Part shown: piece by piece, positions 1-64,000 of the stretch
Position numbering within the stretch: position 1 is the stretch's first letter
Layout: every line of letters begins with the position of its first letter
Assembly: GCF_000143415.4 (NCBI RefSeq)
Contig: NW_003314331.1
Span: 855,169 to 919,168 of the forward strand
Source of the DNA: Selaginella moellendorffii
Taxonomy: Eukaryota > Plantae > Lycopodiophyta
Length of the DNA stretch: 64,000 nucleotides
Reading direction: 5' to 3'
Notes under the pieces: model-generated
What the model saw: only the letters and a program-made list of their open reading frames with translations
What the model was told of the DNA's origin: nothing
Database searches by the model: none
Translations under genes and position numbers: made by a program

Positions 1-1823
1 TCCGGCGCAGTCCTGAACTTCATTCTCAACTTATCCATCGAAGAGCAAGCCAGCTTACGTCGTGCATTGAAACAGTACACTCCTCGCATAGAAGTGGACC
101 TCGTCGCAGTTCTGCAAAGCAAGCATCAACGAGGGAAGAAGTCAGGCAATGATCAAAATGACTACTCTACCATGTCCGTCGATGGTGGAGGTCGAGCCTA
201 CTCGACCTTGATGAGAAGCCAGCCGCCTGGAAGCTATTCTTCCGGATCCATAAACAGCGACTCTGGTAGAAAGTGGAGCTCCATGCAGGCCGACTCAGTG
301 CAGTATAACGCCAGAATGAACGGTCAGTCCAAAGAAAATGATGCGAGCGCCATCAGCTCAAACAACTTCAGGAGCGTGTCGAGTATCGAGGACGTTTCCC
401 AGTTTAAGAAGGCCGGATTGCGAAGTTCTGGAGATAAGCTCGATAGAATGTCCCAAACACGCAGACTGAGCACCGAGGACCTGAGGAATATGGTCGACAG
501 TATTGAACATAATAAGACTGACGAGACTAGTTTGGAAAAGCGTCAACAGAAAAATGAGGCAGACGAAGCATACAAACAGTTCTTTTCTCAGGAGTCTAGC
601 AAGGTACCTCTAGCGGAAGAAGTCAAGCCTTCGGAGGCAAACGGATCAAGTTTCGACGATCTTCCGAGTATTCCATCGCTGCTTATACAGGTATTGAGAC
701 TGAAGATGTTTTCTAAACATGATGTTGATGATATTTCGTGCAGATGTCTAATGTGGAGGATTCAAGTAAACGATCAGGCGCTCTCGAAGATTTTCTCGCG
801 ATATTTCGTAAAGCCGATGCTAGCAGCTGGTCACAGGTGAGAAGGTTACTCTCTACCAAGCTGAATTCTGAAATATGGTTTTTGCAGTATTTTAACCAGA
901 TCCTCACGGCTGTTCTCGAAGCACTTGATGATCCGAATAATGCCATTCGCGAGCTTGCTTTATCCGTTATCTTCGAAATGCTAAATAATCAGGTTTGTTT
1001 CCTCTGATTTTCTCGAGATTCCCATTCACCAGTTTCTTCAGAGAGCGATGATGGAAGAACCAACAGAGCTGCTGGTAGAGAAACTTCTGCATGCAAGCAA
1101 AGACCAGACGCCAAAGGTAGGCAAACCTTAATGGGAACGATGGCCAAGTTCGAGCTGTTCTTTTGTTTGCACAGGTTGCTGCTGGGGCAGACGCGTGCCT
1201 GACCGTTGTACTTAAAGAATTCGATGCCTATCGCTGCCTCTCGGTAAGCCCACAGCACTTTTGGCAATGGATAACAAGCCTGCTGCTGCCGCAGGTTGTT
1301 GTTCCTCTTCTCGTGAACGAAGACGTGAGAACCTTGATTACTTGTATAAGCTGCCTAACTAAGGTACGAAGGAGAAAACGAGCATTGGGATAACATGTGT
1401 TTTGTTTCTCTTTCAGCTTGTATCCCGTCTTCCACAACAAGAGCTCATGGAGCAGCTACCGTCTTTCCTCCCGGCTCTCTTCGACGCGTTTGGCAACCAA
1501 AACGCCGACGTTCGCAAGGTCTGGGTTTAAAGTTCCTCCCTTTCGGTGCTTCTTATGATTTCTTCCACAGACTGTTGTCTTTTGCTTGGTGGACATCTAC
1601 ATCGCACTCGGAAAAGCATTCGTCCCGTATCTGAGCAGCCTCAGCAGCAACCAGTTACGGCTGGTCACGATTTACGCGAACAGAATCGCACAGGTATACT
1701 CAAACGCGTTTGTTTCATCACGTCGTGGAATCTAAAAGTAAAACTCGTCAGGCTCGTACTGGGACCCCTGTCGAGCAGCAGCAGCAGCAGCAGCAAGCGG
1801 CAGCGGCAACACCCACACAGTAA
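1..1823 (+). CDS. CLASP: CLIP-associated protein (CLASP), 3' part, multi-exon
   Basis: Spliced exons give YFNQILTAVLEALDD..RELALSVIFEML, LITCISCLTKLVSRL..LPSFLPALFDAFGNQNADVRKTVVFCLVDIY..QLRLVTIYANRIAQAR, the plant CLASP C-terminus. Last exon 1752-1823 ends in TAA. 5' end lies outside the window. Confidence 0.9.
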
Positions 1824-1907
1824 CACACACAGGATTTTCGCGAGAGAAAGTTTACATAAATCCAGCAAAGTTTCTAGGTTCGTCGTTTTTCATTTTAGGA
1901 AGTGGGC

Positions 1908-2243
1908 ATGAAGATCAGGAAGTTAATGGTGGTGGCGATGGTGGCGCTACTGTTACTCGCAGTAGAGCTAGAGGGAGTGGAAGAAGTGGGCGGGGAAAGG
2001 AGAGATCTTCGAAGCGGCGGAGGTGGGAGAGGACGAGGAGGATCAAGAGGTGGAGGATCCAGAGGAAGCGGTGGATCGAAAGGAGGAGAATCAAAAGGAG
2101 GATCGAGAGGAGGAAGGATTCCAAGGAGCCCAGTAATCGTAGCTGGTGGATCTCATCGCCACAGTGACGCTTCTCGGTGCTCCGCCACCGCCACTGCCAC
2201 CGCCGCCACCGCCGCCATCGCCGCCGCTTTGGCTTTTCTGTAA
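1908..2243 (+). CDS. Small glycine-rich secreted/GPI-anchored-like protein
   Basis: Single ORF with ATG at 1908: hydrophobic signal peptide, RGG/GGS-rich core, Ala-rich hydrophobic C-terminus. Confidence 0.6.
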   Translation: MKIRKLMVVAMVALLLLAVELEGVEEVGGERRDLRSGGGGRGRGGSRGGGSRGSGGSKGGESKGGSRGGRIPRSPVIVAGGSHRHSDASRCSATATATAATAAIAAALAFL

Positions 2244-2338
2244 GGACGTGGAATATGCTTCTTGTACATTTGGCATCTACTGTTTTGAGGCAAAACCTTT
2301 TTTTTTCGTGTTCTCCTTTAATTTAGGGTTCCTCGATA

Positions 2339-4260
2339 ATGGCGTCGCGCACCTGTGTGTTGGCGTGGTGCGTTTCGATCGTTTCTCTTGCCGCGCGCGG
2401 TACTGATTGATTGGCGCTGGCTGTGATTTGCAGGGGAGCCGGTGAGGACGGGCAGCTCGGGCTCGGCAATCTCCAGGACAAGGATTCCGTGTGCGTTGTC
2501 GATGCGCTGCGCGATCACAATGTAGTCAGCGTCGTGGCCGGGAGCCGCAACTCCCTGGCGATCTGTGAGGACGGCCGGGTGAGCAGCGAATCGCGAAAGA
2601 GGTCGTAATATTTCTTGGTGATCGGTGTGTCGCAGCTCTTTACTTGGGGATGGAACCAGCGCGGCACTCTGGGGCATCCTCCAGAGACCAAGACGGAGAG
2701 CACGCCGAGCCAGGTAGAGTGTGGTGTAGATTTTTGGTGCCTAATCGCTCCCTGCAAGACATTTCCAGCAGGGAACTGAGATCTCGGGCTTTGCAGGTCA
2801 AGGCTTTGGCAAATGTGAAAATTGTCCAGGTAAGATCGCTCATACTTTTTCTCCTTTTGTAGCTAAAGACTGTCTATCACAGGCTGCGATTGGAGGTTGG
2901 CATTGCTTGGCTGTGGACGAAGAGGGAAGAACATATGCATGGGGTAAGAAAAGAATTGTTTTTGCGAGGAAATCCTTTGCATTTTCTTTCCAGGAGGTAA
3001 CGAGTATGGTCAGTGCGCTGAAGAGCAGCAAACCAAAGAGCAGCAAAACAAAGGCGAGAGTAAAGTTCTCCACCGTGACATCACTATTCCTCAGAGATGT
3101 GCTCCTCGTCTATGCGTCCGGCAGTTGAGTAGGCTATTTGGAAGTCTTTCTTGTCGTAGCTTGGTGGCCTTTCCTTGCTAAGATTCTCTGTTTTTTCTTC
3201 TTTCAGGTAGCAGCGGGTGGCACACACTCGGTGGTCCTTACAGAGGAAGGACATGTTTGGACCTGGGGACAACCATGGCCTCCCGGCGACATGTAAACTT
3301 TTTCTGGCGAGACTTTCTTTTTGGCTGATTGGTGGCTTTTTGCGTTCCAGCAAGCAAATATCTGTTCCAGTTCGCGTACAGGGATTGGAGAACGTAACCA
3401 TGATTGCCGTCGGTGCTTTTCACAATCTTGCGCTGGTCCAACACGGAGAAGTTTGGGCGTGGGGCAACAACGAGTACGGGCAACTTGGCACTGGAGATAC
3501 CCAGCCGCGTTCTTCTCCAGTTCCTGTGAAGGGTTTGACTGGACTTGTTCTGGTTTGTACATGATTCTCTTGACTCTCTCTTACGCTTCATAAGTTTTCT
3601 TTAATGTATGCTTTCTTTGTCTTGTAAGGTTGATATTGCAGCTGGTGGCTGGCATTCTATGGCATTGACACCTGATGGAGCGGTAAGTGTCTCTCTAAGA
3701 TCTCACGGAAACAAAGAGCCTATGCTGAGTCTTTTGACAAAACGCACAGGTGTATGGATGGGGGAGAGGAGAGCATGGACGGCTGGGTTTCGGTGATGAC
3801 AAGAGCAGCAAAATGCTTCCACAGAAAGTTCATCTTCTAGCTGGAGAGCCAGTTGTGCAGGTACAGAAACTTTCTTGTTTATATGTTTTCTCTTTTCCAT
3901 CCTCGGAAGGATTTTGAGAATTGTACGCAAGTTTACAGGTTTCGTGTGGTGGCACGCATTCCGTGGCAGCAACAATCAGCGGTCGCATGTTCTCAGTAAG
4001 TTCGTGTAGTTTTGGATCACGTTTCAAGTCGTAGATTGATGGCTGCCTCTTACCTGGTCTAGTTTGGACGTGGTGACCACGGGCGTCTTGGCTATAGTGG
4101 AGCAGTCACGACCGGGCATCCCGTCGAAGTCCCCGTTTCTCTCCATCACTACTCGCGGCACAACATCGTCAGTGAAGACGAGGCCAATGGTAGTACCGGG
4201 TGGGTGGTAAAACTCGTTGCCTGTGGTGGCAGGCATGCTCTCGCGGTTGCTTCATGCTAG
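2339..4260 (+). CDS. RCC1-repeat family protein (UVR8-like fold, not UVR8)
   Basis: Spliced repeats WGAGEDGQLG, AAIGGWHCLA, WAWGNNEYGQLGTGD, AAGGWHS, GRGEHGRLG, ACGGRHALA. ATG 2339, TAG 4258-4260. No UVR8 GWRHT triad. Confidence 0.88.
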
Positions 4261-5402
4261 AAAACTTTTCTTCTTTCTCTTCTGCAAGCCTACGTAAGTC
4301 ATTTCAGCCGGAGAAACTTCCCGAGCAGTGTCATCTTGTGAGTAAGTTTGCCAGTTTCTTACATTGTTCTGACCAATTCCTGGTGTTTTTTCCAGGGGAG
4401 ATCTCTTCCAGAATGTTGTCAGCAATACGTAAATTCTTCCGTGGTTCCGGCACAAACAAACGTGAATCACATGTGGCTAGCGAGAACTCCGTATGATCTT
4501 TACTCGAATTTCTCGCTCGCTGCTACAAAAATTTCTCCAGGCATCATCGTTTTTGTTTCGATCTCCCGTGTTCCTTCCAGGAGGAGCTATAGCTATTTTC
4601 GATCCTTCCAAGATCCTGCAATAGTAGCAAGAAGAACTACGTTTTACCTCCCGGATGGAACTAAATTGTTAGCCTCCAGCGTGGAACACATGGAACAAGG
4701 ACAGTGGTCCCAAAGTACGCACGGACAAGTCACGCCTAGACACCACGTAAAACATCGCGAAAAGAAAATCACTCCAAGGAGATTTTACTTAGATTGTTGT
4801 GTTGGAGAATAGCATGCTACGTGGTTTGATAAGAGGCCATGTCGATTTTGTCACTTTCACCACCTTAGCATGAGAATTTTAACCATGACGAGAGTTATTT
4901 TGACATCACACAACACAAATTCAACCCACCTGTCATTACAAACAAATAACGACAATGAGCCCACGGGATTCGAACCTGGGACCTCCTAATCGCATCTCGG
5001 GAAGATTCCATTTATACGCTTGCGTGCCCTCTCTCTCTCTCTTTCATTCTCTCCTTGGCTCTGTCGAGTACATCGTCACTGGCGGAGGCGGCGCTACAAA
5101 CATTGATCGGTTCTTCAAAGTCCAGGCTCTGCCGCTAGGCGGTGACAGAGTTCTTCACGTCTCGCTCATCGATCCGGCGCCGATTTATGCCGCGCTCGAT
5201 CGATCCAGGTTACTGTAAGTGAGTGCTGCATTTCTCAGGGATCCTCCTTGATAGCGCTCCTCCATCGTTCCTTCTCCTCGAAATATCGCTCCTCCATCGA
5301 TCTCTCCTCCTCCCGCATCGATCTTTGTTCGCGAAATATTTCTCTTTTCTCGAAATATTCTCTCTACTTGTCGATCGATTCCACTCTCCAGCGACTCTCA
5401 CC

Positions 5403-6641
5403 ATGACGGAGCTCGAGAAATCCATGGCGGACAGGGAATACCGCACATCGGACACCCTGCTCGTGAGAATCGCCGAGCGGCCCCTTGCTGTCGCCGCTAT
5501 CTTCTTCCTCACTGCTATCTTCCCCTGGGTCGTCTACTTCTACGCTCCAGCGCTTGCCGAGGCATTCCAGTCGACGAGCTACACGGATCTCATCCAGTGG
5601 CTGTCCTTGCCAGTGCTCTTCCTCCTCGTCAACTGTGTGGTGTTCTTCCTGTGGATCAATCACTCCAAGAGCAGCAGTGGCAGTGGCAGTGGCATCGCTA
5701 GAGCTCCTTCCTCCATCGCGGGGGAGAGCTTGATCGGCAACAGCGAAGATTGGGGCAGTGTTTTTGATGCTCATCGCCAGGTGAAGAAGGATGAGAGTAG
5801 CACTACTGTAGCTGACAATCCCAAGGCTCGGGAATCGGACCCTTCGTTCTCATCGTCATCGGAATCCGAGAGAGAGGAAGAAGAAGAACGACGAGAAGTT
5901 GATGAACTTCGAAGAAAGCTAGAGCTTCCAGCAAGAGAAGAACAAGAGCCACAAGTAAAGAAGCGTCCGGCAAAGAAGATCTCCTCAAAGCTCGAGGAGG
6001 AACGCGATCATCAGCCTCCGGCAAAGAAGATCTCCTCAAAGCTCGAGGAGGAACGCGATCATCAGCCTCCGGCAAAGAAGATCTCCTCAAAGCTCGAGGA
6101 GGAACGCGATCAACCGGCTCCATCTCCAACAGCATCGAGGAAGAAGTCCGCCAGGAACGAGCAATTGGAGTCGATCGACGAGCAGAGAGTGTCCAGGCCG
6201 AGGCACAAGAAGACCCAATCGCTCAAGCTGGACGCCAAGATGCTGGAGGAGATCCACGCCGCGGCGGACAAGGAGCACCAGGAGCAGCAGCAGCAGCAGC
6301 AGCAGAAGCAGACGCAGGCGCAGACGCATCGAGTGACGAGGAGGAACTCGTCGCCCAAGTCGAGAACGCCCACGCCATCTTCCTTTGGGCTGGAGATGGA
6401 TCCCAAGCACGTCACCCGGAGGAATTCGTCGCCAAAGACCATGACGCCCACGGCCTCGTCGTCGATATCAACACCCTCGCTCGCAAACATCGGCACTTAC
6501 ATCCCACCGTCGCGCCCGGTCCCTCTCGACCGGGACGATCTCAACACCCGCATCGACAGCTTCCTCACCAAGTTTAAGATCGAGCGCCAGGAATCCAACT
6601 TGCGAGCCGCGCTCTTGAGCGACGACCAAAAGAACCGGTAA
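5403..6641 (+). CDS. Membrane-anchored DUF761 / cotton-fibre-expressed-type protein
   Basis: Intronless ORF with two N-terminal TM segments (..FLLVNCVVFFLW), a charged disordered middle and the C-terminal DDLNTRIDSFLTKFKIERQES motif typical of DUF761. Confidence 0.7.
   Translation: MTELEKSMADREYRTSDTLLVRIAERPLAVAAIFFLTAIFPWVVYFYAPALAEAFQSTSYTDLIQWLSLPVLFLLVNCVVFFLWINHSKSSSGSGSGIARAPSSIAGESLIGNSEDWGSVFDAHRQVKKDESSTTVADNPKARESDPSFSSSSESEREEEEERREVDELRRKLELPAREEQEPQVKKRPAKKISSKLEEERDHQPPAKKISSKLEEERDHQPPAKKISSKLEEERDQPAPSPTASRKKSARNEQLESIDEQRVSRPRHKKTQSLKLDAKMLEEIHAAADKEHQEQQQQQQQKQTQAQTHRVTRRNSSPKSRTPTPSSFGLEMDPKHVTRRNSSPKTMTPTASSSISTPSLANIGTYIPPSRPVPLDRDDLNTRIDSFLTKFKIERQESNLRAALLSDDQKNR
5967..6110 (+). 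repeat. 51-bp coding tandem repeat, ~3 copies
   Basis: PAKKISSKLEEERD(HQP) repeated three times with near-identical DNA. Confidence 0.9.
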
Positions 6642-7080
6642 CCTTCTGGAGCCCGTTCAGTTCCCGGACACCGTAAAGCTTGGCTGTTTCGTTACAAGGT
6701 GGCTAATCATGTGCTATCATGTGTGTGGTTCTTAGGTGAAAGGCTCTCTTCATCCGCCATGACCCCACGAAGGAAAAGAAAGCGGGACCTTCACTGGATC
6801 TAGAGCGCGATCGATCAATCGCTTCTTTGGAGAACAAGAATGTCCACAGCTTTTTTTCTTGAAACACTGTGTAAGAAGTAAAAAAGGGAGGGATCGATCC
6901 ATCGATCACGAGCGGCTGCCTCTACAGTCGATACTAGTTTTGTCAGAGCTTTCTTGGTTTTCTCCTTTTTTATTTGTTAAAATGTGTGGAAAAGGCTTTG
7001 GCCAAGATACATAGATAGATCCATTCCGGACTTTCGTGTTGCTTTTGAAAGAGACATATGGACACCACCATTGTCGGGTC

Positions 7081-7820
7081 TCATAATCCACAGCACGACC
7101 CACACCCTCTAGTGGGTGCACCTGCAAATGCAAAGCATCCATCCGGAAAGAGCATTAGAGAAAAAATCAAGAAAAAAGGGTAAAGAAGCTCCAACAAAAA
7201 GGAAAGAACTTCCTTCTTCTCTCCCTTTAAAGAATGTTACGTACTGTGATCAATGCCCCGGATGTTGTCTAGTCCACCCCGTCTGCCTCCGCCACCACCA
7301 CCGCCACCGCCACCACCACCGCCGCCACCACCCCACCCTCCTCTACTTCCTCCGCTTGATCGTCTCGTCCTGCCGTATTGATCTGATGCGTCCTTCTGCA
7401 ATGCAACACGAGGCATCAGTCACGGGAAACCAGTGCGAATCTTTTCCGCTGGCGAGAAAACCCGGAGAGAACAGAGTTTTGTCACAAGGACTAAGTTCTA
7501 AAGCTTCTAGCTTTGGGACCAGCGGGGCTCTCTATCAACAACGTGAATCTTCAATCAATCGTAGCTATCCTTGTCTATCTTAAAAAAGACCAATCGTTTT
7601 GACTTTGTGCCCAATCAGGCTGGACAAGACAAACACACTTACAGAGAACAAGGTGAGCAAGAAGGTGTGAATCAAGGCCAAAATCCCCCAAAAGTAGTCC
7701 GCGAGGAGGCTGAGGCTCCATGGGCGCTTGTTCTTCAATGACCCTGTTCCGATTCCATCAGCAAGGAAGGAGAAATTGGAAATACTCGATCGATCTCTTA
7801 CCTCCAGCAACGTACGCCAT
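7081..7820 (-). CDS. Selenoprotein K-like glycine-rich membrane protein (Cys form), 4 exons
   Basis: Manual splicing gives MAYVAGGSLKNKRPWSLSLLADYFWGILALIHTFLLTLFS-KDASDQYGR..(G)n RRGGLDNIRGIDHSAPTRGCGSCCGL*, matching the plant SelK/SelG family pattern. Not visible as one ORF in the track. Confidence 0.85.
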
Positions 7821-7979
7821 CGCGCGAGCTTGGAGCTCTTCCTTGCCCTAGGGCTTTTGTGTCCTTGACGCAACACGTGGCGAGGCCCCATTGGACACAT
7901 CGACGTCATTGTTTCAAAGGGCAACGGTTCGATTCCAGCTGGAACAAAAAAAAACGACTTTTTTTGGAGCTCTCTTGTC

Positions 7980-10025
7980 TCAATGGCTAGTGGCCAAAGC
8001 CGTGACGAGAAGACCCAGAACAAAGAATGGTTGCGCACTAGCCTGCAAGACAAATGAGAGATAGGATTGGTCAAAAAGAAACTTTGGGGAGTGGAAATCA
8101 TGTGCTTGCCTGATACTTCACGTCGTATTTAAGTGGATCCTTTAAGAAGTACTGGAACTGGATGAGATTGGAAACAGGGAAAAGAGCGTAAGCTAGAAAC
8201 TACGAGACAATCGAGCTCGCAACTTGGACAAAAGAATGCTAGCTCACCTGGAAAATTATTTGCGGAGTGATGAGTCCAAGTAATGTCAGTGCGTAGTAGA
8301 GCTTCCCAGTGGCGAATAAGTAGCCTGTGATCAAACGCGGAATAAGTGGAAGAAAAAGTCGTGTTTTCTTGTTTTCTTAAACTCGGGATTTTTAGCTGCT
8401 GACCTGCAACGGATAGCTGCGTGAGGTCGATGGAGCCAATGCATATCCACTTTGCAGTGTCGATTCCAAATGCGACTGGTAGAGACTGGGTAATCAAGCG
8501 AAAGCATTTGAACGAGTTTTGGCTAGATCCAAAGGAGAAATATAAAAGAATATCACCTGTAATCCCATGGCACGGTCTCCTTCTATGCTCTTAAAGTCGT
8601 TCACGATGGCGATTCCGAGCTGTGACGACACAATGCTGGCGATTGAGTACAAGAGAAATGGAAAGGAAAAACGCAAGGACGCTAACCCCTGCCGTGCTGT
8701 ACAATAAAGTGAGGACGACAACGTCCCAGGAGAGCGTTCCAAAGAGAGCTTGCGAGGCCCACCTGTATGGCGCAAAAGAGGAAATCAAAACGCGAGCGAG
8801 CGAAAGCAATGTCACGTACCAAGGCAAGGCAATGTAGCTTGAGCCGAGTGCGTAGTTTCCTATCCATCCGCTTTGCTTCAGCTGTAAAACGCAAGCTTAA
8901 CTCGTACTCCTGGAGGAGTGGTTTGATACCTTTAAAGGAGGGGCAGAGTATATATATGAGAGCAAAGCGCCTCCAAGCGAAAGGCAGAATATTGTTGGAA
9001 ATGAGTGACCAGCCTGTGTTTGCGAACATGTGTAAGCAAAGATTTAAAACCGAAGGACGAGATTGAAAAACAACATACCCACACATCGAGCGTATAAGCA
9101 AGACCAATGCCACCAAGAAGCAACACCCAAATTTGCGTGATTACCTGTAAAGTCGTCAGAAGAACTCAACCAAAAATTCATGACTTGTCGACTTACTTCG
9201 GGTTCGGATATGGCTCCTGACGGAATTGGTCTGTAAGGCTCGTTGATAGCGTCTATCTCGCGATCATACCAATCGTTGATGGTCTGAAACAGAAATATGG
9301 AAGATGAAGATAGAATCGAAAAAGGAAAATAACCTGAGTGTATCCAGTTAAGAATGGCCCGGCCATCAACATACAAGTGATGGACTTAGCAACATCCTCG
9401 ATTGTCCAATGGAAATTTCCTGCAACATGCATTCTCGGTTTTTTTAGCGACCAACACGCACAAGCGTACCAGATGCCGCTGCACCACACAAGACTCCCCA
9501 GATCAATGGTGCCCATGTCACCGGTTTTGTCAACTGTAAGCGGATTTTCCACTTGTCCTGCATTGAGATATCATGTGATTTAGAAATCTTCCTTTCGGTG
9601 GAAAAGTCGTTCGGCAGGCACCGTTTCTTTTCCAGCTCCTTTCATGCCAAGAAGTTGGTTCACGGCGGAAGATCTGGTATCACTGGGAGTAACTTCAGGA
9701 GCATTGGGCTTGGCTGAATCAGAGAAAAACAAATGTCAAAATTGGTAAGGAAAGAAAGAAACCTTGACAAGTTCCTTACTTTTGTCTGTCTCAGTACCAG
9801 CTGCCCGAACGTTCAAACGCCCTGTTTCATGAGAATTGAGCACCTACAACAGCATGCAACATGCCTACCTGTGTGCCGTTTCGATCGGACCCCGGCACTC
9901 CTGTGTTGAAATCTAATCCTGGCAGCCGGCATTTGAATGCAGCACCCATGAATTATTCGGCAATCAGAAACCCACAACGCTTCGGTGGTCGACGGCTTTG
10001 AAAGATACAGAGATAAAAAGGCCAT
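7980..10025 (-). CDS. CHLG: Chlorophyll synthase (UbiA prenyltransferase family)
   Basis: Exons encode TINDWYDREIDAINEPYRPIPSG, LGIAIVNDFKSIEGDRAMGLQSLPVAFG and ASAQPFFVLGLLVTALATSH*, with a transit-peptide-like N-terminus. Confidence 0.95.
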
Positions 10026-10387
10026 AGCCGCTCGCGGCACTGCTGCGGTCAGCAGAGACAAACCAAAAGGTCAGAAAATCCCTTGCTGTTTTGAACCTTA
10101 AGACGGAGGAATATCCAATCAACATCGTGTGCGCTAGATCTAGCCACGTAAGTTTGATCTGCTCAAGTCGAGCTTACGATTAAATAGAAACTGCTCGACT
10201 TTGCATGAACGTACCTGGTCTGTTGCGGTGAGACACCGAATTCCTGGGAGGAAAAGAACACCCGCAGCTGCAAAACTATAAGGGACGGCGTGCATAGAAT
10301 GAAACAAAAAACAATACCTGTCATGCCGGAACACCCGTTTTCATTTCGTGAAAAAGGATCGCTGCATTTTTATGAAGAAGGTTTGCC

Positions 10388-13084
10388 ATGGCTCCTCCGT
10401 CAGCAGTCACCTGTAAGTCCCGGTGCAATGTCAGTATCACGAAGGGATCTCAACCAAATGGAAAGGAACAAGGCAACCAGGATGCAGAAAAATGTAAGCA
10501 CTACTGTGGCAAATGCACTCACGAGCTTCCTTCTTGCACAGGTCACTCTTTCCACCCTCTGGATCCCTTGCAACCGTCGGAGATTGTAGCAGCAGCGCAT
10601 GTTATCAAAACTGCACTTGCACCAACACTTGTGAGTTCTTTCTCTTTGCACGCAACCTCACGAAAATGGTTCTTACAGGCCAAAAGCGGCGTCATAAACT
10701 TCATCGAGGTGATCCTCGACGAGCCAGAGAAGATGCTGCTTGCTCTGTATCAATGTCAACTCCAAGTGAAACACAACCATCAACAGCTAGTACGTCCTTC
10801 AAGACAAGCAAGGCTGACCGTGTACAATGCACACAACAATGAAACAAGTCTCTGGGTTGTGGAATTACCAGCAGCGCCTAGAGCTCCCAAAGTCTTGTGG
10901 TGCCAGTACATTCCAGACGTCCAGCCTCCAGTGGTAAGTTTTCATAATTCCTTGCATGATAGACAAGAACGTGTAAGTGACCAGCAGGGAACAGAGGAAT
11001 ACGTGCTCTGTGAAGCAATCGTAAAATCGCACAAGCCACTAATAGAGGCATTGAGAAAACGAGGAATCACTAACACTGACCTGATCATGGTGGACACCTG
11101 GTAAGCCTTGCGGAATTCGCTTGTCGGAAACATGAACTTAGTGCAGGTGCACTGGTTACCACGAAGAAAAGGATGCTCCAAGTCGTAGACTGGCGAGACC
11201 GCTTATGTTTTATAGAACTGAGAGCTCCTGTCCGATGGAAAACGGCTACGCGAGACCGATAGAAGGCCTGTCGCTGCTAGTTGATCTCCAGAACATGAAT
11301 GTCGTCGAACTCGAGGAGAGAGAAGCTGCTCCGCTTCCGCCACCAGATCCAATGAGGAACTACACACCAGCTTGTGTTCCAGGAGGCCTCCGAACCGACG
11401 TCAAGCCGTTGCAGATTTTACAACCTGGAGGACCAAGTTTTGAAGTTAATGGATACGAAGTAACCTGGCAAAAGGTAAAGGTTTCTCGAGTGCTCTTGAG
11501 ACTAACCTGTTCGTTTTTACCTCAGTGGTCCTTTCGCCTGGGATTTACTCCACGAGAAGGTCTAGTAATCCACACTGTAGCGTATAGCGACGGTTCTCGA
11601 GGTCCGAGGTCTGTGGCTCACAGGTTGAGCTTCGTAGAGATGATAGTCCCTTACGGAGATCCTGCAGAACCACATTACAGAAAAAATGCTTTCGATGTAG
11701 GAGAAGACGGACTTGGGAGGAATGCTCACTCGCTGAAAAAGGTAGGATGACTAGCAGACATGTAAGCTCACGACCTGTTTGCTTTGGCAGGGATGCGACT
11801 GCTTAGGATACATTCACTACTTCGATGCGTATCTCACGGACCAAAAGGGAGACGTCGAAACACTCGAAAATGCAATATGCTTACACGAAGAAGACAATGG
11901 CATACTGTGGAAGCACAAGGATTGGAGGACAGGTCTTTCTGAAGTCCGAAGATCTAGACGGCTCACCGTTTCTTTCATATGCACTGTCGCAAACTACGAC
12001 TATGGCTTCTACTGGCACTTCTACCAGGTAGATCAACAAGCATCCTAACAATCCAGACTATCACTAAAGCTCCCTACTTAGGATGGGAAAATAGAGGCTG
12101 AAGTGAAACTTACCGGCATTCTGAGCCTCGGAGCGATTCAGCCCGGCGAGCAAAGGAAAAACGGAACGGTCATAAGCACTGGATTATACGCTCCGATACA
12201 CCAGCACTTTTTTGTAGCACGCATGAACATGGCAGTCGACAGCAAACCTGGAGAAGCAGAAAATCAGGTACTTGAAGCTCAATATGAAACTATCACCTTT
12301 CCTTGCCTCGGCTCATTGTTTCTAAGTCCTTGTTTCTCAGGTTGTAGAGGTTAACGTTGTGCCAGAGCCACCGGGTCCAAACAATCCTCATTGCAACGCA
12401 TTCTACGCCAAGGAGACGCTGCTAAAATCCGAAATGCAAGCTCAGAGAGACTGCAATCCTTTATCTGCACGACACTGGATAGTAAGTAGACTCAACAACG
12501 AAGAAAAAACTTCATGCTCGACTTCTATGACAATGCAGGTAAGAAACACCAAAGTTGTGAATCGAGCTGGCGGAAACACAGGCTACAAGCTTGTTCCCGG
12601 AGCAAACTGCCTGGGATTCATCGGCAAGGACGCGATGATCCTGCGAAGAGCCGAGTTTCTCAAGCACAACCTCTGGGTAACCAGCTATAGCAAAGACGAG
12701 CTCTACCCAGCCGGCGAGTTCCCCAAGCAAAACCCCCGCATTGGAGAAGGCCTGCCGACCTGGGTGAAAAAGGACCGCGATCTCGAGAATGCCGACATCG
12801 TCCTGTGGTAATACTCTAGGATCGATCTCTCCTTCCTCTCTTCTCGCAAAATCTCCTAGTTCTCGATCGATGCAACGCAGGTACGTATTTGGAGTGACAC
12901 ACATACCTAGGCTCGAGGATTGGCCCGTGATGCCAGTGGAGCGCATCGGATTCACACTCACGGTAGGAATCCTCGATCGCTTGCTATGGCGCCGCTAACG
13001 AGTGATCGATGGATCGCGCAGCCGCATGGATTCTTCGACTGCTGCCCGGCGATCGACGTTCCCCCAAATCAGAATGGCGCTTAA
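10388..13084 (+). CDS. Copper amine oxidase (CuAO-zeta / N-methylputrescine oxidase-like clade)
   Basis: [14 protein letters not shown] (catalytic Asp), TVANYDYGF (TPQ site), HQHFF and [13 protein letters not shown] (Cu ligands). Multi-exon. Confidence 0.93.
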
Positions 13085-13216
13085 ACCCTAAAGTTCAAAA
13101 CAAATGCCCTTGCTCAAACCCTAAACTTAAAAAAAAAAGCCCTTAGAAGACCCTTAAAAAAATATTCTCACAGACATAGTCAATCGTTTCTTCTTCCTCT
13201 TCCAGTGTTGTATAGA

Positions 13217-14446
13217 TCAGATCTTCGTGGCTTCCTCCTCTTGCTTCTTCTGGGCATCGCGAGCGATCCCTCTCTTGCGAATGTTCAAGCTTGTCTTCAA
13301 GCGATTGGCATCGAGAGTGTGCTCCCGGAACAATCCCCTTATGAACCACAGCAGCGAGTGGAGGAAGTAGGGAGTGACGCGGGCCTCGTAGCCGATCCAT
13401 CGCATCGCGCACTGCGCGTAAGTATCCGGCGAGGGACAAGCAAGGGAAGGCTTTCGTACTCGCGTCATTTTCGTGGCGACATATAGAGGAACCTGTGACA
13501 GAAAAGAACGAGCGATCACTTCCAAAGTTCGTGGAAATGGTCTACTGGTACCTGGCATTGGATGTCGATTCCTACATCCCGGTACTCGACATTCAGTGAC
13601 TTCGAGAATTGGTCGACGAATCTGTGCGAAAAAAAAAGTGTTTTGCAGCTTAGAACAGCGAAACGTAGCCAGAGATCATAGCTTCAAACGGCTGAAGAAG
13701 AAGAAAGGAAGAACAATGAGAGGAGGAAGAACGTACCCTTTGGTCGCCGCGTAGAGCGAGTATAATGGATCCGAGGAGAGAATGGACGCTGCCCCGGAGC
13801 CCATATTGATGATACATCCTTTCCTCCGTTTGAGCATCCCCGGGAGAACCATGTGAACCATTCTCGTCATCGCCTCCACGTTGATCCGGAGGAGATTGGT
13901 GAGGAGCTCGTCGTCCACCTCGTGAAAGAATCGCGCGTAAGGATACGACATACCCGCGTTGTTCACCAGCATTCCCACCTCTAGCCCCTCGATCGCCCGC
14001 TCGACCCTCGACACCTCGGCCCGGAGATCCGGCCCGCAGAGATCGACCACCACGGGGAGATAATCCACGCCCTTGTACAGCGCCTGGAATTCCTGGATCA
14101 TGTCGCGGAGCTTGGATTCCGAGCGGCCGACGAGCACCAGATTGAGGCCGCGCTGCGCGAACTGGTGGCACAGCGCCTTGCCGATTCCATCCGTGCAGCC
14201 CGTGACCAGCGCCCAGGCGCCGTAATCCCTGACATTCTTGGCAGGCCGGAGGAATGCGGCCCAAATCCCAATGGAAAGCGCGTAGAGGAGGCGAAATCCA
14301 CAGAGCATACCGAAGATCGCCAGCGCCTTGACAACGGGGATGTAGTGCTGGACGCATGCGAAGGCGAGAGCTGTGATTCCGATGTTGCTCGCGTTCTCCA
14401 TCAGGAACTCGGACAGGATCTGCGCAGGCCCCGGTGTCGACGTCAT
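13217..14446 (-). CDS. KCR1: Very-long-chain 3-oxoacyl-CoA reductase (SDR)
   Basis: WALVTGCTDGIGK, NNAGMSYPYARFFHEVD, YAATK catalytic motif, QVPLYVATKM exon. Confidence 0.92.
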
Positions 14447-14739
14447 TTCGATCGGATCGATGGAGCGAGCGAGCGAGCGCCAAGCAAAGCGCGCCGAGAA
14501 TAACCTAAGCTAAAGAACTCACACTACTCCACACGACAATCCCCGCCGTTGGCTCCCAGACCATCGGAGCCGTCCACCGCCTTGAGCGCATTCATTGAGC
14601 GCCCAGAAGTTTGGTCTGTGACCTATTTAAAAGCGTCGGATATTCCCTTCAACGGCCAGCTTTTATTCCTTGCCAGCTGGGCACCTCTCTCTCGAAATTT
14701 TGTAGGTTCTTGCGAGTTTTCTTGGCAGATCGGGGAGAT

Positions 14740-15646
14740 ATGGGCAATCCGGTGGGGCTTCCGCTACTCCTGGCGATCACTAGCGTCATCGCGACGGCAT
14801 TTAAGTGGCATTCCGCGCCTCACAAGGTGCCATTCTGGTGGAATCTGCAGGGTAAAATCCATAGATTTCTATCGGCATTGTCTGATATCTAGATCTTCTA
14901 GGGCATCCCGTGGCCTGGGCGCCGCGATGGATCGGTCTCTTCGCGCTCCCGGTGCTCCAGTTCCTGATTCCATATGTCATCTATCAATTCGCCGCGCGCG
15001 ATAGGGATCTGGAGCGACAGGGGTGAGTGATTTCTCCCAAGTCTTCCAGATCTAGCACGGGAAATTTGATCGTCTGGGTGGATTTCCAGCGGAGAGTCAA
15101 AGCACGCGGCAGCCCACGTGATCTCCGTGCCGGCATTGTTCCTGTTCTTCGTTCACATTTTCGTGATCTTAGATGCGGCAACGAGTCCCAGCCATGACTT
15201 TCATCCTCGTCTCTTCGTTGCGAGCATAGCATTGTGGCTACTCTTCTGGTTTGGATATAACATCCAGGTACCGTCGAATTTTCATGCCTTGATCTTTCGT
15301 GGTGTCATGCGATTTCTTCTTTGATTCTTCCAGTATGTGGAGTTTAATTCCACCATTGGCATTCTAACACCATGGACAGTATCAAATTCTACTGTCTGGA
15401 AGCAAACCCAGAATCATGCAAGTACGTGAAATTCTTTTGGTTCCTTTGGTTTTTTTTAACAAAACTTTGTGTGTAGGTGTGATTCTTATGTTGTTTGGAA
15501 TCATATTACTCATTGTTTCGCTGGTGTGCCCCTTGGGAACTGGATTTCTAGTGACAACTCTAGTGCTTATGTTTGCTCCTTTCTTTTATTTCCTGATTTA
15601 TTCTTATTGTATCTTATCAAACAGTGGCGAACCATTACTACCTTGA
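14740..15646 (+). CDS. DUF1648/SdpI-like multi-pass membrane protein, 5 exons
   Basis: Exons 14740-14851, 14902-15022, 15090-15267, 15334-15421 and 15478-15646 splice in frame with GT-AG. Product contains KVPFWWNLQGHPVAWAPRWIGLFALP (DUF1648-like) and GYNIQYVEFNSTIGILTPWTVSNSTVWKQTQNHA (SdpI-like). Confidence 0.75.
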
Positions 15647-16524
15647 ATAATACAATATATAAGTAACCATATAATTGCATCTATCTTCACTAAATAGCAC
15701 GCCATACATCTGGACGAGGAGATTTCGCAGGAAGACGCTGTTCTTGTGGTCCCTGGGAAGGATCTAGGCGTGGATCTGGCGCGCCATCGCTGGCATTGTC
15801 GCAAGATGTGACGAGGGCGGCAAGCTCTTATGCGCATCGCATCATGGCCGTTGGATGATGGGGACGTCCGGGCAGGTTCTAGCTTCCATGGTCCAGCCAC
15901 GATGTTTTTCATGGCACGCGGCGAGAACTCATCCCCCATCGCTCAGCTGCACTCCAAATGCCGGAGGCAATCGCGATCACAATTAACTTCCTGCACACAA
16001 CTGGAGGGTGGTTTTCAGGGCGATGGATCAAAGGATATCATCTCCTAATGTCTTGCGCAGCTTACGTTTGGGTTGAGCGTCTCAGCGGCAGTGCAAGATC
16101 CATCCTATCCGGTAAGCTCTTATTCCGTTTGCTCTCTTCTTGTTTCTTCTTTTCCAGTTGTGAGTTTTCGATTATGTTGACACGGTTGTGATGATCGGAC
16201 AAGCCAGCACTTTCCAAAAGGACAGCACTATCCATACTTATGGAAACATCGTCTACATGAAATGCACATCTACTATACGATCTACATCTCGGACGTCTGT
16301 CCTAAGTCCATCTACAGGTACAAGAAAACTCATTTACATTTTGGACAGAACTAAACGAGTGGAAAATAGGTGGCCATAGAGACTGGAACCCTCCAAATAC
16401 GCTACGTTCCAGCTGATAGTCGTCAGCTGCTCTATACCGATGGCTTTCCAGTAAGAAACGTGTTTAACCGTGTTATATGCGCTTGCTTCAATGGAGCGTC
16501 CAACACCGCTCAAACAGGAGGCTT

Positions 16525-16600
16525 GGACATGCGAGTGATAGTAAGCAAGATAAGCGGGGTCTGACCTGAGGTTCTGCTCCGCCTCCACCACATCCAGCAG
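16525..16600 (-). pseudogene. Pumilio (APUM1-6-like) motif fragment; also ~21610-21690, ~31650-31730, ~52240-52320
   Basis: [20 protein letters not shown] resembles the conserved [17 protein letters not shown] motif of plant Pumilio proteins. No Puf repeats present. Confidence 0.6.
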
Positions 16601-16849
16601 CTGATATCTCCAGAGGATCTCAAGGTCTGTCAGTCTTTCTCCTCGAGTTTTAACAAGTTTGTCCTTTTACTGAGATCTTGGTTATCTCTTAAGGTTTCTA
16701 AGCAATGCACGGCGTTATTGCTTTCTACAAAGACACCACGAGAGTCCTTGTTAACGCTCTTGGATTTCAAACTTATGGAGGCACACGTCTGGGTGGGATG
16801 TTTTGTCAGAAATCCTGGAGGTCTCGAGTTTTCTTGACTTTTAGTTTTA

Positions 16850-17730
16850 GGGAAGGTCAGGTATGGACGTCCATGAGCAAGATGAGACTGCAGTTTCGCA
16901 ATGGTTTCAAGAAGCATGAGCCGCAGGTCTTCGAGATCATAACCTTTCCAAAGTTTGGCATTGGACAGCGAGCGTTTCTCATCCAGGCTCAAGGTGTGTA
17001 TGTTTGGAGCTATGGCCGTTGTGCATTTTTTATGGTTTTTATGTTTTTGATAGAGGGAAACATACTGTGGGACTGCATCTCATTTCTAGACGATGCCACA
17101 GTGGAGATAACCAAGTCACTAGGTGCATTGAGAGCGATTGCCATCTCTCACCTGCATTACTACAGCACAAACTCTCGATGGAGCGAGGCTTTTGGAGGCG
17201 TCCCGGTTTACACCCACGAATGGTATTGTCTACCTTTGTTTCTCTCTTTCATTTCGATCTCTCTGTATCCATACTTTTGCAGAGTGGTTTACCAGCACGA
17301 AAAGGTTAAGTTCTACTATGGGAGGGACTCACGCTTTTAGCCATTTTGCTGTTGCACAAATCCTCCACTGGTCTCATGGAGCTCAAGGGAGAGGTTTTTT
17401 ATTCACTGGAGATATCTTACAGGTATAAACTTCTGTCGTTTACGAACTTTGTTTTCGTTTTGTTTTCCTCACTCCATGTTTGATTTGTAGGTGGGGATGG
17501 ACAACAAAACAGTGAGCATAATGAGATCGTATCCAAGTTATATACCACTCTCGTCCATGTTTGATTTGTAGGTGGGGATGGACAACAAAACAATGAGCAT
17601 AATGAGATCGTATCTAAACTATATACCACTCTTGTCAAGCCACACTAAAAGGATAGGCCAGGTGATCGAGCCATGGGATTTTGGGAGGCTCTACGTTGCG
17701 TTTCAGGACAGAGAGGATGACGCTGCTTAA
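16850..17730 (+). pseudogene. YmaE-like metallo-beta-lactamase-fold hydrolase, copy 1
   Basis: GQVWTS..PKFGIGQRAFLIQ, GNILWDCISFLDD, AIAISHLHYYST..WSEAFG, LFTGDILQV, SIMRSYPSYIPL. Spliceosomal introns, internal deletion, ~81-bp duplicated last-exon start, no N-terminus. Confidence 0.75.
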
Positions 17731-17936
17731 GCATCACAATTATCGATTGACTCTCAAGTAATGAATCAGACTGAAACTCGAGATGTCTTTCTGATTATGA
17801 TTTGCCATAACATTGTTTCCAAAGCTAAATTGGACATTTGTTTTTGTGAGGGAGACAGTGACACAATCAATTTAGAGTGAGCAGTGTTACAGCATACACA
17901 GTGGATACATGAGTTTCTTTTTACAAGATCTTTTGT

Positions 17937-18581
17937 CTAACTTTTAAGCTTCTCCAATGCTTGTCTTACATCTTCAACTCTTGCAATTTCCTTAAGCAGG
18001 TTGCTTATCTTCTTCAATTCATCATATTTATGCCCTTTCCTGTTTTTGAATGCACGGATGACAATTCCATTGCTGGGCTGCAAGCAAAAGGACTCTGGCT
18101 TGTCGTCCACGATCACCGTGTGTCTCAGGTCCCGCCCTAATCTTGAAAGATCTTTCACAACCTTTCTCCCTCCCACTTCCTTGGGCGAGCATGAATCTCT
18201 GTAGAGGCGATGGGTGAAGAGATTCCCAGCTGGGTCGAGCCTATCCAATATCCTGTCTGCATAAGGCTTCACCGCTCGAGTAAAAACCACGATCTCATAT
18301 ATCTCACTCATCTCATTTAGAAATGTATCCACACCCGGCCGCTTTGCGACAAGGTAACGCTGCAATGGAAGAGTCTTCCCACTGAAGAGCTTGAGGGACG
18401 CTGTAGCCTTGTGGGCATGGATTAGTGTCTCGTCCATGTCTAACACAAGCGTCGGTTTCTCCTCCAAAGCTGGCGGTAGTAGTGGAGAACTGTGTGTCAC
18501 CTTTACCTTTTTGTTCTTTACTTTGGTCACCATGTCGAGAGTTGCAAAACTCCAATCGCCATATTCTCTCGCCCTCTTCAT
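17937..18581 (-). CDS. NIF/FCP1-homology (SCP1-like) HAD phosphatase, copy 1
   Basis: Intact 214-aa ORF with LVLDMDETLIH (DxDxT), KRPGVDTFL and VKDLSRLGRDLRHTVIVDD. Confidence 0.85.
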   Translation of the reverse strand: MKRAREYGDWSFATLDMVTKVKNKKVKVTHSSPLLPPALEEKPTLVLDMDETLIHAHKATASLKLFSGKTLPLQRYLVAKRPGVDTFLNEMSEIYEIVVFTRAVKPYADRILDRLDPAGNLFTHRLYRDSCSPKEVGGRKVVKDLSRLGRDLRHTVIVDDKPESFCLQPSNGIVIRAFKNRKGHKYDELKKISNLLKEIARVEDVRQALEKLKS

Positions 18582-19231
18582 CGCTGTGATAAAAAAGAAA
18601 GAAAGAACGCAAGCCCTAATTGTAAAGGATCTTTATAAATCAAATTAAATACACTTTACTAAATATACCATAATTCTGGCCGTAGAAAATTTCATGGATT
18701 TTTTCTCTCAGGCTCGCTGGTTTTGGAGGTGGGAGCGTTGTCCCGCTTAAATGGCAATCCACAGTTTGAGAGGAGTACGCGCAGTACTAGTGAACTGAAC
18801 TTACTGGGAACGAACCTTGACATAACTGAAGATTTGTTCGATTGCATATTCTGGAACGCAGAGAGAGTTCAGTAGCTTTGGTTCTGACCTCCAGCATGGA
18901 TGTAAAGCGGATTTGAGTCACTGAAGGCGGAAGTTTGCCGGCTGAGAAAGAATCCAACAGCTCCAAATTTCCTTTAGCTCCAATCTAAACTCGCCTCAAG
19001 ATGTTCGTCTTTCGATTCTGACTTGAGCATTGAGAACGTGTGTTTCATTGTAGATCATTCCAACCATGGTGGTGAAACCATGGTTATCAACGTTAAGGTG
19101 CTACTACTGCCACTGGAGTAAAAGTTTGTGCGAGCTTTTGTGTGAGTTCGTGCTCTTGGATCTTTATCTATGGGAGATTGCCCCCTTTGTTTGCTCAATC
19201 TATTCTCTTTTCTCTTGGCTCTCCAGAAATT

Positions 19232-19486
19232 ATGGCTCCTACTCGAAAGCTTGTGCTTGCATCGCTCCTCTCATGCCTGGTCATCGCTGCGGCTTTTGCT
19301 GCTGCAGTTTTGTTTAGTTCTCTCTCCAAAATCTCGATAGTTTCTGTGTCCACACCAGCGACGACCATGGCGATCCATCAGCAAACTACAGTGCTCAATA
19401 GTATAACTCTCTGTGTGTTTTCCATGACGTTTTTTCTGTGGATCTTAGCCTTCCTTTACACGGCTAGGCCATGTTTTGTTCTTTGA
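19232..19486 (+). CDS. Small hydrophobic peptide (signal peptide + C-terminal TM); copies start at 24302, 29375, 34340, 38545, 42772, 53684 (frameshifted), 57956
   Basis: MAPTRKLVLASLLSCLVI(A/T)AAFAAA..LCVFSMTFFLWILAFLY, preceded by an apparent 5'UTR intron (gtgagt..ctccag). No family recognised. Confidence 0.4.
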   Translation: MAPTRKLVLASLLSCLVIAAAFAAAVLFSSLSKISIVSVSTPATTMAIHQQTTVLNSITLCVFSMTFFLWILAFLYTARPCFVL

Positions 19487-19519
19487 AGTTAAGCTTGACT
19501 CGAGAAAATAAAGTGGTCA

Positions 19520-19781
19520 AGAAGTGGATGATCTTGCTCGCCGGGTCCACTCTGCTGGATTTGTCACAGTCTTCGCTGGTTGTGAATTTCGAGTCGGAGG
19601 ACACGTTCATTGACCCTGAAGGCAGCGCTCGCAGCAGTGGAAGCGTATACAATTTCTAGATTTTGAGAAGCACTGTTTTCTGCTACATTTCAAGTGGCTT
19701 GCAGATCCGTGGTGGTATGAACTTGGGGAACGTGAAGTCCTATCTCGATACTGGGGCGAGTCATGTGTTGTCACCTCGGTA
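19520..19781 (+). pseudogene. HISN3 exon 3/4 fragment on + strand; also ~24590-24851, 29660-29921, 43045-43308, 50920-51182
   Basis: [19 protein letters not shown] plus degenerate GLQI.GG.NLGN.KSYLD.GASHV, matching the intact gene at 60316-61595. Confidence 0.85.
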
Positions 19782-19809
19782 AGTGTTTTACATCAGTCTT
19801 GGAATTTAA

Positions 19810-20860
19810 CTCTTAACATTGTGTGTGTGAGACTAAGTCTTGCTCTGGCATTCTCTCGTGAGCAAGGAGCGCGATGCAATCGTCTGGATGGCAATGGTGC
19901 CAGCTTTTGCTCACAAGGGACTCCTCTTGGAAACTTGAGTTTGGTGCCCGGAAGAGGCTCATCGCTTCTTGGAGGTGGCCAATTCCAGAGATAGGCCGAG
20001 AGGAGCACTGTGCGCGCCATCTTGCTCTTGTAAGGCATTCGATCGTAAATAAACTTTGCATTTTCAAGATGGTTTCTAGAGGTGAGCATATGGATCATTG
20101 TTGCCCAAGAGATGAGCCATCTTTAGGAAGGAATCTAGTGCCTCGTCCAAATGCCCATTCGAGGCATATGCGGCAAGCATGGAGTTCCAAGCCACCACGT
20201 GCCTCTCAAACAAACATTTAGCCTCCTCCAAGCAGCCATGAGGTGCATAGCCGTCGATCATAGCCGTAAACGCCACCTCATTAAGATCCGGGGCATCTTC
20301 AAAGAGATTCTTTGCTTGCTCCATATGCCCGGCGTTCAAAGAGATCTTTGGCTTCATCCAGCCGCCGGTTCTGGCAGTGGCCTTGGATCATGGCCGTCCA
20401 CGGCGCGTGAGAGATGCCCGTTATGGGCATATGGCACGATCATGGCCGTGCTAGAAACCAGGGTTTGCTCCGGCATGGAGTGGAATACCGCCTCCGCCTC
20501 GCCGAGATTGCCACTCGGCGAGTACATCTGGATCATCGCGTTCCAGGTGATGGAATTCTTTGCAGGGATGCGATCGAAGAGCTGCTTGGCGCGCTGCACG
20601 TCCCCGGCCGCGGCGTATGGGCGTTGCCGCGGTATGCTTTCCAGGACCGATCGCGCCTGCTTCAGGTCGTGGTTGCGAATGTAGGCCTGGAGGGTGAGAT
20701 TCCAAGAGAAGAGATTGGGATCCGAGGTAGAATCGAAGACCGATCGCGCTTCCTCCAGGCAGCCGCAGCGGCCATACATCTGGACGAGGAGATTTCGCAG
20801 GAAGACGCTGTTCTTGTGGTCGCTGTGAAGGATCTGGGCGATGGATCCGGCGGCCATTGT
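19810..20860 (-). pseudogene. PLS-class PPR gene fragment; also ~24880-25930, 29960-30925, 51220-52128
   Basis: NLLVQMYGRCGCLEEARSVFD, ITWNAMIQMY, VAWNSMLAAYASNGHLDEA; broken by stops and deletions. Confidence 0.85.
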
Positions 20861-21456
20861 CGCAAGATGTGACGAGGGCGGCAAGCTCTTATGCGCATCG
20901 CATCATGGCCGTTGGATGATGGGGACGTCCGAGGTTCAAGTCCTGGCAGGTTCTAGCTTCCATGGTCCAGCCACGATGTTTTTCATGGCACGCGGCGAGA
21001 ACTCATCCCCCATCGCTCAGCTGCACTCCAAATGCCGGGCGCGCTCGTCAACGACACAATTAACTTCCTGGACACAAGTGGAAGAGAGCAGGCTGGTTTT
21101 CCGGGCGATGGATCAAAAGGATATCATCTCCTAGTGTCTTGGCGCAGCTTACGTTTGGGTTGAGCGTCTCAGCGGCAGTGCAAGATCCATCCTATCCGGT
21201 AAGCTCTTATTCCGTTTGCTCTCTTCTTGTTTCTTCTTTTCCAGTTGTGAGTTTTCGATTATGTTGACACGGTTGTGATGATCGGACAAGCCAGCACTTT
21301 CCAAAAGGACAGCACTATCCATACTTATGGAAACATCGTCTACATGAAATGCACATCTACTATACGATCTACATCTCGGACGTCTGTCCTAAGTCCATCT
21401 ACAGGTACAAGAAAACTCATGTATATTTTGGAGAGAACTAAACGAGTGAAAAATAG

Positions 21457-21648
<192 letters not shown>

Positions 21649-21939
21649 TGACCTGAGGTTCTGCTCCGCCTCCACCACATCCAGCAGCTGATGATATCTC
21701 CAGAGGATCTCAAGGTCTGTCAACCTTTCTCCTCGACTTTTAACAAGTTTGTCCTTTTACTGAGATCTTGGTCATCTCTTAAGGTTTCTAAGCAATGCAC
21801 GGCGTTATTGCTTTCTACAAAGACACCACGAGAGTCCCTGTTAACACTCTTGGATTTCAAAGTTATGGAGGCACACGTCTGGTGGGATGTTTTCTCAGAA
21901 ATCCTGGAGGTCTCGAGTTTTCTTGACTTTTAGTTTTAG

Positions 21940-22810
21940 GGAAGGTCAGGTATGGACGTCCATGAGCAAGATGAGATTGCAGTTTCGCAATGGTTTCAAG
22001 AAGCATGAGCCGCAGGTCTTCGAGATCATAACCTTTCCAAAGTTTGGCATTGGACAGCGTGCGTTTCTCATCCAGACTCAAGGTATGTATGTTTGGAGCT
22101 ATGGCCGTTGCGCATTTTTTATGGTTTTTATGTTTTTGATAGAGGGAAACATACTGTGGGACTGCATCTCATTTCTAGACGATGCCACAGTGGAGATAAC
22201 CAAGTCACTAGGTGGATTGAGAGCGATTGCCATCTCTCACCCGCATTACTACAGCACAAACTCTCGATGGAGCGAGGCTTTTGGAGGCGTCCCGGTTTAT
22301 ACCCACGAATGGTATTGTCTACCTTTGTTTCTCTCTTTCGTTTCGATCTCTCTGTATCCATACTTTTGCAGAGTGGTTTACCAGCACGAAAAGGGTAAGT
22401 TCTACTATGGGAGGGACTCACGCTTTTAGCCATTTTGCTATCCTCCACTGGTCTCATGGAGCTCAAGGGAGGGGTGTTTTATTCACTGGAGATATCTTAC
22501 AGGTATAAACTTCTGTCGTTTACAAACTTTGTTTTCGTTTTGTTTTCCTCACTCCGTGTTTGATTTGTAGGTGGGGATGGACAACAAAACAGTGAGCATA
22601 ATGAGATCGTATCCAAGCTATATACCACTCTCGTCCATGTTTGATTTGTAGGTGGGGATGGACAACAAAACAGTGAGCATAATGAGATCGTATCTAAACT
22701 ATATACCACTCTTGTCAAGCCACACTAAAAGGATAGGCCAGGTGATCGAGCCATGGGATTTTGGGAGGCTCTACGTTGCGTTTCAGGACAGAGAGGATGA
22801 CGCTGCTTAA
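21940..22810 (+). pseudogene. YmaE-like MBL-fold hydrolase, copy 2 (others ~26997-27865, 31978-32848, 52559-53250)
   Basis: Same as copy 1 but with the SHPHYY motif. Confidence 0.75.
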
Positions 22811-23017
22811 GCATCACAATTATCGATTGACTCTCAAGTAATGAATCAGACTGAAACTCGAGATGTCTTTCTGATTATGATTTGCCATAACATTGTTTCC
22901 AAAGCTAAATTGGACATTTGTTTTTGTGAGGGAGACAGTGCCACAATCAATTTAGAGTGAGCAGTTGTTACAGCATACACAGTGGATACATGAGTTTCCT
23001 TTTACAAGATCTTTTGT

Positions 23018-23662
23018 CTAACTTTTAAGCTTCTCCAACGCTTGTCTTACATCTTCAGCTCTTGCAATTTCCTTAAGCAGATTGCTTATTTTCTTCAATT
23101 CATCATATTTATGCCCTTTCCTGTTTTTGAATGCACGGATGACAATTCCATTGCTGGGCTGCAAGCAAAAGGACTCTGGCTTGTCGTCCACGATCACCGT
23201 GTGTCTGAGGTCCCGCCCTAATCTCGAAAGATCTTTCACAACCTTTCTCCCTCCCACTTCCTTGGGCGAGCATGAATCTCTGTAGAGGCGATGGGTGAAG
23301 AGATTCCCAGCTGGGTCGAGCCTATCCAATATCCTGTCCGCATAAGGCTTCACCGCTCGAGTAAAAACCACAATCTCGTATATCTCACTCATCTCATTTA
23401 GAAATGTATCCACACCTGGCCGCTTTGCGACAAGGTAGCGCTGCAATGGAAGAGTCTTCCCACTGAAGAGCTTGAGGGACGCTATAGCCTTGTGGGCATG
23501 GATTAGTGTCTCGTCCATGTCTAACACAAGCGTCGGTTTCTCCTCCAAAGCTGGCGGTAGTAGTGGAGAACTGTGTGTCACCTTTACCTTTTTGTTCTTT
23601 ACTTTGGTCACCATGTCGAGCGTTGCAAAACTCCAATCGCCATATTCTCTCGCCCTCTTCAT
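23018..23662 (-). CDS. NIF/FCP1-homology phosphatase, copy 2
   Basis: Intact 214-aa ORF, DMDET motif. Confidence 0.85.
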   Translation of the reverse strand: MKRAREYGDWSFATLDMVTKVKNKKVKVTHSSPLLPPALEEKPTLVLDMDETLIHAHKAIASLKLFSGKTLPLQRYLVAKRPGVDTFLNEMSEIYEIVVFTRAVKPYADRILDRLDPAGNLFTHRLYRDSCSPKEVGGRKVVKDLSRLGRDLRHTVIVDDKPESFCLQPSNGIVIRAFKNRKGHKYDELKKISNLLKEIARAEDVRQALEKLKS

Positions 23663-25709
23663 CGCTGTGATAAAAAAGAAAGAAAGAACGCAAGCCCTAA
23701 TTGTAAAGGATCTTTATAAATCAAATTAAATACACTTTACTAAATATACCATAATTCTGGCCGTAGAAAATTTCATGGATTTTTTCTCTCAGGCTCGCTG
23801 GTTTTGGAGGTGGGAGCGTTGTCCCACTTAAATGGCAATCCACAGTTTGAGAGGAGTACGCGCAGTACTAGTGAACTGAACTTACTGGGAACGAACCTTG
23901 ACATAACTGAAGATTTGTTCAATTGCATATTCTGGAACGCAGAGAGAGTTCAGTAGCTTTGGTTCTGACCTCCAGCATGGATGTAAAGCGGATTTGAGTC
24001 ACTGAAGGCGGAAGTTTGCCGGCTGAGAAAGAATCCAACAGCTCCAAATTTCCTTTTCAAGAAGTTCGTCTTTTGCTGATATCTATTCTGACTTGAGCAT
24101 TGAGAACGTGTGTTTCATTGTAGATCATTCCAACCATGGTTGTTAAACCATGGTTATCAACGTTAATGTGCTACTACTGCCTCTGGAGTAAAAGTTTGTT
24201 CGAGCTTTTGTGTGAGTTCGTGCTCTTGGATCTTTATCTATGGGAGATTGCCCGCTTTGTTTGCTCAATCTATTCTCTTTTCTCTTGGCTCTCCAGAAAT
24301 TATGGCTCCTACTCGAAAGCTTGTGCTTGCATCGCTCCTCTCATGCCTGGTCATCACTGCGGCTTTTGCCGCTGCAGTTTTGTTTAGTTCTTTCTCCAAA
24401 ATCTCGATAGTTTCTGTGTCCACACCAGCGACGACCATGGCGATCCATCAGCAAACTACAGTGCTCAATAGTATAACTCTCTGTGTGTTTTCCATGACGT
24501 TTTCTCTGTGGATCTTAGCCTTCCTTTACAGTACAGATCCTGCCCGAGTGTACTCAAAACAGTAAGAAACTTCAAGAAAATAAAGTGGTCAAGAAGTGGA
24601 TGATCTTGCTCGCCGGGTCCACTCTGCTGGATTTGTCACAGTCTTCGCTGGTTGTGAATTTCGAGTCGGAGGACACGTTCATTGACCCTGAAGGCAGCGC
24701 TCGCAGCAGTGGAAGCGTATACAATTTCTAGATTTTGAGAAGCACTGTTTTCTGCTACATTTCAAGTGGCTTGCAGATCCGTGGTGGTATGAACTTGGGG
24801 AACGTGAAGTCCTATCTCGATACTGGAGCAAGTCATGTGTTGTCACCTCGGTAAGTGTTTTACATCAGTCTTGGAATTTAACTCTTAACATTTTGTGTGT
24901 GTGAGATTAAGTTTTGCTCTGGCATTCTCTCGTGAGCAAGGAGCGCGATGCAATCGTCTGGATGGCAATGGTGCCGGATTTCGCTCACAAGGGACTCCTC
25001 TTGGAAACTCGAGTTTGGTGCCCGGAAGAGGCTCATTGCTTCTTGGAGGTGGCCAATTCCAGAGATAGGCCGAGAGGAGCACTTTGCGCGCCATCTTGCT
25101 CTTGTAAGGCATTCGATCGTAAATAAACTTTGCATTTTCAAGATGGTTTCTAGAGGTGAGCATATGGATCATTGTTGCCCAAGAGATGAGCCATCTTTAG
25201 GAAGGAATCTAGTGCCTCGTCCAAATGCCCATTCGAGGCATATGCGCCAAGCATGGAGTTCCAAGCCACCACGTGCCTCTCAAGCAAACATTTAGCCTCC
25301 TCCAAGCAGCCATGAGGTGCATAGCCGTCGATCATAGCCGTAAATGCCACTCATTAAGATCCGGGGCATCTTCAAAGAGATTCTTTGCTTGCTCCATATG
25401 CCCGGCCTGGTGATCATGGTCGTCCATGTTACTAGGGCATTCTATCAAAGAGATCTTTAGCTTCATCCAGCCGCTGGTTCTGGCAGTGGCCTTGGATCAT
25501 GGCCGTCCACGGCGCGTGAGAGATGCCCGTTATGGGCCATGGCCGTGCTAGAAACGGGGGTTTGCTCCGGCATGGAGTGGAATACCGCCTCCGCCTCGCC
25601 GAGATTGCCACTCGGCGAGTACATCTCGATCATCGCGTTCCAGGTGATGGAATTCTTTGCAGGGATGCGATCGAAGAGCTGCTTGGCGCGCTGCACGTCC
25701 CCGGCCGCG

Positions 25710-25809
25710 NNNNNNNNNNNNNNNNNNNNNNNNNNNNNNNNNNNNNNNNNNNNNNNNNNNNNNNNNNNNNNNNNNNNNNNNNNNNNNNNNNNNNNNNNNN
25801 NNNNNNNNN
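25710..25809. other. Assembly gap (100 N)
   Basis: N run. Confidence 0.99.
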
Positions 25810-26709
25810 ATCGCGCTTCCTCCAGGCAGCCGCAGCGGCCATACATCTGGACGAGGAGATTTCGCAGGAAGACGCTGTTGTTGTGGTCGCTGTGAAGGAT
25901 CTGGGCGATGGATCCGGCGGCCATTGTCGCAAGATGTGACGAGGGCGGCAAGCTCTTATGCGCATCGCATCATGGCCGTTGGATGATGGGGACGTCCGAG
26001 GTTCAAGTCCTGGCAGGTTCTAGCTTCCCGATGTTTTTCATGGCACGCTGCGAGAACTCATCCCCCATCGCTCAGCTGCACTCCAAATGCCGGGCGCGCT
26101 CGTCAACGACAGAATTAACTTCCTGGACACAAGTGGAAGAGAGCAGGCTGGTTTTCCGGGCGATGGATCAAAAGGATATCATCTCCTAATGTCTTGCGCA
26201 GCTTACGTTTGGGTTGAGCGTCTCAGCGGCAGTGCAAGATCTATCCTATCCGGTAAGCTCTTATTCCGTTTGCTCTCTTCTTGTTTCTTCGTTTCCAGTT
26301 GTGAGTTTTCGATTATGTTGACACGGTTGTGATGATCGGACAAACCAGCACTTTCCAAAAGGACAGCACTATCCATACTTATGGAAGCATCGTCTACGTG
26401 AAATGCACATCTACTATACGATCTACATCTCGGACGACTGTCCTAAGTCCATCTACGGGTACAAGAAAACTCATTTATATTTTGGAGAGAACTAAACGAG
26501 TGAAAAATAGGTGGCCATAGAGACTGGAACCCTCCAAATACGCTGCGTTCTAGCTGATAGTCGTCAGCTGCTCTATACCGATGGCTTTCCAGTAAGAAAC
26601 GTGTTTAACCGTGTTATATGCGCTTGCTTCAATGGAGCGTCCAACACCGCTCAAACAGGAGGCTTGGACATGCGAGTGATAGTAAGCAAGATAAGCAGGG
26701 TCTGACCTG

Positions 26710-26829
26710 NNNNNNNNNNNNNNNNNNNNNNNNNNNNNNNNNNNNNNNNNNNNNNNNNNNNNNNNNNNNNNNNNNNNNNNNNNNNNNNNNNNNNNNNNNN
26801 NNNNNNNNNNNNNNNNNNNNNNNNNNNNN
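26710..26829. other. Assembly gap (120 N)
   Basis: N run. Confidence 0.99.
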
Positions 26830-28072
26830 CTCTTAAGGTTTCTAAGCAATGCACGGCGTTATTGCTTTCTACAAAGACACCACGAGAGTCCTTGTTAACA
26901 CTCTTGGATTTCAAAGTTATGGAGGCACACGCTCCATACGTCTGGGTGGGATGTTTTCTCAGAAATCCTGGAGGTCTCGAGTTTTCTTGACTTTTAGGGA
27001 AGGTCAGGTATGGACGTCCATGAGCAAGATGAGATTGCAGTTTCGCAATGGTTTCAAGACGCATGAGCCGCAGGTCTTAGAGATCATAACCTTTCCAAAG
27101 TTTGGAATTGGACAGCGTGCGTTTCTCATCCAGACTCAAGGTATGTATGTTTGGAGCTATGGCCGTTGTGCATTTTTTATGGTTTTTATGTTTTTGATAG
27201 AGGGAAACATACTGTGGGACTGCATCTCATTTCTAGACGATGCCACAGTGGCGATAATCAAGTCACTAGGTGGATTGAGAGCGATTGCCACCTCTCACCC
27301 GCATTACTACAGCACAAACTCTCGATGGAGCGAGGCTTTTGGAGGCGTCCCGGTTTATACCCGCGAATGGTATTGTCTACCTTTGTTTCTCTCTTTCATT
27401 TCGATCTCTCTGTATCCATACTTTTGCAGAGTGGTTTACCAGCACGAAAAGGTGAAGTTCTACTATGGGAGGGACTCACGCTTTTAGCCTTGCACAAATC
27501 CTCCACTGGTCTCATGGAGCTCAAGGAGAGGTGTTTTATTCACTGGAGATATCTTACAGGTATAAACTTCTGTCGTTTACAAACTTTGTTTTCGTTTTGT
27601 TTTCCTCACTCCATGTTTGATTTGTAGGTGGGGATGGACAACAAAACAGTGAGCATAATGAGATCGTATCCAAGCTATATACCACTCGTCCATGTTTGAT
27701 TTGTAGGTGGGGATGGACAACAAAATAGTGAGCATAATGAGATCGTATCTAAACTATATACCACTCTTGTCAAGCCACACTAAAAGGATAGGCCAGGTGA
27801 TCGAGCCATGGGATTTTGGGAGGCTCTACATTGCGTTTCAGGACAGAGAGGATGACGCTGCTTAAGCATCACAATTATCGATTGACTCTCAAGTAATGAA
27901 TCAGACTGAAACTCGAGATGTCTTTCTGATTATGATTTGCCATAACATTGTTTCCAAAGCTAAATTGGACATTTGTTTTTGTGAGGGAGAAAATGCCACA
28001 ATCAACTTAGAGTGAGCAGTGTTACAGCATACACAGTGGATACATGGAGTTTCTTTTTACAAGATCTTTTGT

Positions 28073-28715
28073 CTAAGCTCTAAGCTTCTCCAATGCTTGT
28101 CTTACATCTTCAACTCTTGCAATTTCCTTAAGCAGATTGCTTATCTTCTTCAATTCATCATATTTATGCCCTTTCCTGTTTTTGAATGCCCGGATGACAA
28201 TTCCATTGCTGGGCTGCAAGCAAAAAGACTCTGGCTTGTCGTCCACGATCACCGTGTGTCTGAGGTCCCGCCCTAACCTTGAAAGATCTTTCACAACCTT
28301 TCTCCCTCCCACTTCCTTGGGCGAGCATGAATCTCTGTAGAGGCGATGGGTGAAGAGATCCCAGCTGGGTCGAGCCTATCCAATATCCTGTCCGCATAAC
28401 GCTTCACCGCTCGAGTAAAAACCACGATCTCATATATCTGACTCATCTCATTTAGAATGTATCCACACCCGGCCGCTTTGCGACAAGGTAGCGTTGCAAT
28501 GGAAGAATCTTCCCACTGAAGAGCTTGAGGGACGCTGTGGCCTTGTGGGCATGAATTAGTGTCTCGTCCATGTCTAACACAAGCGTGGGTTTTTCCTCCA
28601 AAGCTGGCGGTAGTAGTGGAGAACTGTGTGTCACCTTTACCTTTTTGTTCTTTACTTTGGTCACCATGTCGAGCGTTGCAAAACTCCAATCGCCATATTC
28701 TCTCGCCCTCTTCAT
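28073..28715 (-). pseudogene. NIF/FCP1-homology phosphatase, copy 3 (frameshifted)
   Basis: ORF split into 28452-28715, 28291-28746 and 28073-28312 by two single-base losses. Confidence 0.8.
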
Positions 28716-31494
28716 CGCTCTGATAAAAAAGAAAGAAAGAACGCAAGCCCTAATTGTAAAGGACCTTTATAAATCAAATTAAATACACTTTACGAAATAT
28801 ACCATAATTCTGGCCGTAGAAAATTTCATGGATTTTTTCTCTCAGGCTCGCTGGTTTTGGAGGTGGGAGCGTTGTCCCGCTTAAATGGCAATCCACAGTT
28901 TGAGAGGAGTATGCGCAGTACTAGTGAACTGAACTTACTGGGAACGAACCTTGACATAACTGAAGATTTGTTCGATCACATATTCTGGAACGCAGAGAGA
29001 GTTCAGTAGCTTTGGTTCTGACCTCCAGCATGGATGTAAAGCGGATTTGAGTCACTGAAGGCGGAAGTTTGCTGGCTGAGAAAGAATCCAACAGCTCCAA
29101 ATTTCCCTTAGCTCCAATCTAAACTCGCCTCAAGAAGTTCGTCTTTTGCTGATATCTATTCTGACTTGAGCATTGAGAACGTGTGTTTCATTGTAGATCA
29201 TTCCAACCATGGTGGTGAAACCATGGTTATCAACGTTAAGGTGCTACTACTGCCACTGGAGTAAAAGTTTGTGCGAGCTTTTGTGTGAGTTCGTGCTCCT
29301 GGATCTTTATCTATGGGAGATTGCCCCCTTTGTTTGCTCAATCTATTCTCTTTTCTCTTGGCTCTCCAGAAATTATGGCTCCTACTCGAAAGCTTGTGCT
29401 TGCATCGCTCCTCTCATGCCTGGTCATCACTGCGGCTTTTGCTGCTGCAGTTTTGTTTAGTTCTTTCTCCAAAATCTCGATAGTTTCTGTGTCCACACCA
29501 GCGACGACCATGGCAATCCATCAGCAAACTACAGTGCTCAATAGTATAACTCTCTGTGTGTTTTCCATGGCGTTTTTTCTGTGGATCTTAGCCTTCCTTT
29601 ACACGGCTAGGCCATGTTTTGTTCTTTGAAGTTAAGCTTGACTCGAGAAAATAAAGTGGTCAAGAAATGGATGATCTTGCTGGCCGGGTCTACTCTGCTG
29701 GATTTGTCACAGTCTTCGCTGGTTGTGAATTTCGAGTCGGAGGACACGTTCATTGACCCTGAAGGCAGCGCTCGCGGCAGTGGAAGCGTATACAATTTCT
29801 AGATTTTGAAAAGCGCTGTTTTCTGCTAGATTCCAAGTGGCTTGCAGGTTGGTGGTGGTATGAACTCGGGGAACGCGAAGTCCTATCTCGATACTGGGGC
29901 GAGTCATGTGTTGTCACCTCGGTAAGTGTTTTACATCAGTCTTGGAATTTAACTCTTAACATTGTGTGTGTGAGACTAAGTCTTGCTCTGGCATTCTCTC
30001 GAGAGCTTAGAGAGTTTGGTGCCCGGAAGAGGCTCATTGCTTCTTGGAGGTGGCCAATTCCAGAGATAGGCCGAGAGGAGCACTGTGCGCGCCATCTTGC
30101 TCTTGTAAGGCATTCGATCGTAAATAAACATTGCATTTTCAAGATGGTTTCTAGAGGTGAGCATATGGATCATTGTTGCCCAAGAGATGAGCCATCTTTA
30201 GGAAGGAATCTAGTGCCTCGTCCAAATGCCCATTCGAGGCATATGTGCCAAGCATGGAGTTCCAGGCCACCACGTGCCTCTCAAACAAACATTTAGCCTC
30301 CTCCAAGCAGCCATGAGGTGCATAGCCGTCGATCATAGCCGTAAATGCCACCTCATTAAGATCCGGGGCATCTTCAAAGAGATTCTTTGCTTGCTCCATA
30401 TGCCCGGCCTGGTGATCATGGTCGTCCATGTTACTAGGGCATTCTATCAAAGAGATCTTTAGCTTCATCCAGCCGCTGGTTCTGGCAGTGGCCTTGGATC
30501 ATGGCCGTCCACGGCGCGTGAGAGATGCCCGTTATGGGCATATGGCACGATCATGGCCGTGCTAGAAACCAGGGTTTGCTCCGGCATGGAGTGGAATACC
30601 GCCTCCGCCTCGCCGAGATTGCCACTCGGCGAGTACATCTCGATCATCGCGTCCCAGGTGATGGAATTCTTTGCAGGGATGCGATCGAAGAGCTGCTTGG
30701 CGCGCTGCACGTCACCGGCCGCGGCTTCAGGTCGTGGTTGCAAATGTAGGCCTGGAGGGTGAGATTCCAAGAGAAGAGATTGGGATCCGAGGTAGAATCG
30801 AAGACCGATCGCGCTTCCTCCAGGCAGCCGCAGCGGCCATACATCTGGACGAGGAGATTTCGCAGGAAGACGCTGTTGTTGTGGTCGCTGTGAAGGATCT
30901 GGGCGATGGATCCGGCGGCCATTGTCGCAAGATGTGACGAGGGCGGCAAGCTCTTATGCGCATCGCATCATGGCCGTTGGATGATGGGGACGTCCGAGGT
31001 TCAAGTCCTGGCAGGTTCTAGCTTCCCGATGTTTTTCATGGCATCCCCGATCGCTCAGCTGCACTCCAAATGCCGGGCGCGCTCGTCAACGACAGAATTA
31101 ACTTCCTGGACACAAGTGGAAGAGAGCAGGCTGGTTTTCCGGGCGATGGATCAAAAGGATATCATCTCCTAGTGTCTTGGCGCAGCTTACGTTTGGGTTG
31201 AGCGTCTCAGCGGCAGTGCAAGATCTATCCTATCCGGTAAGCTCTTATTCCGTTTGCTCTCTTCTTGTTTCTTCTTTTCCAGTTGTGAGTTTTCGATTAT
31301 GTTGACACGGTTGTGATGATCGGACAAGCCAGCACTTTCCAAAAGGACAGCACTATCCATACTTATGGAAACATCGTCTACATGAAATGCACATCTACTA
31401 TACGATCTACATCTCGGACGTCTGTCCTAAGTCCATCTACAGGTACAAGAAAACTCATGTATATTTTGGAGAGAACTAAACGAGTGAAAAATAG

Positions 31495-31686
<192 letters not shown>

Positions 31687-33055
31687 TGACCTGAGGTTCT
31701 GCTCCGCCTCCACCACATCCAGCAGCTGATGATATCTCCAGAGGATCTCAAGGTCTGTCAACCTTTCTCCTCGACTTTTAACAAGTTTGTCCTTTTACTG
31801 AGATCTTGGTCATCTCTTAAGGTTTCTAAGCAATGCACGGCGTTATTGCTTTCTACAAAGACACCACGAGAGTCCCTGTTAACACTCTTGGATTTCAAAG
31901 TTATGGAGGCACACGTCTGGTGGGATGTTTTCTCAGAAATCCTGGAGGTCTCGAGTTTTCTTGACTTTTAGTTTTAGGGAAGGTCAGGTATGGACGTCCA
32001 TGAGCAAGATGAGATTGCAGTTTCGCAATGGTTTCAAGAAGCATGAGCCGCAGGTCTTCGAGATCATAACCTTTCCAAAGTTTGGCATTGGACAGCGTGC
32101 GTTTCTCATCCAGACTCAAGGTATGTATGTTTGGAGCTATGGCCGTTGCGCATTTTTTATGGTTTTTATGTTTTTGATAGAGGGAAACATACTGTGGGAC
32201 TGCATCTCATTTCTAGACGATGCCACAGTGGAGATAACCAAGTCACTAGGTGGATTGAGAGCGATTGCCATCTCTCACCCGCATTACTACAGCACAAACT
32301 CTCGATGGAGCGAGGCTTTTGGAGGCGTCCCGGTTTATACCCACGAATGGTATTGTCTACCTTTGTTTCTCTCTTTCGTTTCGATCTCTCTGTATCCATA
32401 CTTTTGCAGAGTGGTTTACCAGCACGAAAAGGGTAAGTTCTACTATGGGAGGGACTCACGCTTTTAGCCATTTTGCTATCCTCCACTGGTCTCATGGAGC
32501 TCAAGGGAGGGGTGTTTTATTCACTGGAGATATCTTACAGGTATAAACTTCTGTCGTTTACAAACTTTGTTTTCGTTTTGTTTTCCTCACTCCGTGTTTG
32601 ATTTGTAGGTGGGGATGGACAACAAAACAGTGAGCATAATGAGATCGTATCCAAGCTATATACCACTCTCGTCCATGTTTGATTTGTAGGTGGGGATGGA
32701 CAACAAAACAGTGAGCATAATGAGATCGTATCTAAACTATATACCACTCTTGTCAAGCCACACTAAAAGGATAGGCCAGGTGATCGAGCCATGGGATTTT
32801 GGGAGGCTCTACGTTGCGTTTCAGGACAGAGAGGATGACGCTGCTTAAGCATCACAATTATCGATTGACTCTCAAGTAATGAATCAGACTGAAACTCGAG
32901 ATGTCTTTCTGATTATGATTTGCCATAACATTGTTTCCAAAGCTAAATTGGACATTTGTTTTTGTGAGGGAGACAGTGCCACAATCAATTTAGAGTGAGC
33001 AGTTGTTACAGCATACACAGTGGATACATGAGTTTCCTTTTACAAGATCTTTTGT

Positions 33056-33700
33056 CTAACTTTTAAGCTTCTCCAACGCTTGTCTTACATCTTCAGCTCT
33101 TGCAATTTCCTTAAGCAGATTGCTTATTTTCTTCAATTCATCATATTTATGCCCTTTCTTGTTTTTGAATGCACGGATGACAATTCCATTGCTGGGCTGC
33201 AAGCAAAAGGACTCTAGCTTGTCGTCCACGATCACCGTGTGTCTGAGGTCCCGCCCTAATCTCGAAAGATCTTTCACAACCTTTCTCCCTCCCACTTCCT
33301 TGGGCGAGCATGAATCTCTGTAGAGGCGATGGGTGAAGAGATTCCCAGCTGGGTCGAGCCTATCCAATATCCTGTCCGCATAAGGCTTCACCGCTCGAGT
33401 AAAAACCACAATCTCGTATATCTCACTCATCTCATTTAGAAATGTATCCACACCCGGCCGCTTTGCGACAAGGTAGCGCTGCAATGGAAGAGTCTTCCCA
33501 CTGAAGAGCTTGAGGGACGCTATAGCCTTGTGGGCATGGATTAGTGTCTCGTCCATGTCTAACACAAGCGTCGGTTTCTCCTCCAAAGCTGGCGGTAGTA
33601 GTGGAGAACTGTGTGTCACCTTTACCTTTTTGTTCTTTACTTTGGTCACCATGTCGAGCGTTGCAAAACTCCAATCGCCATATTCTCTCGCCCTCTTCAT
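33056..33700 (-). CDS. NIF/FCP1-homology phosphatase, copy 4
   Basis: Intact 214-aa ORF; DDKPES changed to DDKLES. Confidence 0.85.
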   Translation of the reverse strand: MKRAREYGDWSFATLDMVTKVKNKKVKVTHSSPLLPPALEEKPTLVLDMDETLIHAHKAIASLKLFSGKTLPLQRYLVAKRPGVDTFLNEMSEIYEIVVFTRAVKPYADRILDRLDPAGNLFTHRLYRDSCSPKEVGGRKVVKDLSRLGRDLRHTVIVDDKLESFCLQPSNGIVIRAFKNKKGHKYDELKKISNLLKEIARAEDVRQALEKLKS

Positions 33701-34869
33701 CGCTGTGATAAAAAAGAAAGAAAGAACGCAAGCCCTAATTGTAAAGGATCTTTATAAATCAAATTAAATACACTTTACTAAATATACCATAATTCTGGCC
33801 GTAGAAAATTTCATGGATTTTTTCTCTCAGGCTCGCTGGTTTTGGAGGTGGGAGCGTTGTCCCGCTTAAATGGCAATCCACAGTTTGAGAGGAGTACGCG
33901 CAGTACTAGTGAACTGAACTTACTGGGAACGAACCTTGACATAACTGAAGATTTGTTCGATTGCATATTCTGGAACGCAGAGAGAGTTCAGTAGCTTTGG
34001 TTCTGATCTCCAGCATGGATGTAAAGCGAATTTGAGTCACTGAAGGCGGAAGTTTGCCAGCTGAGAAAGAATCCAACAGCTCCAAATTTCCTTTTCAAGA
34101 AGTTCGTCTTTTGCTGATATCTATTCTGACTTGAGCATTGAGAACGTGTGTTTCATTGTAGATCATTCCAACCATGGTGGTGAAACCATGGTTATCAACG
34201 TTAAGGTGCTACTACTGCCTCTGGAGTAAAAGTTTGTGCGAGCTTTTGTGTGAGTTCGTGCTCTTGGATCTTTATCTATGGGAGATTGCCCGCTTTGTTT
34301 GCTCAATCTATTCTCTTTTCTCTTGGCTCTCCAGAAATTATGGCTCCTACTCGAAAGCTTGTGCTTGCATCGCTCCTCTCATGCCTGGTCATCACTGCGG
34401 CTTTTGCCGCTGCAGTTTTGTTTAGTTCTTTCTCCAAAATCTCGATAGTTTCTGTGTCCACACCAGCGACGACCATGGCGATCCATCAGCAAACTACAGT
34501 GCTCAATAGTATAACTCTCTGTGTGTTTTCCATGACGTTTTCTCTGTGGATCTTAGCCTTCCTTTACAGTACAGATCCTGCCCGAGTGTACTCAAAACAG
34601 TAAGAAACTATCAAGATTCTAGGGAAGAAAACTGCTACCTTCATTTCCAGCAGCAAAAGCAGAAGTGATGAGCAAGCACAAGGTAAAGCTCCATGAGACA
34701 CAGTGTGAAGTGTTGGTCACTGAATGGTAGCTACTTGAGTTATTGTTGATTACCGTTACCATGAACATAATTATGCTTGGAATCCTGATCCACATTTGCC
34801 TGCTCCCACATCACAACCAAAAATGTGATATAGACAAAGGTTATGACAAGTAAATCAACAGTTTTTTGC

Positions 34870-35617
34870 TGATCTCTGTCCCAACTCAAGACATCGCAAT
34901 ATGAAACATTGCCTCCAAATATGTCGAGAGAAGAGCCAGCAGTCCAGCATTTCTGTTGAGATCCAGATCTTCGAGCGATGTTACTGCACCAGCATACGTA
35001 ACCGGGAGCTACACCAATAGTCACTCACAACTAAGCATGAAGAGTCCAAGATGATACGTACTGGAGACCAAGATGTTGACAAGCTCCTCATCGATTCCCA
35101 GCCTGGTGTGGCGGTAGGATTCCAGCTTAAACTATTCTACTTGTCTTACGTTTTCATTCCGAGATCCACCTCATGGACATGATAGTTGCGATTGCGCTAA
35201 ACCAGCTAGAGTTTCTATCAATGCTTGGCAGATCACTAAACTTTTTGCCACCAGTCAGTATACTCCATCCTGACAAAACTTTTTCTTTTAGATATGTTAC
35301 TACAAGGAATTTACTCGCCTTCTTGCTGCAACTCAGGTCCAACCTAAGACGATCAAGCACTGGCAATCACATGACTCGCTCTAGCATCGAGTCGCGTTCC
35401 ACAAGTTGACACCACCACCGATCTGCAAGCCAGCAGAAGATCAATGTAATAGAAAGAAACATTTTCTAAACATTACTTGCCCAATAGTGCCGTGAGCGCT
35501 GCTTTCAAGCTCAAAGAATCTCCCCGGTTTTGAACTCATTGGTGCTCCTGGGATTGCAATTCACATGGGAGAATTCCAGCGGATCGTCAAGCTGTGCGGT
35601 TTCACCCCTGCATACAA
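34870..35617 (-). pseudogene. Degenerate HISN3 copy, type B; also ~39077-39826, 54214-54979, 58498-59266
   Basis: [35 protein letters not shown]; many deletions. Confidence 0.85.
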
Positions 35618-36545
35618 TGTAAGGGTTCTTTATGGAGTGTAGAGATAATACAATGAGTAAGGAAGCAACTGATGGGGTCTACTCTGATGGATTCAGTGGT
35701 TGTGAATTTTGAGTCAGAGAAATCGGCTGCCAAGTTTGCTGGAATGTACCTACGGGTGATCTTCCCTGAGAACATGTGTTCATAGCAAGGAGTTCAAATG
35801 GCATTGCAGCAGTAGGATCAGTATTTAACATTGTAATGCCTTATGCCATGTTATGTTCTTTGAGAGTTCACAACTAAAGATAACTCCACCTTAATAGTGC
35901 CTGGCCAGTTCTAATAAGACCTGGCCAAATTGCGATAGGCACTAGGCAGTTCCAGCCATGGCTTTCTAACAGCGAAGTTGCAAATGTTTTGGCACTGGTT
36001 GGTATAGACTGGCCTGGGTTGTAAACGAAAGTCTCGGTCCTTGGCCTTGAATTGTCCAGCCACCTTGGCCAGTCTTTGCGCTACAATGGCAGGCATTTCC
36101 AAGCAATGTTTTACAATGGGACTTGTGGAAGTGAAAAAAACTTGTTTAGGTTAAGTTCTCAAAGCGGAAGAACATAACATGGCCTAGCCTTGAAAAGAAA
36201 TACAAAAACCATCCAACCAAAAATCATGGAAAACACGCACAGAGCTCTATTGAGCCCACAAGTGTTTGTTTGATCCATCACATGGTCTGTAAATCCAGCT
36301 CAAACAGAAAGAAACTATCAACATTCTAGAGAAGAAAACTGCTACCTTCATTTCCAGCAGCAAAAGCAGCAGTGATGAGAAGGCACGCAAGCAGAAGCTT
36401 TTGAGAAGGAGCCATTTCTCCGAGCAAAAGGAATGAGAAAACAAAAGGGGCAGCCATACACACAGAGGCTCCCACCGAGTTTTAGAATGCGAAGTGTTGG
36501 TCTTACAATTTGGGGTTGGTCAACCTCGGAAATGAATTCAGGATT

Positions 36546-37458
36546 GATCTCTGTGCCAACTCAAGACATCGGAATATGAAACATTGCCTCCAAATATGTC
36601 GAGAGCAGAGCCAAGAGTCACGTCTACAACGCCCCCAGCATTTTTTATGAGATCCAGATCTTCGAGCAATGTTACTCCACCAGCATACGTAACCGGGATC
36701 TACATCAATACTCACTCACAACTAAGACACCAAGATCATGAAGAGTCCAAGATGATACGTACTGGAGACCATTGGCCCAAGATCTTGACAAGCTCCTCGT
36801 CGATTCCCAGCCTGGGGTAGCAGCGATAAGGTTCCAGCTTAAACTATTCTTACTACTTGTCTTACTGCTTTCCTTCGACGTCCACCCCATGGACAAGAAA
36901 CTCGTCGCAAAAGTTTCATGTGTTACAAGCTATCCATCTTCTTTCTGCAACTCAGGTCCAAAACGAGCCTCTTCCGGCCAACAAGGCGTACTAGCTGCTG
37001 GAGCCTTTCAGTGTCGACCTTGCCGTCCTTAAACACGAACTAGAAAAACCAAAGTTGGAGTTATTCCCTCATAAGACTGATATAAAACACTCACCGAGGT
37101 GACAATCACATGACTCGCTCCAGCATCGAGATAAGACTTCGCGTTCCCCAAGTTGACACCACCACCGATCTGCAAGCCGCCTGAAATCTAGCAGAAACGA
37201 GAGCTGTCAAAATCTAGAAACAAATGCAATAGTAAGAAAAAAGAACATTACTTGCCTAGATACGCTTCCAGTGCCGCGAGCGCTGCTTTCAGGCTCAAAG
37301 AATCTCCCCCGAGCATGATCACGTGTCCGCCGGGAAGATCATCGCGGCGATACATTCCAGCAAACTCGGCAGCCGATTTCTCCGACTCGAAATTCACAAC
37401 CAGCGAAGACTGCGACGAATCCAGCAGAGTAGATCCCAAAATTTGCTTCATCTTTCCC
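36546..37458 (-). pseudogene. Near-complete HISN3 copy, type A (lacks exons 1-2 and most of exon 6); also ~40785-41697, 55953-56867
   Basis: [48 protein letters not shown]; deletion junction near 36907. Confidence 0.9.
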
Positions 37459-40400
37459 TACAAAAAAACGCACACATCCAGCATTGGATCTCTCTCTCTC
37501 TCTCTCTCTCTCAAAAACATAGCTTGTAACATATGAAATTTTTGCCAGGATGGAGTGTGCATGGTCATGACGAGCGGTGGCAAAAGTTTGGTGATCTGCC
37601 AATTGCTGAAGAAACTCTAGTCGGTTTGGCGCAATCAGCCGACAAGTTTCTTGTCAATGGGGTGGACGTCGAAGGAAAGTGATAAGACAAGTAGTTTAAT
37701 CGTTTCATCTGGCCGAGCTGCACATAGCCAGTGATCATCTCATTCTACGCTCATTGATCGATCGGGGAATGGAGATCGATCGATCAATCAAAGAGGTTAA
37801 TCACTCATAACTTACACACCAAGATGATACGTCCTGGAGACCATTGGCCCAAGATTTTGACAAGATCCTCATCGATTCCCAGCCGCCAGAGCTTAAAGCT
37901 TTTCACAGACCGGAGTGCATGCAAGCACTTCCGGGTGTGGTAAGCAGCGAGTTTCGTTCCTTTCTTCCTTTTTTTCCTTGGTTTAAGTATCAGTTTCATG
38001 GATTTTTATTCTCAGGCTCGCTGGTTTTGGAGGTGGGAGCGTTGTCCCCCTTAAATGGCAATCCACAGTTTGAGAGGAGTATGCGCAGTACTAGTGAACT
38101 GAACTTACTGGGAACGAACCTTGACATAACTGAAGATTTGTTCGATTGCATATTCTGGAACGCAGAGAGAGTTCAGTAGCTTTGGTTCTGATCTCCAGCA
38201 TGGATGTAAAGCGAATTTGAGTCACTGAAGGCGGAAGTTTGCCAGCTGAGAAAGAATCCAACAGCTCCAAATTTCCCTTAGCTCCAATCTAAACTCGCCT
38301 CAAGAAGTTCGTCTTTTGCTGATATCTATTCTGACTTGAGCATTGAGAACGTGTGTTTCATTGTAGATCATTCCAACCATGGTGGTGAAACCATGGTTAT
38401 CAACGTTAAGGTGCTACTACTGCCACTGGAGTAAAAGTTTGTGCGAGCTTTTGTGTGAGTTCGTGCTCCTGGATCTTTATCTATGGGAGATGGCCCCCTT
38501 TGTTTGCTCAATCTATTCTCTTTTCTCTTGGCTCTCCAGAAATTATGGCTCCTACTCGAAAGCTTGTGCTTGCATCGCTCCTCTCATGCCTGGTCATCAC
38601 TGCGGCTTTTGCTGCTGCAGTTTTCTTTAGTTCTCTCTCCAAAATCTCGATAGTTTCTGTGTCCACACCAGCGACGACCATGGCGATCCATCAGCAAACT
38701 ACAGTGCTCAATAGTATAACTCTCTGTGTGTTTTCCATGACGTTTTTTCTGTGGATCTTAGCCTTCCTTTACAGTACAGATCCTGCCCGAGTGTACTCAA
38801 AACAGTAAGAAACTATCAAGATTCTAGGGAAGAAAACTGCTACCTTCATTTCCAGCAGCAAAAGCAGAAGTGATGAGCAAGCACAAGGTAAAGCTCCATG
38901 AGACACAGTGTGAAGTGTTGGTCACTGAATGGTAGCTACTTGAGTTATTGTTGATTACCGTTACCATGAACATAGGAATCCTGATCCACATTTGCCTGCT
39001 CCCCAAGTGGGGAGTACATCACAACCAAAAATGTGATATAGACAAAGGTTATGACAAGTAAATCAACAGTTTTTTGCTGATCTCTGTCCCAACTCAAGAC
39101 ATCGCAATATGAAACATTGCCTCCAAATATGTCGAGAGAAGAGCCAGCAGTCCAGCATTTCTGTTGAGATCCAGATCTTCGAGCGATGTTACTGCACCAG
39201 CATACGTAACCAGGAGCTACACCAATAGTCACTCACAACTAAGCATGAAGAGTCCAAGATGATACGTACTGGAGACCAAGATGTTGACAAGCTCCTCATC
39301 GATTCCCAGCCTGGTGTGGCGGTAGGATTCCAGCTTAAACTATTCTACTTGTCTTACGTTTTCCTTCCGAGATCCACCTCATGGACATGATAGTTGCGAT
39401 TGCGCTAAACCAGCTAGAGTTTCTATCAATGCTTGGCAGATCACTAAACTTTTTGCCACCAGTCAGTATACTCCGTCCTGACAAGACTTTTTCTTTTAGA
39501 TATGTTACTACAAGGAATTTACTCGCCTTCTTGCTGCAACTCAGGTCCAACCTAAGACGATCAAGCACTGGCAATCACATGACTCGCTCTAGCATCGAGT
39601 CGCGTTCCACAAGTTGACACCACCACCGATCTGCAAGCCAGCAGAAGATCAATGTAATAGAAAGAAACATTTTCTAAACATTACTTGCCCAATAGTGCCG
39701 TGAGCGCTGCTTTCAAGCTCAAAGAATCTCCCCGGTTTTGAACTCATTGGTGCTCCTGGGATTGCAATTCACATGGGAGAATTCCAGCGGATCGTCAAGC
39801 TGTGCGGTTTCACCCCTGCATACAATGTAAGGGTTCTTTATGGAGTGTAGAGATAATACAATGAGTAAGGAAGCAACTGATGGGGTCTACTCTGATGGAT
39901 TCAGTGGTTGTGAATTTTGAGTCAGAGAAATCGGCTTCCAAGTTTGCTGGAATGTACCTACGGGTGATCTTCCCTGCGAACATGTGTTCATAGCAAGGAG
40001 TTCAAATGGCATTGCAGCAGTAGGATCAGTATTTAACATTGTAATGCCTTATGCCATGTTATGTTCTTTGAGAGTTCACAACTAAAGATAACTCCACCTT
40101 AATAGTGCCTGGCCAGTTCTAATAAGACCTGGCCAAATTGCGATAGGCACTAGGCAGTTCCAGCCATGGTTCTCGGCACTCTTTCTAACAGCGAAGTTGC
40201 AAATGTTTTGGCACTGGTTGGTATAGACTGGCCTGGGTTGTAAACGAAAGTCTCGGTCCTTGGCCTTGAATTGTCCAGCCACCTTGGCCAGTCTTTGCGC
40301 TACAATGGCAGGCATTTCCAAGCAATGTTTTACAATGAGTGTTCTTGGACTTGTGGAAGTGAAAAAAACTTGTTTAGGTTAAGTTCTCAAAGCGGAAGAA

Positions 40401-43400
40401 CATAACATGGCCTAGCCTTGAAAAGAAATACAAAAAACATCCAACCAAAAATCATGGAAAACACGCACAGAGCTCTATCGAGCCCACAAGTGTTTGTTTG
40501 ATCCATCACATGGTCTGTAAATCCAGCTCAAACAGAAAGAAACTATCAAGATTCTAGAGAAGAAAACTGCTACCTTCATTTCCAGCAGCAAAAGCAGCAG
40601 TGATGAGAAGGCACGAGAGGAGCAATGCAAGCAGAAGCTTTTGAGAAGGAGCCATTTCTCCGAGCAAAAGGAATGAGAAAACAAAAGGGGCAGCCATACA
40701 CAGAAGCTCCCACCGAGTTTTAGAATGCGAAGTGTTGGTCTTACAATTTGGGGTTGGTCAACCTCGGAAATGAATTCAGGATTGATCTCTGTGCCAACTC
40801 AAGACATCGGAATATGAAACATTGCCTCCAAATATGTCGAGAGCAGAGCCAAGAGTCACGTCTACAACGCCCCCAGCATTTTTTATGAGATCCAGATCTT
40901 CGAGCAATGTTACTCCACCAGCATACGTAACCGGGATCTACATCAATACTCACTCACAACTAAGACACCAAGATCATGAAGAGTCCAAGATGATACGTAC
41001 TGGAGACCATTGGCCCAAGATCTTGACAAGCTCCTCGTCGATTCCCAGCCTGGGGTAGCAGCGATAAGGTTCCAGCTTAAACTATTCTTACTACTTGTCT
41101 TACTGCTTTCCTTCGACGTCCACCCCATGGACAAGAAACTCGTCGCAAAAGTTTCATGTGTTACAAGCTATCCATCTTCTTTCTGCAACTCAGGTCCAAA
41201 ACGAGCCTCTTCCGGCCAACAAGGCGTACTAGCTGCTGGAGCCTTTCAGTGTCGACCTTGCCGTCCTTAAACACGAACTAGAAAAACCAAAGTTGGAGTT
41301 ATTCCCTCATAAGACTGATATAAAACACTCACCGAGGTGACAATCACATGACTCGCTCCAGCATCGAGATAAGACTTCGCGTTCCCCAAGTTGACACCAC
41401 CACCGATCTGCAAGCCGCCTGAAATCTAGCAGAAACGAGAGCTGTCAAAATCTAGAAACAAATGCAATAGTAAGAAAAAAGAACATTACTTGCCTGGATA
41501 CGCTTCCAGTGCCGCGAGCGCTGCTTTCAGGCTCAAAGAATCTCCCCCGAGCATGATCACGTGTCCGCCGGGAAGATCATCGCAGCGATACATTCCAGCA
41601 AACTCGGCAGCCGATTTCTCCGACTCGAAATTCACAACCAGCGAAGACTGCAACGAATCCAGCAGAGTAGATCCCAAAATTTGCTTCACCTTTCCCTACA
41701 AAAAAACGCACACATCCAGCATTGGATCTCTCTCTCTCTCTCTCTCTCTCAAAAACATAGCTTGTAACATATGAAATTTTTGCCAGGATGGAGTGTGCAT
41801 GGTCATGACGAGCGGTGGCAAAAGTTTGGTGATCTGCCAATTGCTGAAGAAACTCTAGGCGGTTTGGCGCAATCAGCCGACAAGTTTCTTGTCAATGGGG
41901 TGGACGTCGAAGGAAAGTGGTAAGACAAGTAGTTGAATCGTTTCATCTTGCCGAGCTGCACATAGCCAGTGATCATCTCATTCTACGCTCATTGATCGAT
42001 CGGGGAATGGAGATCGATCGATCAATCAAAGAGGTTAATCACTCATAACTTACACACCAAGAGAGTCCAAGATGATACGTCCTGGAGACCATTGGCCCAA
42101 GATTTTGACAAGATCCTCATCGATTCCCAGCCGCCAGAGCTTAAAGCTTTTCACAGACCGGAGTGCATGCAAGCACTTCCGGGTGTGGTAAGCAGCAGGT
42201 TTCGTTCTTTTCTTCCTTTTTTTCCTTGGTTTAAGTATCAGTTTCATGGATTTTTATTCTCAGGCTCGCTGGTTTTGGAGGTGGGAGCGTTGTCCCGCTT
42301 AAATGGCAATCCACAGTTTGAGAGGAGTATGCGCAGTACTAGTGAACTGAACTTACTGGGAACGAACCTTGACATAACTGAAGATTTGTTCTATTGCATA
42401 TTCTGGAACGCAGAGAGAGTTCAGTAGCTTTGGTTCTGACCTCCAGCATGGATGTAAAGCGAATTTGAGTCACTGAAGGCGGAAGTTTGCCGGCTGAGAA
42501 AGAATCCAACAGCTCCAAATTTCCCTTAGCTCCAATCTAAACTCGCCTCAAGAAGTTCGTCTTTTGCTGATATCTATTCTGACTTGAGCATTGAGAACGT
42601 GTGTTTCATTGTAGATCATTCCAACCATGGTGGTGAAACCATGGTTATCAACGTTAAGGTGCTACTACTGCCACTGGAGTAAAAGTTTGTGCGAGCTTTT
42701 GTGTGAGTTCGTGGAGATGGCCCCCTTTGTTTGCTCAATCTATTCTCTTTTCTCTTGGCTCTCCAGAAATTATGGCTCCTACTCGAAAGCTTGTGCTTGC
42801 ATCGCTCCTCTCATGCCTGGTCATCACTGCGGCTTTTGCTGCTGCAGTTTTCTTTAGTTCTCTCTCCAAAATCTCGATAGTTTCTGTGTCCACACCAGCA
42901 ACGACCATGGCGATCCATCAGCAAACTACAGTGCTCCATAGTAGAGCTCTCTGTGTGTTTTCCATGACGGTTTTTCTGTGGATCTTAGCCTTCCTTTACA
43001 AGGTTTTGTTCTTTGAAGTTAAGCTTGACTCGAGAAAATAAAGTGGTCAAGAAATGGATGATCTTGCTCGCCGGGTCTACTCTGCTGGATTTGTCACAGT
43101 CTTCGCTGGTTGTGAATTTCGAGTCGGAGGACACGTTCAGTGACCCTGAAGGCAGCACTCGCGGCAGTGGAAGCGTATACAATTTCTAGATGTTGAGAAG
43201 CGCTGTTTTCTGCTACATTTCAAGTGGCTTGCAGATCCGTGGTGGTATGAACTTGGGGAACGTGAAGTCCTATCTCGATGCTGGGGCGAGTCATGTGTTG
43301 TCACCTCGGTAAGTGTTTTACATCAGTCTTGGAATTTAACTCTTAACATTGTGTGTGTGAGACTAGGTCTTCATTCTCCGACTTCAGTCTAAGTCTTCAG

Positions 43401-43902
43401 TCTATGAAGATTTCATGCTCCGACTTCATAGTCTTCATAGCCCTGACTACAATTTCAAGGACTTGTATCCTCATCTATATTTGACTTCTCACGGTCATCA
43501 ATTCCAGTCTCAAATTCATGAGCACAAACCTCAAATATATGAAGATAATCTTTTGACTCTTTTATTGTTTTTGGAGTCTTTATCTTCCTTGTGATCCCAA
43601 CTATAGTTGTTTACCATAACTATATTAGTCAATTTGTTGAGTGAAACACTTATCTGAATCACATTCTTAACTCTCTGAGGAAACCCTTATACTGTTCCCA
43701 AGATCCCAATGTCATTTAGCTTATTTTCTATCCACCACCTCACTTACAAGTTCACACATGAACTGTAGTGGAGAGCCATGTCTTCCCGACCTGCTACTCT
43801 TCAAGGATAAGTCCACTCCTAGGACCTTCTGATACCAACACTAATGGTGATATACTTGAGCACCAATAAAAGTCAGACTAAGGAACAGTTTCGATACCAA
43901 AT

Positions 43903-44866
43903 TGTAAGCGACTAATTTTTCCATTCTACTTTAGTCACTTAACCACACCTTTGACCACTTGGAGGAATCTCTCTCACAACCTCCATAGGTCCAATTTAGG
44001 ACTTGGGGCTTGTTAGCCCCAAGAATGGCATCCATGCCACTTAACCTTTGCACTTAGTCCTAGTGCTCTACATATTTGATCCCATGATCAACACCCCAAG
44101 GTACCACCAATATATCAGCCCATTACATTAAAGCCATGCCCATTCACCTTGGTCACACTAATGGTCTAACACCACCTGCATCGCAGTCCCGTCTCTCAAA
44201 GATTGGGCCATCCGTCCATGACTAATTATCCCAGATCCACTCCTTAACATCATTAGGATGCCCACTGACTTGGGGAATAGCCTCCCTAATATCTCTTTTC
44301 CGGTCCCCACCAAGTCCCTTTTCGTCCATGGCCGTGTTCGCTAACACTACCACTGGATCAAAACCCATAAACCTGACCACTAAGTCCCCTTGTTCTCCAG
44401 GACTTCTTTGTCATGTGACCACATCCTTGGTCACTAAACCAGAGGACTGCTCTTCTTCCTTTCCACCATTCAGGACTCTGGGACAACATTCCAGAACAAC
44501 GTGGCCCTACACAAACCTCATGGGTACTCTCCCCACCTTCCACCTTTGTGTGCTCTAGCCATAGGCTTAAAACGAGGTTCCATTAAGCCATGCTAGATAT
44601 CCAAGTAGGTAGTGCTACCCATGCTTGGACTGGGAGCATCAACCATTCGATCTCCCAGGGGAACTAAAGCCAGCTCTTGAACACTTTACTAAACTACCCC
44701 GCTTGTTGGTCCGTATTCACTTTAGTCTTGAACTTCTCAATGGTCAACTCATCACCCAACACATAGGTACAACTTTCCTGGGCCAAACTGACCTTTCCTA
44801 GCCAAATTGGCTCCACTAGGCTCCAACCCCCACACTCTCCCTATTATATTTTGGGAACCCTCTACA
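43903..44866 (-). mobile_element. LTR (family A) with adjacent PBS
   Basis: TG..CA ends; minus-strand TGGTATCGA at 43891-43899 right after the end; diverged paralog at 48895-49860. Confidence 0.7.
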
Positions 44867-46405
44867 ATGTATAATAGGGATAGTGACATGTGGCTTTGTT
44901 CCTTTGCTCTATGCTTAGGAGTTTAACTCCATACTTAGGAGTTTGCTTCTGTTCCTTCATTAGTGGCTTAAGGCCTTGAAACTTAAATTCCACTCCACGT
45001 GGCATGTGGCATATGGTATGTGACACGTGGCAATAAAAGGCTTAGGTTTTACTTCATGGTTTTCCTATGGTAAATCACTATAGGATAAAGGGTAGAAACC
45101 ATGTTCATTACATTAGTGGATCCTTCTTAGGTATGAATATAAGTAGATCAATAAAGACTATAGAGATTAGTCTATTGGTTCAAGTAGTTATTGTTGTGCT
45201 CTTTTATACATTTTTCTTATATTAGACTAAGGTAATGCAAATGTAAGTTTGAGGTTTAGCTAAGTTGAGACAAAAAAGATAGTCATCAGGAATGAAGGAT
45301 CAAATATGTAAATCATTTTTTATTTTTTTTTAGAGAGATGATTTAGCAACAAGATATGATCTCATTACTTGTGTTTGCATCATGCAATCAATAGTCTTTA
45401 TCTTACTGCATGTTGATAATGATGGTCTTAAATGTGGTGAGTCATAGGATGAATAACGGTGAAGCACTAAACCATTTTGGTTAAATTTGCTATTGGAAAG
45501 CTTTGGTTACAATGCTTAATTCTTTTCTAGGGAATCTTATTTTTGCTCTTTGAATGGTTTAGTGTTGGATTAGTTTTGAGTTTGGTCAGAGAGAGAGTGG
45601 CATGAACTTATTCATGTTGTGAATAAAAGTTAGTTGTTGTAAATCTACCAATAGGATATAGTATTATATTGCATTTATCAAATAAAGTTGGCATTTGATA
45701 TTCATGTAAATCTTTGTAATAGTAACATGGATATTACTCATGATATTACTCAATTGATGATCAAGTCATTATGATACTTATATCATAATCATATGGTCAT
45801 GAGCAATATGTTTATGAGGTTTCTTGGTCAAATTGTCGTAAATATGACTTCAAGTATCGAAAGTTACTTGTCGCTCGAGCAAGTTACCTTTCGGATATTC
45901 TTTCCTTACTGCTAGGCCCGTTATTAGTTCTCACTTGGGCTAGTTGAGAAACTGGTTAATGACCATGTACTTAAATTGGATAAACATAAAGTAAGAACCC
46001 TATATGTTTCTTGCTGAGCATACTCGGCCTGTTTTGAGAAACTCCTGTCATTGGTTTGCATTTGCTAATATTAAGAACCCCCATGATATTGAGATTGGTC
46101 TCTCAATATTCACTACATGATAGCTTGCTATGTCTGCCAAACACCCTCACTATCATGCCTTTTGTGTTAGTCTCATTTTAGTCCCAAATGCTATTTATGG
46201 AAAGTGTCTAGATTTGCTCATTTGGCATATCTACGAAATGTAGAGATTGGCCTAAACATAATGGTATTCGTCCCATGTCCAAATTCACAATCTAACACCA
46301 TTCCATATTTAGTAAGTTTTGAGCTTGTCCCAAAGACAAACTCTTGATACTAAGGGAGGCTTGGGGTGAAAGCCTAAAGTGTGTGTTCCTCAAGAGGGGG
46401 GGATA

Positions 46406-46957
46406 TGGGGGGTTCCAAATGTATAGTAGGGATAGTGGGTAGGTTAGGCATGGCCAACCAACCTGAGGTATAGTCTAGCTCCCGCTTGCGTGCTTGTCCT
46501 TGTTTTGCATCTGGCTTGGGTCTAAGCCCAAGTTCCACACCATACTAGCTAATGGAGTATCCATGTCCTTGCATTAGGTCACCGGTATGTTGAAATAGCA
46601 CCAGACTCCGTTTGGCCGTTTTGCATGCTGGTCATGGCATTAGGATGCTAGTTACTCTAGGACTGTTCCAAGTCGCTCTGGGCTCCTGTCCCTTCGCTCC
46701 TTGGGCTGTATGCTTAGGAGTTGCTCCATGGTTTGATTCCATCACTCCTTGGCTCCACGCTTTGGGAGTTTAGCATCGTTTCTTCGTCTAGTGGCCCAAG
46801 GCTTTGAACCTCGGGTTCTACACCACTGTCCTTTGGACATGTGGCATGTGACATATGGCATATAACACGTGGCACATGGAGGGTTTAGCTTTCGCTTTGT
46901 GGTGTTATCCTATGGTAAATCACCATGGGATAAAAGGTGAAAACCAAGTGCACTACA
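46406..46957 (+). mobile_element. LTR (family B) flanked by both PPT and PBS
   Basis: AAGAGGGGGGGATA (46392-46405), then TG...ACTACA, then TT-TGGTATCAGAG (46960-46970). Deleted paralog at 44867-45112. Confidence 0.8.
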
Positions 46958-48894
46958 TTTGGTATCAGAGGATACGTCTTAGCGAGTATTATCCAATGAG
47001 ATTGGGCAACTAGTCTTGTTGCATACGCAGAGATGAAAACGATGATCCGAGTGGGTACACGTTTGGGTGCAAAGGCTTCACATTCGTTCCTTGGGTATAG
47101 ATTTTGGTTACTTTGTTGTACCGTAATAATGTGAGCTTACTCTTGGGCTCATAAGATGGATTTGAGATGTTCCATTTGCACGAGTTTACGCTTAGGCTCG
47201 TGAGTGAGGCACATTAGCAACTCAAGGTTACACTTTGAGTTGGCAGGATTAATGTTAGCCTATTAGTGATTCCATAAGTTGTTCCAGTGGTTCCATGAGT
47301 TGTTCCATGTACCATGGGTGAAAGTAAACCTTCTCTAGGTTTGCTATGAGTGGCAAATAGGCTGGGCCGTAGCTATTTAGCACGGCACTAGTGGATCCTT
47401 TCTAGCATGATTACAAGTGAATCAACCAAGATTGTAGGGATTAGTCCATTGATTCAAATAGTCATTGTCGTGCTCTCTCATAAACTTTTTTTGGATTGGA
47501 CTGAAGGCAGTGCGAAAGCAAGCTTAAGGTTTAGTCAAAGATGAGACCGAAAAGAGAGTCATTAGGGACGAAAGATCAAGCACGTAAATCATCTTCTCTC
47601 TTGGAGAAATGATTTGCAACGAGGTGTGACTCATTGCTCGTGTTCACATTATGCAATCAAGAGTCTCTACCTTGATGCATGTTGGAAATGATAGTCTTAC
47701 AAATGGTGAATTGTGGGATGGATAGCGGTAAAGCACTAAACCATTTTGTCTAAGCTTGCTATTGGAAGATTTGGGTTACAATGTTCAATTCTTTTCCGGG
47801 GAATCTTGCTATTGCTCCTTGAGTAGTTTGGTGTTAGATTAGTTTTGAGTTTGGTCGGAAAGAGAGTGGCATGAGCTTGTCCGTGTTGTGAACAAAAGTT
47901 AGTGGTATTGGGTGTTATAAATTGCTATCGATAGAGTGTGGCATTTCTGTTGCATTTTTGTCGAATCGAGTTAACACTTGATACTCACATAAACCTTTGA
48001 AGTAATGACATGGGTGTTGCTCGTAGTGTTGCTCAATTGATGATCAAGTCATTGTGATACTTATATCATATCTATATGATAATGAGTAATGCGTTTACAA
48101 AGTTGCTTAGTTAAACAATGATCAACCCTAAAGTGGTTGATAGTGAAGCTAATCTACTTGCACAAAGTAGCATTGTAGTAGCTTTGATTGGATTCTTGAT
48201 GGTGGTCCATTATGCTAAGCTTAAATTGGTACCTTGTTTCCTAGGGTTTGCCCATAACGTGTTGGAAAAAAAAAAAAGTTGTAGCATTTATTTGCTATAG
48301 CTTGTCAGTTGATCCATTGCACTTGGAGTAGATTATTGGATGGTGAAGGTATGTAGTTAAGGCATTAACATCACTAGCACTTGTGTTAGTGAAAGTGGCA
48401 TTGTTATGTTGAGTGATAAAGAACTTTCCTTAAAACTTGATTTTCTATGTCATTTTTCTTGTTAGTGTTTGGGCTTCGCATTGGATCTTGAAAGTGATTG
48501 AAGAAGAGTGTTAATGCAATGTAGATATCCGAAGATATGGTCTTCGTGATCAAGTCTTGGATATTAAATTTGCATTTCACGGATATCAATGTTGGATGTT
48601 GGAAAAATGGGCAAAGATGTTTGATGCTTAAGCATACTATTGGGTCATAAGAATTTGTGTTGAGGTGAAACTATGTGAGGTTGTTAATAAAAGGATGTTG
48701 GTTGAGTCTTGAAAGTTTGCATTCTTGCACTAAGAGTCATTCTTTCTCTAGGATAGAAATTTTTTCACAAATTTTCTTAGGCTTTTCCAATAGCTGATCT
48801 GTTAGTCACTTAAATCATTCCGTTTTTGTAAGCCAATACAAACTAGTGAAAGGGTTGGAGTTGACTTCAGTTATCTTAAACTCTAGTATGTAAT

Positions 48895-49860
48895 TGTGAG
48901 AGATTAATTTTTTCCATTCTACTTTAGTCACTTAACCGCACCTCCGACCACTTGGAGGAGTCTTATTCACAACCTCCATAAGTCCCACTCAGGACTTGGC
49001 TTGCTAGCCCCATGAATGGCATCCACGCCACTCAACTTTTGCACTTGGCCCAAGTGCTCCATGTGTCCGATCCTATGACCGACACCCCAAGGTACCATTG
49101 ACATACCAGCCCGTTACGCTAGGCCATGCCCATTCACCTTGGTCACATCAGTGGTCCAACACCACCTGCATTACAACCCCGTCTCTCAAAGACTAGGCCA
49201 TCCATCCATGAGTGGCTATCCCAGATCCACTCCATAGCATCCTCAGGATGCCTGCAAACATGGGAGATAGCCTTCCCCAATGTCTCCTTTCCGGTCCCTG
49301 CCAAGTCCCTTCCTGTCCATGGCCGTGTTCACCAACACTGCCACTGGATCAAGGCCCACAGGCCCGACCACTAAATCCAACTGTCCTCTAGGACTTTCTT
49401 ACTATGTGGCTGTGTCCCTTGTCACCACACTAGAGGGCTACTCCTCTTCCTTTCCACAGTCTGGGACTTTGGGCCCACATTTCGGAACACCGTGGCCTTA
49501 CGCAAGCCTCATGGGTACTCTCCCCACCTCTCGCCTTTTGGTGCTCTAGCCATGGGCTTAGAGCGAGGTTCTGTTAAGCCATACTATGTATCCAAGTAGG
49601 TAGTGCCACCCACACTTGGACTGGGAGCATCGGCCAGTCGATCTCCCGGGGGAACTAGAGCCGGCTCTTGAACACTTCACCAAGCTACCCCGCTTGTCGG
49701 TCCGTGTTCACTCTAGTCTTGGACTTCACAATGGGCAGCTCATCACCCAACACTGGGTCCGGCCTTCCTGGGCCAAACTGTCCTTTCCTGGTAGGGGGTT
49801 TTGGGGGTTCTTCGTCGCCGCGAATGGCTGTCCTCCCCCTTACTATACTTTTGGAGCTCA
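48895..49860 (-). mobile_element. LTR (family A), second diverged copy
   Basis: Colinear similarity to 43903-44866. Confidence 0.65.
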
Positions 49861-49909
49861 CCAAACCCTCTAGGGTCTAGGAGACGAACGCTTTGGGCTT
49901 TCACCCTCT

Positions 49910-50430
49910 CAGACTCGAACTCGGACTCGGACTCGGACTTGGACTCGGGCTCGGGCTCGGTCTCGGCCTCGGCCTTAGCCTCGGTCTTGGTCTCGGTCCC
50001 GATCTCGATCTCGGTCTCGGTCCCGGTCTCGGTCCCGGTCTCAGTCCCGGTCTCGGTCTCGACTTCGGATTCCATCTCGGGTCCATCTCGGACTCCATCT
50101 CGGGTCCATCTCGGACTCCATCTCGGACTCCATCTCGGGTCCATCTCGGACTCCATCTCGGACTCCATCTCGGGTCCATCTCGGACTCCATCTCGGACTC
50201 CATCTCGGGTCCATCTCGGACTCCATCTCGGACTCCATCTCGGGTCCATCTCGGACTCCATCTCGGACTCCATCTCAGTCCATCTCGGACTCCGTCTCGG
50301 TCCATCTTGGACTCCGTCTCGGTACATCTCGGACTCCATCTCGGACTCCATCTCAGGTCCTTCTCGGACTCCACTTCGAACTCCACTTCGGACTCCAACT
50401 CGGGTCCATCTCGGGTCCATCTCAGACACT
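49910..50430. repeat. Minisatellite: CTCGGN hexamers grading into CTCGGACTCCAT/CTCGGGTCCAT units
   Basis: Directly visible tandem array. Confidence 0.95.
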
Positions 50431-50761
50431 TCCACGTGTCATGTGTTGGTCCTTTTGGGTCCTTTTTTGGAGCCTCACTTATTGCTCGCTTCATGCTCAT
50501 TCCTCGAGCACTTCGTTGGGAGTTCCACTCCCACTCTCAACCTTTTGAAGTCGGAGCTTTTAGTCCAAACGTGTTATGCTCGTTTGACTTTCGCTTCAAC
50601 CACTACCACGTGGCACCCTTTCGGCTCCACTTTTGGGGCCTAGGGATTTTGTATCTCACTGTATTTTGTATGATGTGGCCCGAAAGGGATGCTGACTTTT
50701 GGGGCTAAGGCAATTGAGTTGGATAAAGTTTAGAGTTGGTGTAAAAAAGTGGCTGTTGTGC

Positions 50762-53250
50762 GCGACAACCATGGCAATCCATCAACAAACTACAGTGCTC
50801 AATAGTATAACTCTCTATGTGTTTTCCATGACGTTTTTTCTGTGGATCTTAGCCTTCCTTTACACGGCTAGGCCATGTTTTGTTCTTTGAAGTTAAGCTT
50901 GACTCGAGAAAATAAAGTGGTCAACAAATGGATGATCTTGCTTGCTGGGTCTACTCTGCTGGACTTGTCACAGTCCTCGCTGGTTGTGAATATCGAGTCG
51001 GAGGACACGTTCATTGACCCTGAAGGCAGCACTCACGGCAGTGGAAGCATATACAATTTCTAGATTTTGAGAAGTGTTGTTTTCTGCTACATTTCAAGTG
51101 GCTTGCAGATCTGTGGTGGTATGAACTTGGGGAACGTGCAGTCCTAGCTCGATACTGGGGCGAGTCATGTGTTGTCACCTCGGTAAGTGTTTTACATCGG
51201 TCTTGGAATTTAACTCTTAACATTGTGTGTGTGAGACTAAGTCTTGCTCTGCCATTCTCTCAGGAGCAAGGAGCATGATGCAATTGTCTGGATGGCAATG
51301 GTGCCAGGTTTTGCTCACAAGGGACTCCTCTTGGAAACTTGAGTTTGGTGCCCAGAAGAGGCTCATCGCTTCTTGGAGGTGGCCAATTCCAGAGATAGGC
51401 CGAGAGGAGCACTGTGCGCGCCAACTTGCTCCTGTAAGGCATTCGATCGTAAATAAACTTTGCATTTTCAAGATGGTTTCTAGAGGTGAGCATATGGATC
51501 ATTGTTGCCCAAGAGATGAGCCATCTTTAGGAAGGAATCTAGTGCCTCGTCCAAATGCCCATTCGAGGCATATGCGCCAAGCATGGAGTTCCAAGCCACC
51601 ACGTGCCTCTCAAACAAACATTTAGCCTCCTCCAAGCAGCCATGAGGTGCATAGCCGTCGATCATAGCCGTAAATGCCACCTCATTAAGATGCGGGGCAT
51701 CTTCAAAGAGATTCTTTGCTTGCTCCGCGTTCAAAGAGATCTTTAGCTTCATCCAGCCGCCGGTTCTGGCAGTGGCCTTGGATCATGGCCGTCCACGGCG
51801 CGTGAGAGATGCCCGTTATGGGCATATGGCACGATCATGGCCGTGCTAGAAACGAGGGTTTGCTCCGGCATGGAGTGGAATACCGCCTCCGCCTCGCCGA
51901 GATTGCCACTCGGCGAGTACATCTGGATCATCGCGTTCCAGGTGATGGAATTCTTTGCAGGGATGCGATCGAAGAGCTGCTTGGCGCGCTGCACGTCCCC
52001 GGCCGCGGCGTATGGGCGTTGCCGCGGTATGCTTTCCAGGACCGATCGCGCCTGCTTCAGGTCGTGGTTGCGAATGTAGGCCTGGAGGGTGAGATTCCAA
52101 GAGAAGAGATTGGGATCCGAGGTAGAATCTGATAGTCGTCAGCTGCTCTATACCGATGGCTTTCCAGTAAGAAACGTGTTTAACCGTGTTATATGCGCTT
52201 GCTTCAATGGAGCGTCCAACACCGCTCAAACAGGAGGCTTGGACATGCGAGTGATAGTAAGCAAGATAAGCAGGGTCTGACCTGAGGTTCTGCTCCGCCT
52301 CCACCACATCCAGCAGCTGATATCTCCAGAGGATCTCAAGGTCTGTCTCCTCGAGTTTTAACAAGTTTGTCCTTTTACTGAGATCTTGGTTATCTCTTAA
52401 GGTTTCTAAGCAATGCACGGCGTTATTGCTTTCTACAAAGACACCACGAGAGTCCTTGTTAACACTCTTGGATTTCAAAGTTATGGAGGCACACGTCTGG
52501 GTGGGATGTTTTGTCAGAAATCCTGGAGGTCTCGAGTTTTCTTGACTTTTAGTTTTAGGGAAGGTCAGGTATGGACGTCCATGAGCAAGATGAGATTGCA
52601 GTTTCGCAATGGTTTCAAGAAGCATGAGCCGCAGGTCTTCGAGATCATAACCTTTCCAAAGTTTGGCATTAAACACATCCAGACTCAAGGTATGGCCGTT
52701 GTGCATTTTTTATGGTTTTTATGTTTTTGATAGAGGGAAACATACTGTGGGACTGCATCGCATTTCTAGACGATGCCACAGTGGAGATAACCAAGTCACT
52801 AGGTGGATTGAGAGCGATTGCCATCTCTCACCCGCATTACTACAGCACAAACTCTCGATGGAGCGAGGCTTTTGGAGGCGTCCCGGTTTATACCCACGAA
52901 TGGTATTGTCTACCTTTGTTTCTCTCTTTCATTTCGATCTTTCTGTATCCATACTTTTGCAGAGTGGTTTACCAGCACGAAATGGTTAAGTTCTACTATG
53001 GGAGGGACTCACGCTTTTAGCCATTTTGCTGTCCTCCACTGGTCTCATGGAGCTCAAGGGAGGGGTGTTTTATTCACTGGAGATATCTTACAGGTATAAA
53101 CTTCTGTCGTTTACAAACTTTGTTTTCGTTTTGTTTTCCTCACTCCATGTTTGATTTGTAGGTGGGGATGGACAACAAAACAGTGAGCATAATGAGATCG
53201 TATCCAAGCTATATACCACTCTCGTCCATGTTTGATTTGTAGGTGGGGAT
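50762..53250. repeat. Internally deleted type I unit
   Basis: Peptide 3' end, HISN3 fragment, PPR fused at 52128 to the PUM/MBL segment. NIF ORF lost at a junction near 53252. Confidence 0.9.
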
Positions 53251-53254
53251 GAAG

Positions 53255-56200
53255 ATAACTTGACATAACTGAAGATTTGTTGGACTGCATATTCTGGAAC
53301 GCAGAGAGAGTTCAGTAGCTTTGGTTCTGACCTCCAGCATGGATGTAAAGCGGATTTGAGTCACTGAAGGCGGAAGTTTGCCGGCTGAGAAAGAATCCAA
53401 CAACTCCAAATTTCCCTTAGCTCCAATCTAAACTCGCCTCAAGAAGTTCGTCTTTTGCTGATATCTATTCTGACTTGAGCATTGAGAACGTGTGTTTCAT
53501 TGTAGATCATTCCAACCATGGTGGTTAAACCATGGTTATCAACGTTAATGTGCTACTACTGCCACTGGAGTAAAAGTTTGTTCGAGCTTTTGTGTGAGTT
53601 CGTGCTCTTGGATCTTTATCTATGGGAGATTGCCCGCTTTGTTTGCTCAATCTATTCTCTTTTCTCTTGGCTCTCCAGAAATTATGGCTCCTACTCGAAA
53701 GCTTGTGCTTGCATCGCTCCTCTCATGCCTGGTCATCACTGCGGCTTTTGCCGCTGCAGTTTTGTCTAGTTCTTTCTCCAAAATCTCGATAGTTTCTGTG
53801 TCCACACCAGCGACGACCATGGCGATCCATCAGCAAACTACAGTGCTCAATAGTATTAACTCTCTGTGTGTTTTCCATGACGTTTTCTCTGTGGATCTTA
53901 GCCTTCCTTTACAGTACAGATCCTGCCCGAGTGTACTCAAAACAGTAAGAAACTATCAAGATTCTAGGGAAGAAAACTGCTATCTTCATTTCCAGCAGCA
54001 AAAGCAGAAGTGATGAGCAAGCACAAGGTAAAGCTCCATGAGACACAGTGTGAAGTGTTGGTCACTGAATGGTAGCTACTTGAGTTATTGTTGATTACCG
54101 TTACCATGAACATAATTATGCTTGGAATCCTGATCCACATTTGCCTGCTCCCACATCACAACCAAAAATGTGATATAGACAAAGGTTATGACAAGTAAAT
54201 CAACAGTTTTTTGCTGATCTCTTTCCCAACTCAAGACATCGGAATATGAAATATTGCCTCCAAATATGTCGAGAGAATAGCCAGCAGTCCAGCATTTCTG
54301 TTGAGATCCAGATCTTCGAGCGATGTTACTGCACCAGCATACGTGACCGGGAGCTACACCAATAGTCACTCACAACTAAGCATGAAGAGTCCAAGATGAT
54401 ACGTACTGGAGACCAAGATGTTGACAAGCTCCTCATCGATTCCCAGCCTGGTGTGGCGGTAAGATTCCAGCTTAAACTATTCTACTTGTCTTACGTTTTC
54501 CTTCCGAGATCCACCTCATGGACATGATAGTTGCGATTGCGCCAAACCAGCTAGAGTTTCTATCAATGATTGGCAGATCACTAAACTTTTTGCCACCAGT
54601 CAGTATACTCCATCCTGACAAGACTTTTTCTTTTAGATATGTTACTACAAGGAATTTACTCGCCTTCTTGCTGCAACTCAGGTCCAAAAAAAGCCTCTTC
54701 CAACCTAAGACGATCAAGCACTGGCAATTACATGACTCGCTCTAGCATCGAGTCGCGTTCCACAAGTTGACACCACCACCGATCTGCAAGCCAGCAGAAG
54801 ATCAATGTAATAGAAAGAAACATTTGCTAAACATTACTTGCCCAATAGTGCCGTGAGCGCTGCTTTCAAGCTCAAAGAATCTCCCCGGTTTTGAAGTCAT
54901 TGGTGCTCCTGGGATTGCAATTCACATAAGAGAATTCCAGCGGATCGTCAAGCTGTGCGGTTTCACCCCTGCATACAATGTAAGGGTTCTTTATGGAGTG
55001 TAGAGATAATACAATGAGTAAGGAAACAACTGATGGGGTCTACTCTGATGGATTCAGTGGTTGTGAATTTTGAGTCAGAGAAATCGGCTGCCAAGTTTGT
55101 TGGAATGTACCTACGGGTGATCTTCCATGCGAAAATGTGTTCATAGCAAGGAGTTCAAATGGCATTGCAGCAGTAGGATCAGAATTTAACATTGTAATGC
55201 CTTATGCTATGTTATGTTCTTTGAGAGTTCACAATTAAAGATGACTCCACCTTAATAGTGCCTGGCCAGTTCTAATAAGACCTGGCCAAATTGCAATAGG
55301 CACTAGGCAGTTCCAGCCATGGTTCGCGGCACTCTTTCTAACAGCGAAGTTGCAAATGTTTTGGCACTGGTTGGTATGGACTGGCCTGGGTTGTAAACGA
55401 AAGTCTCGGTTCTTCGCCTTGAATTGTCCAGCTACCTTGGCCAGTCTTTGCGCTACAATGGCAGGCATTTCCAAGCAATGGTTTACAATGAGTGTTCTTG
55501 GACTTGTGGAAGTGAAAGAAACTTGTTTAGGTTAAGTTCTCAAAGAACAGAGCATAGCTAGGGAAGAACATAACATGGCCTAGCCTTGAAAAGAAATACA
55601 AAAAACATCCAACCAAAAATCATGGAAAACACGCACAGAGCTCTATCGAGCCCACAAGTGTTTGTTTGATCCATCACATGGTCTGTAAATCCAGCTCAAA
55701 CAGAAAGAAACTATCAAGATTCTAGAGAAGAAAACTGCTACCTTCATTTCCAGCAGCAAAAGCAGCAGTGATGAGAAGGCACGATAGGAGCAATGCAAGC
55801 AGAAGCTTTTGAGAAGGAGCCATTTCTCCGAGCAAAAGGAATGAGAAAACAAAAGGGGCAGCCATACACACAGAAGCTCCCACCGAGTTTTAGAATGCGA
55901 AGTGTTGGTCTTACAATTTGGGGTTGGTCAACCTCGGAAATGAATTCAGGATTGATCTCTGTGCCAACTCAAGACATCGGAATATGAAACATTGCCTCCA
56001 AATATGTCGAGAGCAGAGCCAAGAGTCACGTCTACAACGCCCCCAGCATTTTTTATGAGATCCAGATCTTCGAGCAATGTTACTCCACCAGCATACGTAA
56101 CCGGGATCTACATCAATACTCACTCACAACTAAGACACCAAGATCATGAAGAGTCCAAGATGATACGTACTGGAGACCATTGGCCCAAGATCTTGACAAG

Positions 56201-59200
56201 CTCCTCGTCGATTCCCAGCCTGGGGTAGCAGCGATAAGGTTCCAGCTTAAACTATTCTTACTACTTGTCTTACTGCTTTCCTTCGACGTCCACCCCATGG
56301 ACAAGAAACTCGTCGCAAAAGTTTCATGTGTTACAAGCTATCCATCTTCTTTCTGCAACTCAGGTCCAAAACGAGCCTCTTCCGGCCAACAAGGCGTACT
56401 AGCTGCTGGAGCCTTTCAGTGTCGACCTTGCCGTCCTTAAACACGAACTAGAAAAACCAAAGTTGGAGTTATTCCCTCATAAGACTGATATAAAACACTC
56501 ACCGAGGTGACAATCACATGACTCGCTCCAGCATCGAGATAAGACTTCGCGTTCCCCAAGTTGACACCACCACCGATCTGCAAGCCGCCTGAAATCTAGC
56601 AGAAACGAGAGCTGTCAAAATCTAGAAACAAATGCAATAGTAAGAAAAAAGAACATTACTTGCCTGGATACGCTTCCAGTGCCGCGAGCGCTGCTTTCAG
56701 GCTCAAAGAATCTCCCCCGAGCATGATCACGTGTCCGCCGGGAAGATCATCGCGGCGATACATTCCAGCAAACTCGGCAGCCGATTTCTCCGACTCGAAA
56801 TTCACAACCAGCGAAGACTGCAACGAATCCAGCAGAGTAGATCCCAAAATTTGCTTCACCTTTCCCTACAAAAAAACGCACACATCCAGCATTGGATCTC
56901 TCTCTCTCTCTCTCTCTCTCAAAAACATAGCTTGTAACATATGAAATTTTTGCCAGGATGGAGTGTGCATGGTCATGACGAGCGGTGGCAAAAGTTTGGT
57001 GATCTGCCAATTGCTGAAGAAACTCTAGTCGGTTTGGCGCAATCAGCCGACAAGTTTCTTGTCAATGGGGTGGACGTCGAAGGAAAGTGGTAAGACAAGT
57101 AGTTGAATCGTTTCATCTTGCCGAGCTGCACATAGCCAGTGATCATCTCATTCTACGCTCATTGATCGATCGGGGAATGGAGATCGATCGATCAATCAAA
57201 GAGGTTAATCACTCATAACTTACACACCAAGAGAGTCCAAGATGATACGTCCTGGAGACCATTGGCCCAAGATTTTGAAAAGATCCTCCCCAGCCGCCAG
57301 AGTTTAAAGCTTTTCACAGACCGGAGTGCATGCAAGCACTTCCGGGTGTGGTAAGCAGCAAGTTTCGTTCTTTTCTTCCTTTTTTTCCTTGGTTTAAGTA
57401 TCAGTTTCATGCATTTTTATTCTCAGGCTCGCTGGTTTTGGAGGTGGGAGCGTTGTCCCCCTTAAATGGCAATCCACAGTTTGAGAGGAGTATGCGCAGT
57501 ACTAGTGAACTGAACTTACTGGGAACGAACCTTGACATAACTGAAGATTTGTTCTATTGCATATTCTGGAACGCAGAGAGAGTTCAGTAGCTTTGGTTCT
57601 GACCTCCAGCATGGATGTAAAGCGGATTTGAGTCACTGAAGGCGGAAGTTTGCCGGCTGAGAAAGAATCCAACAGCTCCAAATTTCCTTTGGCTCCAATC
57701 TAAACTCGCCTCAAGATGTTCGTCTTTCGCTGATATCTATTCTGACTTGAGCATTGAGAACGTGTGTTTCATTGTAGATCATTCCAACCATGGTGGTGAA
57801 ACCATGGTTATCAACGTTAAGGTGCTACTACTGCCACTGGAGTAAAAGTTTGTGCGAGCTTTTGTGTGAGTTCGGGCTCTTGGATCTTTATCTATGGGAG
57901 ATTGCCCCCTTTGTTTGCTCAATCTATTCTCTTTTCTCTTGGCTCTCCAGAAATTATGGCTCCTACTCGAAAGCTTGTGCTTGCATCGCTCCTCTCATGC
58001 CTGGTCATCGCTGCGGCTTTTGCTGCTCCAGTTTTCTTTAGTTCTTTCTCCAAAATCTCGATAGTTTCTGTGTCCACACCAGCGACGACCATGGCGATCC
58101 ATCAGCAAACTACAGTGCTCAATAGTATAACTCTCTGTGTGTTTTCCATGACGTTTTTTCTGTGGATCTTAGCCTTCCTTTACAGTACAGATCCTGCGCG
58201 AGTGTACTCAAAACAGTAAGAAACTATCAAGATTCTAGGGAAGAAAACTGCTACCTTCATTTCCAGTAGCAAAAGCAGAAGTGATGAGCAAGCACAAGGT
58301 AAAGCTCCATGAGACACAGTGTGAAGTGTTGGTCACTGAATGGTAGCTACTGGAGTTATTGTTGATTACCGTTACCATGAACTTAATTATGCTTGGAATC
58401 CTGATCCACATTTGCCTGCTCCCCAAGTGGGGAGTACATCACAACCAAAAATGTGATATAGACAAAGGTTATGACAAGTAAATCAACAGTTTTTTTGCTG
58501 ATCTCTGTCCCAACTCAAGACATCGCAATATGAAACATTGCCTCCAAATATGTCGAGAGAAGAGCCAGCAGTCCAGCATTTCTGTTGAGATCCAGATCTT
58601 CGAGCGATGTTACTGCACCAGCATACGTAACCTGGAGCTACACCAATAGTCACTCACAACTAAGCATGAAGAGTCCAAGATGATACGTACTGGAGACCAA
58701 GATGTTGACAAGCTCCTCATCGATTCCCAGCCTGGTGTGGCGGTAAGATTCCAGCTTAAACTATTCTACTTTATCTTACGTTTTCCTTCCGAGATCCACC
58801 TCATGGACATGAAAGTTGTGATTGCGCTAAACCAGCTAGAGTTTCTATCAATGATTGGCAGATCACTAAACTTTTTGCCACCAGTCAGTATACTCCATCC
58901 TGACAAGACATTTTCTTTTAGATATGTTACTACAAGGAATTTACTCGCCTTCTTGCTGCAACTCAGGTCCAAAACAAGCCTCTTCCAACCTAAGACGATC
59001 AAGCACTGGCAATCACATGACTCGCTCTAGCATCGAGTCGTGTTCCACACGTTGACACCACCACCGATCTGCAAGCCAGCAGAAGATCAATGTAATAGAA
59101 AGAAACATTTTCTAAACATTACTTGCCCAATAGTGCCGTGAGCGCTGCTTTCAAGCTCAAAGAATCTCCCCGGTTTTGAAGTCATTGGTGCTCCTGGGAT

Positions 59201-61400
59201 TGCAATTCACATGGGAGAAATTCCAGCGGATCGTCAAGCTGTGCGGTTTCACCCCTGCATACAATGTAAGGGTTCTTTATGGAGTGTAGAGATAATACAA
59301 TGAGTAAGGAAGCAACTGATGGGATCTACTCTGATGGATTCAGTGGTTGTGAATTTTGAGTCAGAGAAATCGGCTGCCAAGTTTGTTGGAATGTACCTAC
59401 GGGTGATCTTCCATGCGAACATGTGTTCATAGCAAGGAGTTCAAATGGCATTGCAGCAGTAGGATCAGAATTTAACATTGTAATGCCTTATGCTATGTTA
59501 TGTTCTTTGAGAGTTCATAATTAAAGATGACTCCACCTTAATAGTGCCTGGCCAGTTCTAATAAGACCTGGCCAAATTGCAATAGGCACTAGGCAGTTCC
59601 AGCCATGGTTCGCGGCACTCTTTCTAACAGCGAAGTTGCAAATGTTTTGGCACTGGTTGGTATGGACTGGCCTGGGTTGTAAACGAAAGTCTCGGTTCTT
59701 GGCCTTGAATTGTCCAGCCACCTTGGCCAGTCTTTGCGCTACAATGGCAGGCATTTCCAAGCAATGTTTTACAATGAGTGTTCTTGGACTTGTGGAAGTG
59801 AAAAAAACTTGTTTAGGTTAAGTTCTCAAAGAACAGAACATAGCGGAAGAACATAACATGGCCTAGCCTTGAAAAGAAATACAAAAAACATCCAACCAAA
59901 AATCATGGAAAACACGCACAGAGCTCTATCAAGCCCACAAGTGTTTGTTTGATCCATCACATGGTCTGTAAATCCAGCTCAAACAGTAAGAAACTATCAA
60001 GATTCTAGAGAAGAAAACCGCTACCTTCATTTCCAGCAGCAAAAGCAGCAGTGATGAGCAGGCACGATAGGAGCAATGCAAGCAGAAGCTTTTGAGAAGG
60101 AGCCATTTCTCCACAACAGGAGCAAAAGGAATGAGAAAACAAAAGGGGCAGCCATAAGTAAAGGTCCACGAGCACAGACTCACCCACCGACTTTTAGAAT
60201 GCGAAGTGTCACTGAATGGTCATAGCGTTTACAATTTAGGGTTGATCAAAAGACGACCTAACCTCGGAAATGAATTCAGGATTAATACTAAACAAAAAGT
60301 GATATTAGACAAAGGTTAAGATTGCTGATCTCTGTGCCAACTCAAGACATCGGAATATGAAACGTTGCCTCCAAATATGTCGAGAGCAGAGCCGACAGTC
60401 ACGTCTACAACGCCTCGCCCAGCATTTCTGATGAGATCCAGATCTTCGAGCGATGTTACCCCACCAGCATACGTAACCGGGATCTACACCAATAGTCACT
60501 CACAAGTAAGACACCCAGATCATGAAGAGTCCAAGATGATACGTACTGGAGACCATTGGCCCAAGATCTTGACAAGCTCCTCGTCGATTCCCAGCCTGGG
60601 GTAGCAGCGGTGGCGATAAGATTCCAGCTTAAACTATTCTTACTACTTGTCTTACCGCTTTCCTTCGACGTCCACCCCATGGACAAGAAACTCGTCGGCT
60701 GATTGCGCCAAACCGGCTAGAGTTTCTTCAGTGATAGGCAGATCGCTAAACTTTTGCCACCGGTCGGTCACGACCATGTATACTCCATCCTGGCCAAAGT
60801 TTCATGTGTTACAAGCTATCCATAGCATTGCGTTTTACTCACCTTCTTTCTGCAACTCAGGTCCAAAACGAGCCTCTTCCGGCCAACAAGGCGTACTAGC
60901 TGCTGGAGCCTTTCAGTGTCGACCTTGCCGTCCTTAAACACGAACTAGAAAAACCAAAGTTGGAGTTATTCCCTCATAAGACTGATATAAAACACTCACC
61001 GAGGTGACAATCACATGACTCGCTCCAGCATCGAGATAAGACTTCGCGTTCCCCAAGTTGACACCCCCACCGATCTGCAAGCCACCTGAAATCTAGCAGA
61101 AACGAGAGCTGTCAAAATCTAGAAACAAATGCAATAGTAAGAAAAACCATTACTTGCCCGGATACGCTTCCAGTGCCGCGAGCGCTGCTTTCAGGCTCAA
61201 AGAATCTCCCCCGAGCATGATCACGTGTCCGCCGGGAAGATCATCGCGGCGATACATTCCAGCAAACTCGGCAGCCGATTTCTCCGACTCGAAATTCACA
61301 ACCAGCGAAGACTGCGACGAATCCAGCAGAGTAGATCCCACGATTTGCTTCACCTTTCCCTACAAAAAACACGCACACATCCAGCATTGTATCTCTCTCT
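53255..61400. repeat. Type II units x2, the last merging into the intact HISN3 locus
   Basis: ORFs 53518/57790, 55235/59521 and 56656/61150 recur. Confidence 0.9.
59826..60106 (-). CDS. Putative progenitor of the small hydrophobic peptide family (2 coding exons)
   Basis: MAPSQKLLLALLLSCLLITAAFAAGNE|AGFTDHVMDQTNTCGLDRALCVFSMIFGWMFFVFLFKARPCYVL.. if a GT..GAG intron is removed (weak acceptor). Confidence 0.35.
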
Positions 61401-61595
61401 CTCTTTCTCTCTCGCGAAGAAACCCTTACATTGTGGATGTCAATGCAGGGCCTAAAGCGCACAGCTCGACGATCGACTGGAAATCGCCAAGAACACGGTC
61501 AATCCCGATCACATTCGCGGATTACCTTGCTGCCGCTGGCCGATCGGACTAGATGGAGAGAAGGAAGAAGAAGACGAAGCAAACGCGCGCTCCAT
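60316..61595 (-). CDS. HISN3: ProFAR isomerase (HisA / yeast His6 type), histidine biosynthesis, intact, 8 exons
   Basis: Splices without stops to [130 protein letters not shown]. Confidence 0.95.
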
Positions 61596-62100
61596 CCTCG
61601 AAATACTTTTGCCCTAGCGAACGGTTTAGGGCTTATCCGGGGCTTTAACGGCCTTGACAGAATATCCCTAAACGGAATGTCCATTCCGCGTGGACCCGCC
61701 AAAGCACGCCAGCGCGGCAATGCGACAGCCGCATCAACGCGGAAACGCAGCGCGTTCTTTACCAAAGCGCCTTTACACTGGCGCTTTGGAGCTACCAAAC
61801 CGCTAACCACGCCCTTCTCCACTGCGCCTCCCGTTACGCTATGGATGCCGCAATGGTTTTTTAAAAATAAGAAATTCTCGCGATTTTCTTGCTTCTTCGC
61901 CGCAGGATCACAGCACCAAGCTTGGAGCTTCGTCTTGGACTTCCATCGCTTCTTCGCAGGTAAATCTCCAAACTCTCTAGATCTGGGCCTTGAATTCGTA
62001 GCTTAAGCGCTTGGATTTTGCCCGTGTCTCTCGGACGGAAAAATGGAATGGTTTCCAGTGCAGGGCTCTTGGCGGCTCGAGAAGAGAGAGAGAGTGAGCG

Positions 62101-62663
62101 ATGGCAGCCGCGGCCGAGCAGCTCACACAGGAGCAATTGGCGGAGTTCAAGGAAGCCTTCAGCTTGTTCGACAAAGATGGTGATGGTAAGAAGATGAAAA
62201 CTCTTTCTTCCTCGTGTTCTTCCTTCGTGTTCTTCCTAGTTCTTAGATCATTCCTCTAAATCCTCTGATACAATCGGGGAATCCGCCAGGCTGCATTACA
62301 ACCAAGGAGCTGGGCACGGTGATGAGATCCCTGGGACAGAACCCAACCGAGGCGGAGCTGCAGGACATGATCAACGAGGTGGACGCCGACGGCAATGGAA
62401 CCATCGATTTCGCCGAGTTCTTGAGCCTCATGGCGCGCAAGATGAAGGACACGGACTCGGAGGAGGAGCTCAAGGAGGCGTTCCGGGTGTTCGACAAGGA
62501 CCAGAACGGATTCATCTCCGCGGTGGAGCTGCGGCACGTAATGACGAATCTGGGCGAGAAGCTCACGGACGAGGAGGTGGACGAGATGATCCGGGAGGCG
62601 GACGTGGACGGCGACGGGCAGATCAACTACGAGGAGTTTGTCAAGATGATGATGGTCAAGTAG
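62101..62663 (+). CDS. CAM: Calmodulin
   Basis: Exons 62101-62185 and 62290-62663; four canonical EF-hands; intron at the conserved Gly position in EF-hand 1. Confidence 0.97.
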
Positions 62664-63304
62664 GACGGATCTCGAGGTTTCAAGACCTCTAGATCAAGCT
62701 CGAGAGAAATCAAGAGTGAGAAAGAGAAAGTTTAACATTTATATATAGGTTTTTTTCGTTGATCATCGCCTCTTTCTTTGCTTTGTGATCATGGTCCGCA
62801 TTATGCAGAAATATCTTTCTCTCCTCTCTCTCTCTTAGATCGATCGATTGACGTCCGCGAATATGCTTGATATAATCCGACCACGTATTTGACCGCATGT
62901 TTGTACCCGCCACCTTTTGTCATGCGTGCAATTCGTATCGTTTTCCTTGCATCCCATCGTCTCTTGACTAGAATTCTTGATTTTTTCCCCCCTCAGTTTT
63001 CAATGCTGAGCGGATAATGCCCAGCTTGCGGGCAAGGAAAAACAAAATACATAAAAAAGCATCAATTCAACCACGTACCCTTATGAATCCTCGACACTTG
63101 GCTAGTCTGCATATTCCTTGACAAGAATATTTCTTGCATTCATACAAGCTTCGAAGGGGCAGAAAAATAGAAGTTCCGCAGATCCCGCTCTCCGCACCTG
63201 AACTCAACACCTGCAGCACCTGCACTCAGTCCGCACCGCACTCAGCACCTGCACTCAGTCCGCACTGCACTCAGCACCTGCACACACCCCAAGCTAGTAA
63301 GATC

Positions 63305-64000
63305 ATGCAAAGCCTTGTCTCGTGTCAGCTCCTCCACTACCCCCACAGCGTTGGAGTCTTGGGCGGAGGATTCCACTCCGTCCCGACCCTGCAATTCCTC
63401 AAGCGGCTCCGAGAGGCCACAGCGGCCGAGGGCGACCTCCTCCGCATCCCTCTCGTGCTCTGCGGCGATCCAAACGCCTCCCACCACCTCGGCGCTCTCA
63501 TCCAGCAGCGAGAGTTTCTCGAGGACGCCGGCGCCAAATGCATTGCCCTGCCCTGCCCCTCGTCCCTCCGCTGGTTTACGTGCCTCGACTCGGGCTCCTC
63601 CGCCAAGCTGCTCAACGTCGTCGATTCCCTCGTCGAGGAGCTCCACCGCGCCGAGCTGCGGCCGCTCCAGGGCGCCGCCAGGCCCAGGATTGGGATCCTC
63701 ACTTGCCAGGGCCTCGAATTCTACCAGGAGAAGCTTGAGCAAGAGGTGATCTCCGCGAAGAGCTAGCAGCTTCTGATGACATAAGTTGGATCTTCCTTTT
63801 CTTTTTCCCACAGGGATTCGAGGTTGTGCTGCCAGACAAGGCCTCCAAGGATCGTCTCATCGTTCCAGCCATGGCGGCTCTCGAGAGGAGAGACTTCCAG
63901 GGACACCGGAGCCTCATTCGCGTCGCGATCCATATGCTGCTCGTGAATGCCGTCAACCGGGTCATGGGAGACGATCTCACGGCTGCGCTGTTTGCCGATG
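63305..64000 (+). CDS. Aspartate/glutamate racemase family protein (3' end outside window)
   Basis: VGVLGG..TLQFLKRL, FLEDAGAKCIALPC, RIGILT, FYQEKLEQE|GFEVVLPDKA. The start codon may lie further upstream. Confidence 0.8.

Follow-up and report, generated by a model that had tools for sequence, protein, structure and literature searches.

An intron-containing DUF1648-SdpI family gene of Selaginella moellendorffii and its orthologues in mosses and ferns

INTRODUCTION

The SdpI/DUF1648 family of membrane proteins has been reviewed as one of bacteria and archaea only (PMC2910880). Its sole studied member is SdpI of Bacillus subtilis, the first half of which is said to bind the toxin (PMC11995493). 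An initial annotation of a 64,000-nucleotide stretch of Selaginella moellendorffii DNA (hereafter the window, meaning that whole stretch) placed an intron-containing homolog of this immunity protein at positions 14740 to 15646. The locus raises three questions: whether a plant gene of this family is real, how it came to be there, and what its product might do. We are fairly confident that it is a genuine, expressed DUF1648-SdpI gene, ancestral together with its introns and likely of prokaryotic origin, and that its product would act as a stand-alone receptor rather than as one half of an SdpR-SdpI switch.

RESULTS AND DISCUSSION

Structure and expression of the gene

No single open reading frame (ORF) spans the whole gene; the initial annotation had joined five exons into a multi-transmembrane protein of about 220 amino acids. 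That reconstruction proved correct. The five exons (14740 to 15646, plus strand) form a 669-nt reading frame encoding 222 amino acids, the hydropathy profile of the spliced protein contains six hydrophobic segments, and both peptide strings quoted in the annotation are present in the product, the first of them spanning the exon 1/2 joint. The four introns measure 50, 67, 66, and 55 nt; every one is bounded by GT and AG, and all are lower in G+C than the exons. Introns this short are in keeping with a spikemoss. Splicing was assessed with contigs from four public runs, each of a different study (X1, X4, X6, and X7, presumed to be RNA), which were aligned to positions 14400 to 16000. The features of the gene are as follows.

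14694..14739, plus strand: 5' untranslated part of exon 1 (minimum extent); spliced contigs start at 14694 (X6) and 14709 (X7)
14740..14851, plus strand: exon 1, coding part, amino acids 1-37 plus one base; helix 1 and first half of DUF1648; joint 14851/14902 present in X4, X6, and X7
14852..14901, plus strand: intron 1, 50 nt, GT..AG, phase 1; position common to Sphagnum fallax and Ceratopteris
14902..15022, plus strand: exon 2, amino acids 38-77; second half of DUF1648 (HP...PRW) and helix 2
15023..15089, plus strand: intron 2, 67 nt, GT..AG; removed in contigs of all four runs
15090..15267, plus strand: exon 3, amino acids 78-137; helices 3 and 4
15268..15333, plus strand: intron 3, 66 nt, GT..AG, phase 0, with an in-frame stop; from the gene model and contigs
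15334..15421, plus strand: exon 4, amino acids 138-166; loop 4 with the SdpI core motif
15358..15378, plus strand: GILTPWT, amino acids 146-152, the plant form of prokaryotic GIRTPWT by alignment
15422..15476, plus strand: intron 4, 55 nt, GT..AG; from the gene model and contigs
15477..15646, plus strand: exon 5, coding part, amino acids 166-222; helices 5 and 6 and the tail; stop codon at 15644-15646
15629..15640, plus strand: C-terminal EPLL, an instance of the plant-conserved (E/Q)PL(L/V/I/T), missing from prokaryotic relatives

One contig each from X4, X6, and X7 (three studies) carried all four joints exactly at the modelled positions. X1, from the fourth study, carried three of them, with the first represented by a loose end at 14852 that continues into exon 2. 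Intron-less copies that are 99-100% identical to an intron-bearing genomic locus are what spliced mRNA gives; the junctions, which the annotation had suggested examining in RNA data, are thus seen in intron-free contigs of four studies. Contig starts at 14694 to 14709 indicate a short 5' leader. Five variant letters distinguish the transcript contigs from the genome, three of them synonymous and two conservative (V to I and M to I). The gene at 14740-15646 is a real, spliced, expressed nuclear gene.

Because all other known members are prokaryotic, the locus might be a bacterial contaminant or an artefact of assembly. Against it, the gene contains four spliceosomal introns that are removed in transcripts, the same contig carries flanking plant genes (SDR, copper amine oxidase, and PPR), and orthologues in Sphagnum and Ceratopteris lie on chromosome-scale scaffolds. 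We therefore rejected this explanation, to which we attach a negligible probability.

Membership in the DUF1648-SdpI family

The annotation had assigned the product to the DUF1648+SdpI family and proposed a profile search against both Pfam domains, for which the gathering scores are 28.7 bits (DUF1648, PF07853) and 28.2 bits (SdpI/YfhL, PF13630). Against DUF1648, exon 1 scored 21.5 bits (profile positions 1-27) and exon 2 14.8 bits (31-48); against SdpI, exon 4 scored 27.8 bits (4-29) and exon 5 7.4 bits (32-71). Both pairs are collinear, and their totals of 36.3 and 35.2 bits exceed the respective cutoffs, as rough sums over exon pieces each of which alone falls below. Full-length moss and fern orthologues matched both domains in every case (9/9; best DUF1648 E value, 1.7e-10), and the Sphagnum orthologue P0009 reached 31.3 bits for SdpI in one stretch. 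Within NCBIfam, no model matched the plant proteins or two prokaryotic relatives.

For comparison, a prokaryotic sample of at least 120 loci was gathered with the degenerate DNA pattern GIRTPWT(x5)VW. Since selection was by a motif that the plant protein shares, the loci listed are not to be read as its nearest relatives. They come from Bacteroidota, Chloroflexota, Bacillota, Patescibacteria, Planctomycetota, Myxococcota, Euryarchaeota, DPANN archaea, and further groups. The spliced protein, searched locally by phmmer against these at least 120 prokaryotic ORFs, matched all 120 of those listed, the best among them with 67 bits over residues 11-212. Full-length scores of 50 to 67 bits are far beyond what a seven-residue motif would yield, even for loci selected by that motif. 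The alignment of the plant profile with a Balneolaceae protein by hhalign had a probability of 96.8% (E value, 2.7e-10). The layout agrees as well: the window protein has 222 amino acids, six segments, and the motif at amino acids 146-152, and the prokaryotic ORFs listed mostly have 210-230 amino acids with the motif at about 145-150. Identity to the prokaryotic members listed is 14-22%. Together with the fold comparison given below, these profile and sequence matches support the assignment of the protein to the DUF1648-SdpI family, otherwise known from bacteria and archaea.

Orthologues, age, and distribution among plants

An exhaustive phmmer search with exon 3 (a 59-aa query) against 1.84 billion representatives returned only 8 true relatives. 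The full-length matches were P0005 of Ceratopteris richardii and P0009 of Sphagnum, each 44% identical to the window protein over its whole length, and word-based searches added further Ceratopteris, Adiantum, Pteridium, and Sphagnum proteins. All five exon pieces align collinearly and end to end on the moss and fern proteins, 45 columns are invariant among 9 orthologues, and conservation among plants is slightly higher in the first half of the protein than in the second half. Public databases already hold these orthologues under the names "DUF1648 domain-containing protein," "uncharacterized membrane protein," and "hypothetical protein." A literature search by SdpI, DUF1648, Pfam/InterPro accessions, and plant horizontal gene transfer (HGT) turned up no publication about any member from plants or other eukaryotes, in agreement with the annotation, which knew of no characterised plant homolog.

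The orthologues Ceratopteris richardii KP509_03G074400 and Sphagnum fallax BDL97_07G044400 share with the Selaginella gene five exons, 44% identity, and the tail motif, and all four intron positions are common to Selaginella, S. fallax (contig L128), and Ceratopteris (contig L130). The ferns differ from Selaginella in having two paralogue lines, GVPVF in place of TPWT, and far longer introns; intron 3, for instance, measures 66 nt in Selaginella versus about 15 kb in Ceratopteris. In the unannotated contigs L001, L002, and L005, four or five of the five exons were found, with matching boundaries. The gene of L005 is also carried by L006, a contig of run SRR3099021, which consists of Physcomitrium patens whole-genome data (PMC13672439); P. 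patens thus has an orthologue.

For L005 to L007 (P. patens), L001, and L002 to L004, the exhaustive search recovered ORFs of exon fragments alone, all from raw assemblies, and no annotated protein of full length. With only fragments on record, the gene may be missing from published annotations, that of the model moss included.

The annotation had also proposed a phylogeny, and two trees were built. In the broad tree (10 plant sequences and 103 prokaryotic sequences from the loci listed), the plants form one clade (SH-aLRT, 100) whose stem is long, at 1.9 changes per site; no sister of this clade is supported, and the row closest to it is a Myxococcota bin. The second tree (14 plant rows and 12 prokaryotes) again united the plants (100/100) and resolved the groups Physcomitrium with L001, L002 with Sphagnum, and Selaginella with two fern paralogue clades (95/98). 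Within plants, the gene tree matches the species tree, and L001 and L002 to L004 fall with the mosses. The trees thus indicate vertical descent among mosses, the lycophyte, and ferns. Shared introns and a species-like tree place the gene and its introns before bryophytes and vascular plants separated. A recent or Selaginella-specific transfer was rejected on the same grounds, namely, shared introns, moss and fern orthologues, and the agreement of gene tree and species tree.

No relative was found in seed plants, algae, or other eukaryotes by the exhaustive exon-3 search (59 aa) and the word-limited searches. Searches with two orthologues and, as a profile, with their alignment likewise reached plants only, being word limited; the database of the profile search, in which no alga or other eukaryote was found, includes EukProt sequences, from which a Pteridium fragment came. 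A pattern search of genome contigs with the plant alignment, using patterns that were too plant specific, returned nothing, and tblastn of the Sphagnum protein against plasmids gave no match even at an E value of 1. A seed-plant orthologue conserved like those of ferns and mosses (43 to 55 bits) should have been seen; thus, to judge from these searches, the gene was likely lost in seed plants.

This seeming loss, along with the loss of TPWT in ferns and of basic loop residues, could be taken to mean that the gene is a decaying relic, transcribed but useless. We regard that as very improbable. Moss, lycophyte, and fern lineages have been separated for hundreds of millions of years, and over that time the frame has stayed intact in mosses, the lycophyte, and two fern paralogue lines. 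The intron positions have been kept, 45 columns show no change across the 9 orthologues, most of the transcript variants are synonymous, and spliced transcripts occur in four studies.

Origin of the plant gene

The annotation had described the gene as anciently acquired by HGT or retained, and domesticated with introns. Its age is borne out by the orthologues and their shared introns. We consider transfer from a prokaryote into the stem of land plants, or earlier, to be the simplest reading and somewhat the better bet. The gene would have entered before land plants diverged and been inherited vertically thereafter. The alternative, to which we give an appreciable but clearly smaller chance, is that no transfer took place and that the gene descends from an early eukaryote or from the ancestor of plastids, with loss in the majority of lineages. 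The missing supported prokaryotic sister, the long stem, and the old, conserved introns are all compatible with such retention. Against it stand the searches of the 1.84 billion representatives with exon 3 and of the EukProt-containing database with a profile, neither of which found an alga or other eukaryote, and the lack of a transit-peptide-like N-terminal extension.

Predicted fold, membrane topology, and C-terminal tail

The AlphaFold2 model of the Sphagnum orthologue (44% identical to the window protein), computed with 54 sequences, has a pLDDT of 94 and a pTM of 0.87 and consists of six long helices with a beta-hairpin in the DUF1648 loop. It superposes on ESM Atlas models of bacterial SdpI/DUF1648 clusters with TM scores of 0.85-0.90 and a root mean square deviation of about 2 Å over 209-212 residues. 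No solved structure with the same fold was found by PDB sequence search, by Foldseek (best E value, 0.37), or by VIA-align against all representatives (best Z score, 7.7); the PDB matches were not above the level expected of helical bundles.

With the B. subtilis SdpI family, the plant protein thus shares its length class, six helices, the order DUF1648 then SdpI, and the place of the loop-4 motif (GILTPWT...VW corresponding to GIRTPWT...VW), and the orthologue is predicted to have the fold of bacterial family members. This comparison is with the family, as B. subtilis SdpI itself lies outside the sample. The plant gene differs in being nuclear, in having four introns, and in having no ArsR/SdpR gene adjoining it. 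The protein differs in its low identity to the members listed (14-22%), an added conserved C-terminal (E/Q)PL(L/V) tail, a nearly lost loop charge bias, and an altered motif. The Selaginella loop 4 reads GILTPWT, VW, and QTQ; T-P-W-T and W are kept, and R, K, and H of GIRTPWT(x6)W.KTH are replaced (R by L and K-T-H by Q-T-Q). The arginine is missing from the plant clade as a whole.

The loss of charge bears on topology. In the prokaryotic sample, the side of the membrane with the N terminus, loop 2, loop 4, and the C-terminal end carries 7.4 lysines and arginines versus 1.8 on the opposite side, a bias that puts loop 4 in the cytoplasm, where a repressor could bind. In plants, the bias has shrunk to 1.7 versus 1.0. 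One or more N-x-S/T sequons occur in loop 4 of 12/13 plant sequences (two in Selaginella, N142 and N155) versus 8/45 prokaryotic sequences, counts over related rows to which we attach no statistics, and loop 1 contains no such sequon in any of the 13 plant sequences. The lost charge bias and the loop-4 sequons make the orientation of the plant protein uncertain; to judge from these sequence features, it may be inverted in the membrane, so that loop 4 and the tail would face the lumen or the cell exterior.

Prokaryotic relatives end shortly past the YSY at the end of helix 6, a motif that the plants have in common with them. The plant proteins continue into a short tail with the consensus (E/Q)PL(L/V/I/T), in which P-L is invariant in 9 orthologues: GEPLLP in Selaginella, DQPLL in Sphagnum, SEPLL in Physcomitrium, SEPLL or SEPLI in mosses, and RQPLT/V or QEPLV in other orthologues, with ferns showing (E/Q)PL(V/T/I). 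The proposal that EPLL is a dileucine-like sorting signal gained no support. The canonical acidic dileucine [DE]xxxL[LI] was rejected because the acidic residue stands two, not four, positions before the first leucine, and the side of the membrane on which the tail lies is itself uncertain. At the other end, helix 1 begins at residue 4-5, as in prokaryotes, with no N-terminal extension, which makes a plastid or mitochondrial presequence unlikely. Helix 1 itself likely inserts the protein into a membrane of the secretory pathway.

The ArsR-type partner of prokaryotic relatives

Directly upstream of the membrane protein gene and on the same strand, 44/118 of the prokaryotic loci listed have an ORF of 83-105 aa of ArsR type. 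Four upstream examples are ArsR-type winged-helix proteins by profile (HTH_5, 44-62 bits; HTH_20, 46-57 bits), and the arrangement is, as far as sequence tells, that of SdpR-SdpI. The membrane proteins of these pairs are of the same kind as the plant protein and match it over their full length; the plant locus differs in having no ArsR gene. A search of the 64-kb window with 56 prokaryotic upstream ORFs gave no significant match (best E value among the 56 queries, 0.012). About half of the prokaryotic relatives listed are also without a repressor neighbor; thus, the orphan state is not special to plants.

A different neighbor was observed at five Chloroflexota loci (including L097, L060, L009, and L046; Anaerolineae and others), where an SPFH/Band 7 protein is encoded upstream of the SdpI-like gene. 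It scores 130 bits in L097 and replaces or accompanies the ArsR regulator.

Another member from an organism lacking SdpR and SdpC is TrpP (Cgl1) of Corynebacterium glutamicum, for which its authors proposed a regulatory role via an unknown partner (PMC11995493). By its description, with which we compared the plant protein, TrpP differs in having three helices, only the second half of the fold, and another C-terminal extension.

Possible role of the plant protein

In prokaryotes, the gene would typically follow that of a small ArsR-type repressor. The plant protein appears to have kept the fold and, in its first half, the outer beta-hairpin; its gene stands without the repressor neighbor, the basic residues of loop 4 are gone, and a short conserved tail has been added. 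The missing repressor neighbor, the loss of the loop-4 basic residues, and the new tail point to a stand-alone membrane receptor or binding protein. It would probably reside in the secretory-pathway or plasma membrane, its first half recognizing a membrane-associated ligand, with output passing through a new partner or a sorting step.

By analogy with Bacillus, the protein might instead be an immunity or sensor protein directed at membrane-active peptide toxins of soil bacteria, as the annotation had envisaged; a peptide bound in the membrane would leave the plant cell protected or the attack reported. Family and fold agree with such a role, and the half said to bind the toxin in B. subtilis (PMC11995493) is the half somewhat better conserved among plants. 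We nonetheless hold it unlikely. The family occurs in most bacterial and archaeal phyla, DPANN archaea and Patescibacteria included, and SdpI is its only studied member. So wide a spread makes SDP immunity an unlikely general job for the family and thus a weak prior for the plant clade, which is moreover only 14-22% identical to the prokaryotic members listed. Quite unlikely, too, in our estimate, is the fullest combination of these elements, in which a prokaryote-derived, ArsR-free receptor with a new tail, perhaps inverted in the membrane, would sense or counter membrane-active peptides of soil bacteria and would have been lost as seed plants arose.

The gene represents a new plant branch (mosses, lycophytes, and ferns) of a family whose relatives are otherwise all bacterial or archaeal. 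It is a further candidate for prokaryotic acquisition ahead of the divergence of land plants, with later loss in the seed-plant line. Many families of this kind are already on record for plants, and the finding has no bearing on a long-standing open question. Its practical interest lies in P. patens, which carries the gene and in which knock-outs are easy, and which thus offers a second handle on the role of the family without its repressor partner.

Genomic surroundings

Intron-bearing plant genes lie on both sides of the locus, with a copper amine oxidase-like gene upstream and PPR genes downstream. An SDR/KCR-like gene (start codon at 14446, minus strand) stands head-to-head with the SdpI-family gene, 293 nt separating their start codons. 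A contig of X1 runs continuously from the SDR/KCR-like gene across the gap (14400-14762) into the first 23 nt of the coding region. This unbroken contig means either that the 5' ends of the two transcripts may overlap or that the contig is genomic DNA.

Beginning 55 nt past the stop codon, a tandem array with a unit of about 5.07 kb extends from 15701 to 31000 and perhaps further. Copies of a 31-nt marker stand at 15797, 20858, 25925, and 30923, and identity between blocks is 92-100%, mostly at least 97%. By eye, each unit comprises a metallo-beta-lactamase-like ORF, an FCP1/NIF-like phosphatase ORF, and a PPR gene, and the first unit begins within the 5' part of a PPR gene. At 17473-17634, within the first 5-kb unit, an 81-nt unit is present twice, head to tail, with 94% identity between the copies. 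At 15701-15738, many contigs of X1 and X4 match over only about 35 nt and then diverge into unrelated sequence; such matches are consistent with a short segment conserved across a large gene family, in this case the beginning of a PPR gene on the minus strand.
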